Shown here in pieces: positions 1 through 64,000 of a stretch of 64,000 nucleotides of DNA. The position numbers and the translations under genes are program-made. The stretch is from NCBI GenBank assembly GCA_964106915.2, contig OZ066915.1, one strand, 5' to 3'. A model generated the notes under the pieces. That model had not been told where the DNA came from. It ran no database searches and was given only the letters and a program-made list of their open reading frames with translations. Source of the stretch: Podarcis gaigeae. Taxonomy: Eukaryota. Every line of letters begins with the position of its first letter. Positions within the stretch are counted from its first letter, which is position 1.

Positions 1-107
1 AGAGCCCAAATTCTGTTCTTATCCTGAAGCAAAGTTCTTAACCTGAAGCACTATTTCTGGGTTAGCGGAGTGTGTAACCTGAAGCGTATGTAACTGCGGT
101 ACCACTG
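1..107. mobile_element. Right part of a Tc1/mariner (Tigger-like) MITE, family A
   Basis: Ends ggtaccactg+TA; interior matches the copy at 13235-13476. Confidence 0.85.
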
Positions 108-263
108 TACATATGCCTTGCAAGCAGGCCCCTAGAGAGGTTGCAGTATGGAGACACCTAATGGAGATGGATTGGGAAGGTGCCTGGGTTTCGTCATCGT
201 TGGTGGGAGCTGGGTGCTTTTATTTTGTCACCAAAATCTCTTGCCTTGTCATGCCCCCTCTAG

Positions 264-417
264 ACCCTGCTGGATTTGTGTAGTCGCTCCCCCTGTCAGA
301 ATGGTGGCCGCTGTATGCAAACAGGCACTACCTTATCCTGTGCTTGCCCTGGAGGTTGGACTGGGCGTTACTGCGACATCCCCAATGTTTCTTGTGAAGT
401 GGTGGCCAGGAACCGAG
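264..417 (+). CDS. NOTCH3: NOTCH3 exon (about human exon 19), EGF26 and start of EGF27
   Basis: tag|ACCCTG...CGAG|gtaagg; [17 protein letters not shown]...VARNRG; 154 bp. Confidence 0.93.
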
Positions 418-3400
418 GTAAGGAAACATGCTCCAGGGACACTGAAACGGAAGCCCTTCTTCTGGTGTTTTCTTCCTCATTTATTCTGCTATCTGCTTCC
501 TCAGTGACCTTGATGACGCATGTTTGTCATCCAGGCTCCCCAGCATTATCAGCTTATGCTCACTGGCAAAGCTGATACAGGGCTTCCAGAGTTGACACAG
601 TGAATGTTACTTACCTTCAGTGATGCGGGGACAATGCCCTTGGATTCACTGGTGCTCCAATCAATATTTCAGACGGCTATTCCCAGTGGCATTGGAAACT
701 AAAAATGCTCAACGTTTGAAGTCAACTTTCCCATGCTTCTAGGGGGCAGAATAAAAGCTGCAAATGTTGTTGCAGAAGTGGTAGTTCTGTATATGAAACT
801 CTGTAATAATTTCAAAATGGTGTGATAATGGCTGAGGGCAATGGAGAGTCGGTCTGGATTCCCTGGTCCTGCTATGGTACTGGAGCATGCTGCACGTTCT
901 GTCACAATTTAACATCCATTATCAAGACTCTAAAGAGGCTTTTTTTTACATTTTACAGAAATGTAAATTAAAATCTGACTTAGGAAACATTGGGCTATTT
1001 TGTGCTTCCCCAATAAAGTGTCCTTTAAATTGAGGTGGGTAATAAAGTCTAGTGCTTGGAGGAAGCCCTTGGGTTCTGTTCTTATGACCAACTTGCTTGT
1101 GCAATGTTGCTTCAGTCTTCACCTACCCTGCTTTTAGTCACTTTGTCTAATCATCCTTTGGAAGCAGGAGGGCAGAATATGTGGCAGTACACAATGTGTA
1201 ATTTGCTTTTCCGTACAATAGGTGTCACCAAAGAGCAAGTGTGTCATTACGGTGGCCGTTGTGTGGATGCTGGCAATACTCACTACTGCATTTGCAAAAA
1301 AAGCTACACCGGCAGCTACTGTGAGAGTGAAGTGGACCACTGCCAGTACAACCTGTGTCGAAATGGGGGTACCTGTCGCAGTTTTGTGGGAGACTACGTC
1401 TGTGAGGTGAGGGAGTCCTTGCAGCCAGTAACAGGCCAGGGTTTCTGGTGTCTCTTCAGAACTCTGGGGAACCTGGTAACATTTAATGATGAGTTGTTGA
1501 ATGTCCAGTGAACAATTGTGAAATAAGATAAGAAAATGGCACAAATCTGCAACTTATTTTCCCAGTAATTTAAACAAACAGACAAACCACGAAAACCCCT
1601 CTATTTTCTTCCAAAGTTTTATTTTGTTGAAATATGGATATGGATTATAATTGTTTTCCCACTACTGCAACCTTCCTTACTTTTGGTGGTAACTCCTATT
1701 TGATGGCTGGTCAGATTGGTTGAACTTCCACCATGCCTTACAAAATCCATACATCTTTTTTTTTATTCTTTGCCACTTCATAGTTGCATATCAACAATGA
1801 AGTCCATTGTGTTGTTTCTCAAATTCTCTGTAAGAGTTTTTTCCCATCGCGCCAGGCACAGCCAAACCAATATTTATATGCCCTGGTGGGGGATTCAGAG
1901 AGTTGTGTTATGTGTAGAAAACAGCCTGCCCTACAAAGTGAAATTTAAGGTCATTACCCCACCCATTTTTGCCTCTGGCTCCACCCACCACACGACTACT
2001 GGAAGGTTGCTCAGAAGGGAATGTAGCCATCAGACTGAAGAAGGTTCGCTATCTATGGTCTAGAGACGTTGAAGAAGTACAGCATTACACAGGAACCAAA
2101 CAGAAATAATACACATTTTTTTTCATCCACAAGAGCTGCAGTGTTTTCTAACAACATATGTTAGCCATGATCTTGTGATACAGTTTCATAATTATGTTTA
2201 ATGTTTGTTCTTGCTATGTATTTTCCTTCCTTTTTATGAAGCCAGACTGATCTATTTGTATAAATCTTGGAATAATTTGCCATAGTCTATTTGCCCAAAG
2301 TCCCACTGAAGTTTAATAACCTTAATTTGGACAAGAAAGAGGATCAGTTTGGACAACTTGAAGGATCTTTCCCTTCCTTATGAAATTGTACTAGTTTTAC
2401 TTGATTTTACACACCAATAATAGTACAGTTTAACAAACAAAACATAAATTTCAATGGAACCAAGAGCAGGAAGCCTTTTCAAGGATGCAAGGCTCCAGCC
2501 TTTCTGGCCCTTTTGTGCTCATTGCTGTTTTGTCCTGTTTGCTTCTCTCCTACTCCAGTGCCCGCTAGGGTTCGAGGGGAAAAACTGTGAGTATGACATT
2601 GATGAGTGTCAGTCACACCCCTGCCAGAATGGAGGGACTTGCATTGATCTTGTTGGCCGCTACATTTGCTCCTGTCCACCTGGAACTCTGGGTAAGTGCT
2701 CCTGGGTATAGGAAGACCTTTACCAATATTACCTGTAGTAGGAAAGTACAAGACTGGGGAAAGGATTTAAGTTCTGATGGCACAGGTTTCTCTTTGTTGG
2801 ATTTGCTATTTTGTTGAAGAATAGTGAAAGGGAGCTCTGGATTTCTCCTTAGGGCACAGGATGGAGAACATGGGCTCAGAGTTCTCCCAGGCCTCTTTTT
2901 GAGGGAGGACAGCTTCAGCAACAGTGCCCAGGGCAATGGATGGATGGATGTTGACTCACTGTTGGGCACCGTAAAGGGCGAGGAATCTTGTTTTTTCCAC
3001 AGAGACAATGCAAGGATTGTGAGAAGGAGGAAGAGGTTTGTCTTCCCTGAGTCTGGATGTTTAATGTGATGGCGTGTTTGTTATCTCTCTAGGTGTCTTG
3101 TGTGAAATAAATGAAGATGATTGTGCTATGAATCCTGGCTCCCGGGTCCCCAAATGCCTCAACAACGGGACATGTGTGGACAGAGTTGGTGGCTACCGAT
3201 GCAGCTGCCCACCAGGTTTCACAGGCGAGCGCTGTGAGGGAGACATCAATGAGTGCCAGTCCAACCATTGCCACCCACGCAACACACTTGATTGCGTCCA
3301 GGAAGCCAGTGACTACCACTGCATTTGCAAGCCAGGCTACACTGGTGAGTGACAGTGTGTTCTCAAGGGAGAGTGTGCCCAAAGCGGACCCCAGTGATGC

Positions 3401-6400
3401 GTAGAGGAGCCGGGCTCAAGGGCTGCAAGTAGGAAGAATCTCCCCCGTAAAGAAGTTAGGAGTTCATCTTCAACCAAGTGGGTGGAGGGGAATCCAACTA
3501 TGCAGCTAAATGCATATTTGTGATCTAAAACAAAGATTGGAATGGTGACTGAGTGAGATGGGCCTCTTTGGCCATTTCAGTGAGCAAATACGAGCTTTGA
3601 GAACTAGTGCTACGATGCAACGCCAAATATAGCAGGGTGGTGGTGGTCTTTGGGGCTAAGTTCTGCTGGAATCCATCAGTAATACTCTTGTTTTTCATAT
3701 CCTCAGGCCGCCATTGCAAGAACATTGTGAATGCATGTGACTCTCAACCTTGCCAGAATGGTGGGAAGTGTAATCCGGCAGTCAACCTGCCTCTAGGCTA
3801 CACCTGCCACTGTCCCCGGGTGAGTCCCCTACAACACAGCTGCTCACAGCAAGTGGCTAATGCAGCTCCTGTACACAAACAAGGCAAGGGGCTAGGCGAG
3901 GGAGAGAAAGGAAGAGTGCGGTTGCGAGGATTACGTGGGGGAACCATTAGGTTGATATGTTGGTGTTGTGCTATGAATGAGTTTCAGTACCTGTCAGGAC
4001 AAGGTTTCTGTCTGGGAGGCTTTTTGGAGGTAGAGAGTTTAGTGTCCTCCAATGCAAGGCTTGTCATGGAAGGAGTTTCTACTCGGGAGTGGCAGGAAAC
4101 AATTCTGCTGCGTGATCTTGTGGGAATTCTGGTTGTGAAACCTGCAAGAGAAGTTTGAAGCGGTGCCATAACACAATGCAGAAGTCTAATATTGGCTAAT
4201 AAGGGGAGATGGTGTTGGTGAGTGGTGCCCAGTACTGGAGGATATGGGGTGTGGGAAGGTACTTCTTGAGGGCAGGATATGAGTGCTGGGCCTTGAGATT
4301 TGTGGAGGGAAGAATTTACTCACCAGGCTGAGCGCTTGTAAGAGGACAGCTATGGTGCCAGAGGCTTTCTGTTGTTAGGCCAGCAGTTGGAACGATTTGA
4401 GGGCTTGGCCGGCTTTCCATTCCTAACTCTGCTTGTTATTCTTTTCCAGGGTTATTCAGGCATCCGCTGTGAGCGCATGCTCTCCTGCCGGGAACTCTCC
4501 TGCTTCAATGGCGGCAGCTGCCGGACCACAGCGCTGGGTCCTCGCTGCTCCTGCCTGCCTGGGTGGGCTGGACCGGAATGCCGCCTGCATGCCAACAGCA
4601 GCTGTGCCAGCATGCCCTGCCACAATGGGGGTGCTTGCCATGAGACTGCTGACCCCCCTTATTTTCAGTGCCTTTGTCTTGGTGACTACACGGGGTTTCG
4701 CTGCCAGACCCGCACCCTGAAGCTCCCCGAGGTCCACTGCCCGCTGAAGGAGTGTGCTGCAAAGGCCGGGGATTTCTACTGTGACAAGATGTGCAACAGT
4801 CCAGCCTGCCACTGGGATGGCGGTGACTGTTCCCTGCGAGTTGATGATCCCTGGAAGCAGTGCGAGAGCCCCCTGTGCTTGCAGCTCTTCAACAACAGCC
4901 AGTGTGATGAGATGTGCAACACTGCCGAGTGCCTTTATGACAACTTTGACTGCAAGAGCCATGAGTCCAGCTGCAAGTGAGTCCTGCCACTGCCTCTTGA
5001 GTAGGGGAGACATCTAGTTGTGTATACTGCACCAGAGACCCCTGGAATCAAGGGCCACCCCAACTAAATGAGGAACCAAGACTAATTTTAGGCAGTGTAG
5101 GGGTGCTGTGTACAAACATGGGTGCTTCCACTGAGACCTATAAATTTATCTCCATCCCTACGTCCGACACCAAACATGGCAGAGTATTGGTATTATTTGC
5201 ATGGATTCCTTCTATGTGTTCCACTTGACTAGCTCTGAGACTTGGCCATGTTAGCTGTGGGGTGTAGGAATCTGCTGCAGACCCATAATTCCTTGTGCCC
5301 TTTCCTCCTTATGGCTTAACAAGGCACCAGTGAGCTGTATTGGCATAGGGTTGGTTATGACAGGCGTGACTCAATTCCTTCTCCTCCTCCTTCTTCCACA
5401 GCCCTGTCTATGAGAAATACTGCTCAGATCACTTTGCTGATAGCCATTGTGACCAGGGCTGCAACAACGAAGAGTGTGGCTGGGATGGGCTGGACTGTGC
5501 ACTGGAGGTGCCCGAGCGCTTGGCAGACGGCGTTCTGGTCATCACTGTGCTGCTACACCCTGACGAATTGCTCCGCACAAGCGCCGTCTTCCTGCAGAAG
5601 CTGAGTTCCATTTTGAGAACCTCCTTGCGCTTCCGCCGTGACAAGGACGGTAACTTCATGATCAAGCCATATTACGGGTCTGGCAGTCGGCCGCCGTATT
5701 ATGGATCTGGCGGTCGGCAACGCAGGGAACTGGAACAAGAGATTATTGGGTGAGTCACACAGAGGAGCTGAAGAAAAGCAAGGAGCTTTGGGAGTTCAGA
5801 GAGCTGCTTGGTTGGGGGGGGTGTTATAGGACCCAAGCCTCAAGGAACGTAGAGGGAGGGATATAAGAAGGTTCTGAATTGGAAGGAGAGGTAGTTGGGC
5901 CCAGAGGCTCAGCTAAACTACTTCCAACAGCCTTCACAGAATAAGGCAGCTGTGGGGGGAAAAAACCTATAGAACTGGCATACAAATCTGAGGGTTCTGA
6001 GGAAATACTAACAAATCCACAAAAACTGTTTTGGAGCTGATAACAGGATTATTTAGTGATAGATTTCCATAACTAGATGGGAATTCATTCAAGCGTTTTT
6101 ATATAACTTTATTATATTATTCAAGAACCGCTTCTGATGTCTAACTGCTTTCTTAGCCAAAGTACCAGAAGGTGGCTAATGAAATAAAAGAAGCAAGCAA
6201 GTGCCTGAGATAGTGGTGGATCTCTGGAAGCTTTAGGTTAATGCCAAGCAAGTGGGTTGCATGCATCGTTAAGAACAAACGGGCTAAACGTGATCTGCTT
6301 AGGAAGAGTCCGCCTGCATTTTGTAAGAAGAGATTGTGCTTCACAAATTATTAAAGCTACTGATAGAATCTTGGGTGGTCTTTTCCTTGATGTGTGTATT

Positions 6401-9145
6401 TGGAAGTGCCCATTCTAAAATTCAGTGTGTAAAAAGCAACAGACCTTGTTTCCTGCACCAAAGAATAAATGGGGAGCAGGACCTTTTGTGGAGCTGGCTG
6501 ACTTGCCTTGTCCTAGGATTGTGTGTGCTACTAGATAAGGAGTTCTAGGCCTTCATAACACTTGCTTCTTCCTCCAGGTCTGAGGTCACTCTTGAGATTG
6601 ATAACCGACTCTGCTACCAGGCTTCAGACAAGTGCTTCCCTGATGCAGATAGTGCTGCAGACTACCTGGCTGCCCTGTCAGCGGTGGAGCGCCTAGAGTT
6701 CCCATACCCCCTCAAGGCTGTGCGAGGTGAGGGCAGCAGAGGAGTCATTTGCTGGAAGCAGAATTTGACTGGGTTTGGAGTTTACAGGAAGGTCACGACA
6801 GGGTCTCCTAATAGGGCAGTATTGTTTCTACAGGTGAAAAGATCAAAGAGGAAGGCGAACTTAAGCTGGTGCCATTGCTGGTGGTGGCATGCCTGATTCT
6901 GCTGGTGATCCTGGTGCTGGGTGTGCTAGTGGCACGGCGCAAAAGAGAGCACAGCACCCTCTGGTTCCCTGAAGGCTTCAGTCTGAAGAAAGAGAGCAGC
7001 AATAAGAACCGGCGTGAGCCTGTGGGTCAGGATGCCCTAGGCATGAAGTAAGAGCCTTTCATTCACCCAGAATGAAACCTCAGTTCCTGCAGCAGGTTTC
7101 AGCTTCTGCAGGGGGTGGTCAGCTATCTGTGACTTGTACTTTGCTCCCAATTGTGCTTTAGTTAGCTGATGGAGAACTTTTCCTTCATTTTGTGGTGTGG
7201 GAAAGAGCAAGAGGGTGTAAGCCCATAGGCTTGGTGTTTGCCCTGCACTACTGTTTGACTTCACTGTGTATCTTTCCCCCTGCTGCAGGAATATTGGCAA
7301 AGGAGAGAGCCTAATACCAGACAGCTCAGAAGACTGGCTGGAAGAGTGCCCAGAGGCCAAGCGACTAAAGGTATTCCTTTTGAGACTTTGTCTGGCTTAA
7401 GAAAGGGGATTCCAGCTCCTCACAAGAGCTACCCCACTGCCTCCCCCACCCTTTCTCTTGGTGTCTGCAGGTATTAACTCCCTGCATCAGACTACTGTGG
7501 GCCTGACTCATTAGTGTTTGCAAGCAGCAATGAAGTAGTTTGATGCACTGGGTGAATAGGCGCATATTATGTCTTTCCATAATAGCTACAGGCCCGTGTT
7601 CATCCTTGCCAGGTGGAGGAGCCAGCCATAGATCGTGAAGACCCTGTGGACTGCCGTCAATGGACACAGCATCACTTGGTGGCAGCAGACATCCGCATGC
7701 CGCCATCTATGGCCCTGACGCCACCCCAGGGTGAATTTGATACTGACTGCATGGACGTCAATGTCCGTGGACCAGGTAATTGGGAATAAGGGCAGCGAGT
7801 TGGGTCTGCGAGCGCTCATATGGAGCTTTTGCAGACAGTGTCTGATGAACAGAATAGATCTGTTACTTCCTGTCTTCTGTAACAAGTCCCAACATGTTTT
7901 GTTCTAATCCAGTATGTGGCACATGGGAGAGGAGAAACAGAGCAAATCTTTTAAAAAAAGCCAAACACAACAGCAACAACCCTTGTTGGGATCTCCTTAC
8001 AGATGGTTTCACTCCACTTATGTTGGCCTCCTTCCGTGGTGGTGGTGAAATGGAGACTGAACTGGCTGAGGAAGAGGAAGCAGATGACTCCTCTGCCAAC
8101 ATAATCTCGGACCTAATCTGCCAGGGGGCTAACCTGAGTGCCCAGACAGACCGCACAGGTGAAACTGCCCTGCATTTGGCTGCCAGATATGCACGGGCAG
8201 ATGCTACCAAGCGCTTGCTGGATGCTGGTGCTGATACCAATGCACAAGACAACACAGGGCGCACACCACTTCATGCTGCCGTGACTGCTGATGCCCAGGG
8301 AGTCTTCCAGGTGGGTCTCACCCAATGGACTAGTGTGGCCTTTTAAATCCTGGACATAAATCCCCCTCCTCTGTCTTGCTCATGTTAACAGCATGCTCCA
8401 GTTCCCTTTTTAAGTGGAGAGCCCCTGTGATGGTTACCACCTGGAAGTTATTCTTGTGTTATCCACTCATTACCTCTCTGGGGACACAATGAAAAGTTAG
8501 TTAGCCTGGCTGTACTTTGCACTGATAAGAGTGAATGAGAACCTAAGAACTGTACTTGAGGCAATAGTGTTACTGTGCACATGCTGCCTTGGATGGTGTG
8601 TGTTTTGGGCACCAACCTAACACACCAACATGTTCTGTTGCTAGATCCTGATCCGGAATCGATCTACAGACTTGGATGCCCGAATGGGGGATGGTTCAAC
8701 AGCACTGATCCTAGCAGCCAGGCTGGCTGTTGAGGGCATGGTGGAGGAGCTGATTGTCTGCCACGCTGATGTCAACGCTGTGGATGAGATGGGTACGTAA
8801 CCCCCAGGGAGGCTGCCGGGCTGAGTTCTTTTACTTGGCTAGTCTGCGTTATGCTGAACTTCAGCGGGAGGCCTCCTCAGAACTACAACATGCATTGCAA
8901 ATGTATTCCAAATTAATTCCACAAATGCACTTGCTGAACCTCCAGTCTGGTTGCCCTGGGCATCTCTCAAGCACCAGCAATTCACTTGGCCATTCTCCTG
9001 ACTCCTGCTTCCCTCTCTAAGCTCCTTAGATGCATTCTGATGAGGCTCTGCAGGGCAAGAGCCACTGTCATCATAGAGCCCTGAGTGCCAGAGGTGGAGG
9101 GAGCAAAAGGATGGATTACACACATGACAAGGAGTGTGGGATTAT

Positions 9146-9198
<53 letters not shown>

Positions 9199-11667
9199 AC
9201 ATTATTGAGAGTCAATAGGACACCCCCCTCTCTGTTACCTATTTTATTGGCTCTACTTTTTTCAGTCTGCCTACTGAACTGCTGGAAAGGGGACAGAAAA
9301 CTCTTGCCAGAACTGATTGGGTGCAGAGGATTTCCCTCTCCAAGCATCCATTGCTGACATACTCTTGCCCCCAGCCAGAGTTCTAAACTATTTGCTTGCA
9401 GAGGGCATCCCCTGCCCTTCCAGCATTCCACCCATTTTGCCTTTTCCCATTACAATCCACCACCCTGCCCTCCTTTCCCCCTCTCCCACCCGCATGAAAA
9501 TAAGCCAAGATCCATGTGTGGCCCTTGTTCCTGATGTATGAAGACAATGCCTTACTGTGTGGAGGGGTATTAAGAGAGTAGGGCATGGTCTTGGTGTGCA
9601 GGGTCGAAATGACAGAAGACCTTCTGGGGAACCTGCTGGTGATTCTGGGGACCCTGTAGCTGCTTGACTCTTGCATGGACCTGCATCTCCATAACAAAGC
9701 AGCTGATTTGCTGAGAGGACAAATCCAGAGTCTACAGAAGGTCCAGCATTAAAGCACAGAATAAGCAGCAACAGGCGAGGATGGTAGTGAGGAGCAAGGT
9801 GGTAGCTTTAGATTGAGGGGAGTTAGGGGAGCTGATGCAGCAGAATACTTCTAGTGGGATCTGAGACTCTGATACTGAGAACTTACAGTAATCCTCATGG
9901 TGTCATTCCTCTCAGGTAAATCAGCCCTGCACTGGGCAGCAGCTGTCAACAATGTAGAGGCCACGATTGCGCTGCTGAAGAATGGGGCCAACAAGGACAT
10001 GCAGGACAGCAAAGTAAGTTCTTTATTGCATTTTTTTTCCTGTTTAGGGAAGCTTTTAATGTTTGATGTATTACAGTATTTTAATATTTTTTTGGAAGCC
10101 GCCCAGAGTGGCTGGGGAAGCCCCGCCAGATGAGCGGCGTGTAAATAACAAACAAACAAACAAACAAACAAACAAACATCATCATCATCATCATGTGATG
10201 CTTTAAGTTTCATGTGTCCCTATAACTTGGCAGAATAACATCTGTTGCTGTAGGCTTCTTCTGACAGGAGCAGCTCTTTCCATCCCTGTAAATGTCTTTA
10301 AGCTAATCCTGGTCGCTCCCCTGCCTGTATATGGTGGGGAGGTTTACAGGGGGACAAGAAGCTCATGGCTCCTTTTCTAGAACGCTTTGTAGTATGTGCT
10401 CTTCATCACCCTGTCCTTTCTGCGGCAGGAGGAGACACCGCTGTTCCTGGCAGCCCGGGAAGGCAGTTATGAGGCAGCCAAAATCCTGCTGGATCACTTT
10501 GCCAACCGCGAAATCACAGACCACATGGATCGCCTGCCACGCGACGTGGCACAGGAGCGCTTGCACCACGACATTGTCCGGCTTCTGGATGACTACAACA
10601 CCGTGCGCAGCCCACAGGGGGCGTTGCCCGCCGGCCACTCCCTCTCCCCTCTCATGTGCCCTCCCAATAGCTTCTTGCCCAGCTTGAAGCCCACGCCACA
10701 GGGCAAGAAGAGCCGGCGCCCTAGCACCAAGAACGCGACGGCAGGCAGCAGCGCCAGCCTGGCAAGGGAGAGCAAAGAGGCCAAGGCACGTGCCAAGAAG
10801 CTCAACCTGGAGTGCCAAGGCTCTCTCCTGGAGAGCTCTGTCACCCTGTCTCCCGTTGACTCACTGGACTCCCCCTATGTGCCCAACCCTGCCTCGCCAG
10901 GGGTCTTCCACCCAGCCAACTCCTCCATGTCAGTGCCCTCCACTCCCATGGTCCATGGCATGATGGAGGCGCCCTTTGCTGTCAGTCTGGCACGCCTGAG
11001 CGACCTAGGGGATGGCACCCTCCTCTCCATGAACCGCCTCTCAGTGCCACCAGGCCGCATGGGGCTCAGCTTGGGCATGGTGAGCCCCGTGGCCATGCCC
11101 TTTGATTGGCATGCCCGTGTCCCCACTTCCCAGTGCCAGCCAATCATAGGGGTTGTGCACCCTGCCGCCTCCCATCCCAACCTGCACCAACCAGGCCAGG
11201 CTTTCCCACCAGGGCTGCTTCTGCCCAGCCACATGGCCATGGGGCACAGCTCCCAGGGTTTGCCCAACTCAGCTCCTCCACAGACCAAGGAGGCAGCCCA
11301 GCCCATGCCCCCGCCAGCTACCACCATGAGAACCAACCAGCCTGTCTCGCCCCAGGAGGCCCAGGGGGCGCCCCGTGCAGGGCCCCCACAGTACCTAAAG
11401 CCCGCAGGGGTGGAGGATTACCCGACACCCCCTTCTCAACACAGCTACACACAGGGGCAGGACGCGACCCCCAAGCACTTCCTCCATCCGCCCAGTGAGC
11501 ACCCCTACCTGACTCCTTCGCCAGAGTCCCCAGAGCAGTGGAGCAGCCCCTCGCCCCACTCCTTGTCCGACTGGTCTGAATCTACTCCCAGCCCGACTGT
11601 CCTGGGGCCCAGCCACACCCAGCTGCCTTCGGTGGAGCCATCCGCTAAGATGCAGGTGTTTGCATGA
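264..11667 (+). CDS. NOTCH3: NOTCH3, 3' part of the gene (last 15 coding exons; 5' exons lie upstream of the window)
   Basis: Spliced exons give EGF repeats, 3 LNR, HD, TM, RAM (WFP), ankyrin repeats and PEST. NOTCH3-specific segments: [80 protein letters not shown]. All introns are GT-AG with compatible phases. Confidence 0.96.
1222..1406 (+). CDS. NOTCH3: NOTCH3 exon (about exon 20), EGF27-28
   Basis: atag|GTGTC...TGTGAG|gtgagg; [13 protein letters not shown]...GDYVCE; 185 bp. Confidence 0.94.
2160..2360 (-). mobile_element. Decayed L1/Tx1-type LINE reverse-transcriptase fragment
   Basis: Minus strand reads [23 protein letters not shown], resembling the LANRL...IHxDQxGFIKGR RT motif; boundaries approximate. 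Confidence 0.5.
2559..2691 (+). CDS. NOTCH3: NOTCH3 exon (about exon 21), EGF28-29
   Basis: ccag|TGCCCG...CTGG|gtaagt; [17 protein letters not shown]...CPPGTLG; 133 bp. Confidence 0.95.
3093..3344 (+). CDS. NOTCH3: NOTCH3 exon (about exon 22), EGF30-31
   Basis: ctag|GTGTC...ACTG|gtgagt; [10 protein letters not shown]...CKPGYTG; 252 bp. Confidence 0.95.
3707..3819 (+). CDS. NOTCH3: NOTCH3 exon (about exon 23), EGF32
   Basis: tcag|GCCGC...CCCCGG|gtgagt; [21 protein letters not shown]...CHCPR; 113 bp. Confidence 0.93.
4450..4976 (+). CDS. NOTCH3: NOTCH3 exon (about exon 24), EGF33-34 and LNR-A/B
   Basis: ccag|GGTTAT...TGCAA|gtgagt; contains [17 protein letters not shown] and [17 protein letters not shown]; 527 bp. 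Confidence 0.95.
5402..5749 (+). CDS. NOTCH3: NOTCH3 exon (about exon 25), LNR-C, HD-N and S1 furin site RQRR
   Basis: acag|CCCTGTC...ATTGG|gtgagt; [13 protein letters not shown]...[12 protein letters not shown]; 348 bp. Confidence 0.95.
6578..6726 (+). CDS. NOTCH3: NOTCH3 exon (about exon 26), HD-C
   Basis: ccag|GTCTGAG...CGAG|gtgagg; [12 protein letters not shown]...[10 protein letters not shown]; 149 bp. Confidence 0.95.
6834..7047 (+). CDS. NOTCH3: NOTCH3 exon (about exon 27), transmembrane helix and RAM
   Basis: acag|GTGAAA...ATGAA|gtaaga; [38 protein letters not shown]; 214 bp. Confidence 0.95.
7289..7370 (+). CDS. NOTCH3: NOTCH3 exon (about exon 28), RAM linker/NLS
   Basis: gcag|GAATATT...CTAAAG|gtattc; [27 protein letters not shown]; 82 bp. 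Confidence 0.92.
7613..7775 (+). CDS. NOTCH3: NOTCH3 exon (about exon 29)
   Basis: ccag|GTGGAG...CCAG|gtaatt; VEEP...[14 protein letters not shown]...DVNVRGP; 163 bp. Confidence 0.95.
8003..8310 (+). CDS. NOTCH3: NOTCH3 exon (about exon 30), ankyrin repeats
   Basis: acag|ATGGT...TTCCAG|gtgggt; GFTPLMLAS...[11 protein letters not shown]...DAQGVFQ; 308 bp. Confidence 0.95.
8645..8792 (+). CDS. NOTCH3: NOTCH3 exon (about exon 31), ankyrin repeats
   Basis: ctag|ATCCTG...ATGG|gtacgt; [14 protein letters not shown]...DVNAVDEMG; 148 bp. Confidence 0.95.
9150..9195. repeat. (CT)n microsatellite
   Basis: Read directly from the sequence. Confidence 0.95.
9916..10013 (+). CDS. NOTCH3: NOTCH3 exon (about exon 32), ankyrin repeat
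   Basis: tcag|GTAAA...AGCAAA|gtaagt; [32 protein letters not shown]; 98 bp. Confidence 0.95.
10095..10195 (+). mobile_element. LINE 3' terminus (probably L2-type) with (AAAC)n/(ATC)n tail
   Basis: gccgcccagagtggctggggaa...ccagatgagcggcgtgtaaata plus simple-repeat tail; related copies near 15395-15478 and 27025-27070. Confidence 0.5.
10429..11667 (+). CDS. NOTCH3: NOTCH3 last coding exon (about exon 33), ankyrin end and PEST
   Basis: gcag|GAGGAGACACCG; [15 protein letters not shown]...[28 protein letters not shown]...MQVFA*; stop TGA at 11665-11667. Confidence 0.96.
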   Translation, partial: EETPLFLAAREGSYEAAKILLDHFANREITDHMDRLPRDVAQERLHHDIVRLLDDYNTVRSPQGALPAGHSLSPLMCPPNSFLPSLKPTPQGKKSRRPSTKNATAGSSASLARESKEAKARAKKLNLECQGSLLESSVTLSPVDSLDSPYVPNPASPGVFHPANSSMSVPSTPMVHGMMEAPFAVSLARLSDLGDGTLLSMNRLSVPPGRMGLSLGMVSPVAMPFDWHARVPTSQCQPIIGVVHPAASHPNLHQPGQAFPPGLLLPSHMAMGHSSQGLPNSAPPQTKEAAQPMPPPATTMRTNQPVSPQEAQGAPRAGPPQYLKPAGVEDYPTPPSQHSYTQGQDATPKHFLHPPSEHPYLTPSPESPEQWSSPSPHSLSDWSESTPSPTVLGPSHTQLPSVEPSAKMQVFA

Positions 11668-13150
11668 GGAGGTGGGTGGTGGAGCAGATCCCAGAGGCCT
11701 GTGTCCCTCTGTGGCCCCCATTGGGGCCTGCACTTGCCTCAGGGGCTCCTGTCGTCGTTTCCCCTGACTGTGTTTTTATAAAAGAAAAACTCAAGTGTAA
11801 AAAGGTTTTTTTTAAAAAAATAAATAAAATAAAATATGCCTGGTCTTGGAGGGGGAAGGCATGGCCTCCCCGTTCCCTCACTGCCACAGAGCCCAGGCTG
11901 GCCCTCTCCCTTCCCCTCCCCTGTAACCATGGCAACGAGGTTTCAGGGGAGGGTTTTTTTTTAAAAAAAGGAAGAAAATAAACTCTCTCTCTCTTTTTTG
12001 TATAAACACTGCATTTACTCCAAACGCTTTATTTTTTACAATGTATGCAATGTCAGAACCCCTGTCTTGCCACTCTTCTTCCTATGGGTCTTGAGCTGTG
12101 AGGAATGGAGAGGAAACTGTGCCCCTTGCTCCCCCCCTCTGCATGGCACTGTCTCTCGGGTCGAGCACCCACCTCCCCTCCCACCATGTTGGGGCGGGAT
12201 TCTGCTCACTGTATTTGTGTACTGGGTACGCAGCATTAGCCCAGACTGGCATTGCTATGCAGAGGGTCGAGCCCCAAACCTGCCCGCTGTCCTGCAGGAA
12301 ACTAAGCCCCATAGCCCCCCCCCCCCCAAACTTGGCACTTCTTCACATTCCAGGTTAATTTATTCATCTTAAATTCTACAGCATTCCCACCCTGTCCCCC
12401 ACAAAATCCCCCTTGACTTTCCAAATTGCTTCAGCTAACGCTAGCCATGGTCATGGGGATTTTTTCAGTCTCCAGAGTATTCTGAGCCACTCTTGTTTTC
12501 CCCTTTTATTATTATATTTTATTATTATTATTCCCGGCCTTTACTAACATTCCTCCCATCTGGTCCAAGGCCGCCTTCGGCCTACATCGGCAAGTTACAT
12601 TTTTTCCTGTACGACGAGTTCCTTGCCCCTGTGGTACTGCGTGGGAATCTTGGGGGCAGCCCCAGACACTAAAAAGAGTTTCACTCTGTCGTGAACGGTA
12701 CTGAGATAGAACACAAAATACTTCCTCTGCTTCTCCTCAAAAACATCTGGCCCCAGCAGCCAACTACCTACACTTTCCTCACTCCCTGACCCCCCCCCCC
12801 CTTGCACTCTGTACATTCCAGCTATCCCTGGCTGTAAATACTGCTGGTGGGAGCAGGTGCCCAGGCAGGACCTTGGTCCGGTGGTGACCGCTGCTTCCTT
12901 CCCCCCCCACCCCCTTCCCTTCCCATGCTCTGTAGCAATAGTGGGGGAATGGCCCTGCGCAAGTCAGACCTCTCTTGTCATAGAAGGACCATTTCTAGCT
13001 CATTTAAATAAACAAATAAAAAAACTTTTTTAAAAAAACAAATTAAAAAAAAATCCAGTGTAAACCAAGTAGCTTTAAAGCAGCTGGGTGCTTTGTGTAC
13101 AGAGCGGCTTGAGCCGCGGCATAATAAACATAGCTAATAAGGAAATCGCC
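11668..13150 (+). other. NOTCH3: NOTCH3 3' UTR (3' end approximate)
   Basis: Follows the stop codon; no recognisable TE; ends near the AATAAA cluster at 13007, 13015 and 13123. Confidence 0.7.
12345..12820 (+). promoter_or_regulatory. Cluster of miR-1/miR-206 seed matches in the NOTCH3 3' UTR
   Basis: ACATTCCA at 12345-12352 and 12813-12820, ACATTCC at 12547-12553, CATTCC at 12382-12387. Confidence 0.7.
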
Positions 13151-13180
13151 TCTGCTTCCTCTGTGTGTCTTTTCGTTTCG
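13123..13180 (+). terminator. Probable distal polyadenylation signal of NOTCH3
   Basis: AATAAA at 13123-13128 followed by a GU/U-rich tract (ctgtgtgtcttttcgtttcg) at 13161-13180. Confidence 0.6.
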
Positions 13181-13234
13181 TAGTTGCAAGTTCCGGCTGT
13201 CTAGCAAGCCACTACGTATTTACATACATCTATA

Positions 13235-13476
13235 CAGTGGTACCTCGGGTTAAGTACTTAATTCGTTCCGGAGGTCCGTTCTTAACCTGAAAATGTTCTT
13301 AACCTGAAGCACCACTTTAGCTAATGGGGCCTCCCGCTGCTGCCGCGCCGCCGGAGCACAATTTCTGTTCTCATCCTGAAGCAAAGTTCTAAACCCGAGG
13401 TACTATTTCTGGGTTAGTGGAGACTGTAACCTGAAGAGTATGTAACCTGAAGCGTCTGTAACCCGAGGTACCACTG
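13235..13476. mobile_element. Tc1/mariner (Tigger-like) MITE, family A, full length
   Basis: 18-bp perfect TIR cagtggtacctcgggtta; TA on both sides. Confidence 0.92.
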
Positions 13477-13544
13477 TAGTCTACTATAAATAGATTCAAT
13501 AGGTTTTGTCTTGTTGTCCTTCCATTCTGGGACACTATGGAATA

Positions 13545-13795
13545 CAGTCGTACCTTGGTTCTCGAACGCCTTGTGACTCAAACGTTTTGGCTCCTGAACG
13601 CCACAAACCTGGACATGAGTGTTCCAGTTTGCAAACATTCTTTGGAACCCGAACGTCCGATGCGGCTTCCGCAGCTTCCGATTGAGTGCAGGAAGCTCTT
13701 GCAGCCAATTGGAAGCCGCACCTTGCTTTCCGAACATTTTCAGAAGTCAAACAGACTTCTGGAATGGATTCTGTTTGAGAACCAAGGTACGACTA
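13545..13795. mobile_element. Tc1/mariner (Tigger-like) MITE, family B
   Basis: TIR cagtcgtaccttggttctc / gagaaccaaggtacgacta; TA flanks. Confidence 0.88.
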
Positions 13796-14088
13796 TACCA
13801 TCAAAGGTTCTTCCACTACCACCCTTTCAAATGCCTGCTCTCTGTGACTTCTCCAGCATTGTAGCATTTGAAAGAGGGTTGCTGGCTCTCAAGAGCGTTG
13901 CGGTGACCGATGTGCTTAGAAGCACAGGTCCATAGGCTTTCAATTATTGGATTTTGAACTTTCTGCCGTAAGGGGATCCTTTTGACGTTCATTATTGTGC
14001 CACAGAAATACGGAACTGTTTTAGGGCTCACCCTTGATTCGATATGGGGCACTGGCCATGTCTTTTGAGCTTCACTATTGCTGCACAT

Positions 14089-14450
14089 GGGACGCAGTTG
14101 GTGCTGTGGTTAAAACCTCAGTGCCTAGGACTTGCTGATCGTAAGGTCGGCGGTTCGAATCCCCGCGGCGGGGTGAGCTCCCGTCGTTCGGTCCCAGCTC
14201 CTGCCCACCTAGCAGTTCGAAAGCACCCCTAAGTGCAAGTAGATAAATAGGTACTGCTTTATAGCGGGAAGGTAAACGGCGTTTCCGTGTGTGGCGCTGG
14301 TGCTGGCTCGCCAGAGCAGCTTCGTCACGCTGGCCACGTGACCCGGAAGTGTCTTTGGACGGTGCCAGCTCCCGGCCTCTTGAGTGAGATGAGCGCGCAA
14401 CCCTAGAGTCCGTCACGACTGGCCCGTAGGGCAGGGGTACCTTTACCTTT
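14089..14450 (+). mobile_element. Sauria SINE, full length
   Basis: tRNA-like head with B box GGTTCGAATCC (14152-14162), (ACCTTT)n tail, 12-bp TSD attgctgcacat at 14077-14088 and 14451-14462. Confidence 0.92.
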
Positions 14451-15794
14451 ATTGCTGCACATGAATTGAGGACACACACAATGCTTCCTGGCAGCTGCAC
14501 ATTGTAGGAGCAAGTGGCTAAATGGTCTTTCAGTGAATCATCTAATGGAAGAACCTCTGATAAGCCCCACAGTTTTAGCAAATCAAACAGACTTTTTACA
14601 AGCAGAAATGCCTTTAAAAAGGTTACGCTGCCATCACAACAGAGAAAAATAAATACATACTTTCCTCGCAAACTTCCATTTCTTTAGCAGGGTTTTGATG
14701 CTTTTTCTTGCCTCGGATTTCACCTGAGGTTTTTGTTTCCTGAGTCATCGAAGCAATATGACATCACAGCATTCCAAACATGATTTGCAAATGAACAATC
14801 AATGGTGTTCTGTTTGGTTTCCCCAGAGCGTGGGCGGGAAATCTATTGCTTCCTAAACTGAAGCTGGCTTGCGCTTGCAAGTTGCCAGGATTAATCTTAA
14901 TCTATGTGCATGTAATGCCTTCTCATCTGTGGCAGCACATTGCAGAGACAGGAACTGATACAACCTTGGAAGTTTCATTGCTAAAAATATCTGTTGAAAA
15001 GAAGTTGGAATGCATTACTTTGATTTCCCACAAAGAAAGCAGTCTATGGACAGAAACATGCCTTAACCAGAGAAATCTAACCTTGTGGTGTGTTTGGGTA
15101 TGGTGGGAAGTTCCAGTTTTTCCCATGCAAGCATATTGAACACTTCTGAAGAAGGAGCACAGAGTGAAATACCCAACAGAAGCAGCAAGCAGCAGATAGT
15201 GGACACAGGAATCAACAACCATATATGAAACATTGTCATTTCTTGGGGGTAAATCTTGAGCTGTTTCATAGACACTGAAAAAGCTGCCCCTTGAATAGCT
15301 AATACAGTAAGAAGATTTAAGAACTCACCTTCCTGAGATCATATTTTAATACAGTACTTCATCCAATAAAGGATGTGACTGACTAACAATATAACTCCGC
15401 TGTCCAGAGTGGCTGGGGAAACCCAGCTAGATGGGCAGGGTAGAAATAATAAATTATTATTGTTAAAATTATTATTATATCTCCCAGGAATGTCTAGGAA
15501 ACTGCCTTGAGAAGGCATGGTTCATTTTTACTTTAGATTGGCAAGTATCATCAAGCTCCACAAGGCCTGCAATATTCTACCTCCCCATTAGGCCCCCTAA
15601 TATGTAGTCTGTGTAGTCTTTTCCTCTTTTTTTAACATTTCTAGTCTTATTGCTATAGCAGTTGCTCACCACTGTGTGGCAGCAGAGATGGTAAAGCTGC
15701 CAACTTGTGCTGGGCTGTTCTAAGGGACTGCGTTTTCTATTACGAGTTTATTGCGCACATAAATAAAATACAAATAGTAGTATCCTTTAATAAT

Positions 15795-16122
15795 TTAGAG
15801 TTTCCTGGCACCTTAAGAGCAAACAAATTTATTGGGCTTCAGATTTTTGTGAGTGTGAACCCATTTTATCAGACCTGTGAAGAAGTGAGTAGGTTCAGCC
15901 TCCCCCCCCACACACACCATTGAGACATTTTGGGCTACAACTTCCATAAAACACTGTCCTGTTTGGTTATAAAGAAAGGGAGCCACTTATGCGACCACTT
16001 CACTTCCCTGCTCAAATGGCTCTTGCCCACAGACGTTTATGCCACAATAAATTTGTTAGGTCTTTAAAGTATCCCAAGGTTCTGGTCTTGTTTTGCTGCG
16101 ACAGCCAAATATGGCCTCTGAA
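15795..16122. mobile_element. Old Penelope-like element: two inverted terminal fragments
   Basis: Minus-strand ctgataaaatgggttcacactcacaaaaatct..aataaatttgtttgctcttaaggtgccagg faces a plus-strand copy aataaatttgttaggtctttaaagtatcccaagg. Confidence 0.5.
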
Positions 16123-17399
16123 AACCAAAGTTTTGCAGCCCAGAATCAGTGAAAATGTAAAAGATCCTGCATACAGGAAATTGCCTATAGGAACCAAGTG
16201 GTGGTATTACGAATTGCAGCTGGGAAGCTACCACTGAAAAAATGAAGGTGTTAAGTGTGACGAGCCTGATTTAAATCACTTCACAGGGTGGGCCTGCACA
16301 CAGAATAATTTTCACTGGGCCACCATAACGTAAGCTATATAGTTTGTGGCGACACAGTGAGAGTCACTCCTTCCACTATCAGGTGTTGACGTCAGATGCT
16401 TTCTGAGGGCCATGCTTCAGCTAGAGGCCCACTGCCACCCCTTGAACCCCCTGGCCCTGATCTTCCTCTTCCTTGCTCTGCTACTGCCTGTTCACCTGCC
16501 CGCTTGGAGTGAGCAAAAAGGGACTAGTCTGCTTGCTAGTGCACCTCCTGATAGCTGTGCAGGCTGCGCCCAGATAAATAGGGCAAGCAAAATGGGTGGC
16601 AGTGACAGTCGTAAAGGGGTGGTGGGTCCACTAAGACCATCTTGCTCAAGGCCCTCTCAAAAAATGACTGCTATGAATGAGCAGCTCCCCAGAGGAAAGT
16701 GTCGCCTTGAATACAATCCTTAGTTTCCGTCTTTTGCTACAGGCAAGATGGTCTTTTAGATGCAGCCACCAGTATTGCTTTAGGCTGGCCATGTTCTTGC
16801 TGATTTCGGCAGGTGTGATGGAGGTTTTCAGGCAAGGAACTAACCTACACACTGGGAACTGTGATAGTTTTCTTGACCAATAGCTTTTGTTGGTGGGGGA
16901 GATAAGTGGAGAGACGGGGGGCGGGGCACTGAACTATTCTATCTTTAGCTAATAACTAGGATATTCCTTCTGTTCCTTTTTTTTTTTTAAGCACAGTACA
17001 AGAAAACAAGGGGAAACATGCAAGTCTGGTGTACACGGGTGCATCAAAAATTAAAGTCTTGGGTCCATCTAATCCTATGCCCGTTTGCTTAAGAGTAAGC
17101 CTTGTTTATCTCAATGAAACTATTGAGTCAACATGCACAGAAACAGATTGCAAAACCCACAAGAACCACTAGGTGGAGGTTGTTGTAAATCTCCCAGCCT
17201 GATGAGTCGCCTTGTAGTGAAATGCTACTTTCCAGGTTGTTGAGAATTTCCTTAACCACCTGGATTGGGTTGTTTTCTTCACATCACTGCAGGGCTCCTC
17301 TATGAAAGGATGTGCTGTGATGTGGATATTTCATGAACTAAGGATTAGTTACTAAGAATAACAAAGGATTCTATTGGTTCTAGGATACTAAGTTAACTA

Positions 17400-17532
17400 A
17401 GGATAAGGTAGACTCTCCTTCATTGGAGAGACATTGGCCAGCCTTCTGTCAAGATTTCTTTAGGTGTGATTCCTGCATTGCACAGAGTGAAGTAGATGGC
17501 CCTTGGGTCCCTTCCAACTCTACAGTTCTACT
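17400..17532 (+). mobile_element. CR1 LINE 3' end fragment
   Basis: gattcctgcattgca...tagatggcccttgggtcccttccaactctacagttcta. Confidence 0.7.
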
Positions 17533-17894
17533 ATTCCGCCGCACATTGGAAGAATATAAGGCAATGCCTGACTGCATGGTGACAGCTGTCCTGGGGAATG
17601 CTTTAAGGAGGCTTTAAGGTGGCCCCTGACTTCCTTCCCATTTATGTATTCATATTCTACACTGTTGATCGTCACCAGAGATAGACAAAGTAAATCTCAG
17701 TTGGGTGTGTTGATCTCTTAATATCCTGTCACATCGGATCTTATTTTTATTTTATGTAGAAGCATTTACAGATCACAACATTCTCGAAATGGTGTCCAGT
17801 ATATGTCTCTAAGTGGCATACATACCTCTTAGGGTGATTCTAACATCCAAAGATAAGTGCCTATATTAGGTGAAGTCTGAGTCCAGGTCTAAGG

Positions 17895-18030
17895 AACAAA
17901 TGAAGTAAGACTTCATGCATTGAATTAAGCCGTGAAAGCTGACGTCATAATAAACTTGTTATTATTTAAAGTGCCACAAGACCCTGTTATTTTTGCTGCA
18001 AGAGACAGCACAGCTACCACTATGGAATAT
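17895..18030 (+). mobile_element. Old Penelope-like terminal fragment
   Basis: gaaagctgacgtcataataaacttgttattatttaaagtgccacaagacc; same family as the fragments near 16026, 23000 and 62560. Confidence 0.5.
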
Positions 18031-18295
18031 GTTTCTGTTACTGATGGCAGTCAAAGACCAGCAGGGAGACCTTTCCCCCACACCTCTACCTGCAGATAGC
18101 AATGAGGCAAAATTCTAGTAGGATACCCTCTAGCACAGTATTCTTCAAACCTTGGATTCCTACATGCTGTTGAGCTAGAACTCCCATCATCCCTGACCAT
18201 TGGCTAAGCTGGTTGAGGATGATGGAGTACAATGCCATCAAGGTGGAAGAGCAGTGCTGCAGAAGCATCCCTCCCCCCAAGGTTCAACCTGTCTG

Positions 18296-18296
<1 letters not shown>

Positions 18297-18328
<32 letters not shown>
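18297..18328. repeat. (CA)n microsatellite
   Basis: Read directly; other GT tracts at about 23827-23851 and 25290-25319. Confidence 0.9.
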
Positions 18329-18330
<2 letters not shown>

Positions 18331-21300
18331 CCCTGTGCTGGAATAAGAGCCTTCTGTTGATGCCCTCAGAAGACTGTTCTCAAGCCTAAATGCCCTGGAG
18401 AGGGGGAAAGGGGAAGCTATTGGCAGGATGGGGAGATCCCTGGGTCAGCAGTTCCCTACTCTAGCTCTGCATTGCCTTGAAATCAGAGGTGTGTGTCTTT
18501 GTGTGTCAAAATCTATTCACTGGGCTCTGTTCTACTAGCTAGAGAGAGTACCTGCAGCCCTCAACTAGACTTTCCCATCCCTATGCTTTCCCTGCTCACA
18601 GAGCTTTAATTGGACATGTCTGGGCCACTTAATCCTCTTACTTTCTAGACCAGGGCGTGCACATCACATGGTTGGTACAAAGTCTCTGGGGAATGTGAAC
18701 CCCATGCCAGGGGATTAACCTTTTCTGGCCCCAGCAGATTGCATGCCTCCAGGGGACTCCATGTGCAAATTCAGAAGGGCAAGGTAATGCAAAGCCCTCT
18801 CTTCCTCCTAGAATTGGCTGAGCCCAGTGGGGTGGATGGGCAGACCTAAGTTAGGGTCCTGGGACAGATGCCAATCACAACTTTGCAACCATATAATGCC
18901 AGCATGCCCCCCTCCATATGGTAATGCTGCTGCGGCTGTAGCAGCTAAGGACTGAGCAGGCACAATGAAGGATGCTTTTAAAATTATTTTTTGAGTGTTT
19001 GCATTGCAGGTCATCTAAGGATGCTGGATGGGGCCATGCCTCTGCAGTACCACCCTATTGGACAGCAGTGACATACCTCCAGAATCTGGCTGTTGGGAGG
19101 TGCAGAAGGAGAAGGAGCAGGCAGGAGGCCCCCAGGAGACAGGTTTCAGGAATCAAGCCAAGGGTGTGCCAACATGCATATCTGGGATGGGATAAATGCC
19201 AGAAGCCAGGACCTGCTGGGGCCTGCATTGCTCTGGCGCCTGCACTAGGGATGTGCCTGAAAGTGCCAGGGTGGAGTCAGACCGCACGTGTTGGCAAGTG
19301 TGCCATGTGGTAAAAAGCATTCCTGATCACAGCAGTGTTGCCAGGAGCCTTCATTTTAAGGGGTGCATTTCTTCAGAATCTCCATTGAGCTCATGTGGCA
19401 GAGACCCAGGGCAGCAGAGCTGCGCACTGAGCCCCATTTCCCGACTCAGGAAATAGCTTTGCATGTGGATCAGGGCCCTTCTCCAGAGCATGTTGTGTAA
19501 GACAGGATTGGAACATGTGCAAAGCAACAGTGGGCTTCCTAATGGACACGTCGGTCAACTGAAAACACATTTAGGCTGTGGTTTCTCTTTGCTGGCACCT
19601 AGCTGGCTGAACTTTGTCTAGATTTCAAGTCAGTTTTCAAAATTCTGCTCAGGTGTGCTCTAGAACGCAGGTAGACAATGTAGTCCCCCCAATACCCATT
19701 CAACTCTCATCAGCCCCAACCAATGCAGCCAGTAGTCAGGGATAGTGGGAGCTGCACTCCATAAACATCTTCCAGGCTACACTGCTAGACTCTACCCCGA
19801 GTCTAAAGGAAGCTGGAAAAACAACAACTGTGCTTGTGAGCCGTCTATTTATGTGGGAGGTTAATACCAGAGAAGGGGATTTGTGTGTGACCATGATAAT
19901 TAGAAAAAAATATTTCGTGTTTTACTGAATGCACAAAAGGGAATCAGCTATGAATCAGAGTGGGGAGAAGAAGGAGGAACTGGTATATGCTCAATCCTTC
20001 TTCCCTCCTCTCCTACACACAGTCAGTTCATGGATGGAACATTGGGGGGGGGGGGAGAGGTTGTCCCTGGAGCAGCTTCTGCCCAACATGTCTCCTACAG
20101 ACATTAGGAAGCAAGGAAGAGAAAAACCCAAAGAGGAGGGGATCCCACCCTGTCCCATTTCTGAATATGCAGAAATGGAAGGAAGAAGATTATCCAGAGT
20201 TTGTGATGTCAATCAATCAATATCACAGGTGCAGGTTTGTAAAAAGGAGGAGGAGAAGAAGAAGAAGTTAGGGTAGTGTATGTTAACAGCTTTCCATTCT
20301 TCATACCACTTAGGGTTGAGTTAGAGAAATCTATTTCTTCCCTCATAACAATCTGATTTAGAACACCTTTAGTATTAAAGCTTTCAAGAAACAAAACATT
20401 TTCTTCTGTTTGAAATTTCTCTTGGGAAGGCTGACCAGGAAACTGGGAAATTTCCCAGAACAAATGAGGACACTGAAAAATGACTAGAAAGATGGAAAAG
20501 TTGAAGGAGAGAGAGAAGGGGAGAGGGAAAGTTTTTTGCTGTCTCCATGATGGCAAATAAATCCACATATTGAGAGAGGGAACATACTCCCACTGATCAC
20601 TCCCCCCAATTGGAGATTTGTACTTTTCTTAAACGGGAACTTAATCACATTAAACAAATGTAGGTCATGTTCATCTCAGACTAGTTCTGGGCTCAGTGGG
20701 TCAGTGGAACTCAAGCCAGACAAGAGTGACATATTCACTAAAATAATTTTAATCAGCTTAAAATCAGCTTTTTAAAAAAATCAGCACTGGGTGGGTGGTA
20801 TCCCAGAAGACAGAACAAGTTTAAAAGATGGAACCAAGTTGACTTTTATTTATTTTTTAAGAAACACAAAGGGATCAGTTAATGTCATTGTTTATTGGGA
20901 GGCTGGTTCCATCCTGCCCCTGCATCTTTTATTTCCTACACTGGAGTTTTACCTGTGCTTATTTCAGGACACTTTAGCCCTGGGATTCTTTCCCTTCTTC
21001 TTTTGAAAGAAATACCGTAAGATGGTACAAGAAATGGTTAACTGCAGCTGAAGCTGTAAGGCGCTAGTGTGCTTCTCTTCTCCTGAAATGAGTGCAGACC
21101 AAGTTCAGGACCAACATGGCTTGTGATGAGGAGTCACCCTGAACAGGCCCATACAGTCATCAAAACAGCCCCTGCACAGATGGATCCTTTTAAGACCCTA
21201 TGTTTCAAGCAAGAACTGTTGCGCTGTCGCTTTTCTGCTTGAACTGCTCAGACAGCGTTGACCTTCTCTGTCTTTATTCATGTGCTAAGCAGGGCTATGC

Positions 21301-22524
21301 ATTAAACATGAATTAAGACACTTCTCTGTCCTCGAGTCCAGAACACAAGGAAAACAGCAGCGCAGCTAGGCTTTCCACGCCGCCTGCAAATACCACGCCC
21401 AGCCAAAGATCTCGCCCACCCATCCTCTCCTCTTCCTGCCACCCCTTTTCAATCAGCTGTGAGAGGCACATCTGTTTGCTATTCCCTAGCCATGCAGGCC
21501 CTCAGCTGCTCCCACAGAAATGTAATTTGGGTGTGTTGCATTAATGATACATACGGTTGTAAGAGTGTCCTGGGAAGTCGTCATAGCAGAGATGCATGAT
21601 GGTTGGCAGATGTGCTGAACTGGAGGGAAAGCACTGGGAGTGTGTGCAAGAAATGGAAACCTCCTTTCTTAGCTGAGCTATGGAAACCGCCGCTGCATTT
21701 CAGCTTCTGCGGGAAGCTTGGTTTAAGGGGCTGCGGCTTGTGGAAAAGTCTGGACACAGATGCATGTGGTCATTTTGTCAATGAATGCCCCCCCCCCCGT
21801 TAACCTTCCTTTTCATAGCATATATTCATTAATACACACCCTTTCAATTTATTTTTAAACATTGTTTATGTGTTTGTTACTATGTGGCATCAGCTTCTTC
21901 CCAACCTCCAGCGTAAGCTAAATAAGTCTCTCTCTCGCTCACACTCAAGCGCTGCACATCATGCAAGCCAATTTTGTGTCTCTTAGTCCTTCCTTCTAAG
22001 CTGGCCTGAGTGAGCTCTGCTTGCGCCTTCTCTTTAGGCATCAGAAAAGCAACATCAAGCCTTCTAAGCAACAAGCAATTGCTCTTGATCTGCAGCCAGC
22101 ACTGTTTCGTCTCCTTTGTAACAGCAGAGAGAAAGCTCCAAGAGGCAAGCCCCTTCCATTGGGGATCTGTCCAAAATATGATGTGTTCCTTGGAGCCATG
22201 AATACAACTAGTTTGAGACCACCAAACCATTGCACCAACCAGCTTCAAAGAAGGATTTTTTTTAAAAAAAAGTTTCAAAGCAACAATTGTTTGGGGAGTA
22301 TCTTTTTACCCTACTTGTTTATGCTTCCTCTTTCCTGGGCCATTTTTTTAAACTATGAATTTTGGTTATACATTTCAATAGTTTTACAATCATTTTAACA
22401 TTTCAAAACTCGACTTCCTTTCTCCTCTTTCTGTGGCTCCTTTTTTTATATATTTCCTGCATATTCTACAGTAACTTACTATTTTATTCATCTACTTTAA
22501 ATATAATGAAACTGCAGGTTATCG

Positions 22525-22765
22525 CAGTAGTACCTTGGTTTAAGAACAGTCCTGTTTAAGAACAATTCTGTTTACGAACTCCACAAAACTGGAAGTAGTG
22601 TCCCGGTTTGAGAACTTTACCTCGGTCTAAGAACAAAATCCAAACGGTGGAAGGGCACTGGCAGCAAAAGACCTCATTAGGGAAAGCGCACCTTGGTTTA
22701 AGAACGGTTTTGGTTTAAGAACAGACTTGCGGAACATATTAAGTTCGTAAACCGAGGTACCACTG
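22525..22765. mobile_element. Tc1/mariner (Tigger-like) MITE related to family A, opposite orientation
   Basis: cagtagtaccttggttta ... taaaccgaggtaccactg+TA. Confidence 0.85.
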
Positions 22766-23372
22766 TACAATAATCCTGCCATTATGCCGTACTGTTTCTC
22801 TCTTCTATCCCAGCCCTCCAATGTAAAACACAGTTTCTTTCCTACCCAAGTCTACCTACAGGATGGGAGGCACCCCAGCTTAGAGGGTCATCCATCAGGA
22901 ATGTCCAGGCTTGCAACGTGACTCTCCCACCCCACCCCTGGAACAAAAGAAGAAACCTCTTTGCACCTCAACAACAAAGTGCCTGTTAGGATAACTTGTC
23001 TCCGATGACGTGCACTCTAGCCCATGAAAGTTTTATGACATAATAAATTTGTTAGGGTTATGCAAAATGCGTTGCTCATAAAGGCTTTTCGAAATATTTC
23101 AAGCACCAACTTAGGCCTCTCCCAAGGTTCCGTTAGCAGAACACAAAGGGAGTACATTTTGGGCAGCTCCTCTTCCTTCGTTTCATCTGCTCCTGGGGGA
23201 TGGGGAGATCCCTGAGCAGATTCAGGGGAAGCACAGGGACTATAGGGTGGGGTGGGGGTGGATTGCTGCAACCATTGGACGCAACAGTAGGCTGCAATTC
23301 ACTTGGAAGAAATCAGCCTTGCACTATATTGAATATTTCATCAGGGCCAGCTTTAAAATTTTCCAGACAGAA

Positions 23373-23558
23373 TAGGGTTGCTATACGTCCGGGAAATCCC
23401 TGACATGTCCTATGGGGGGATTTTTACAATTGTAAGCAAATGTCCGGGTTTGAGGGGGGTTCAGGATTGGGCTCTGGTGCAGGCAGCTCTGGCTCTGTTT
23501 CAGGCTCAGTGGTAGCCCCCCAAAAAGCTCAACAACCTCTGGATATAAGGCAACCCTA
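23373..23558. mobile_element. hAT-type MITE
   Basis: TIR tagggttgc / gcaacccta; imperfect 8-bp TSD agacagaa / agatagag. Confidence 0.7.
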
Positions 23559-25287
23559 AGATAGAGCAATCCCCTCGCACCCCCACCAATGCATGTTTCT
23601 GGGGGGTTTCCCAACCCACCCAGAGCCAATTTCAGAGGGCGTGTAAGGCACAGGAGGAGGAAGGGGCGGGAAAACATTGCACCAGGGCTTCTGCTGACAA
23701 GACTCTTTAGGCTGCTTACACATCTTACATTTAAAGCACATTCTGCTCCCCAGAGAATCCTAGGAACTGTAGTTTAAGGATGCTGGGAATTGTAGCTCTG
23801 TGAGCAGTAAACTACAGGTCCACAGATGTGTGTGTGTGTGTGTGTGTGTGTAATGTGCTTTAACTCTTGAATGTGTACACAGCTTTTGTTTGTTTTGCAA
23901 CTGTTCTGTCTAGTTACAGTTCACAACTTGCCTCTGCCCAGAGCAGAATGCACCAGGTGGAGGGCTGTTTTGCCTAGGCACCCATCATCATGCCACCCAC
24001 ACTGGAGGCCTGTGTTCTGTTTCTAACTGTTATCTTGCCTTGCCTAGGTATTAATTCATTTGCAAAATGAGCTCGTAGCCACTTAACGCTCCTTCGACTT
24101 GCAGAACAAGACCTTAATCAGAACTTTATAGGCAGGTAAATCACAAAGCAACTGTGAACATTATGAAAACTGCTCTGGTGAGTTGCACAAACAAGTAGAC
24201 CAGCACAGAGTTTCAGTCTTGGCAAGGAATATGCTACCATGGAGAACTTCTCTTTAAACTCAGGCGCCTTGGAAGCCCTGGATAAATCTCATAGGAAGTG
24301 TTTCCTTGCATGATCTAAAGGCAAAACTTTGTCCCTAAAGATTGTTAGGGCCTTCCAGGTTTTAAATCCAGCAAATGTGCAAAAGTTGTTGCTCATTTCT
24401 TGTGTGGGATCTAGCCTTTCCCTAATAGGGGGACTTCTGCTTGGAGTGGAGAGAGTATAATGTGTTCTTAGCTTGCAAAGCACAACACACTATCTCTGGA
24501 AAAATATTATTCTTCCTCCTATTCTGGGCCACATGGTGGTCAAATATCGGCAGTCCGTCTATAAGCAGGGACAAAGTGCTTCTCCACACATCGCCCTGAG
24601 ACTAGTCAACTTCCAGGTGAATCCTGTCATCGCAAGTAGAGAGACACTCCCTATCTCATATCACTGGAGTGATTTTCATCATCCAGACTTTAAGAATAGG
24701 AACACCCCTCCTTAAGCAAGGCTACCACCCATCCCATCCATTTTGTGTGGAATGCATATCATGTTACTGCTTTTGAAATGTGACTTGCAGGACTATGTTG
24801 CAAAACCCAGAATGCAGATGGGGCGTATTTTGGACTGACTCTGTCTGGATCAGCCTAAGCAGATCGAAAACAGTTGAATCCTATACTGTCATGGTGCTGA
24901 GTGGTTAGGGAGCTGCTCTGTGGTGTTGGCATCACAGTTTCAAGGTCCTGGGAGCTCCCTGTCTTTCACCCCCAACATGGCTTTTTAGGGTGTGTGTATG
25001 TAAAGATCATGCATACAAAAGGTAAGTGGGGCCATGTTACTGCCTTCCTCTTGTTGAGGCTTGAGCTCCTCTCTCCTGCTTCCCAACCTCCTTCCCTATG
25101 GAGTGAGCCCTTGGAGGTGGCCACCACCAATGTGTCTCTGTGGCTACCTTTATTGCATGTCTTGGCCACTCCCTACATCTGCTTTGCAAGAGGCTGCTTC
25201 CCTCCCTGGGTGATCCTCAGATTATTGTCCCAGAAGGGCCGTGTGTGCTCTTTGCAGCTGTGCTGTGGGAGTCATCCTCCTATCCTC

Positions 25288-25320
<33 letters not shown>

Positions 25321-26139
25321 ATGCGTTGTGCTCCAAAATGTTGACTGTGAGGACCATAAGGAGATTTACACTCCTGGCTGCAGGATGTCTGGGACTGGCC
25401 ACAACAGGGGCACTGCTGGGTCAGCCCCAGTACTATATGGATTGGGGGCACACTGGCATTGCTGTCTGTGTTGTGATGCAGGGAGCACATCCTTGTGAGC
25501 TCATTGGCTCCTTCCATGTTTGGGTGGCATGTGAACGTCGCCATTTGACTTTGCCCCCAAATCAGTGGGTTGTGTTTCCAGGGCTGCTGGGGTGTGTGTG
25601 TGTGTCATTTTTTAACCCTACCATGGGATTTCACGTGTGTTTGCTTTCCCTTCCCCTCCTAAGCTGAACATGTACAGAGCTCAGTAGCCATTCTGCCGTC
25701 ATTTCAGTGGAACCTCTCTTCCCCCCACTGGCACAAGTTTCCTCTGTCATACAGGTCTCTAATACTCCCCACACTCTGGGTTGGACAAATTCCCATGCCA
25801 AACCACATTTGCTCACCTCTCCCCAAACAAACTATCCATTGTTCACCCTCTTATTCCCTTTTGCATGAAATGTTTTGGTTCAATGCTGCAGATGAGTGTG
25901 TGTGTCTGTTGTGTGTGTGTATGTGTATATGTATGCAAACACATGCACAGCTACACAGACAAATTGATGGAATGGAAGATGGAGTCTGGAACTGCCATTT
26001 AACAAGTTGGCTCTTCTCTGAGCCACAGACTTTTAAGTGCATCAGAATCTCACTCAGGTTAGGATATGACAAGCCTTATTTACTTTCTGTCTGCACGACT
26101 ACACTGGCTCTTTATAGATCTCTCAGTAGTAACTGATTA

Positions 26140-26313
26140 GGGTAGATGCACACCATACATTTAAAGAACATTTATTGCACCTTTAAAGCTCACAGCTCTC
26201 TCCAAAGAATATTGGGAACTGTAGTTTGTTAAGGGTGCCAGGATTATTTGGGAGAGTTCATGCTCTTTAAATATGCATTGAATGTGATTTAAATGTAGGG
26301 TGTGGATCTGCCC
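26140..26313. mobile_element. Palindromic MITE (possibly PIF/Harbinger-type)
   Basis: gggtagatgcacaccatacatttaaa ... tttaaatgtagggtgtggatctgccc; related copy at about 23710-23883. Confidence 0.6.
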
Positions 26314-28992
26314 TCAATGTTGCATTTGTTCTTATACTTCCTGCTGGTGATGGCTCTCCTACCATTGCTTGTTTGAGGGAGAAAGAAATTAAAGGGAAAG
26401 CAGGCTTTGACAGCTTCTTTCCTGCTGGGTGGCTGGTTCCTTGTGCAGCTTGAATGGGAGGGTATCTCAGCCTTGAGGCTGGTCTTGAGCAGGTGGGTTT
26501 CATGACCCACAGCAATGGGGATGCAAAGTTACCCAGAGTTGGTCATGCTACTGGTACCAAGGCCATCTTAGGAGAAAGAGAAGAGAGAGAGAAGAGAAAA
26601 GATTGGTGTGAGAAGAAAGACAAGGAGGAGGGGAAAGAGCATGATCCAATGGAGGTTTACTCAGAAGTCATGTTGAGTTCAAGGTGACTTACTCCCATAC
26701 AGGTGTGTGTAGGGTGCCAACCTTGGATAATGATAAAAATAATAAATAATGTCATCAGTTTGTGTCTTGTTGCATATGGGTGCTTAATTCTGGTATTCAC
26801 TCTCCACTCTTACATTGAAAAGTTCATAGCAGGCTAATCATGTTGTTGTTGTTAATAATAATGATAATAATGATAATAATAATAATAAGTATAATAGAAT
26901 AATTCTTTCAAAGTGCCCAAAGCCCTTCATATGAAATATCTAGTTGTCCACCTTACAGAACAACCTTGTAAGATAAGTCTGAATTATTATCCCTTAATAT
27001 TGCAGAAATGAGGACCATGAGACAGTGCCTAGATGAGCAGGGTATAAATAATAAATTATTATTATTATTTTGACAGAGGTAAGATCTGAACCAGGGACTT
27101 CCTGATCCACAACTCAATTTATTACCTGCTACACTATACCAGCTCTTGTGTGGTTCCTAGGCAATATCTTGTTGAGGTGATTTATGAAGCCAGACTTCTT
27201 TATCTTCAACAGTAGACCTACCTCATGCACTTTTCAGACCAGATCTTGGACCTCAGAATGTTAAAGGTCTACCTCTGCTCTTGCATCCAAGAGGCAAGAA
27301 GTTCAAGCAACTCAGTTACTTCCTGCTGTTGACCTCAGTTGCAAGTTGAGTCTGAAGCAGGAAATAAATAATCAGTGCTGGATAAAGCAGAATTAGCCAA
27401 ACTCATCAGCGAAATATTGATCATAGGGGAAATTTAGGTCAGGCAATGGTGGGACTCGTGGGAGGCATTTCAGTGGCTACTAAAGCACTTCAATTGTGAT
27501 AAATCAACAGTACAGGCACACACTGCCATTCAAAAAAACTGCCGTGGGGAAGGAAAGAGCTGGAGTTGTACTAGAAATTACAGGGGGGAAAACATTTCCC
27601 TCTCTTCCTCTGTTCTGTCACCCTTGAGCTAAAAGAGCATTCTTTCCATTCTTTAAGGTGTAACTGCTGTGCAGCTGCTGAGCTATAACTAATGGCACAA
27701 TGTAATGATTTCAGATGGGCAGACCTTGGCATGTTGTACTTGCTTCTGCAAACAGCTAGCCGTCTTTCATGAGCAGATATTGGGATAAACAGCTTCATGT
27801 CTGAGCTGGTATGAAGTAAGACAGTCAGGTAGTTCAGTCCCCAGGGGGCACTATTCTCTCAGGTTCCACTGAGTTCAGTCCGGCTTTCCCCCAGGTAAGC
27901 ATGGGCAGAATTGTAGCCAATGTGGGAAGAATCCAGAGGACTTTAGCAACAATAGCATTGGTTGAGATTATGCTGAGGTGGCCCTGAGATGGGGTGGTAG
28001 CACAGAGACTTGCTGGGGATGTCGGCTAGATTTGGGGGTGGGTAAGTCAGGGACCTGGCATTCCTTGTCCTTAGAAACTGCATCCAAATCTCCTTCAGTT
28101 CTCATTTGCTTAGTGAGGGAAAATTTGTGAAAAACAATTGCTTTCAAAGGGAGTGCTGGAACTATGATGACACAGAAGCAAAAATACTAATTCTAATGAT
28201 ACTAATAATAAAGTTTCTGCATTCAAATAGCGTAATCACTAACCTTTTTCCTACCAAGGCCTTAGCAAAGCATGGAAGATGGCTTTCTCTGTTTACTGGA
28301 GGAATGGTGACTTATCCTAAAGTTTGTAAATGCACCTGTGAGAGAGACCCTGGAAACCAGACTCAGTCACTCTGGAGAGCTCTGGAGTTTGCTTTGACTG
28401 CCTTCACACAATGATTAACAGTGGGGAGCTTTGCAACTGCATTCCCTTACTGAAGTAATGCCAGACTTTGCCCTGCATATGAGGGCCTCTGCTTTTCGGA
28501 TTCAACCTGTGGAGTACATGAGGCTGTTGCCAAAGGAAGCAGAACATCTGGGTTCACGTATCTACAATGTCAAACCCATGAAATAGGGGTAGCATCGTTC
28601 TTCGTGTTAGTGGCTGGGCCTTCAAAGAGCTATGGGATCAAACCTATGTAAAGCCTATAGAAATAAATTTAAAACAGGAACTAAACTAAATCCTGGCCTA
28701 TATTCTCAGCCCTTGGCAAATGGAGCATAATCTAATTGGTTGACGCAAGGTGGACAAGTCCTTGAGTTGTTTGATTCCTGGCTCAGCTTCTGTATCTTAT
28801 CTGAATTGGATTTTTCAGACTGATGCAACTATACAGTTTCCCTGCTCTCTTATCAATGGTGTTATCCCGTGAAACGGACTGGCAGTAGATCCAGGCTCCA
28901 AGTTCTAGTATATTAAGACCGGGGGGTGGGGGTGGGGGGTGGGATGTGTGTCGAGGAATACAAGGAGAGGCAATGAGGAAGGTCTACTGTCG

Positions 28993-30360
28993 TATCAAGG
29001 GAAGTAATAGTGCCACTGTATTCTGCTCTGGTCAGACCTCACCTGGAGTACTGTGTCCAGTTCTGGGCACCACAGTTCAAGAAGGACACTGACAAACTGG
29101 AACGTGTCCAGAGGAGGGCAACCAAAATGGTCAAAGGCCTGGAAACGATGCCTTATGAGGAACGGCTAAGGGAGCTGGGCATGTTTAGCCTGGAGAAGAG
29201 GAGGTTAAGGGGTGATATGATAGCCATGTTCAAATATATAAAAGGATGTCACATAGAGGAGGGAGAAAGGTTGTTTTCTGCTGCTCCAGAGAAGCGGACA
29301 CGGAGCAATGGATCCAAACTACAGTGGTGCCTCGCAAGACGAAATTAATTCGTTCCGCAAGTTTTTTCGTCTTGCGAAGCACGGTTTCCCATAGGAATGC
29401 ATTGAAAATCAATCAATGCGTTCCTAAGGAAACCGTCTTCAGTCCAGGTCCGGGGACAATCTGTCCCCCCACCTCTTCTGAAGGCTGGGGGGGGGGACAA
29501 GGGCTTTTCTTCCCACCCCCAGCATTTTAAAAAACCCCGGGACAGCAGAGGACTTCTCCGCTGTCCCGGGGTTTTTAAAAATGCTGGTGGGCGGCAGCGC
29601 TGCTGCCCACCAGCATTTTAAGATCGCCCCGGACAGCGGACTTCTCCGCTGTCCCGGGGCGATTTTAAAGCCCCCGGGAAGGCAGGCGGGGGGGGGAGCA
29701 AAGACTTTCGCCCCCCGCCAGCCTTCAGAAGATTCCTGTACCAACAGGAATTGTCCTGAACCTCTTCTGAAGGCCGGCGGGGGGCAAAAGTCTTTGCTCC
29801 CCCCTGCCTGCCTTCCCGGGAGAGCGGAGAAATGCAGCACCTTTCTCCACTTTCCCGGACGGCTTTTGAAGGCAGGCGGGTGGGAGCAAAGACCTTCGCC
29901 CCCCGCCGGCCTTCAGAAGAGGTCCAGGACCTCTTCTGAAGGCCGGTGGGGGGCGAAAGTCTTTGCTCCCCCCCTGCCTTCAAAAGCCGTCCGGGATAGC
30001 GGGAAGCGCTTCCCTGCTATCCCGGACCGCTTTTAAAATGCTGGCAGTGGGGAGCAAAGCCTTTCGGCCCCTGCCGGCCTTCCTGGACCTCTTCTGAAGG
30101 CCGGAGGGGGGGGAAAGGCTTTGGTCCCCACCGCCAGCATTTAAAAGAGGTCCCCGGAGATTTCCCTATGGGCTTTCTTCTTGCGAAGCAAGCCCATAGG
30201 GAAATTCGTCTTGCGAAGCGCCTCAAAAAACGGAAAACCCTTTCGTCTAGCGGGTTTTTCGTCTTGCGAGGCATTCGTCTTGCGGGGCACCACTGTACAA
30301 GAAAGAAGATTCCACCTAAACATTAGGAAGAACTTCCTGACAGTAAGAGCTGTTCGACAG
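28993..30360 (+). mobile_element. CR1 LINE ORF2 C-terminal fragment, split by a nested DNA element
   Basis: [25 protein letters not shown]...[17 protein letters not shown] continues in frame as QERRFHLNIRKNFLTVRAVRQ once 29322-30295 and one TA are removed. Confidence 0.93.
29322..30295. mobile_element. 974-bp non-autonomous Tc1/mariner-type element with a palindrome-array interior
   Basis: 22-bp TIR cagtggtgcctcgcaagacgaa (1 mismatch); TA TSD at 29320-29321 and 30296-30297; subterminal ttcgtcttgcg repeats. Confidence 0.92.
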
Positions 30361-30574
30361 AGGATGCTGTATTAGATGGAATCTTGTTCTCCGGTAGGGA
30401 ATTTTTTTGGCATGTATCAGGTGTGGGGAACCTTTGGACCACCAGATATTGCTGAACTGCAACTCCCACCATCTCTGGCCAGTGACCATGCTTGCTAAGG
30501 CTGATGGGAATTGTAGTTCAGCAATGTCTAAAAGGCCAATCATTCTGCACTCCTTGTGTATATATATATATATA

Positions 30575-30650
30575 TGCTTTCGTAGATTTTCACGGGTACA
30601 GGAATGCAGGTTTTGGTGTCCTCGGGAAGACACCCGAGGACACCAAAACC

Positions 30651-30655
<5 letters not shown>
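30575..30655. mobile_element. Short inverted Penelope-like end fragment inside a (TA)n tract
   Basis: Matches the element end at 57542-57603; 23-bp inverted arms at 30604-30626 and 30633-30655; (TA)n on both sides. Confidence 0.8.
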
Positions 30656-30700
<45 letters not shown>

Positions 30701-31029
30701 CTTCTCCATTGCAGCAGTCTATCTGAGCAGGTAATTTATTATTCACGCAAGAGCTCACAATCCATCTATTTGAAAATTCAGTGAAACTAACCTAGCCTCT
30801 TTTTTAAAGGATTTTATTTAAAGTGTTGGAAGTCTCTGTTAGAAACCATGCATTATCCCATTATTTTCTGGGATCAAACTGAGGCTTCATCCAGGCAAGA
30901 TGGAGGTTCTGCTGCTTGAAAAAATGGTTCACCCAAGAATAGCAGATTTGCAGTTTGGGGGTGCTTTTAAGAGTTGGCTTTGCTTCTACATACAGTAAAT
31001 AAGTAGAATGCTTGTGCACACTTTATTCT

Positions 31030-31270
31030 AGTGCACCAACTTGCTATAGTTCTGCATGCTTTTGTTACATCCAGGTTAGGCTACTGTAATATGGTCAATG
31101 GGAAGCTGCCTGAAACTGCCTGAACTGAAAACCGTTCAGAAATTTCCAGCGGTGTAGAAGTCTGTTTTTGTGATCGTATCAGAATTGTACCAACAGGAAT
31201 TGTCTCTCAGTTGGCATCTGGGCTGAATTCAAAGCACTAAATCTCAAATGATTTGGGACCTCAGAACTGA
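31030..31270 (+). mobile_element. Decayed L2 LINE ORF2 fragment
   Basis: Reads LHAFVTSRLGYCN (L2 motif HAxVTSRLDYCN) and later AEFK. Confidence 0.6.
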
Positions 31271-32214
31271 ACGGCAATTGAGGTTCTACAGAGGAAGTGA
31301 AAGGTGAGATATTGTAATGAGTAAAATGTAAAATCCTTGGCCTAAGACAAAGGTGGGGAACATGAGGCCTTTCAGAAGTTGGTGGATTGCCAGCTCCCAT
31401 CAGCCCCAGACAGCGCAGCTAATAGCCAAGGGAATGATGGGAGTTTGAGTCCAGCAACATTTTTTTGGGGGGGGGGGCTCACATGTTCAACGGATTTACC
31501 CCAAATGGGAGTTATGGGATTATGGTTTAAATCTCACCTGGTATCATGGCTGTCTGATGCCAACTAAAAGTATATCAGAAGACTGCTACATATGCTACAT
31601 TAAATGTTTCTGTATAGGAAAATATGACACATTATTGCTTGTACTGATTGCATGTATTTCTAGGTACTGGTGGAGAAATTGGCACCAAAGGCATTAATTT
31701 AGTGTGCATGCAGCAAAATGCACACGATGGTACATGCGGATGGCATTTTATTTCCTATGTAAAAAAAAAAAGCGTAAAATTGTAAGTCATTGAAAATTTG
31801 GGCTTACCTCCATCCACCACATCCATCATCATCTGTGCCAGGGCTCAGCCCTGGAACAAGTGAGGGAGAGGCAATATTGATCAGTACCTCTGAGCCTGGG
31901 TAGAGTAGTCAAATGGCCACTACTTAACCCTACACACCTGGAACTAGGAAGAAGCACGTCTAAGCACATCTGTGTAACTCTGCTGGGGACCGTGATAGAC
32001 CACAACTAACTAGACGGTTTAGGGATGCATTGATGCATCCAGTGCTGCTGAAATGTCCTTATAAGCAACTGCTCAGTTTATTAGAAAATGTGTGATATTC
32101 TTTTGCTGTAGCATAGTGGAAGAAATTGCTATCAGAGGGTATAGTGAAAGAGCTTTGAACATGTGCATGTAACATTTTCAGGTCTGATTTACCTGCTTGA
32201 GTGTATGTGTAGAT

Positions 32215-32406
32215 CAGAGCTTTCCAAACTGTGTGTCATGACACGTTTGTGTGTAGGTGTGCCGCGCAAATGCTCCCCTCACACCTCCCTGGTCTGGAAA
32301 GGAGTTAATTCAACCTCTGGTTTGCTAGTAAAACTGAATTACTGTGTCCCAAAATGATGCATGTCTAAAAAGTGTGTCACCAACATGTAAAGTTTGGAAA
32401 GCTCTG
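32215..32406. mobile_element. hAT (Charlie-like) MITE
   Basis: 16-bp perfect TIR cagagctttccaaact; 8-bp TSD gtgtagat / ctgtagat. Confidence 0.9.
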
Positions 32407-32935
32407 CTGTAGATAGATCTTAGCTTGTGTATTCATTATCTTGCGCCACATCACACATCTAAATAAAGGCACACCTCCTCCACTCCTCCTTCCTCTCCAC
32501 CATCTTGCCTGGAGCTCAGTGGGGCCTAGCAACCCACCCTGATTATTGCAGGATAACAGTGATCAACTACTCAATGTTTAAAATGTTTTCTGAATGAGAA
32601 ATGCACTTTGAGAACTACCACAATCCTTTTGGGTAGTGTTTCATTTTTGTTTGGGACTGAGGGTATGTTTTCCAGATGTCTTTATTTTATAGGATATTCC
32701 AGATGTTAGAATTCTAATGCTCCAAAGTGCAATCCATTCAACGTTCTGTGTATTACCATGGAAATGATACCCAATACCATCAGATCAGCTCTACTGGGAC
32801 ACAGAGAACAGGCACATAGGGTTAACCCACGGAGTCTTGTTTCTTTCATTATTTGATCCTTGAATCTCTGAGTATTAACTCAGATTTTGCCCCATAGAAC
32901 TAGTTACTTTGTTAAAATTAGTATTATGAAAATAT

Positions 32936-33082
32936 CAGTGGCGTAGCGTGGGTTGTCAGCACCCGGGGCAAGGCAAGTAATTTGCACCCCCTAACCCGTG
33001 GATTTGCGCCCCCTAACCCTAACCCCCAGATGTTGCGCCCGGTGCGGCCGGCCCCCCCTGCACCCCCCACGCTACGCCACTG
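32936..33082. mobile_element. Young hAT-type MITE (147 bp)
   Basis: 17-bp perfect TIR cagtggcgtagcgtggg; perfect 8-bp TSD gaaaatat; CpGs intact. Confidence 0.93.
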
Positions 33083-34204
33083 GAAAATATTGGATTTTAG
33101 GGGGGAAAGCCTTATTTTAAATGAAGGTCAATTGGATCTTGGTAGCACATCTGACCCTATATTTACTTAGAAATAAGCTCAAATTGCGCCAGAACTTGGA
33201 TTGCATGCAGTAGAACAACCCTCTTAGACTGAAGCCAGCTGGTTGAGAGACCACTTTTAGGCCAGGGATGAGGCATTTTGGCCTTCCAGGTGTAACCAGG
33301 CTACAACTCCCAGCATCCCTGATGGTTGGCTATGCTGGCTGGTGTTGATGGGAGTTGTGGTCCAACAACATCTAGGGGGTCACGGGTTCTCTACCGCTGC
33401 CCATGCATCCTGCTTAGAGCTCCCTCTTCAAAGACACAGAAGGCTGAAATGTGAGGGTGATCTGGCTGCGACATCTGTCACCCCATTGATTTGACTGAAC
33501 TGGCTGGCTAGGCGGGTGTCCCCTCCCTCCCTCACATGTGCTTCCCTCCCAAAGCTGCGTGCTCGGTGGAAGAGGATGACCATCCCAGATAGAAGGATTA
33601 TACCGTTCTTTGGTCAAGCGTACAGTATACGATAGCTGTGCTCCCCTGCAGAGAACCTCCAAACAAGACCATGTCCCCTTTTGAGATGGATCCACTATTA
33701 AGAGCTAAAGAGCTGAACTAGACCAGAGCAAGGGTCCGTTTGGCCCAGTATCCTGTTTCCAACAGTGGCCAGTTAGTGAGATGCTTCTAGGAAGCAGGGC
33801 AATCAAGTTAGTGGTTCTTCTTCACTGTTTGCTTTCCTTGCACCTAAGCACTAAGAGGCATATTGTGCCTGAAGGTCGAGGTTCAATTTAGGTGGCAGAG
33901 CTAATAGCTGATTTTAGGCTAATCCTTCTCCACGAGTTGGTCTACTCCTTTTCCAAAGTCACCTAAGTGCTAGACAAGTTGTGATGGTAGCAGATTCCAT
34001 GTGTAGAATGAGGATTGCCACCAACTCCCTATAAATCCTGGGGCAGACTGGGTGATTTCAAGTATAGCATTGGTGGGAAAACAGGAACTAAACCCAGCCA
34101 TATCCCACTCACCCTTAAAAAAATGTTTCTTCTGTTCAAGCAACCTCAGCCAGGAGAAAACTAAATGGGGCACAGAGAAGATGAGGGGTCTGCTCCTTTT
34201 TCTG

Positions 34205-34382
34205 CATAGCTGTCAACTTTCAGATTTGAAAATAAGGTATCAGCAGCCTCGAAAATAAGGGATCACCAGCCTCGCCTGTCCCGGGGACAGTCTACGGGAT
34301 ATCTAACAATCCGGGATAGCAGCGGGAAACGGCGCTGGAATAAGGGAATTTCCCATAAAAAAAGGGAAGGTTGACAGCTATA
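34205..34382. mobile_element. hAT-type MITE
   Basis: TIR catagctgtcaac / gttgacagctata; TSD imperfect. Confidence 0.75.
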
Positions 34383-34759
34383 TTTTTGCTGTGCTTTACA
34401 TCTCCTCCCTCTTCAGAGGAATCCGTAAGATACAGACAGAGTCCTGCAGTCAGCATCATGTCTGGCTGCAACCAAAAGCAGTGGCCTGCCATCACGAGAA
34501 CATTCATGCTGAATCAGGCCGAGGGCTTATTTAGTATAGCGTCCCATTGTCATTGTGGCCAACCTGGTTCCTGTGGCAAACCATTGCAAGAAGAACTTGA
34601 AGCATATCAGCACTCTCTCCACTTTTTTAAAAAAGTTTTTATTAGAGGTTTTCTTGGGTTACGAAAGTATTTACAGTGTCTGTTTTTCATCCATAGAATC
34701 TGTTCTACAGATCAGTTATATTTTATGTGAGACACTAATGTTATAGGCACTCTTCCCCA

Positions 34760-35100
34760 TTTGTGATCACCAACAAATGGTATTCTGAGGCATCCTGCCT
34801 CTGACAAGAGGAGGGAGGACATTCTAGTGAGTCGCCATTGGCAGTGTTATCCTCAATGAATTTCTAGTGTGCCTTTAAAGCCATCTTTGGGGAGTCAATT
34901 CCAAAAAATTTATTTATCTGAATCTACTCCCAGTTTCATTGGGTAACCCAAGTTCTAGTCTTAAGAGGAAAAAGAAAAAATTATTTCCTCCATTTATAAT
35001 TTTATACACTTTTATCATTTCCCCCTTCTTCTAAACCAAAGCACTCCAAAACGTTTAGCCTTTCCTTGGAGTGAATGTGCTCCAACGCACTTGGGTGAAC
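34760..35100 (-). mobile_element. Old CR1 3' fragment
   Basis: Similar, as reverse complement, to the CR1 piece at 44320-44760; a related minus-strand piece lies at about 33715-33990. Confidence 0.5.
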
Positions 35101-35856
35101 CATCTTCTAAATTATTATTTTAAAAACATCCTTGTTGGGAAGGGCGGGAGAGAACCAGAACTGGGCTTAAGTTAATTCCGGGCAGGGGACAGCAAGAAGA
35201 ATTTGCAGAGCCGGACACGCACCACGTACTACTTGAATAAATGAGAATTTGCGGGAAGGGGCCAGCGCGGGAGGCTACCTCACTTTCCCCGCGCCCCGTG
35301 GGAGGGTCATGCCTGCCTCCCAACATGGTGGAGGTGTGCATGGGAAGGAGGGTGGGCGCGGGCACGCGCTCTCGCTTGCTCCAGCCGAGGCTGCGGCTCC
35401 TTTGTGTCTCTCCCTCTCCCGGAGAAAAGGGCTGGGGCGCTCGCTTGCAGCCTAGGCAAAGAGGAAGCGTTATGCCAGGAGGAACGGGTTGGGGGGAGAG
35501 AGGGAGGGAGCAGGAGGAATCCCAGCCTCCTCTTTGCCGCGTGTGTTTGTAAGTAAGATCAATGGAGCTGCAGGCTCCCCCCACCAGCGCCAGGCGGCCT
35601 GCTTACTGCAAGGCGCGCACGCGCCTCACCCACCCCGGGCTGCAGCTCCATTCCACCCAACCCTCTTACACCGCCTCCTCCTCCTCCTCTCCCCCCCCCA
35701 CCGCGCACCCGGGGCAATTACCTGTCTGCAAGCCCCGCCCCCGCGCTGATTGACGGCCCGGATCACGTGGGGGAGGGAAGAGGAGCAGGAGGAGGAGGAG
35801 GACGCCGGGGCGGGCGCTCGCACCTGGAGCTGGAGGGGAGGGAAAACCGGACGGGG

Positions 35857-35988
35857 ATGCGCTCGGCTGGGGCCGCCGCTACCGCCACCAGCTCGTTCTT
35901 CGCCGCTGCCGCCGCAGGCCGAACCCAGCTCCTGCGCCCGGTGGAGGGGCCATGGTGGCTGCTGCCCCTGCTGCAGCCGCGGCCATGA
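35857..35988 (+). other. Candidate overlapping uORF (43 aa) in the CAMSAP3 leader
   Basis: ATG at 35857 (gggATGc), out of frame with the main ATG at 35952; stop TGA at 35986-35988 overlaps Met12 ATG at 35985-35987. Confidence 0.45.
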
Positions 35989-36099
35989 GGAAAAGCTTCC
36001 TGGTGCCCGAGATCAAGCCCTTGGATCAGTATGACTTCCCTCGGGCGCGCAGCGCCGCCAGCCTGGCCTGGGTGCTCGCCAAGGGCTACGGGGGTGCAG
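35952..36099 (+). CDS. CAMSAP3: CAMSAP3 coding exon 1
   Basis: gccATGG; MVAAAPAAAAAMRKSFLVPEIKPLDQYDFPRARSAASLAWVLAKGYGGA matches the CAMSAP3 N-terminus (FLVPEIKxLDQYDF..AASLAWVL); donor GCAG|gtacgg; 148 bp. Confidence 0.93.
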
Positions 36100-39000
36100 G
36101 TACGGAGGGAGCCCCGCGCGGGGAGGGGAGCGGGCAGTCGGTCGGAGGGGTCGGGGTTTCTTTCCCTTCCTGATCTCCCTTCCGAGGAGGAGGGGCGGGA
36201 TCTCCAGTGGCTGCGTGTGAGTTAAGGAGAGAGGAAGCCGTGATTCCCGTCCCCCCCGCCCGCCCGCCTTCCGCCCGATCTCGCCGTCCCTGGCGGGCTC
36301 CTGGGTTTGTGTTTCTTCTGCCTGCTCCTCCCCGGCTAGGATAATATGTCCGCCTCCCCATCGCGCTCGGCTCCGTGGGATGCCCTACCTGCTATAGCAC
36401 CCGGGGATGGGTGGGATGGGGTGGGCTCCCTTGGCAACCAGCCCTGCTGCTTCCATCCCACCCTTTCAGCGCTAACAATGGGCTCCGCTCGGTCGCCGCC
36501 TTCTCGACTAGATAGCCCGGGTGCGGCTGAGGTGGAGGCGAGGGGGGGGGGCGGCGGCTCGAATCTGTTCCTTTCTTCCTGGCGAGGGTCGCCTAATGTC
36601 TCTCCCCACGCAGGTGCCGGGCTTCCCCAGGTGTGGATGGAGCTATGATTAGGAGAGGGGAATTGGCGTCTGGGCTGGGAGGGCGCCTTTTTTGTAGGTC
36701 GAAGTGGGGCGTGTGAGGGGAGGGGGAGGCTGCCATGATAGCGGAGGGGTGGGTAGGTGGTTCTGCCATGTCTGCTGCAGCTCCTTTGCTAAGAGCAGCC
36801 CTGGGTAAGCCTCAGCCCCCCCCCCCTTCACTAAGCTCAATTCCTGCCTGGCTTTTTGTGTTGCCTTTTGTTAACAGTGTTGGCAGCACCTGCATGACTA
36901 GCATACTGTTAGGTGAGATCAGAGCCCAAACATGCTCTCTTCCCTGGGGTCCAGCTGGTCTGCGGAGCCTGAGGGTGTCAGTGCCGCCCCACCCTGCTTA
37001 GTGACAGCATTCACTGGCAGAAGCCGAGAGCAGGGCGCTGCTGTTGGTGTTTACCTTTGCTAAGTGGCATTATTTTGTGGCGTTAAATTCCTCCAGGGGA
37101 AGCCCTGCCAATGGGTGCCACCAGCACGGCCCCAGCTGTGGAGCTGTATTCTGAGGCTAAGCTGTGGCAGCTGGAAGGCAGGGGGGAGAGAGAGAGATGG
37201 GAGGCAACTAGTGAGGCTTCTGGGCTTGTAGTTGATCCTCTGGTTTTGCCATCTCGGTAAGGACTACTCAAGGACCACTTTGCATCCTTAGCTTGGTCCT
37301 CTTCAGCTCCTTAGCAATGCTGGGCCCAGGACTCTGCTCCCTTCCTTGGCAACCCTGGGCTCTCCCCGCTGTTCCCTTTGTCTCTGCCAGGCCTGGAATT
37401 AATGTTCTGTGAGGATTTGCAGATTGGCGTTGCTTTCATGCATGATGGAGGAGGAGGAGGGGAGGGGGGAGCAGACAATCCCTAGTGGGGGATTGACCTT
37501 CTTGCTGTTGCTTCATAGAAGTGTGTGCTCTTTGTCGCTGCTCTGGTGCCCCTGCTAACCCAGATCCCTCTCCTGGCTTCACCCTCCCTGCTGCCAAAAG
37601 GGTGGTGGGCCAGCCTGTGCGCTTTGTGTTCATTGAGAAGCCATGCTTCCTTCGCGTTGCTTCACAACTGTCAGACTTGTAAGGATTTGCAGAGTAGGGG
37701 GGAAGCGTTCTATGGATGAAGTAGCCTAAGCACGACTTACATGGCAAGGTGGAGGTGTGGGTAAGTGAGATGGCCCTTGATAGTGGCTTCTAAAAGTATA
37801 AGGAGCTCCATGTTGCTGGCATACCTGTAGCCAGGAGGCTACCAGCTAGTGTGTGACAGGCCTTCCTCATTGTGTATGGGCTGCTATGAGGAGGGGAGGA
37901 GAGGATGACGACAACGGGTGTTCCTCTGAGGCTGTTGACCTGAAAGTAACATAATAGGGTTTGAAGCCTGCTGGTCCACAGCCAGCTCCGGAGCTGGGAG
38001 CAACAGGAATGGCTTGCAAGGTTGTGTGACAATGAATAACTAGAGTCTCTCCGTCCCTCCCTCCCTCCCGCAACTGAGGGCCTTTCTGCCCAGAAGCTGT
38101 TTTCTTCTTAAAGACTAAATGTACCCGCTTCTGGGCTGAAGTGGGAACCACCATTCCGTGAAGCAACAGGAGGACATTGAATTGCTGTGCTTGGTGGATG
38201 TTGAAGTGCTGTGTGTGTGTTTCTGTGTGTGTATTCACAGGGGTGTATTTGGATGACCAGTTCTCTCATTTGGAGTTAGTGTAAATATAGGATCTGGTCA
38301 AGCCCAAGCGAGAACAGGTTCCCCTTGTCCCTGCCCTTCCTTGTCACCCCAATGACACACCAAACAGTACACTTTGGTGGTGGAAAGGAGAGAGCCTTGT
38401 CATTTGCCTTGGATGGAGGCCAGGGCGATCAGCCTTGCTCCGCCAGTGCTGGGTTCAAAGTCTAGTGAAGTGTGTCGAGAATGTGCTTGCTAGGGTTTGC
38501 CATAGTTTTCCGAAGAGAGCCTGAAAACCCCTTCGGCCTGCAAGGCAAGCCTTTATGGAAGCGGCACCTGCTTGCCTCACATCAGAATATGCACATGGCA
38601 CTGCTAGCATCTGCTCCTGAAATAAGCTACTGGTCATGGTGGGAGTCATCAGTCGGCCTCAAGCCAGGGATATTGTGCTACTGCTATATGATCTAAAGGC
38701 ACAGTGTGGGGGCTGTAGAAAGTTAATGTGAAATGGCAAAGAAATACATGGAAGTGGCTTTTTCAAGTTTTACACGGCTAAATTTTAAGTAATTTCAGTA
38801 TGCATTTGAAAATAAAGATCTGCAAGTGAAACTGAGTGCCAGCTTGCTTTACTAGACACACGCTGCCTGCACTTATTTCTTCACCAATAAGTAAAAGAGC
38901 CAGATGCTTTTAATTTACTGAAAGCCAAATGAGGAAGGGACTTGGAATTCCCTCAGCCCAACCTGCAGCTACAGGGCCTGTGATCCAATGCTACGTATTA

Positions 39001-39311
39001 CTCAGCTGATACATCCGGCAACTGGTCCCTTTCCCATAACTGGGTCAGGAACTGGCTAACCTCTGTCAGGTGTCCTGATTGGCATTGCTGTGTTTGTTGC
39101 ACACCCAAAGCAGTTGCTAGTAATTATGTGCAATGTTGTAGCACCCTGAGGTTAATTCCCTATATTACCTGTGATCCCTTTTGTGTTTGTCCACAAACTG
39201 GGGTAATCCCCACCCTCAAGGGTTTGTAGCAAGGGGTGGGGCAGGAAATGGAGGAGGAGTGGGAGTGACCAGAGTGAGGCTCACCAGCTGAGATAGGTGT
39301 ACACACACAAA

Positions 39312-39684
39312 TGGCGCTGTGGTCTAGACCACTGAGCTTCTTGGGCTTGCCGATCAGAAGGTCTGCGGTTCGAATCCCCGTGACGGGGTGAGCTCCCGTT
39401 GTTCTGTCCCAGCTTCTGCCAACCTAACAGTTCAAAAGCATGCCAGTGCAAGTAGATAAATGGGTACCACTGTGGCGGGAAGGTAAGCAGCATTTCCATG
39501 TGCTCTGGCACTTGTCATGGTCCTCCGTGCGCCAGAAGCGGTTTAGTCATGCTGGCGATATGACACAGAAAGCTGTCTGTGGACAAACACCAGCTCCCTT
39601 GGCCTGAAAAGTGAGATGAGCGCCACACCCCATGGTCACCTTTGACTGGACTTGACTGTCCAGGGGTCCTTTACCTTACCTTTA
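39312..39684 (+). mobile_element. Sauria SINE (older copy)
   Basis: tggcgctgtggtc A box, ggttcgaatcc B box, body alignable with the 14089 copy, accttt tail. Confidence 0.88.
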
Positions 39685-39710
39685 CACACCTATTGCTTGG
39701 CTAGTGGGAT

Positions 39711-39902
39711 GGGTCATAGCTCAGTGACAGAAGCATCTGCTTTGCATGTAAAAGATCCTGTGTTCAATCCCTGGTATATCAATGTAGGACTGGGAGAGAT
39801 TGCTGCCCAAAGTTCTGGAGAGCTGCTGCCATTCAGTGTAGAGAATACTGAGCTAGATGGACCAATGGTCTGACTCAGTATAAGGCACATTTCTATGTTC
39901 CT
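39711..39902 (+). mobile_element. tRNA(Ala)-headed squamate SINE (Squam2/Anolis SINE2-like)
   Basis: tagctcagtg...gttcaatccctgg head; tail gagctagatggaccaatggtctgactcagtataaggca..tatgttcct. Confidence 0.75.
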
Positions 39903-41868
39903 GGTAATCCAGTTAGGAGGACTGAGCCCTGCTCTCCCATTAACCGCTGATTCAGTTTCACTTGCTGTTCTGTAGGTTAAACAGGTGTGGCTGTCTGGAT
40001 ATTGACTCCTATTTCACCTTCACCCAGTGGCAAGTTCTTCCTCCACCAAAGACACCAAGAATAAAGCAAAATCTCAACTCATGAGCAGCTTATCCTTGCA
40101 TTGCTCCCTCAGCCAAACTGTACCCTGGTCTGTAGTGCAGGCATGCGAAATGAAATGTTGCCCCTTCCCCCCAAATGGTGATTTATATACAAATAAAACC
40201 TTCTAGTTTCACCCAGTCCTGAGCCATAGTGGATGCTTTTTGCACTTTAGCAAAACTACCAGGAGTCTTCTTGAAACCACAGAATGGAAGGCCTAAAATG
40301 TGATACACAAAGCCCAGTATGGGAGAAGAAAAAATATTTAAGGCAGCGGGATGGAAGATGCATGGGTACAGCAGTGCTCTGTACTTCAATGTCCCAGGTA
40401 CATGAATGCTTTCTGCCCCCCTAGAAAGGCACCTGAGGCTTGGATCATCTAGTTTAACTCAGTCCCTGCCTGGTGCTAGTCAGACAAGATGTTTCAGAGA
40501 CCAGCCTGGACAGCTTGCTCTGCTGTCCATTGTTCTGTAAATCCATTTTGCGGCAACTGGGACCCATGTCTATTTATCATTCCTGGTTCTGGTGAATGGT
40601 GGCTGTACCTATTCTTCGGGTTGTTCTCAACGTTTTATTCCTAGTATACAGCATTTGGGACTGCAGAGCTCTTGAGTTCAAGGCCCTGCTTGGCTTTGGG
40701 AAAATCATCATCATCTATCAGCCTAACAAACCTGATTCAGTTATGGTGAGGATAAAATGGGTGAACCCATGAACACTGCTTTGTGCTTCTTTTGGAGACA
40801 CGGCTTAGAAATGCAGATAAGTAAGTGGCATATAGATGTCTTATACCATTCACCCCCAAACTTGGCCCTCCAGCTGTTTTGGGACTACAACTCCCATCAT
40901 CCCTTCCTAACAGGACCAGTGGTCAGGGATGATGGGAATTGTAGTCCCAAAACAGCTGGAGGGCTGAGTTTGGGAATGCCTGTCTAATATTAACAAAGGA
41001 CAGGATAAAAACCTTCCTTTTCCACCTATAAAATGATTGTCGTCTTTAGCCTTTCTATATATATTATTTTGCTAGCCCTTCAAAACATTCCTCTGAATCT
41101 TGCCCTTGTGTTCCTAGAAGGTAATCTCTAAGTAGAATCTTTTACTACTTCTTTGTGGTTTGCTTCAGTGAGTGAAGCTTTGTTTTTTAAAACAACACCT
41201 CATTGCCAATTCCTATTTAGTTGATTCAAAAGTCTAAGTCCTCCTTTTGATTCTTTGAGTGCCTTGCTTGTTCCTTGATTTTGTAAAGCTACTTTGGAGC
41301 TGCGTGCAATTACTAGAGGCCCTGGATGGGGGCGGTGCCTTGTCATCAGCATAAAATATCAACCTTACTTATTTAATTTGTCACTTTTTTCACAGAAGTG
41401 ACTCAAAGCAACTTACAAAAAAAAATTAAAACCAAGCATTAAAATAAACACCAAGAATGAAATAGGAACCGATCCAGAAAATGGTCTACTGATGTTATTT
41501 TACTGCTTGCACTTCAATTAGTCAAGGACACTCATTTTAATCCTGCCCTCTGTGGCATCCCAAATTCCTTTGAACTTTTGCATTATCTACAAAGTTGAAC
41601 ATATTACCTGTTTCTGCGAGTAATGAAAATGCTGAATAGCACTACCCCCTAGGAGATAACTCCTTTTGGACATCACACAACAACGCCTCCAGGCTCCCCC
41701 ACACATACTTTTTAATGCCTTATTGGTTGTTCTTGTGCAGCTTGAAGGAATAAGGGTTGCTTTCCTCATGGTAGTGCCCTCTGATCCACCTGCCAAAGAA
41801 TATTCTGTAGAACTGTGTGGAACCTTCTCCTAGAGACTAACCTACCACGGAGTGACATTGATGGGGCA

Positions 41869-42059
41869 AGGCCATGCCTCAGTGCTAAAGCATTTGCCTT
41901 CAGCACAGAAGGCCCCAGGTTCAATTCCCAGCATGTCTAGGTAGGGCTGGGAGAGACTCCCTGCCTGAAATTCTGGAGAGCCTCTGGCAGTCTGTGTAGA
42001 CAATACTGAGCCTGATCAGCCAACGGTCTGACTCAGTATAAGGAAGCTTCTTATGTTCC
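41869..42059 (+). mobile_element. tRNA(Ala)-headed squamate SINE
   Basis: Same head and tail as 39711-39902. Confidence 0.75.
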
Positions 42060-44319
42060 ACATTGGCTTGGTATTGGCAAGTCCATGTTGGTTCACCTCA
42101 TTTTCTTCTACATTACATATATTATTTTTTGATGAATTTGTTCTCATAATGTCTTCTAGGTAGACATTGGGCCTGTAATCGCCTGGTTTCTCCTATTCTC
42201 CCTGTTAAATATAGATGTGGTAGCTATTTTTTGCTAGTCTGCTGGAACCTCACTTGTCTTGAGAGATTTCTCAAAGATGACTGTTAGCAGCTTTGAGGTT
42301 TCTACTTCTAGTTCGTTTAGCATTTCAGGGTGTATTTTGTTGGGATATCGATGCAGATATTAACTAGTTCTGCCATTCCTTTCACATCTCTTTGATCCGA
42401 TCTGGCAACCGTGTGTGTGGGGGAAACTGAAGTGAAGCAAGCACTAAGGAGTTTGACTCTTCTTGTGAAAAAGGACTGAAACAGGTATGCTTCGGTCTCC
42501 TCTGGTGCCATTGGATTTCACTTGTTGACCATGAAGTTGTGTATTCATCTACTATGGAATCCTGTTCTGTGCACCATTTTACCTCATTTTGGTACGGAAT
42601 GCCTTACCATGTCAGGCTAGATTGGCACAAACCGAATCCTCTGCTAAGTGCTTGCTATAGTAGCCTGAACTGGTGCCAGGTCAGTTATTGGTAGGATCCC
42701 TTGTTGGTACTTCCCTGAGATCATCTGGTCCTTTCTAACTGTGCCATAGATGCTTGTTGCTGATGGCCTATTTTTCCCCACTGGCCCTGCCTAGCACTGC
42801 CCTAACAACATGCACAGCTGTGTATGCCCTGTAAATCCTGTGACATCGCTGAGAAACTTTGAACCTCTGCTAGGCTTTGAACTGTAGAGAACCCAGAGAT
42901 ACTCTGTATCTTACAGGTGCTCAAATCTGGCTCAGGAATTATGACTGCGGGCACATCCATATTGCCATATTTCAGAGATGGGGCACCTTTTCCAGTCCAA
43001 GGCCCTCGTTCCCATCTGTTGTGAGGGGGTTGTCAGTGGTGGGTGAGTCTGGAGGCAATGGTGGGTGCAGGAGCACATGTAAATGTTACCTTTGTATAGC
43101 AGGCAAGCTTCCACATACAACCCTCTTTTGTCTGGACAAGGAAGAGGAGTTATTAAGGAGACACATTCCAACCAGGCAGAAGCTCTTTGTGTGTGAAGCA
43201 GTGCCAGTGGGAAATCTGTTCCTGGAAAGAGTTCTGAGGGCCAGATGCAGAAGCCTGGGGGCCAAATTTGAGCCCCCCAGGCCTGATGTTCACCACCTGT
43301 GCAAGGGGGGTGGGAAAGATAAACAAGACCCCAAATTAACACTTCACAACGAAGGGCCTGGGATATTAGCAAAACTGTTGGTTGCTACTGAAGTAGCTGC
43401 CTTCAGTTCCGCAGCTTGGACCTTCACTTTTACTTCCTGTGGTACCACATTATGCAACCCACCTTTGTTGGGATGCATAAGCCCAAGAACCGCCACTGGA
43501 ACATGGCACACACACATCGTGAGGGGCTCTCACTCTTAACATTATGCTTTGTAGAAGCTGACCTTCTGTTTGACCTCTCTTCACTTTGAGCAGGTGCTGG
43601 CAGGCCCACCTTACTACCTGCAACTCAGCGTAACTCTGAATTTTGCCTATAATTGCCTGTGTGCATGTGCTGTCTGTGCCCCTGCTGTTGATTGCCTTGT
43701 CTGTTTGCTTGGTTTCCTTCCTGTGTCCCTTGACTTAAGCAGTCCTTTCTCTCTTGCAAGGAGTCAGAAACCACTGGTGGAAACGAGGTTCTCACATATT
43801 TGTAGCTGTGGAGAACGTCCTTGCAGGTGGGAAGAGGTTTGAATTCTGCTCCGTCGTGTGTGCTAGAGTGGGGTGGAAGTTGCCTGACATTTCCCAGCAA
43901 CTCCCCTTTCTTGGCTGTGCCTCCAATCTAGTTTAACCTGCTGGAGGCACCTAACATGACCATGAGCTTGACAGCCTTTGCCTCTTGGTGCTTGCTGGAA
44001 AATGGGTGGGTTTGTTTCGCTGCTGTGCTGATTGGGTACGAGATGGTGTGAGAGCTTCTCCCCAAAAGCAGCACACACCCACTTGTGTCAAGGACCTCAC
44101 TTAGAGAGTGGCATTTGGCATAGCAGTTTTTCATTTCCCGCTTCACCCCCACTCCTGGTAATCCTATAGATGTTGCTGGACTCCAGCTCCCACCAGCCCC
44201 AGCCAGAGTGACCAGTGGTCAGGGAAGATGGGAGTTGTAGTTCAGCAACATCTGGATGGCCACAGGTCAGGGGATCATTTCCCAACCATTTTCTGTGGAA
44301 TAGGATGTTTGTTCAAAGA

Positions 44320-44760
44320 AAGGGCTGCCAAAATGACCAGTGGGCTGGGCCAAGTCCCCAATGAGGAAACTTCCTAACATTTGAGAATGTTTTTTTAGTT
44401 GAGGAAAGAAGCAAGTAACATGGAACATGATAGAGGTTTTGAACACTTTTGCATGAGAGAGAGAAGTTCTTCTCCATCTCTCGTAATATTAGAATCTGGA
44501 GCTGTCCAGTGAAGCTGAATGATGGGAGATTCAGGACAGATGCAGAAGTACTTCACACAGTGCATAGCCAGAACTATGAAATTTGGTCCCACAAGAGGGA
44601 CTACCAATTTGGGTGGCTTTAAGAGGGGATTAGACAAATTAATGGTGGATAAGGCCTTAAATAGCTGCTTCTCATGAGGGCTTTATTATCTCCCATATTG
44701 GAAGCAGCATGCCTCTGAATATGTTGCTAGGGAACATAAGCGGGAGGGTGGTGTTGGACA
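44320..44760 (+). mobile_element. Old CR1 ORF2 end and 3' UTR
   Basis: aagggctgccaaaatg...gggagattcaggacaga...ttcacacag...gctttaagaggggattagacaaatt. Confidence 0.65.
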
Positions 44761-46350
44761 CAGGTCCTGCTTGTGGATTTCCCAGGTTTGCCGCTGTGGG
44801 GAAACAGGGCTCTTACATGAAATTGGAAGCATACGGCCGTCCTGTGCCTTGATCCTGTGCAGGCCTATTGACATTGTCTTGCAGCTGGCATGCCTCTGGA
44901 TTTCATAAGATTGCCCCTTAAGCTGCTGGCTGCCTCTGTGCCCCTCCCTCTTGCCTGGCTGTAACCCTGCCACAGAGCTTGAGCTGCGACCTTGGCCGTC
45001 TGAGAGGGTGGGGGAGGCGGTGGCGGCTGCCCTGCTTGTTTTTCTCTTTAATCCGGCTGCTTGGCTAAGGCTCCCATATGCAGGTTTCCCCTGCCTCAAG
45101 AATGGTTTCTGGGCTTGAGTCAAACGCCTTTGCCCCTTGAGTCCTGTATCACACTCTGCTTGTTGCCTCCTTCAGTGTACCTGTCAGTTTCTCCTTCTGA
45201 TCTGTACCCAACACCCTTCAGTCAGACAGCCTCATGCCAATGGTGGGCAGAGGCAAATGTGGGTGGAGCAACAAATGTAATAATAATAAAAATAAATTTT
45301 ATTATTCATACCCTGCCCATATGTACACTAGGCTGGTTTCTGTGCACTCTTACACCTTTCTCTGTCCTCCATTCAAACAGACAAGAGGCATTATCAGAGC
45401 TCAAGGACGCATTCTAGCCATACAAAAACCTTCAAGGAAGGTACAGAGCAGGATTGCATGGCACCCTGATAAAAGTCTTGAGGGCCAGATAGGCGCAAAG
45501 GGCCACATTTGGCCCCTGGGCATGGGGTTCCCTTTCCTACTCTAGAATATAAACTTATCCATGAAGTTTACAGCAGGGAGAAATTACCTCCCTCACCCAT
45601 CTTGCTTGTATTTGTTATTTTATTTGGAATATTTTTATTCTGCCTTTCTATCAAGAAAATACATTAATAATTGTAATTCTCTGAAAACTTGATTCTATGT
45701 TGGGACCGAGAAATTTAGGCCCCTGTTTACAGGGACAGTAGAATGTGGGGGCAGAGTTGGCTACAGGTTTTCAGATGGTGGTCTATGAGCGCCATTGAGG
45801 TAGACCATGAAACGATTGTGAATGTCTTTGGCCTGCACATGATTTATACTTTGTTGGCAGTGGAAGGTGAGGCCATGTTGATCAGGAGTGGATAAGGTCC
45901 AATGATGTCCTGGCTTAAGGCCTGTGATTTTCATTATATGATGCTGGTGCAGTTCACTCATTTTTACCTTAAAACAACAATTTAAGAGACTCTTCTCAGT
46001 GCCTTGACCTATGGCTCATTATTTTTATGATCAGGTTCTGGTTTTGAGAATGCCAGCCCTGAAGGATGAGACGTTTATGAAGTGGTTTGTCAAGATCCCC
46101 AACAATTTTCAAGTGGTCCATTGCGGGGCGGGGAAGAGATTGAGAACTGACTATACTTGTTGAGGAATAAATTTAGCAGGGCACAATTTTTGAAATCTCC
46201 TGTAGGTTAAAAACAAAGGGCATTATGGGGAGACGTTCTAGCCTATCTCCAACTCTCAGCCGTGCTAATTTTCTGCCTGAAGAGTTTCTTTTTTTAATGG
46301 CAAAGCATTCAAAAAAGAGACAAGAGTCCTGCTGATTAACATTACAAATA

Positions 46351-46565
46351 CAGTGGTACCTCGGGTTAAGAACTTAATTCATTCTGGAGGTCCGTTCTTA
46401 ACCTGAAACTGTTCTTAACCTGAGATACCACTTTATCTAATGGGGCCTACTGCTGCCGCTGTGCGATTTCTGTTCTCATCCTGAAGCAAAGTTCTTAACC
46501 TGAGGTACTATTTCTGGGTTAGCAGAGTCTGTAACCTGAAGCGTCTGTAACCCAAGGTACCACTG
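46351..46565. mobile_element. Tc1/mariner MITE, family A
   Basis: TA+cagtggtacctcgggtta ... taacccaaggtaccactg+TA. Confidence 0.9.
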
Positions 46566-48099
46566 TATATCATTCCTTGATTTGTTTGGACTCTGTGCTC
46601 CCTTTTCACAGAGCCTTGCCATCTAAAACTGTAGAGTTACAGCCTTTTGCCAAACTTGGCTCCCTGGATTGGAGTCCAACACTCTCATCTCCAGCCAGCA
46701 TGGACAGTGGCCAAGCATGATGGGAGTTGTAGTCCAAAAACATGAGGAGTAAGATGAGTCACCTTTTCTTCCCCATGTCCCCATCCACTTCAGTGGTCAT
46801 GCTGGGGAGGCAGGCCATCCATGGGAGGAATTCAATGTCACACTAAGGAGATTGTTCAGTCTGAGGAAGCATTTTTTAAATCTCTCCTCTGCTCCACTGC
46901 ACATTGTTCTGGGGTTCTCCCAATCCCTCCCAAGCCATTTCTGGGGGTGAGGAAAAGCCCCATTATGATAGCGGGGAAACCCTTGCCTGGATTTCTGCTA
47001 GTGGGACCAGTTACCTGAATCTTGCCTCATGTTTGCCTGCTTCCTGGTGATTGCAAGTTTCATCTTTCCTCATGAGTTTTCGCTATGCTGTTTCGCCCTC
47101 TTCTTTGTTCAGACCTAACCTTCTTGAGATGCAGGCTGTGCTGTTGCATGAGTGTGATCATTTCTCACCAGGGTTGCTGTATGGACGAGTGCTTTAGAGG
47201 AAGCACCCTGTACTGGGTTGCAAGCCTAGAATCATAGAGTTGGAAGGGACCGCAAGGCTTGATGGATAACGGCAAGGATGTGTTTTGTATGTGTGTAATG
47301 TAGCACTGATGTCATTTCAGGGCACAGTACTTACACCCTGGAGCCTGTGTTGCGTGTTCGGGCCTGTTGTCAGGTGGGGGTGTGGTGCTTTGCCGGAGAC
47401 AGGTTTTGCCTTCGCCCCTCTGGCTCTTGCATAGTTCCCGGGGCGCTGTTGTCACGTGTAATTGTACAAGCCCCTGCAGCTTCAGACTGCAGCCAAATAG
47501 GCTTGCTGAGGCCTATGGATGCTCTGTGGTGGGGCAGTCTGAAGCTGCTGCTGCTGCTGCGCAAGAGGTTGGTGCAAGGCTCATCGGTTCATTCCCTTTC
47601 TGGCCTTACCTGCTGGGACTGAGGACTGATCTGTGAGGCACGTGCCAGTGACTTCTGGGTGGAATGTGGTTCCTGCAAATAATGCCCACTTCCTATGTCC
47701 CAACAAACTGCTAAACCTGTGCTAGAATTGTCATTTGAGGCACTTCAGGGCACATTCCCATCATTAAGTCATGACTTAACATGGATTAGTAAGTGCTCAA
47801 GGTGTTTTAACCACATGAGTCTTTGCTACCTATGGCCCAAACTACGTGCTAATTTCAAATATGTATAATGGTAGCTCAGGGACCCTTTTGGAATAGGGGA
47901 AAACACACAGTTTCCGGTGGAGGCTACTGAAAGCGCTTGGGAGAGACAATCCTTTTTTCTCGTGGCTGTCCAAAGCTTTCTCTCCACCCCACCAAGGCTT
48001 TTCCCTCTGCAGGGTTTCAGATGCACGTGCCTGAAGGCCAAACTAGATGTGGCTTTCAGTGCATCGTGGCATGTGGTGTTAAATATGCCAGTGGGGGAT

Positions 48100-48300
48100 T
48101 TCTGTGGCTCAGTGGTAGGCCATAGGGTCAGCGGCAGAGCATCTTCCTTAAATGCAGATGGTCACAGGTTCAATCCCTGACATTTCCAGATAAAGCTGGG
48201 AGACGGTTGCCTGGAATCCTGGACAGCCCCTGCCAGTCAAGGTGGACAATATAGGTTAGGTAGACCAGTTGTCTAACTAAGTATAAGTCGGCTTCCTATC
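48100..48300 (+). mobile_element. tRNA(Ala)-headed squamate SINE
   Basis: Same family as 39711; a further minus-strand copy lies at about 56222-56394. Confidence 0.7.
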
Positions 48301-50354
48301 TTTCCACAATGCAAATATTTGCTTCAGAATATTTGCATTAGGACCACAGCAAGGAAAGGACTAGCTAAGCTCCCCTTCCATGTCTGGTACACAATAATTG
48401 GCAGCCCCCTCACCTGTGATGCTATTTGAATTTAAAAATGAAAAATAAACCTGCATGTTAAATACTTTGTGTCTGGTTTGGAGTTGAGTGAACACAACAT
48501 TGCTGGGAGCGCTGAGGCTGAGAGCAAGGACTGTTAGCTTCCTTTCCCAGGCTTGGGAGTTCCCATTTCTCTGAAACATGATGAGGCTCTCACTTGGAAG
48601 GTGTTCTCGTTGCACCATGGCGTGTCCCTGCTTTTCTGAAGTTTGTTTGAAGGAATCGGCACAGTGATATTTTATTATATTTTCGCCTGCATTCCTCCCT
48701 AAGACCTGCGGGCCCAAAGCTGATCCTAATCATGTGCTGCCACTCATCTCCCATTGCAATTATGTCTCCATGATGCTTTTCTGTCTGTGTCCTTTGTGGC
48801 TACAAGCTTACCACGTTGGGATGTTGCCTGGCATCATTTTTGCTGCTCATTAAAAGTGCAAAAGCTCATGCCAGGATGGCTGGGGGCAAGGGAAGAGCAG
48901 TGGCCCTGGATATAATTGCTGGAGAGCTTGTGTTGTTTGGTCTGCTCTTTGTGGTTCAAATTTTCTTTTATTAAGTCAGTGGCCTATGTGGCACAGTAAC
49001 TCCTTGTCATGAGAGCTGGGCTTATACCTTTCTAGCACCTCACTGGGTGTCAGATTAATATCTTAATGTGAAGAGCAAACTAGACATGACATTTGTTCAC
49101 TTGAATGTCTGATTTTAAAACAAGAAGTAGCCAATGGTGATTTTTTTGGGGGGGGTGGGAGACTCTACCCAGATTGGGACCATGGCATGGGAAACAGAGG
49201 GGCTTTAAACCTTTGTCTCCCACTACAGTCCTGCTTGGAATTAGCAAATAACCCCTCTCTATATCTGGTTTTTGTAAAAATCGGAAAACTCTGGTGCCTA
49301 TTTTCCTCACAGTCCTTCCTTGTTTGCTACCTTCTTTCCATTGTCAATAGCAGGTGTGAGGACCTGGTTCTAGTAAGTACCCTATTGGGGTTAACATCCC
49401 CTGCCCTCCCCACCCCCACCATGGTTTCTATCCAACTTTCTTCCCTCTGCACGTGCTGTTTATTTCAAATTAACAGCCACACAAATGAAAGCCAAGTGCC
49501 AAATGTCACATCTGATTTGTCCCCAGGCTGGCAAGACCCCCTTATCAAGTAGCCCCTTCATCTGTTGTGAAGTACAAAACAATAGTACCCCCCTTGAGGT
49601 TGGTGAGTCAGGACTGAGGTGCTCTTGACTGAGTTCTTGGGAAGCATCAGTGTCAGGCTCTATCTAACTTTCACCATATCTAGTCTTTCTCCTTTGTGCT
49701 TCCCTTACATCTGGTGTGGTAAGGAATGCAGATTCGAAAGATCAACCTTGGTTTGGAGCAAACTCTCCTCCCTTTGTAGCTGAGCAGGTCCATTTCTCTA
49801 CTCCACTCGTGGAGTTTCTGACAATGGTTCTGTGCAGTGAGCAAGCTGCCATCATTTAAAAAGTTTCTTTGCAATGGGAAACTGGTTGTTGCTGCCTGTC
49901 ATGTGAAAAGGGGCTGATCGCTTTTCAATTCTCAGCTCTGGATACTGTTGAAAAGGCATCCAGGACAGAATGTGAAGAGACAGTAAAACCTGTTGGCTTC
50001 ATAATCCTTAGAGCTGCATTACTTCCCACCCCAAATATTGGGTTTGCCTGTTGTGCCTGTTGTGCAGAGAAGCCGCCCATTGTGGTTGCAGATGGGGCAG
50101 GAGAGGACATGGGTCAGTACCAGCAACTATGCTAGCCCTGGGCAATAATTGATGTGTGGTGGGTGTGTTGTGTGGCAGGGACCCATAGCCATTCATGTCT
50201 AGGCTGACCTCTTTGCACTCTCTTAGGTTCTGGGCTACTATATGCAGGCTCTGCTTTGTGCTTGTCCCCCTCCAACAAGAAGTTTGGTAATGATCTTAGT
50301 GTCTATGCCAATATTGGTGAGCACGTGAAAAGCTGGACCTTTTGGCAGACATTT

Positions 50355-50494
50355 CACAGATTGCTCAGTTGGTAGAGCACAAGACTTCATCTCAGAGTCA
50401 TGGTTTCGAGCCCCATGTTGGGCAAAAGATTCCTGCATTGCAGGGGGTTGGGCTAGATGACCCTCATGGTCCCTCCCAGCTCCACAGTTCTATG
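50355..50494 (+). mobile_element. tRNA(Lys)-headed SINE with CR1-derived tail
   Basis: gctcagttggtagagcacaagact..atctcagagtcatggtttcgagccccatgttgggc followed by the CR1 3' end gattcctgcattgcagggggttgg...ttctatg. Confidence 0.8.
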
Positions 50495-53107
50495 CTGTGA
50501 GGTTTCAATTCGATGTTGGCCTGCGGCCCCTGTTAGCTCTGTTACCTGCTCTGACCATATTTCTCAGGAGCAACATGTGCCCCCTGCCACAAGTTCAGCT
50601 GTGCTTGGGAGGGAAGCTGTGCTATTCACAGCCTAAAAGATTTGACTAGGGACTTGTGTGTGTGTCCCACCACTCTCCTTATCCCTCCCAGCCAAAGTAG
50701 GCTGTTCCCAATGTTGGATGCCCTGAAGACTTGGAGGTGGGTGGGATAGGCTTTCTGCCAGGAGGGGTGGCTGGGCTTTGTTAGTTCGGGCTCTGAGCCA
50801 TGGGGCGGGAAAGGAGCTGGGACTGCAGCCACAAGTCTGGTCCCGTGCAGTTGTGGCTGTGATCAGGTGCTGCTGAATCAGCTGGCGAAGCTGTTCCACC
50901 TGTTCCCCTTTGCACACTCGCGCGCTCAGGAATGTCCCGTCCCTCCCAGCCCTGCTCACTGGCAGGAGCTGACACGTAGATCTCCAGTCTCGTGGCCTCA
51001 CCTCTTGAGGAAACAGCTGGTATAGCGCGTGCGTGTAAGCCTTGGCATGATCTTCCTGTCAGGAAGACGCTAATATGTCTTGCTTTCCCTATACCTGCCA
51101 TCCGCAGGCCAGAGTACCGCAAACCCAGTGGGAGGAAGAGAGCTTACAGTTTCCAAAGGAGGAAGGAGAAGCCTGTACCGCTGCCATTTATTACTGAGCC
51201 TGTGGGAGGCCTGCTTCCCAGTTCCTCCAAAGGCCTGCCCCTTTCCCAAAGCAAAAAGTGGCCTGACTTCTCGCTTAACCCTTTAAATATAATTTGCCTC
51301 TTGCAATCCAGAGGCTAAACACAGGATTCCCAGCCTCCGGACACTCCACTGCCCCCTGAAATAGTGCTGTGATAACATTGCGGATCCCCTTTCTTTCGTA
51401 AGCTTGCAGTGGGAGGATGTGTCTGAGCCTGCTGATGTTAATCGTGTTGTCAGGGTAGAAATTAATACCCTCCTCTTACGGCTGGATGCCAGAGCTCTTG
51501 CAGTGGGTGCCCCCAAGCTATTTGTCTGCTCTGCACTTGCTTGTTGGGGTGTGTGGTTTGCGTGCAAGTCCCCAGCGGATGCACAGCCAAGGCTGCCCTG
51601 TGAGGCTCCATCTCTGCCTTCTGTCCTGTAAGGTTTTATCTGAGATTGGGAGCACTCGCCTAGCATTCAAGAGAATCTGGCTCCTAGCCATGCTGTTCCT
51701 TGCTTCTGCCTTTTTCCTCTTGCCATGCTAGGGGAAAGGTGCTCAAAAGAGGCAGTGCTTCTGCTGTGGAGATGAAAGAGCATGAAGGGGGAAACCCCTT
51801 GTCTCAAAATCACAGGTGTTGCCAAATCACATCCATCTGAGGATGCTGTTCCAGTGTGTGCGTGTTTTATGATGCCAGGAGACTTGTAAGGTGAGGGCAA
51901 GGAGGGATTAGTCTTTCCTGAGTTGCCTCATATGCATTCCAGGGATGGACAGTCTTTTTACCCCCAGAGGCTACATGCAGCGATGGTGGGTGCTTACATA
52001 CATGTACATATCACCACAGAGATATGTGCACACATCCTTTGAAAGCAGCAATTGTGGTGGCTAGCAAGTATGATACTTGCTTTCTTTCCCGGCTCAGAGG
52101 AGAATAATCAACTACCACCTCAGAATGAGCAGCTGTGTGCTGTGCTGTGAGTAGCACAGTTTACATACTTCCCCCAGTAGTAAAATTCAGCAAAATTCAA
52201 TTGGCATTGGGAATGGGTAGCTTGGGAACACACAGTGGGCTGCATACGGCTTGCAGTTTGCTTGTGTGTGATCTAAGATGGTGACTTGTGATGCCATCAT
52301 GGCCAGTCTTGGCCATCAGGAATGTTTGTTTCTGCTCTAAGCTCTTGACAGCACTAAGGAAAAGACTTTGGGAAGAGGGGACTTGTCCAAGTTCCTGGGA
52401 CTTTATTTTATTTTTCAGAAGCTATTGTTCTTTATAGACAGGCCAGGAATAAATTAGGGAAAGTATATTAACAGGCAACGAATCTGTGCAGTATGTTTTG
52501 GCTTTCCACAATTGGGGAGGTGACGTCGTTGGTGTAAGTTTTCCCCAAACCATTGAGTAGGGCTGGAAGAGGCCATGCAGGGAAAACCTTCCACTTCCTG
52601 AAATTGGCATGTCCACCTGGGCATAGGAAGGGAACGAGGGTGCAACAACCTTCAACCAGCCCACCCTCCAGGTATGCCAAGGCAAGTGTGGGGAAGCTGT
52701 GCCCACCCCCAGACGTTGCTGGACTGCATCCTTGACCTATGGATATGCTGACTGGGGCTGATGGACATTGGGAGCCCAGCAGTGTTTGTAGGCCACAGGT
52801 CCCCCCTTCCCACTTCAGAGCCCAACTACTTGGGGCATTCTCATGTGCTGTGAATAAATCAAAATGAGGGGCAGCTTCCTTTCCACTGTAAGTCCTTTAC
52901 CCAAGGGATCAGGAGCATGCCATGTGCTGCAGCCAGTCCTCACTTACCCCTCATTTGCAATGATCACCCAGAGGTTTTCTGCCCTAGATTCCTAGCTGCT
53001 GGTGGTACCGTCATAAATCTGTGACCAAGGGACTGGCTAAGTGGGTGGGCCAAACAGCAATGTTGGTGGGTCCTGGTATGATGCTTTGGTGCTGGTAGCT
53101 GCTTGAG

Positions 53108-53433
53108 CATGGGTAGGCAAACTAAGGCCCAGGGGCCTGGATCCGGCCCAATCGCCTTCTAAATCCGGCCCATGGACAGTCCGGGAATCAGCGTGTTTTT
53201 ACATGAGTAGTAATGTGTCTTTTTATTTAAAATGCATCTCTGAGTTATTTGTGGGGCCTGCCTGGTGTTTTTACATGAGTGGAATGTGTGCTTTTATTTA
53301 AAATACATCTCTGGGTTATTTGTGGGGCATAGGAATTAGTTCATTATTATTTTTTTCAAAATAAAGTCCGGTCCCCCACAAGGTCTGAGGGACAGTGGAC
53401 TGGCCTCCCGCTGAAAAAGTTTGCTGACTCCTG
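53108..53433. mobile_element. hAT-type non-autonomous element with an internal ~70-bp tandem duplication
   Basis: catgggtaggcaaact / agtttgctgactcctg termini; gtgtttttacatgagt...ttatttgtggggc occurs twice. Confidence 0.75.
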
Positions 53434-53529
53434 TGCTGCTTGAGGATGCTGGGTGCTGCTTCTGGCCCTGGTCCTGAACGGTGGGATTCACCCTGATGCA
53501 GCCTTGAGCCACTGCATGTGCCTCTAACT

Positions 53530-53667
53530 CAGTGCTTCTCAGCCTGTGGGTCTCCAGATGTTGTTGGACTACAACTCCCACCATCCCTGACCTCTGGCCT
53601 TGCTAGCTAGGGGTGATGGGAGTTGTAGTTCAACAACATCTGGGGATCCACAGGTTGAGAAAGGCTG
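53530..53667. mobile_element. Short hairpin hAT (Charlie-like) MITE; clearest copy of an abundant family
   Basis: Whole element folds back (actacaactccca / tgggagttgtagt); TSD ctctaact / ctctaatt. Other copies at about 18140, 19680, 30420, 31350, 33265, 40850, 44160, 46650, 52690, 54030, 54940, 55510, 59380 and 62030. Confidence 0.85.
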
Positions 53668-54413
53668 CTCTAATTTGTCTGCTCACCCCCAGACTGAGAG
53701 GAGTAAAAGAGACAACCTATATCATTAAGAATCACCTGCTGGCCATGGCATTTGGAAGGCTTTTCAGGATCCCTTGCCTGGGCTTGAGCCCACCTCCATC
53801 TGTGGAACTATTTCCCCCCCTTTAACACTGGAGACAGACCTTTGAGGACAGGGGAGAGAGACAGCAAATGGCCCTGGAGGGGGACAACGTCATTATATCT
53901 GCAGCACCTCCTCTCTTGGTATAATTTTTCATTGCATTTCTACCCCATTCTTTGTTACGGGAAGACAGAGGACAACGTGCATAGGATATCTATTTCTCAC
54001 AACAGTTCCTGTGGGATAAAATAGTCAAGGCTTCCCTAACCTGGTGCCCTTTAGATGTCCTCCAGAATTGCAACTCCCATAATTACTGTCCATTGACCAT
54101 ACTGGCTGTGATTGCTGGGAGTTGTAGTCCAACTTTTGGAGGGCACCAGATTGGTGTGGAGACGCAGATCTGGAGTCTGAGCTTCAGAGTGGATTGAGGA
54201 TTTATGCTTGAATTTATTGCACCAAAATCCACTCTCTTAGCCACTGCAGCTCACTGACTTGGGGCAGATAGTGGTGACAGAAAACTAATAGGGGTACTGA
54301 GGATCAGGAGGCTCTGGCGGTTTATGTGCAAAAGATACGGTGAGGCAGATGGGATATTTTAGAGAGGCTTGCTGAGCGCAAGGAATAATGTGACTGTCTC
54401 TCTCTGTGCACAG

Positions 54414-54679
54414 AGCACATCCCTGCTGAGCTACGCGAACCCTTCTATACAGACCAGTATGAACAGGAGCACATGAAGCCTCCTCTCATCCGCCTGTTGC
54501 ATTCGTCTGACATCTACTGCCGTGCCTGGCGCCGGGCCCTGCCATCGGGCACTGATGGCGCCCCTTCCCCCAAGGACAATGCTGCCTTGCTCCAGCTTCT
54601 GGCCCATCGTGGCTTGGTGCCCACCTTCCAAGACAAGCCCATCAAGGAGACAGATCTGCACCACAAACCAATCAGACTG
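54414..54679 (+). CDS. CAMSAP3: CAMSAP3 coding exon 2
   Basis: acag|AGCAC...AGACTG|gtaagt; EHIPAELREPFYTDQYEQEHMKPPLIRLLHSSDIYCRAWRRALP...DLHHKPIRL; 266 bp, phase-compatible. Confidence 0.94.
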
Positions 54680-57158
54680 GTAAGTCCACAAGCTTGGCAT
54701 CTTCCCAGGGGTAAACATTTTGACTTGGTGCTCTTGCAGAAGGAGGGGGGGGGAGTGTACTGTTTATTCAAACTGGAGTGGGTGTCGGTTGCTGGAGAGT
54801 GGAAAGAAATTAATTGCCCTCCAACTCTCAGCTGAAACCAGGAGCAGAGGTGGGGAGCTCAGTTAGTGCCTTTCCAAGAATGAACATGGTAGGATTGTTC
54901 CTTCTAAATTTCAGTGGGGTGCTACGATGGAGGGGTGGCTAACTTGTGGTTCTTCAGTTGTTGCTGGCCTCCATCTCACATTGGCCCCTGCTAGCATGTC
55001 CAGCAGTCAGGGGTGATGGGAGCTGGGAGTCCGGCAAGATGTGGACAATTGCAGGCTGTGCTGATGTGAGTTGGAGGACCTGCTCTTTGAGGATTCAGGA
55101 GCAGAGCTAAGTTCATCATGTTCGGTTTCCAGACTGTACTGCAACAGTGTGGTGGGAGATACCCACAACCTGCACACATTTAACTTGTGTGCATTCAGCT
55201 TTATGCACTTGGCAAAAAATTAAAAAAAAGAGGTGAAAAGGGAGCAGACGTCCAGGAAAAAATGCTTTGGCAGTCCCACCCACCATTGCACCCACGGTGT
55301 TTTGACGATACACGATTTTGGCTTTAGGCATGATCCCCGGAATGTAACTCCCGCGCAAGCATTAAAAATTAGTCTGAAGCATGGATTTAGTAGTTTTGAA
55401 ATGTGGTTGGCTCAAATGGGTGCAGTCATCTCCTAGATATATATATGCTTGGAGCTCTGTGATCTGGTGATCACGATGACAGTAGCACAGGCTTCACTAG
55501 CTCTGGTGTTTTCCAGGTGTTTGGGACCACCATTCCCCATCAGCGACTGTGCTGGCTGGGCCTGGTGGGAGTTGTGGTCCACAGCATCTGGAAGGCACCA
55601 GGATGGCGAAGGCAGCATTAGTGGCTGGGCGCTGCTGTACAGAGGCTGTTCTGGGCATCTGTTTGATGTAACTGATGGTTTGGGGAAGAGGGCGGTGGAG
55701 AAAAAGATTTTCTGTGAAAGGATCTTCCTCCCACCAGCCCAAAGGCAGGCTCTGAATTGTGGGGAGGACGCTCGCTGCTCCTTTTGACAGCCTTGTGTAA
55801 ATGCTGCTCTCCCCAGCGCTGTCCTCTCCTGTGTAGTGGCATGGTGGAGGCCCTGAGGGTGACAGACAAATCCCCAAAACTCCTTCCCTCCTCCCTCCCT
55901 CCTTGCCTGCCTCTGTTAATACAAGGAGCGTCTTCTGTGGCGCCACAGCTTCAGGGTGGAGCCTTTACAAGCTTAGATCCCAGCCACCCCGTGGGAACCC
56001 CTTCCCTCATCTCTCTGTGGGTGGGGAGGGCTGAGGTGTGGCTAAAGACACCACAGGAGAAGTTTCTTTCTACCCCCCACCCCCACCCCAAGGTCTTTTG
56101 ACTCTCCCTCTTGGGAAGCTGAAGCCTCCTGTTGCTCCCTTCGAAGCCCCGTTGGTTTTTAAAGTGCTGATATTATCAAGGAGAGAAGATGGGCAGCAGC
56201 GCACTAAAGGTTAGATGGCCAGCATTAGGAATATCTGCCTCATGCCAGATGAGGCCACTCGCCCCTCCAGCTGCGTGTTGTTTACACTGACTGGTAGCAG
56301 CACTCCAAAGGTTCTTCCTTCTCTGGAGACTCCCAGGGATTGAACCAGGGACCCTCTGCTGGCAAAGGAAGTCATTTACTGTTGGTCTAAGGCCTGGCAT
56401 GCACAAACATCTGTACACGTGTGGGACGGAAGGCCCTCTGTACAAGCGGCTAGTCCTTTTTCACTTGTACACAAGCACATGGGAATTCAGGTTTCCTTTA
56501 ACTTGGGTTGGACCTTAGTGGTTTGTAGTATAGCAAATCCTAAGAAGGAGGGAGAACAGGATAATATCCTAGAATGAAGGGTGCTTTCTTTTTCTTTCTT
56601 TTTGTTCTGGTTTACTGTTGCAGGGGCGAAACAGGGGCCTGGTTTTGTGTGTCCCCTTTTAGAAGCACCTATAACTAGCCGGCTCGGAGTGAGTGTGAGG
56701 TTGAGCAATAGTAAGTGAACTTGGGGAAACTTATCTGCAATAGCTGACAACTCCACATCCTATCTCCCTTTCCAGTTTATCTATTTTCAGGAAGGGCTGT
56801 TGTGAGGAGGGGATGTGGTTGGGAAACACTGCGGGTGTCTCCCTCTCCCCTCTGCAAGAAAACAGATGGGGAAAAGAGAGCCATGAAGGGTGGGAACCGT
56901 ACACTTATTTAGGTGTGAAAGGCAAGAATTGTGTGAGAAGAGAGAGTGGGGTTCAGAAGGAGGCTGAGGTTGGAGTCTGTCTGTCCCTCACACCGAAGCC
57001 CACCCTACTGTGTATGAGGGTTTTTAAAAATGAAAATTGTTGAGGTGTTGATATGAGAATTCCAAATGGATACACTGGCAGCAAAGGAGGTGGCAAAAGA
57101 AAGGAAACTCAGTTAAAAGGCTAGGATACCAAGGAAAGAGTGGAAGGGAAGTAAAAGT

Positions 57159-57289
57159 NNNNNNNNNNNNNNNNNNNNNNNNNNNNNNNNNNNNNNNNNN
57201 NNNNNNNNNNNNNNNNNNNNNNNNNNNNNNNNNNNNNNNNNNNNNNNNNNNNNNNNNNNNNNNNNNNNNNNNNNNNNNNNNNNNNNNNN
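57159..57289. other. Assembly gap (131 N)
   Basis: N run abutting the left arm of a perfect palindrome. Confidence 0.98.
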
Positions 57290-57601
57290 CTTCCCGTGTA
57301 AAAGTTGGGGTGTCTAGGCGACGTTTCGACGAGGTCTCACTCGTCATCTTCAGGCTGGTGCTTTCGGCTTCTTGTTACTGGAACAGAGCGGGATCTCAAT
57401 GTTTGAGTTCCTCTACAGTATTTATAGGAACTCAAACATTGAGATCCCGCTCTGTTCCAGTAACAAGAAGCCGAAAGCACCAGCCTGAAGATGACGAGTG
57501 AGACCTCGTCGAAACGTCGCCTAGACACCCCAACTTTTACACGGGAAGACACCCGAGGACACCAAAACCTGCATTCCTGTACCCGTGAAAATCTACGAAA
57601 G

Positions 57602-57605
<4 letters not shown>
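57290..57605. mobile_element. Penelope-like element end arranged as a perfect inverted repeat, next to (TA)n
   Basis: 123-bp arms at 57290-57412 and 57426-57548 with a 13-nt spacer; hammerhead motif in each arm; (TA)n at 57606-57648. Confidence 0.8.
57483..57520 (+). ncRNA. Minimal type I hammerhead ribozyme motif (mirror copy on the - strand at about 57318-57355)
   Basis: CUGAAGA (57485-57491), U, stem II GACGAG/CUCGUC, GAAA (57511-57514), C, GUC cleavage triplet (57516-57518); palindromic ACGU stem III; stem I is weak. Confidence 0.7.
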
Positions 57606-57650
<45 letters not shown>

Positions 57651-60600
57651 CACTATTATTAGTACATGTTTTTCTTTTCTATTGTGCATGAATGTAACAG
57701 AGTATGTATGTGTTGATGGCGAAAACAGAAAAGCAAATAAAAAATATTTTTTGGGGGTGGGGGGAGTTTGCTTTTGCGGTGGAGCAGAGGAGGACCTGGA
57801 ATATGGGGGAAGCAACACAAAGCAAGCGCTAGGAAGGGTGTACAAATTGTTAAAGCCCAGAAAGGGGGCTTGGGGATTTCTGCTTTCTGCTCCCTGGGCC
57901 CAGCAATTATCATTCTTCCGCCTGGTGCTTGTGTAATGGGAGGGGGAGCGGGGAGGGGGAATCCCCGCTGCTGGTGCGGCTCTGCTGGCAGGTGCCCGGC
58001 GGGATTGCTCCGCGCTGAGCGGGTATCTCTGATTGCTATTAATTTTGCTCTGGTGATTCTGTCAAGGCTGGGAGGAGAGGCAAGAGCGCCAGCTAGCTGG
58101 AGGGAGGGGTGTCCTCTATCTCCCTTGCTCCCAGCTGTGTGCTGGGGAAATGGTGCCCATGGAAGCAATTGGAAAGGGAAGGTTTAATTTTGCACAGGGT
58201 TGAGGGTGAGGAGAATGATGGAGACTCTTGATTTTGATCCGGGCATTTGGAGCCCCTCCCAAGGAAAGTGTAGGTTGCGCGCCACATGGGGCCAAGATGT
58301 TTAGAGAGAGCACAGCTAGGCTGCCGCCACACCCTGAACTCCAAGAGTATGGGAGAGCAAAGCAGCGGATTAGTTGCTCTGTGGAGGGAGCTGGTGGTGG
58401 CAGCCATGTTGGCTTTCTGCCAGCAATGATATTGGAAAGCAGACATCAGAGCCAGAGCCGAGCAGTGTGGCTATTATCCGACTCCCCTGGCCTCATCTGA
58501 AACGGCCTCAGTGTATTTATCCCACAAAGGCCTTATTGAGGCCCAAGCAGCTAGAGGGAGCGTGGCTGTGTCTGTTTTGGGCCATGTCTTTGAAGGAGGG
58601 GAAGAAGAAACCAGGGGAACAGGGTTTTTTAGCCAGAGGTTCCCCGTCCTGAGGTGTGCTAGGTGTGGCCCCAGCTCTGAAGGGGAATGAGAGGCTTGTT
58701 CTCAGGCTTCTCCCTTCAGGCTTGGCACATCCCTTATTCTGCATTATTCTCTCTCTGTCTCCCAAGTACGAGGGCCCCATTAACACCCAAGCTTGATTCA
58801 CTGTGGAGTCAACAGCTTTTTCCTCTGCTGCAGTTCCCGCTCTGCTGGTGCAGAAAATCAGGCTGCCAGGAAGGGCTGGGTGTGGTGCACCTAGAGGCCT
58901 GCATCTGGCCTGCTTGCTGCCTTTTGCTTGCAAGGACCCAGTTGCAGTTGGGGACTCAGTGAACTCACATTTTGATACTCCTGCTCTTCTTCCTTTGAAC
59001 CCACCTCCTCACAAAAAGCCCCCATTCCTGGATCAGGCTAGAGCTGTAGTCATTTGAATAACCAAACAGACATGCAGTGTTTGTATGGCTACATAACCCA
59101 TTCTTAAAATGTTTGCCATGGTAGCAGTAAAGTTTTATTTGACGGTAGCCATGACAAAACGTAGGTCTTAGGATCTGCGTTAAAGATGGGTGGGAGCTTT
59201 CATTGCATTTTACAGTTGTGGTCTGACTTTCCATAACTTGTTCAGGCAGGGGTTTCAGTAAAAACTTTGCGCAGGGTGCACCAGTTTGGCCAGAACTGAG
59301 TAGCAAAGTTTGTCCCTTTTTGAATGCTGATCCCATGCCTGCATGCAGGGAGAAGAGTTCAGTTTAGTCCAGGAGCAGAGAACCCTTAGTCCTCCAAGTG
59401 ATGTTGGTCTTTAACTCCCATCAGACCCAACTAGGATGGCCAGTGGTCAGGGATAATGGGAGTTGTAGTCCAGCAACATCTGTAAGGCCACACATTGGCT
59501 ACCTTTGGTCTAGTTTCATTAGTTCAACATTTTATTTTCTTGGTGAAAAGGCTTCAGACTTGCAATTCCTTCCGTGCAGCCTGAAGAGGTACAGTCCAGA
59601 GAAACCTTCATCACTTGAATTTAGCTGATTGTATAAACTCTTCATCCTCATATCGTTGTGAGGCAAGCCTTGAGCAGTATTCAGTTGTCCTGTTGGCACA
59701 AGGATTTCCACTTGGGCAACTGGGCTTCCACCACTACCACCTTTGCCTTGCATGTGCCATGCAGCCTCCCTAAATCTACTCCAGAGGATTGGAGAAACCC
59801 CTGGAACAGCTTTGCAGGGGGAGGAGAGGGGAAGAACATTCCGTTGCACAAGCAAAAATCCCCGTGCTGATGGAACATTCACTTTATGCTGCGTTGGATA
59901 TTCCCCTCCCCCCTTGACTCAGCAGAGACTTCACTTTTTTCCATTTCTTGTTAGCAGATCACTGCTGGCAGAAAATCTTCTAGTGCTGCTTCTGCCATGG
60001 GGGTGAGGTTGTAGGAGGGAGAGTTCCCTGTCACATTTTCTGTTCAGGAGCTTACCAGACAAAAATACCATTATTCAGGGCCTGGGACCTTCCTTCATAT
60101 TTCCATAGGAAGTGGCTCAAGTTTATCCCACCTGCTTAAACCTCTTGGCTAGAAGGATTTCAGCTTTGCTTGGAGAGACCACAGGCAATTTTGGGTCTTC
60201 CAGTCTAATGTTCTATCTGCTGCTTCTCTCCCCATGTCTGTACATCACAACTGTGACCTTTGTCAACCACTGCAAGTCCACTGTGGACTGCAAATGGGTC
60301 CTATCAAGAAAGATGCTGTCTTCCATCTCCCCCTGGCACTTTAGAATATCAGAAGGCAGCTGGCATTGTTGCTAGGGTCTTCGCAGAGATAATTGGCTTG
60401 TAGGATATCCTATTAGACCTGCCCAGAAGCAGCAGAGGCTGTTGCTCCTGGACCCATAGTTCCTGGGCTTGGGGCACTGAGAGATCTTGCATGCAGAATT
60501 TGGAGGGAAACACGGGGGCAGGCAGACTGCATGCATGATGACGATGCTGGTAATAAAGCCCAATATCTGCACCTAGCACATGTTCCCTTTGCCCCCAGGC

Positions 60601-61216
60601 TGCTCTCATCCAGGTTCTCCTTAACAGTATTAAAAGCTTAAGGCAACTAATCTTCTCTCCTGTGGTGTAAGACTGGGACTGAGCTTGCTCAGTCAGGCAC
60701 TGCAAGGGGGATTCTCATGTTACCATGATCTGGCCCAAGACTCCAGTCCTTGTAGTGGGGTGGGACAGCTGAAAATAATGCCAATATATTTCACATCTGG
60801 CAACTAATGCACCCTTTTGGCTTCAGATAGTACATGGGTAGAGGAGGCTAAAAAGCCCAGGACACAAATTTGCACAGCCCTCTAGCAACTATGGCGGCTC
60901 ATTTACCAGAAGTAATGTATTTAGCATTAACTCTGAAAGTGTATACTAGATTCTGACCAAACTAAGCCCCCTAGAGCAAAATATACACCAGGAAGCTTAG
61001 TTTGGTCAGAATCGAGTATGCACTTCCAGAGTAAATTCATCTCCGTGCTGCCAACCTGCATCTGCTGGTAACTCCATTCATTCTGCTTATTCACCCCAGC
61101 CAAGACGCTGTCCTTCCAGCATGCCCCCGACACTCAGTGTGCTTTATTACACTGGAGAAAGCAGCTTATGCCATGGAGGGCTAGCCTGTTGCCCTGTGAT
61201 AGGAGAGCAGAACATA

Positions 61217-61475
61217 CCATATTTTTTGCTCTATAAGACTCACTTTTTCCCTCCTAAAAAGTAAGGGGAAATGTGTGCGTGTCTTATTGAGCAAATGCAG
61301 GCTGCGCAGCTATCCCTGAAGCCAGAACAGCAAGAGGGATTGCTACTTTCACTGCGCAGCGATCCCTCTTGCTGTTCTGGCTTCTGAGATTCAGAATATA
61401 TTTTTTCTTGTTTTCCTCCTCCAAAAACTAGGTGCGTCTTGTGGTCTGGTGCATCTTATAAAGCGAAAAATACAG
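61217..61475. mobile_element. Tc1/mariner MITE (CCGTA-type termini) with an internal hairpin
   Basis: TA+ccatattttttgctctataaga ... tcttataaagcgaaaaatacag+TA. Confidence 0.82.
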
Positions 61476-61729
61476 TAGTTGATCTGTGTCTCTGAACTTT
61501 AGGAAGCAGGTAGAAAAGTAAACTGAACTTGGCAATTCATCCTGAGGAATGATGGAGCTTGCTTGCACCTGTCCCAGCATCAATGGGAAGATAGTTCTCC
61601 CTTTTCCTGTGTAATTTCACACCTAGGGGTGACACCAACTATGTGGCTGGCTCCATTTGTGGGGTAAGGATACCCTCGTGGCTGAACACAGGTTGCCTAA
61701 CTTGTCTCTCTTCCTTGCCACACGTACAG

Positions 61730-61864
61730 GGTGCGCACCTGGCATTGATTGACTCACTGATGACAGCGTTTGCGTTGGAAGCCACCAGCTCACTCAGTGT
61801 TACACCAGGCACTGATCTGGCAGCCATCTCCTGGGACCAGAAACTTCTGCACTGGATAGACATG
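61730..61864 (+). CDS. CAMSAP3: CAMSAP3 coding exon 3 (runs into the CH domain; gene continues beyond the window)
   Basis: acag|GGTGCG...GACATG|gtacct; GAHLALIDSLMTAFALE...DQKLLHWIDM; 135 bp. Confidence 0.9.
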
Positions 61865-61879
61865 GTACCTTATTTATTT

Positions 61880-61914
<35 letters not shown>
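61880..61914. repeat. (ATCA)n microsatellite just after the CAMSAP3 exon 3 donor
   Basis: Read directly from the sequence. Confidence 0.9.
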
Positions 61915-61915
<1 letters not shown>

Positions 61916-62557
61916 GCTATTCTTGATATTTGTGCTTCCTCCAGATTACTTAGGTGTGCATAGAGAGAGTTAATGTCCCACTTTATTCACACAGCAAGTT
62001 TGTTTGATTCTCTACTCCAGGAACCTTTACTCCTCTAGAGGTCAACTACAACTCCCATCAGCCCCTGCAAGGATAGCCAGTGGCCAGTGATGGTTGTAGT
62101 TGTAGTTCAGCAATATCTGGAGGGCCAGAGGTTCTCCACAGCTGCACTAGTCCATGCCCAGCTGCACTGTCCAACCTCTGACATGGAAAATGTGAGGTTG
62201 GAGTAAAATGGTTTGGATGGATTACTTACAATTTGTGAGCCCTTCGGGGACATAGATTTATCCTACTAAAAATTGCTATAAAATCTCACCTGGAGCCCAA
62301 AGGATAGGGGCAGGATAATAAACATAGTTTTTTCATTGGTTTTGAATATGACCTCATAGAAACTTGGGATAAAATAAAAGGGGCAGTTCCTTGATTCTGT
62401 TCCGGCCCGTTTCATTCTAGCACCAACTTGCTGCTGTTGTGAAGGGGTGCTGGGCTTACTTTGTGTACATTTAAGCTCAAGTGGAGTTGCATTTCATTGC
62501 CCTTTCCTCTCCAACAAAAGTTTTTTTACACCCACGTGCCAATGGGGGATTAACTTC

Positions 62558-62640
62558 ATGCATCTGATAAAGGGATCTCTAATCCATGAAAGTTTATCCC
62601 TGTAACACATTTGTCATCTTTAATAAGGTGCCACAAGTCA
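62558..62640 (+). mobile_element. Old Penelope-like end with a degenerate hammerhead
   Basis: ctgataa agggat ctcta atccat gaaagttta ... ttgtcatctttaataaggtgccacaag. Confidence 0.55.
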
Positions 62641-62752
62641 TTTATCTCTCTTTTTGGCCTGGACTCAGGAAGGCAGTCATAAAAATATCTTTTATTTAAA
62701 TTAGTTTGACTTTTATTGTATCCTGTGCTGAAGAAAAAAATCAATAAAAATA

Positions 62753-63466
62753 CAGTCATACCTCGGTTTTGGAACAGCTTACTGTATTTTCCCGTGTATT
62801 GGATGAGGTTTTTTGACACAAAAATCATGTCAAAGGTCGTCCAATACATGGATAGTGGCATGGGGGGAGATGCCGCTGGAAGTGCTGGGTGGTGGCATGC
62901 AGCTTCTCCCGATGCTGCTGCCTACAGGGAGCGATCTGGGGGCACTGGCTGGCGGCACGCAGCTTCCCCTGATGCCGCTGCGCATGGGAAGCACTCCTTG
63001 GATTGTTTCCCGCGCGCGCAGCAGCATCAGGGGAAGGTGCCCTCTGGCCAACCTGCTGGCTGGTTAGAGCACAACTTCCCTCGATGCTGATGCGTGAGGG
63101 AAACACTCCCTGCCTGTGTGCGGGAAATGATCTAGGAAGTGTTTCCCGCCCACAGCTGCATGGGGGGAGAGGCTCAACAACTTTGAGCCATCTCCCCTCA
63201 TTTTCTTAAAATTAAGTCCCCCAAAATAGGGGGGAGGGTCTTATACATGGGGGCGTCTAATAGACAGAAAAGTATGGTAGTTCCCAAATGCCGCAAACCC
63301 AGAAATGCCTGTTCCGGTTTGCAAACTATTTTTGGAAGCTGAACATCCAACGGGGCTTCCGATTGGCTGCAGGATGACAATCAGAAGCCACGCTTTGGTT
63401 TTTGAATGTTTTGGAAGTTGAACGGACTTCTGGAACGGATTCTGCTCGACTTCCAAGGTATGACTG
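62753..63466. mobile_element. Tc1/mariner MITE (family B-like) interrupted by a nested element
   Basis: TA+cagtcatacctcgg ... ccaaggtatgactg+TA; right part alignable with 13545-13795. Confidence 0.85.
62782..63277. mobile_element. Nested Tc1/mariner-type element (~496 bp)
   Basis: TA at 62780-62781 and 63278-63279; decayed TIR ctgtattttcccgtgtattggatg / cgtctaatagacagaaaagtatgg. Confidence 0.75.
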
Positions 63467-64000
63467 TATTTATAAAAAGCAAAACAAAAAACAACGGCAT
63501 GCCCCTTGCTTCCTCCCTCCAGATCATCCACAAGATACAGCAAAGCAGCGAGCAGGAGTGCATTCAGCGGGCTGCTCCAGGAACAGACGGCCAGACCCAG
63601 GCCTCCAACAGCGGTCCCAAGGTGCGTTTGCTTGCCTCGTGCAGCTTCCTTCTGAATGGAGCAGGGAGGGAGCCTGGACTTGTGGCGTAGCTGGAGTGGG
63701 AGGGAGGGAGGCCATTTGTGGGCCCTGCCCCAGTAGCTAAAGCGTGGCGACGGAAGGGTGGCTTTATCCATGCCGGCTTTGTTCTGTGTACAAGCCACAC
63801 CCTTTCCCTCCCGCTCTTTCCTTCGAAGATAGAATTCGCTTCCTCCCTTCTGACTGACTCCCCGCCCCCCCAACTCTAGCTTATGTTTGGGAACTCCCTG
63901 CACCCCAAGGATTCCCTACCTCTCCCCCTTGTAAATCTGCTGCTTCACCCTCCTCCTGTGAGGTGGCCTTTGTCTGCTTTGTCCTTGCTTTGTGGGCAAC

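Follow-up and report, generated by a model that had tools for sequence, protein, structure and literature searches.

The palindrome within an intron of a CAMSAP gene is a real feature of the sequence and almost certainly represents an insertion of an abundant, young Poseidon-type Penelope-like element (PLE), composed of two 5'-truncated ends. The whole account, in which these ends lie back to back after cutting and copying at both strands of the target, with a hammerhead motif as cargo, is in our view quite likely correct. The window (the entire stretch of 64,000 nucleotides analysed here) contains two arms of 123 bp, 57290-57412 and 57426-57548, which are exact reverse complements, as the first-pass annotation had stated. 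The 13 nt between them (57413-57425), presented there as a spacer, are derived from the element and form part of the right arm, the longer of the two. The insertion was also placed correctly in intron 2, as it lies between the exon 2 donor (GT at 54680) and exon 3, starting at about 61730, of a plus-strand gene that we take to be the paralogue CAMSAP3. The borders proposed for the element stood only in part: the TA tract does reach 57648 and the left arm does enter a stretch of N, but (TA)n most probably represents the target site, outside the element, and not its terminus. The N stretch hides the outer end of the left arm, including its end class and any target-site duplication.

Table 1. Features of the palindromic insertion and its host intron (window coordinates).
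Feature	Position	Strand	Basis or remark
Left arm	57290..57412	-	Inverted 5'-truncated pLTR (terminal repeat); reverse complement of 57426-57548, matches the intact copy L034
Right arm	57410..57605	+	5'-truncated pLTR up to the tailed end (+115 of the ORF), end class B; 100% identical to L034 over 199 nt
Head-to-head junction overlap, 3 nt, shared by both arms	57410..57412	.	L034 match starts at 57410; left arm exact to 57412
TATA-like box (TATTTATA on +, TATAAATA on -)	57419..57426	+	Sequence; promoter role putative
Hammerhead motif, minimal type I	57483..57520	+	Predicted cut after C57518
Hammerhead motif, mirror copy	57318..57355	-	Sequence
Tail, 29-31 nt, bounded by the family's fixed 3' ends at +84 and +113/115	57575..57605	+	
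(TA)n tract, likely target site	57606..57648	.	TA repeat after 243/266 family ends
Host CAMSAP intron 2	54680..61729	+	Pfam PF25532 on exons 1 and 2, splice sites; 3' boundary approximate

Two other features of the window may be recorded. Upstream of CAMSAP, at 264-11664, lies the 3' part of a Notch gene, presumably NOTCH3-like, recognized by eye from its EGF, LNR, ankyrin and PEST exons. Downstream of the palindrome, an imperfect 23-bp inverted repeat at 59397-59480, giving a weak match to a miRNA model under the gathering score, is probably a remnant of a SINE or MITE.

The Penelope-like origin suggested in the first-pass annotation was borne out at the locus L034, where the arm lies within direct repeats flanking an intact ORF of 991 aa. 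This ORF encodes a reverse transcriptase (RVT_1 at 358-537, E=7e-16) followed by a C-terminal GIY-YIG endonuclease (705-758, E=7e-4), both in a single frame, which is the layout of EN+ PLEs; the GIY-YIG score (20.2) is below the Pfam cut-off of 22.6, and the domain is in register with that of the Anolis protein P0045. Inspection of the ORF and of the alignment revealed no Zn-finger-like Cys linker between the two domains. According to the accessible part of Craig et al. 2021 (PMC8557442), such a linker is present in Neptune and Nematis. Residues 200-800 share 98% identity with a Podarcis muralis protein and 46% with an Anolis carolinensis protein, and the comparison of the ORF with P0045 gave 45% identity over 773 aligned residues. 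Judged by these sequence characters, the element is likely a PLE of the Poseidon type.

The family is abundant: a 23-mer taken from the hammerhead matches the 1.5-Gb genome exactly at 7,214 places, and a control at none. The claim of a recent insertion holds at the family level: the right arm is identical to L034, and 127 of 128 aligned pieces exceeding 100 nt show an identity of 99% or more, this near-identity among copies indicating that the family is young. Partial tandems are present as well, in the form of direct repeats at L034 and of a tandem period of 2,965 nt, in addition to the inverted arms. Full-length copies or 2,965-nt tandem arrays were noted at L034:1845-5116, G000:C17:14843404-14849357 and C17:47241592-47256044. 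Since such copies exist and 192 copies genome-wide extend into the ORF and carry its start, the family is probably still active.

Assignment of the palindrome to non-LTR retrozymes was considered and rejected, as the insertion is inverted and not a head-to-tail tandem. Head-to-tail arrays do occur elsewhere, at L223 (G000:C17:24645900-24647900), L224, L225 and L226, with units of 167-177 nt that contain the hammerhead and the ORF start; the array at L223 comprises eight units, 99-100% identical to the element. These arrays look like non-LTR retrozymes just born from the element, in line with the accessible part of a recent report (10.64898/2026.07.22.740005), and could form double hammerheads within one RNA. 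Additionally, the element (L034:2157-5116) was covered end to end, with few differences, by the sequencing runs X15, X19, X7 and X12 from three other organisms. In two of the runs, which we guess to be RNA, contigs less than 95% alike constituted 543/793 and 225/311, compared with 86/1241 and 67/585 in the others, and T>C places numbered 20 and 11 versus 3 and 7. Both excesses could reflect A-to-I editing of inverted copies or the presence of older subfamilies.

Copies of the family stop at two fixed 3' places, +84 of the ORF (A, tailless) and +113/115 (B, with the one-sided tail of 29-31 nt). There are 3,482 A ends genome-wide and approximately 4,100 B ends, the latter estimated as 2 x 2,066 forward matches, the reverse matches being double-counted. 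A TA repeat follows 243 of 266 family ends (loci L103-L222), and the location of the ends within (TA)n masks target-site duplications. Head-to-head pairs were found in 36 of the 50 clusters formed by 99 of the first 100 matches listed, the last match being left out. Junctions were classified in two sets. The first, derived from 68 segments in the first 19.5 Mb of C1 (those beyond 14.6 Mb were chosen as likely pairs from end lists and are uninformative on the frequency of inversion), contained 53 A/B pairs among 62 junctions, with five B ends joined to an odd or shortened end, two A/A and two B/B. The second comprised 120 of 208 near-symmetric junctions, 40 from each of three windows, and contained 102 A/B pairs, 11 junctions with one odd end, three extending into the ORF and four with like ends. 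Altogether, a tailless end was paired with a tailed one at 155 of 182 junctions.

The copy under study fits this pattern: its right arm has a B end, its spacer is derived from the element, and its arms overlap by 3 nt at the junction. Only the tailed end is visible here, and the left arm is expected to end at A, shortly inside the N stretch. An overlap of 1-4 nt characterized 73 of the 120 junctions in the second set, 14 were abutting and 33 contained extra letters; zero-spacer junctions accounted for 26 of 50 among the matches listed at one hot spot (hand count). Among the 102 A/B pairs of the second set, the A arm reached further 5' in 54 and the B arm in 24, while both were equal in 24 (sign test p=0.0009, median 2 nt). 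In the window copy the tailed arm extends further on the 5' side, as it does in the minority of unequal pairs (24/78). Arm lengths within pairs were correlated (Spearman 0.57, 53 pairs), and in 17 of the 53 the arms ended no more than 20 nt apart, against 2.3 expected, a number reached in none of 10,000 permutations. The window itself holds a miniature head-to-head insertion of the same family at 30575-30655, with a tailed arm of 52 nt and a tailless arm of 33 nt, located between two (TA)n tracts and too short to contain the hammerhead. At L226:749-2354, a head-to-head Penelope junction is interrupted by a 1.6-kb element that has terminal inverted repeats, is accompanied by an 8-bp duplication and is assumed to be hAT-like.

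The 5' ends of the arms cluster at hot spots. As many as 168 arms start at 57449, compared with 12 at a control base, and this position lies exactly 30 nt after the TATA-like box at 57419. A second pile-up is observed at 57486, which accounts for 24 of the 80 arm starts in its window. We infer that both hot spots correspond to RNA 5' ends. At the predicted hammerhead cut site, 29 arms start versus 12 at the single control (2.4x, p=0.012), an excess confounded by the self-complementary GC with which the cut site begins and by a DNA-transposon insertion (L226) contributing at least one of the 29; a little cleavage at the hammerhead may still occur in vivo. The region around the cut site has the lowest number of near-symmetric junctions (48 versus 106, 54 and 87 in three upstream windows). 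The candidate explanation of tandem arrays as units beginning at the cut site was dropped, since the excess is weak, has one control and is subject to the GC and L226 confounders.

We favour two-sided priming as the probable origin of the inverted insertion. The protein of the element would nick a (TA)n tract on each strand and reverse-transcribe its RNA from the two nicks. Each nick would prime a single cDNA, from one or the other of the two internal start sites. These cDNAs would run toward the 5' end of the RNA, halt close together and be joined through microhomology of 1-4 nt, and the template would mostly be uncut RNA. Strict A/B pairing is to be expected from two primers acting on two start sites, and the hot spot at 57449, far above the cleavage site (168 versus 29), fits both-strand priming on uncut RNA. 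According to the accessible sections of Frangieh et al. 2024 (PMC11167929), the purified protein of the green anole element acts on both target strands, cutting and extending each, and is predicted to form a dimer, its reverse transcription starts at two internal sites bounding the tail, and the green anole hammerhead cuts only in the presence of the protein and is dispensable in vitro.

A more detailed version can be offered tentatively, with the chances slightly against it. The two halves of a protein dimer may initiate on the same uncut RNA at sites separated by 30 nt, with the cDNA from the tailless site leading and that from the tailed site following. Both would reach the end of the template at transcription starts within the terminal repeat, which lie 30 nt past the TATA-like box and directly ahead of the ATG, and joining of the two cDNA ends would yield the mirror insertion. 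If true, this reading explains both the tail and the inverted structure, shows that the hammerhead is bypassed during transposition and turns the young family into an in vivo record of the Penelope copying reaction.

The same element could alternatively have been inserted by a single cDNA that folds back and copies itself, the endonuclease then trimming one end to leave the tailless arm; self-priming of PLE cDNA is proposed in the accessible part of Arkhipova et al. 2013 (PMC3846280) and resolution by the endonuclease in that of PMC8557442. The correlation of arm lengths, including the permutation result, speaks for such a route, as does the 13-nt spacer of the window copy, which lies on the tailed arm just as fold-back of the tailed strand predicts. 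However, across near-symmetric junctions the tailless arm reaches further 5' more often, which is the opposite direction, and in numerous pairs one arm or the other is longer by hundreds of bases. The frequent zero-spacer junctions do not come from a single snapped-back strand, which cannot form them. We consider fold-back unlikely, and two-sided priming is retained as the preferred mechanism.

The hammerhead carried by the element is complete in its core. All parts were located in the sense orientation of CAMSAP in the right arm (CUGAAGA at 57485-57491, an extra U, helix II GACGAG/CUCGUC at 57493-57510, and GAAAC-GUC at 57511-57518) and mirrored on the minus strand of the left arm (57320-57353), in agreement with the first-pass annotation, and the motif overlaps the ATG of the ORF (57491) as well as the stop of the ORF, in another frame (TGA, 57499-57501). 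The characters of minimal type I hammerheads are present, namely C3-A9, G12-A15.1, U16.1-H17, the extra nucleotide after A9 and G10.1-C11.1. Helix III is palindromic and loopless, so that the ACGU/ACGU duplex (-1.7 kcal/mol) pairs between two molecules only, as proposed for a dimer-type motif. Helix I consists of just two consecutive base pairs (duplex -0.3 kcal/mol) instead of the 4-5 bp of the minimal type, and the same flanks recur in 159 motif matches (loci L001-L102, with overlapping loci counted repeatedly). No spliced form lengthening helix I was found in the pLTR by eye. The search with Rfam hammerhead models, named as a check in the first-pass annotation, returned no hammerhead at E<=1 on 55000-60000 and none at E<=10 on 57440-57605; the output consisted only of hairpin-driven miRNA matches below gathering scores.

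Folding predictions support the earlier view that the antisense arm blocks the ribozyme. With one arm alone, helix II forms with a probability of 0.98-1.0 and helix I with less than 0.01, whereas with both arms together the probability of either helix is 0.0, the two-arm duplex reaching -262 kcal/mol versus -35 for a free arm. The idea of a two-state switch was not supported: the antisense arm emerges first during transcription and, by prediction, pairs with the sense arm ahead of completion of the core. At all five lengths tried for the nascent transcript, the right arm was wholly paired. The lock is thus predicted to be constant. In the host pre-mRNA, the hammerhead is predicted to be buried in the 123-bp duplex, to lack a second free copy and not to cut the intron. 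The accessible part of Cervera and de la Pena 2014 (PMC4209133) describes single minimal PLE hammerheads as not cleaving in vitro. The motif is likely the cargo of a terminal repeat and probably inactive, and we are highly confident that neither the hammerhead nor the palindrome has a regulatory role in the host gene.

These predictions bear on a regulated-lock reading, according to which the pre-mRNA either folds a ribozyme that cuts the intron or forms a silencing duplex, with the arrangement kept by selection in the CAMSAP gene. The intact sense core and the modelled block by the duplex agree with it. So does the depletion of non-LTR retrozymes in Xenopus introns described in the accessible part of 10.64898/2026.07.22.740005, which implies that active intronic ribozymes may be selected against. 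Nevertheless, the reading is very improbable, considering the predicted full pairing, the weakness of helices I and III and the behaviour of single minimal hammerheads. Inversion was moreover suggested as the reason why a sense ribozyme is tolerated, but it is the genome-wide default of the family and gives no sign of selection in the CAMSAP gene; a head-to-head palindrome has a sense hammerhead and an antisense arm on both strands, whichever its orientation, so the geometry needs no selection here. An intronic duplex of 123 bp could plausibly be acted on by ADAR.

An assembly or library fold-back artefact beside the gap would account for a left arm that enters N at a locus whose right flank was not reached by contigs of the runs X1, X3, X4 and X5, but it is hardly credible given hundreds of such junctions that are clear of N and have a different end on either side, the 33/52-nt miniature, contigs of the independent run X7 with loose ends turning into the reverse complement of the element, the +84 end followed by (TA)n shared by several runs, and the family-typical 3-nt overlap. 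A non-autonomous palindromic mini-element copied as one unit, suggested by one identical junction at 26 of 50 places among the matches listed, is just as implausible, since junctions are scattered over the element, the recurring one lies at a 5'-end hot spot seen also in single arms, and that of the window is absent among the 182 examined.

The inverted architecture of PLEs with hammerheads on opposite strands has already been published, and the palindrome of the window is an ordinary example of it. Inverted pLTRs with a one-sided tail of 30-40 bp are described in the accessible parts of PMC8557442 and PMC3846280, metazoan PLE hammerheads paired on opposite strands 100-700 bp apart in that of PMC4209133, and the construction of the inverted insertion and its tail is named as an open question in PMC8557442. 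The titles and abstract openings listed in a search outside subscription journals and Repbase contained no proposal of two-sided priming in PLEs, and a literature search of the same coverage listed no description of the Podarcis Penelope family. The single locus matters little and the family modestly; the junction statistics are the part worth keeping. An intact ORF together with thousands of near-identical junctions provides sharp predictions for the existing in vitro system, namely strict pairing of unlike ends, a leading arm and the position of the RNA start. Thousands of perfect inverted repeats, many of them presumably intronic, would also supply these lizards with considerable amounts of double-stranded RNA.

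The closest known system is PAc, the Poseidon of Anolis carolinensis, and the Anolis protein P0045 is likely PAc or a close copy. As far as the accessible sections of PMC11167929 show, both elements encode RT and GIY-YIG in an ORF with its ATG where helix II begins, and with the cut site about 25-26 nt past the start codon; the fixed ends lie about 113 nt into the ORF in the Podarcis family and 111-118 nt in PAc, which likewise has a tail between two ends and AT-rich targets. In contrast to PAc, the Podarcis elements form a separate lacertid family with a longer C-terminus (991 versus 836 aa) and are almost always located beside (TA)n. Compared with the typical PLE motif in the accessible part of PMC4209133, helix I of the Podarcis copy has 2 bp instead of 4-5, as in Drosophila virilis (2), and helix II has 6 bp instead of 7-8. 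The EN+ PLE insertions described in the accessible parts of PMC3846280 and PMC8557442 likewise include a head-to-head inverted 5'-truncated copy, a one-ended tail, a palindromic junction and a TATA-like motif in the pLTR. In contrast to those insertions, both arms studied here are short remnants lacking the ORF, and the thousands of near-identical copies of the Podarcis family make the junctions countable.
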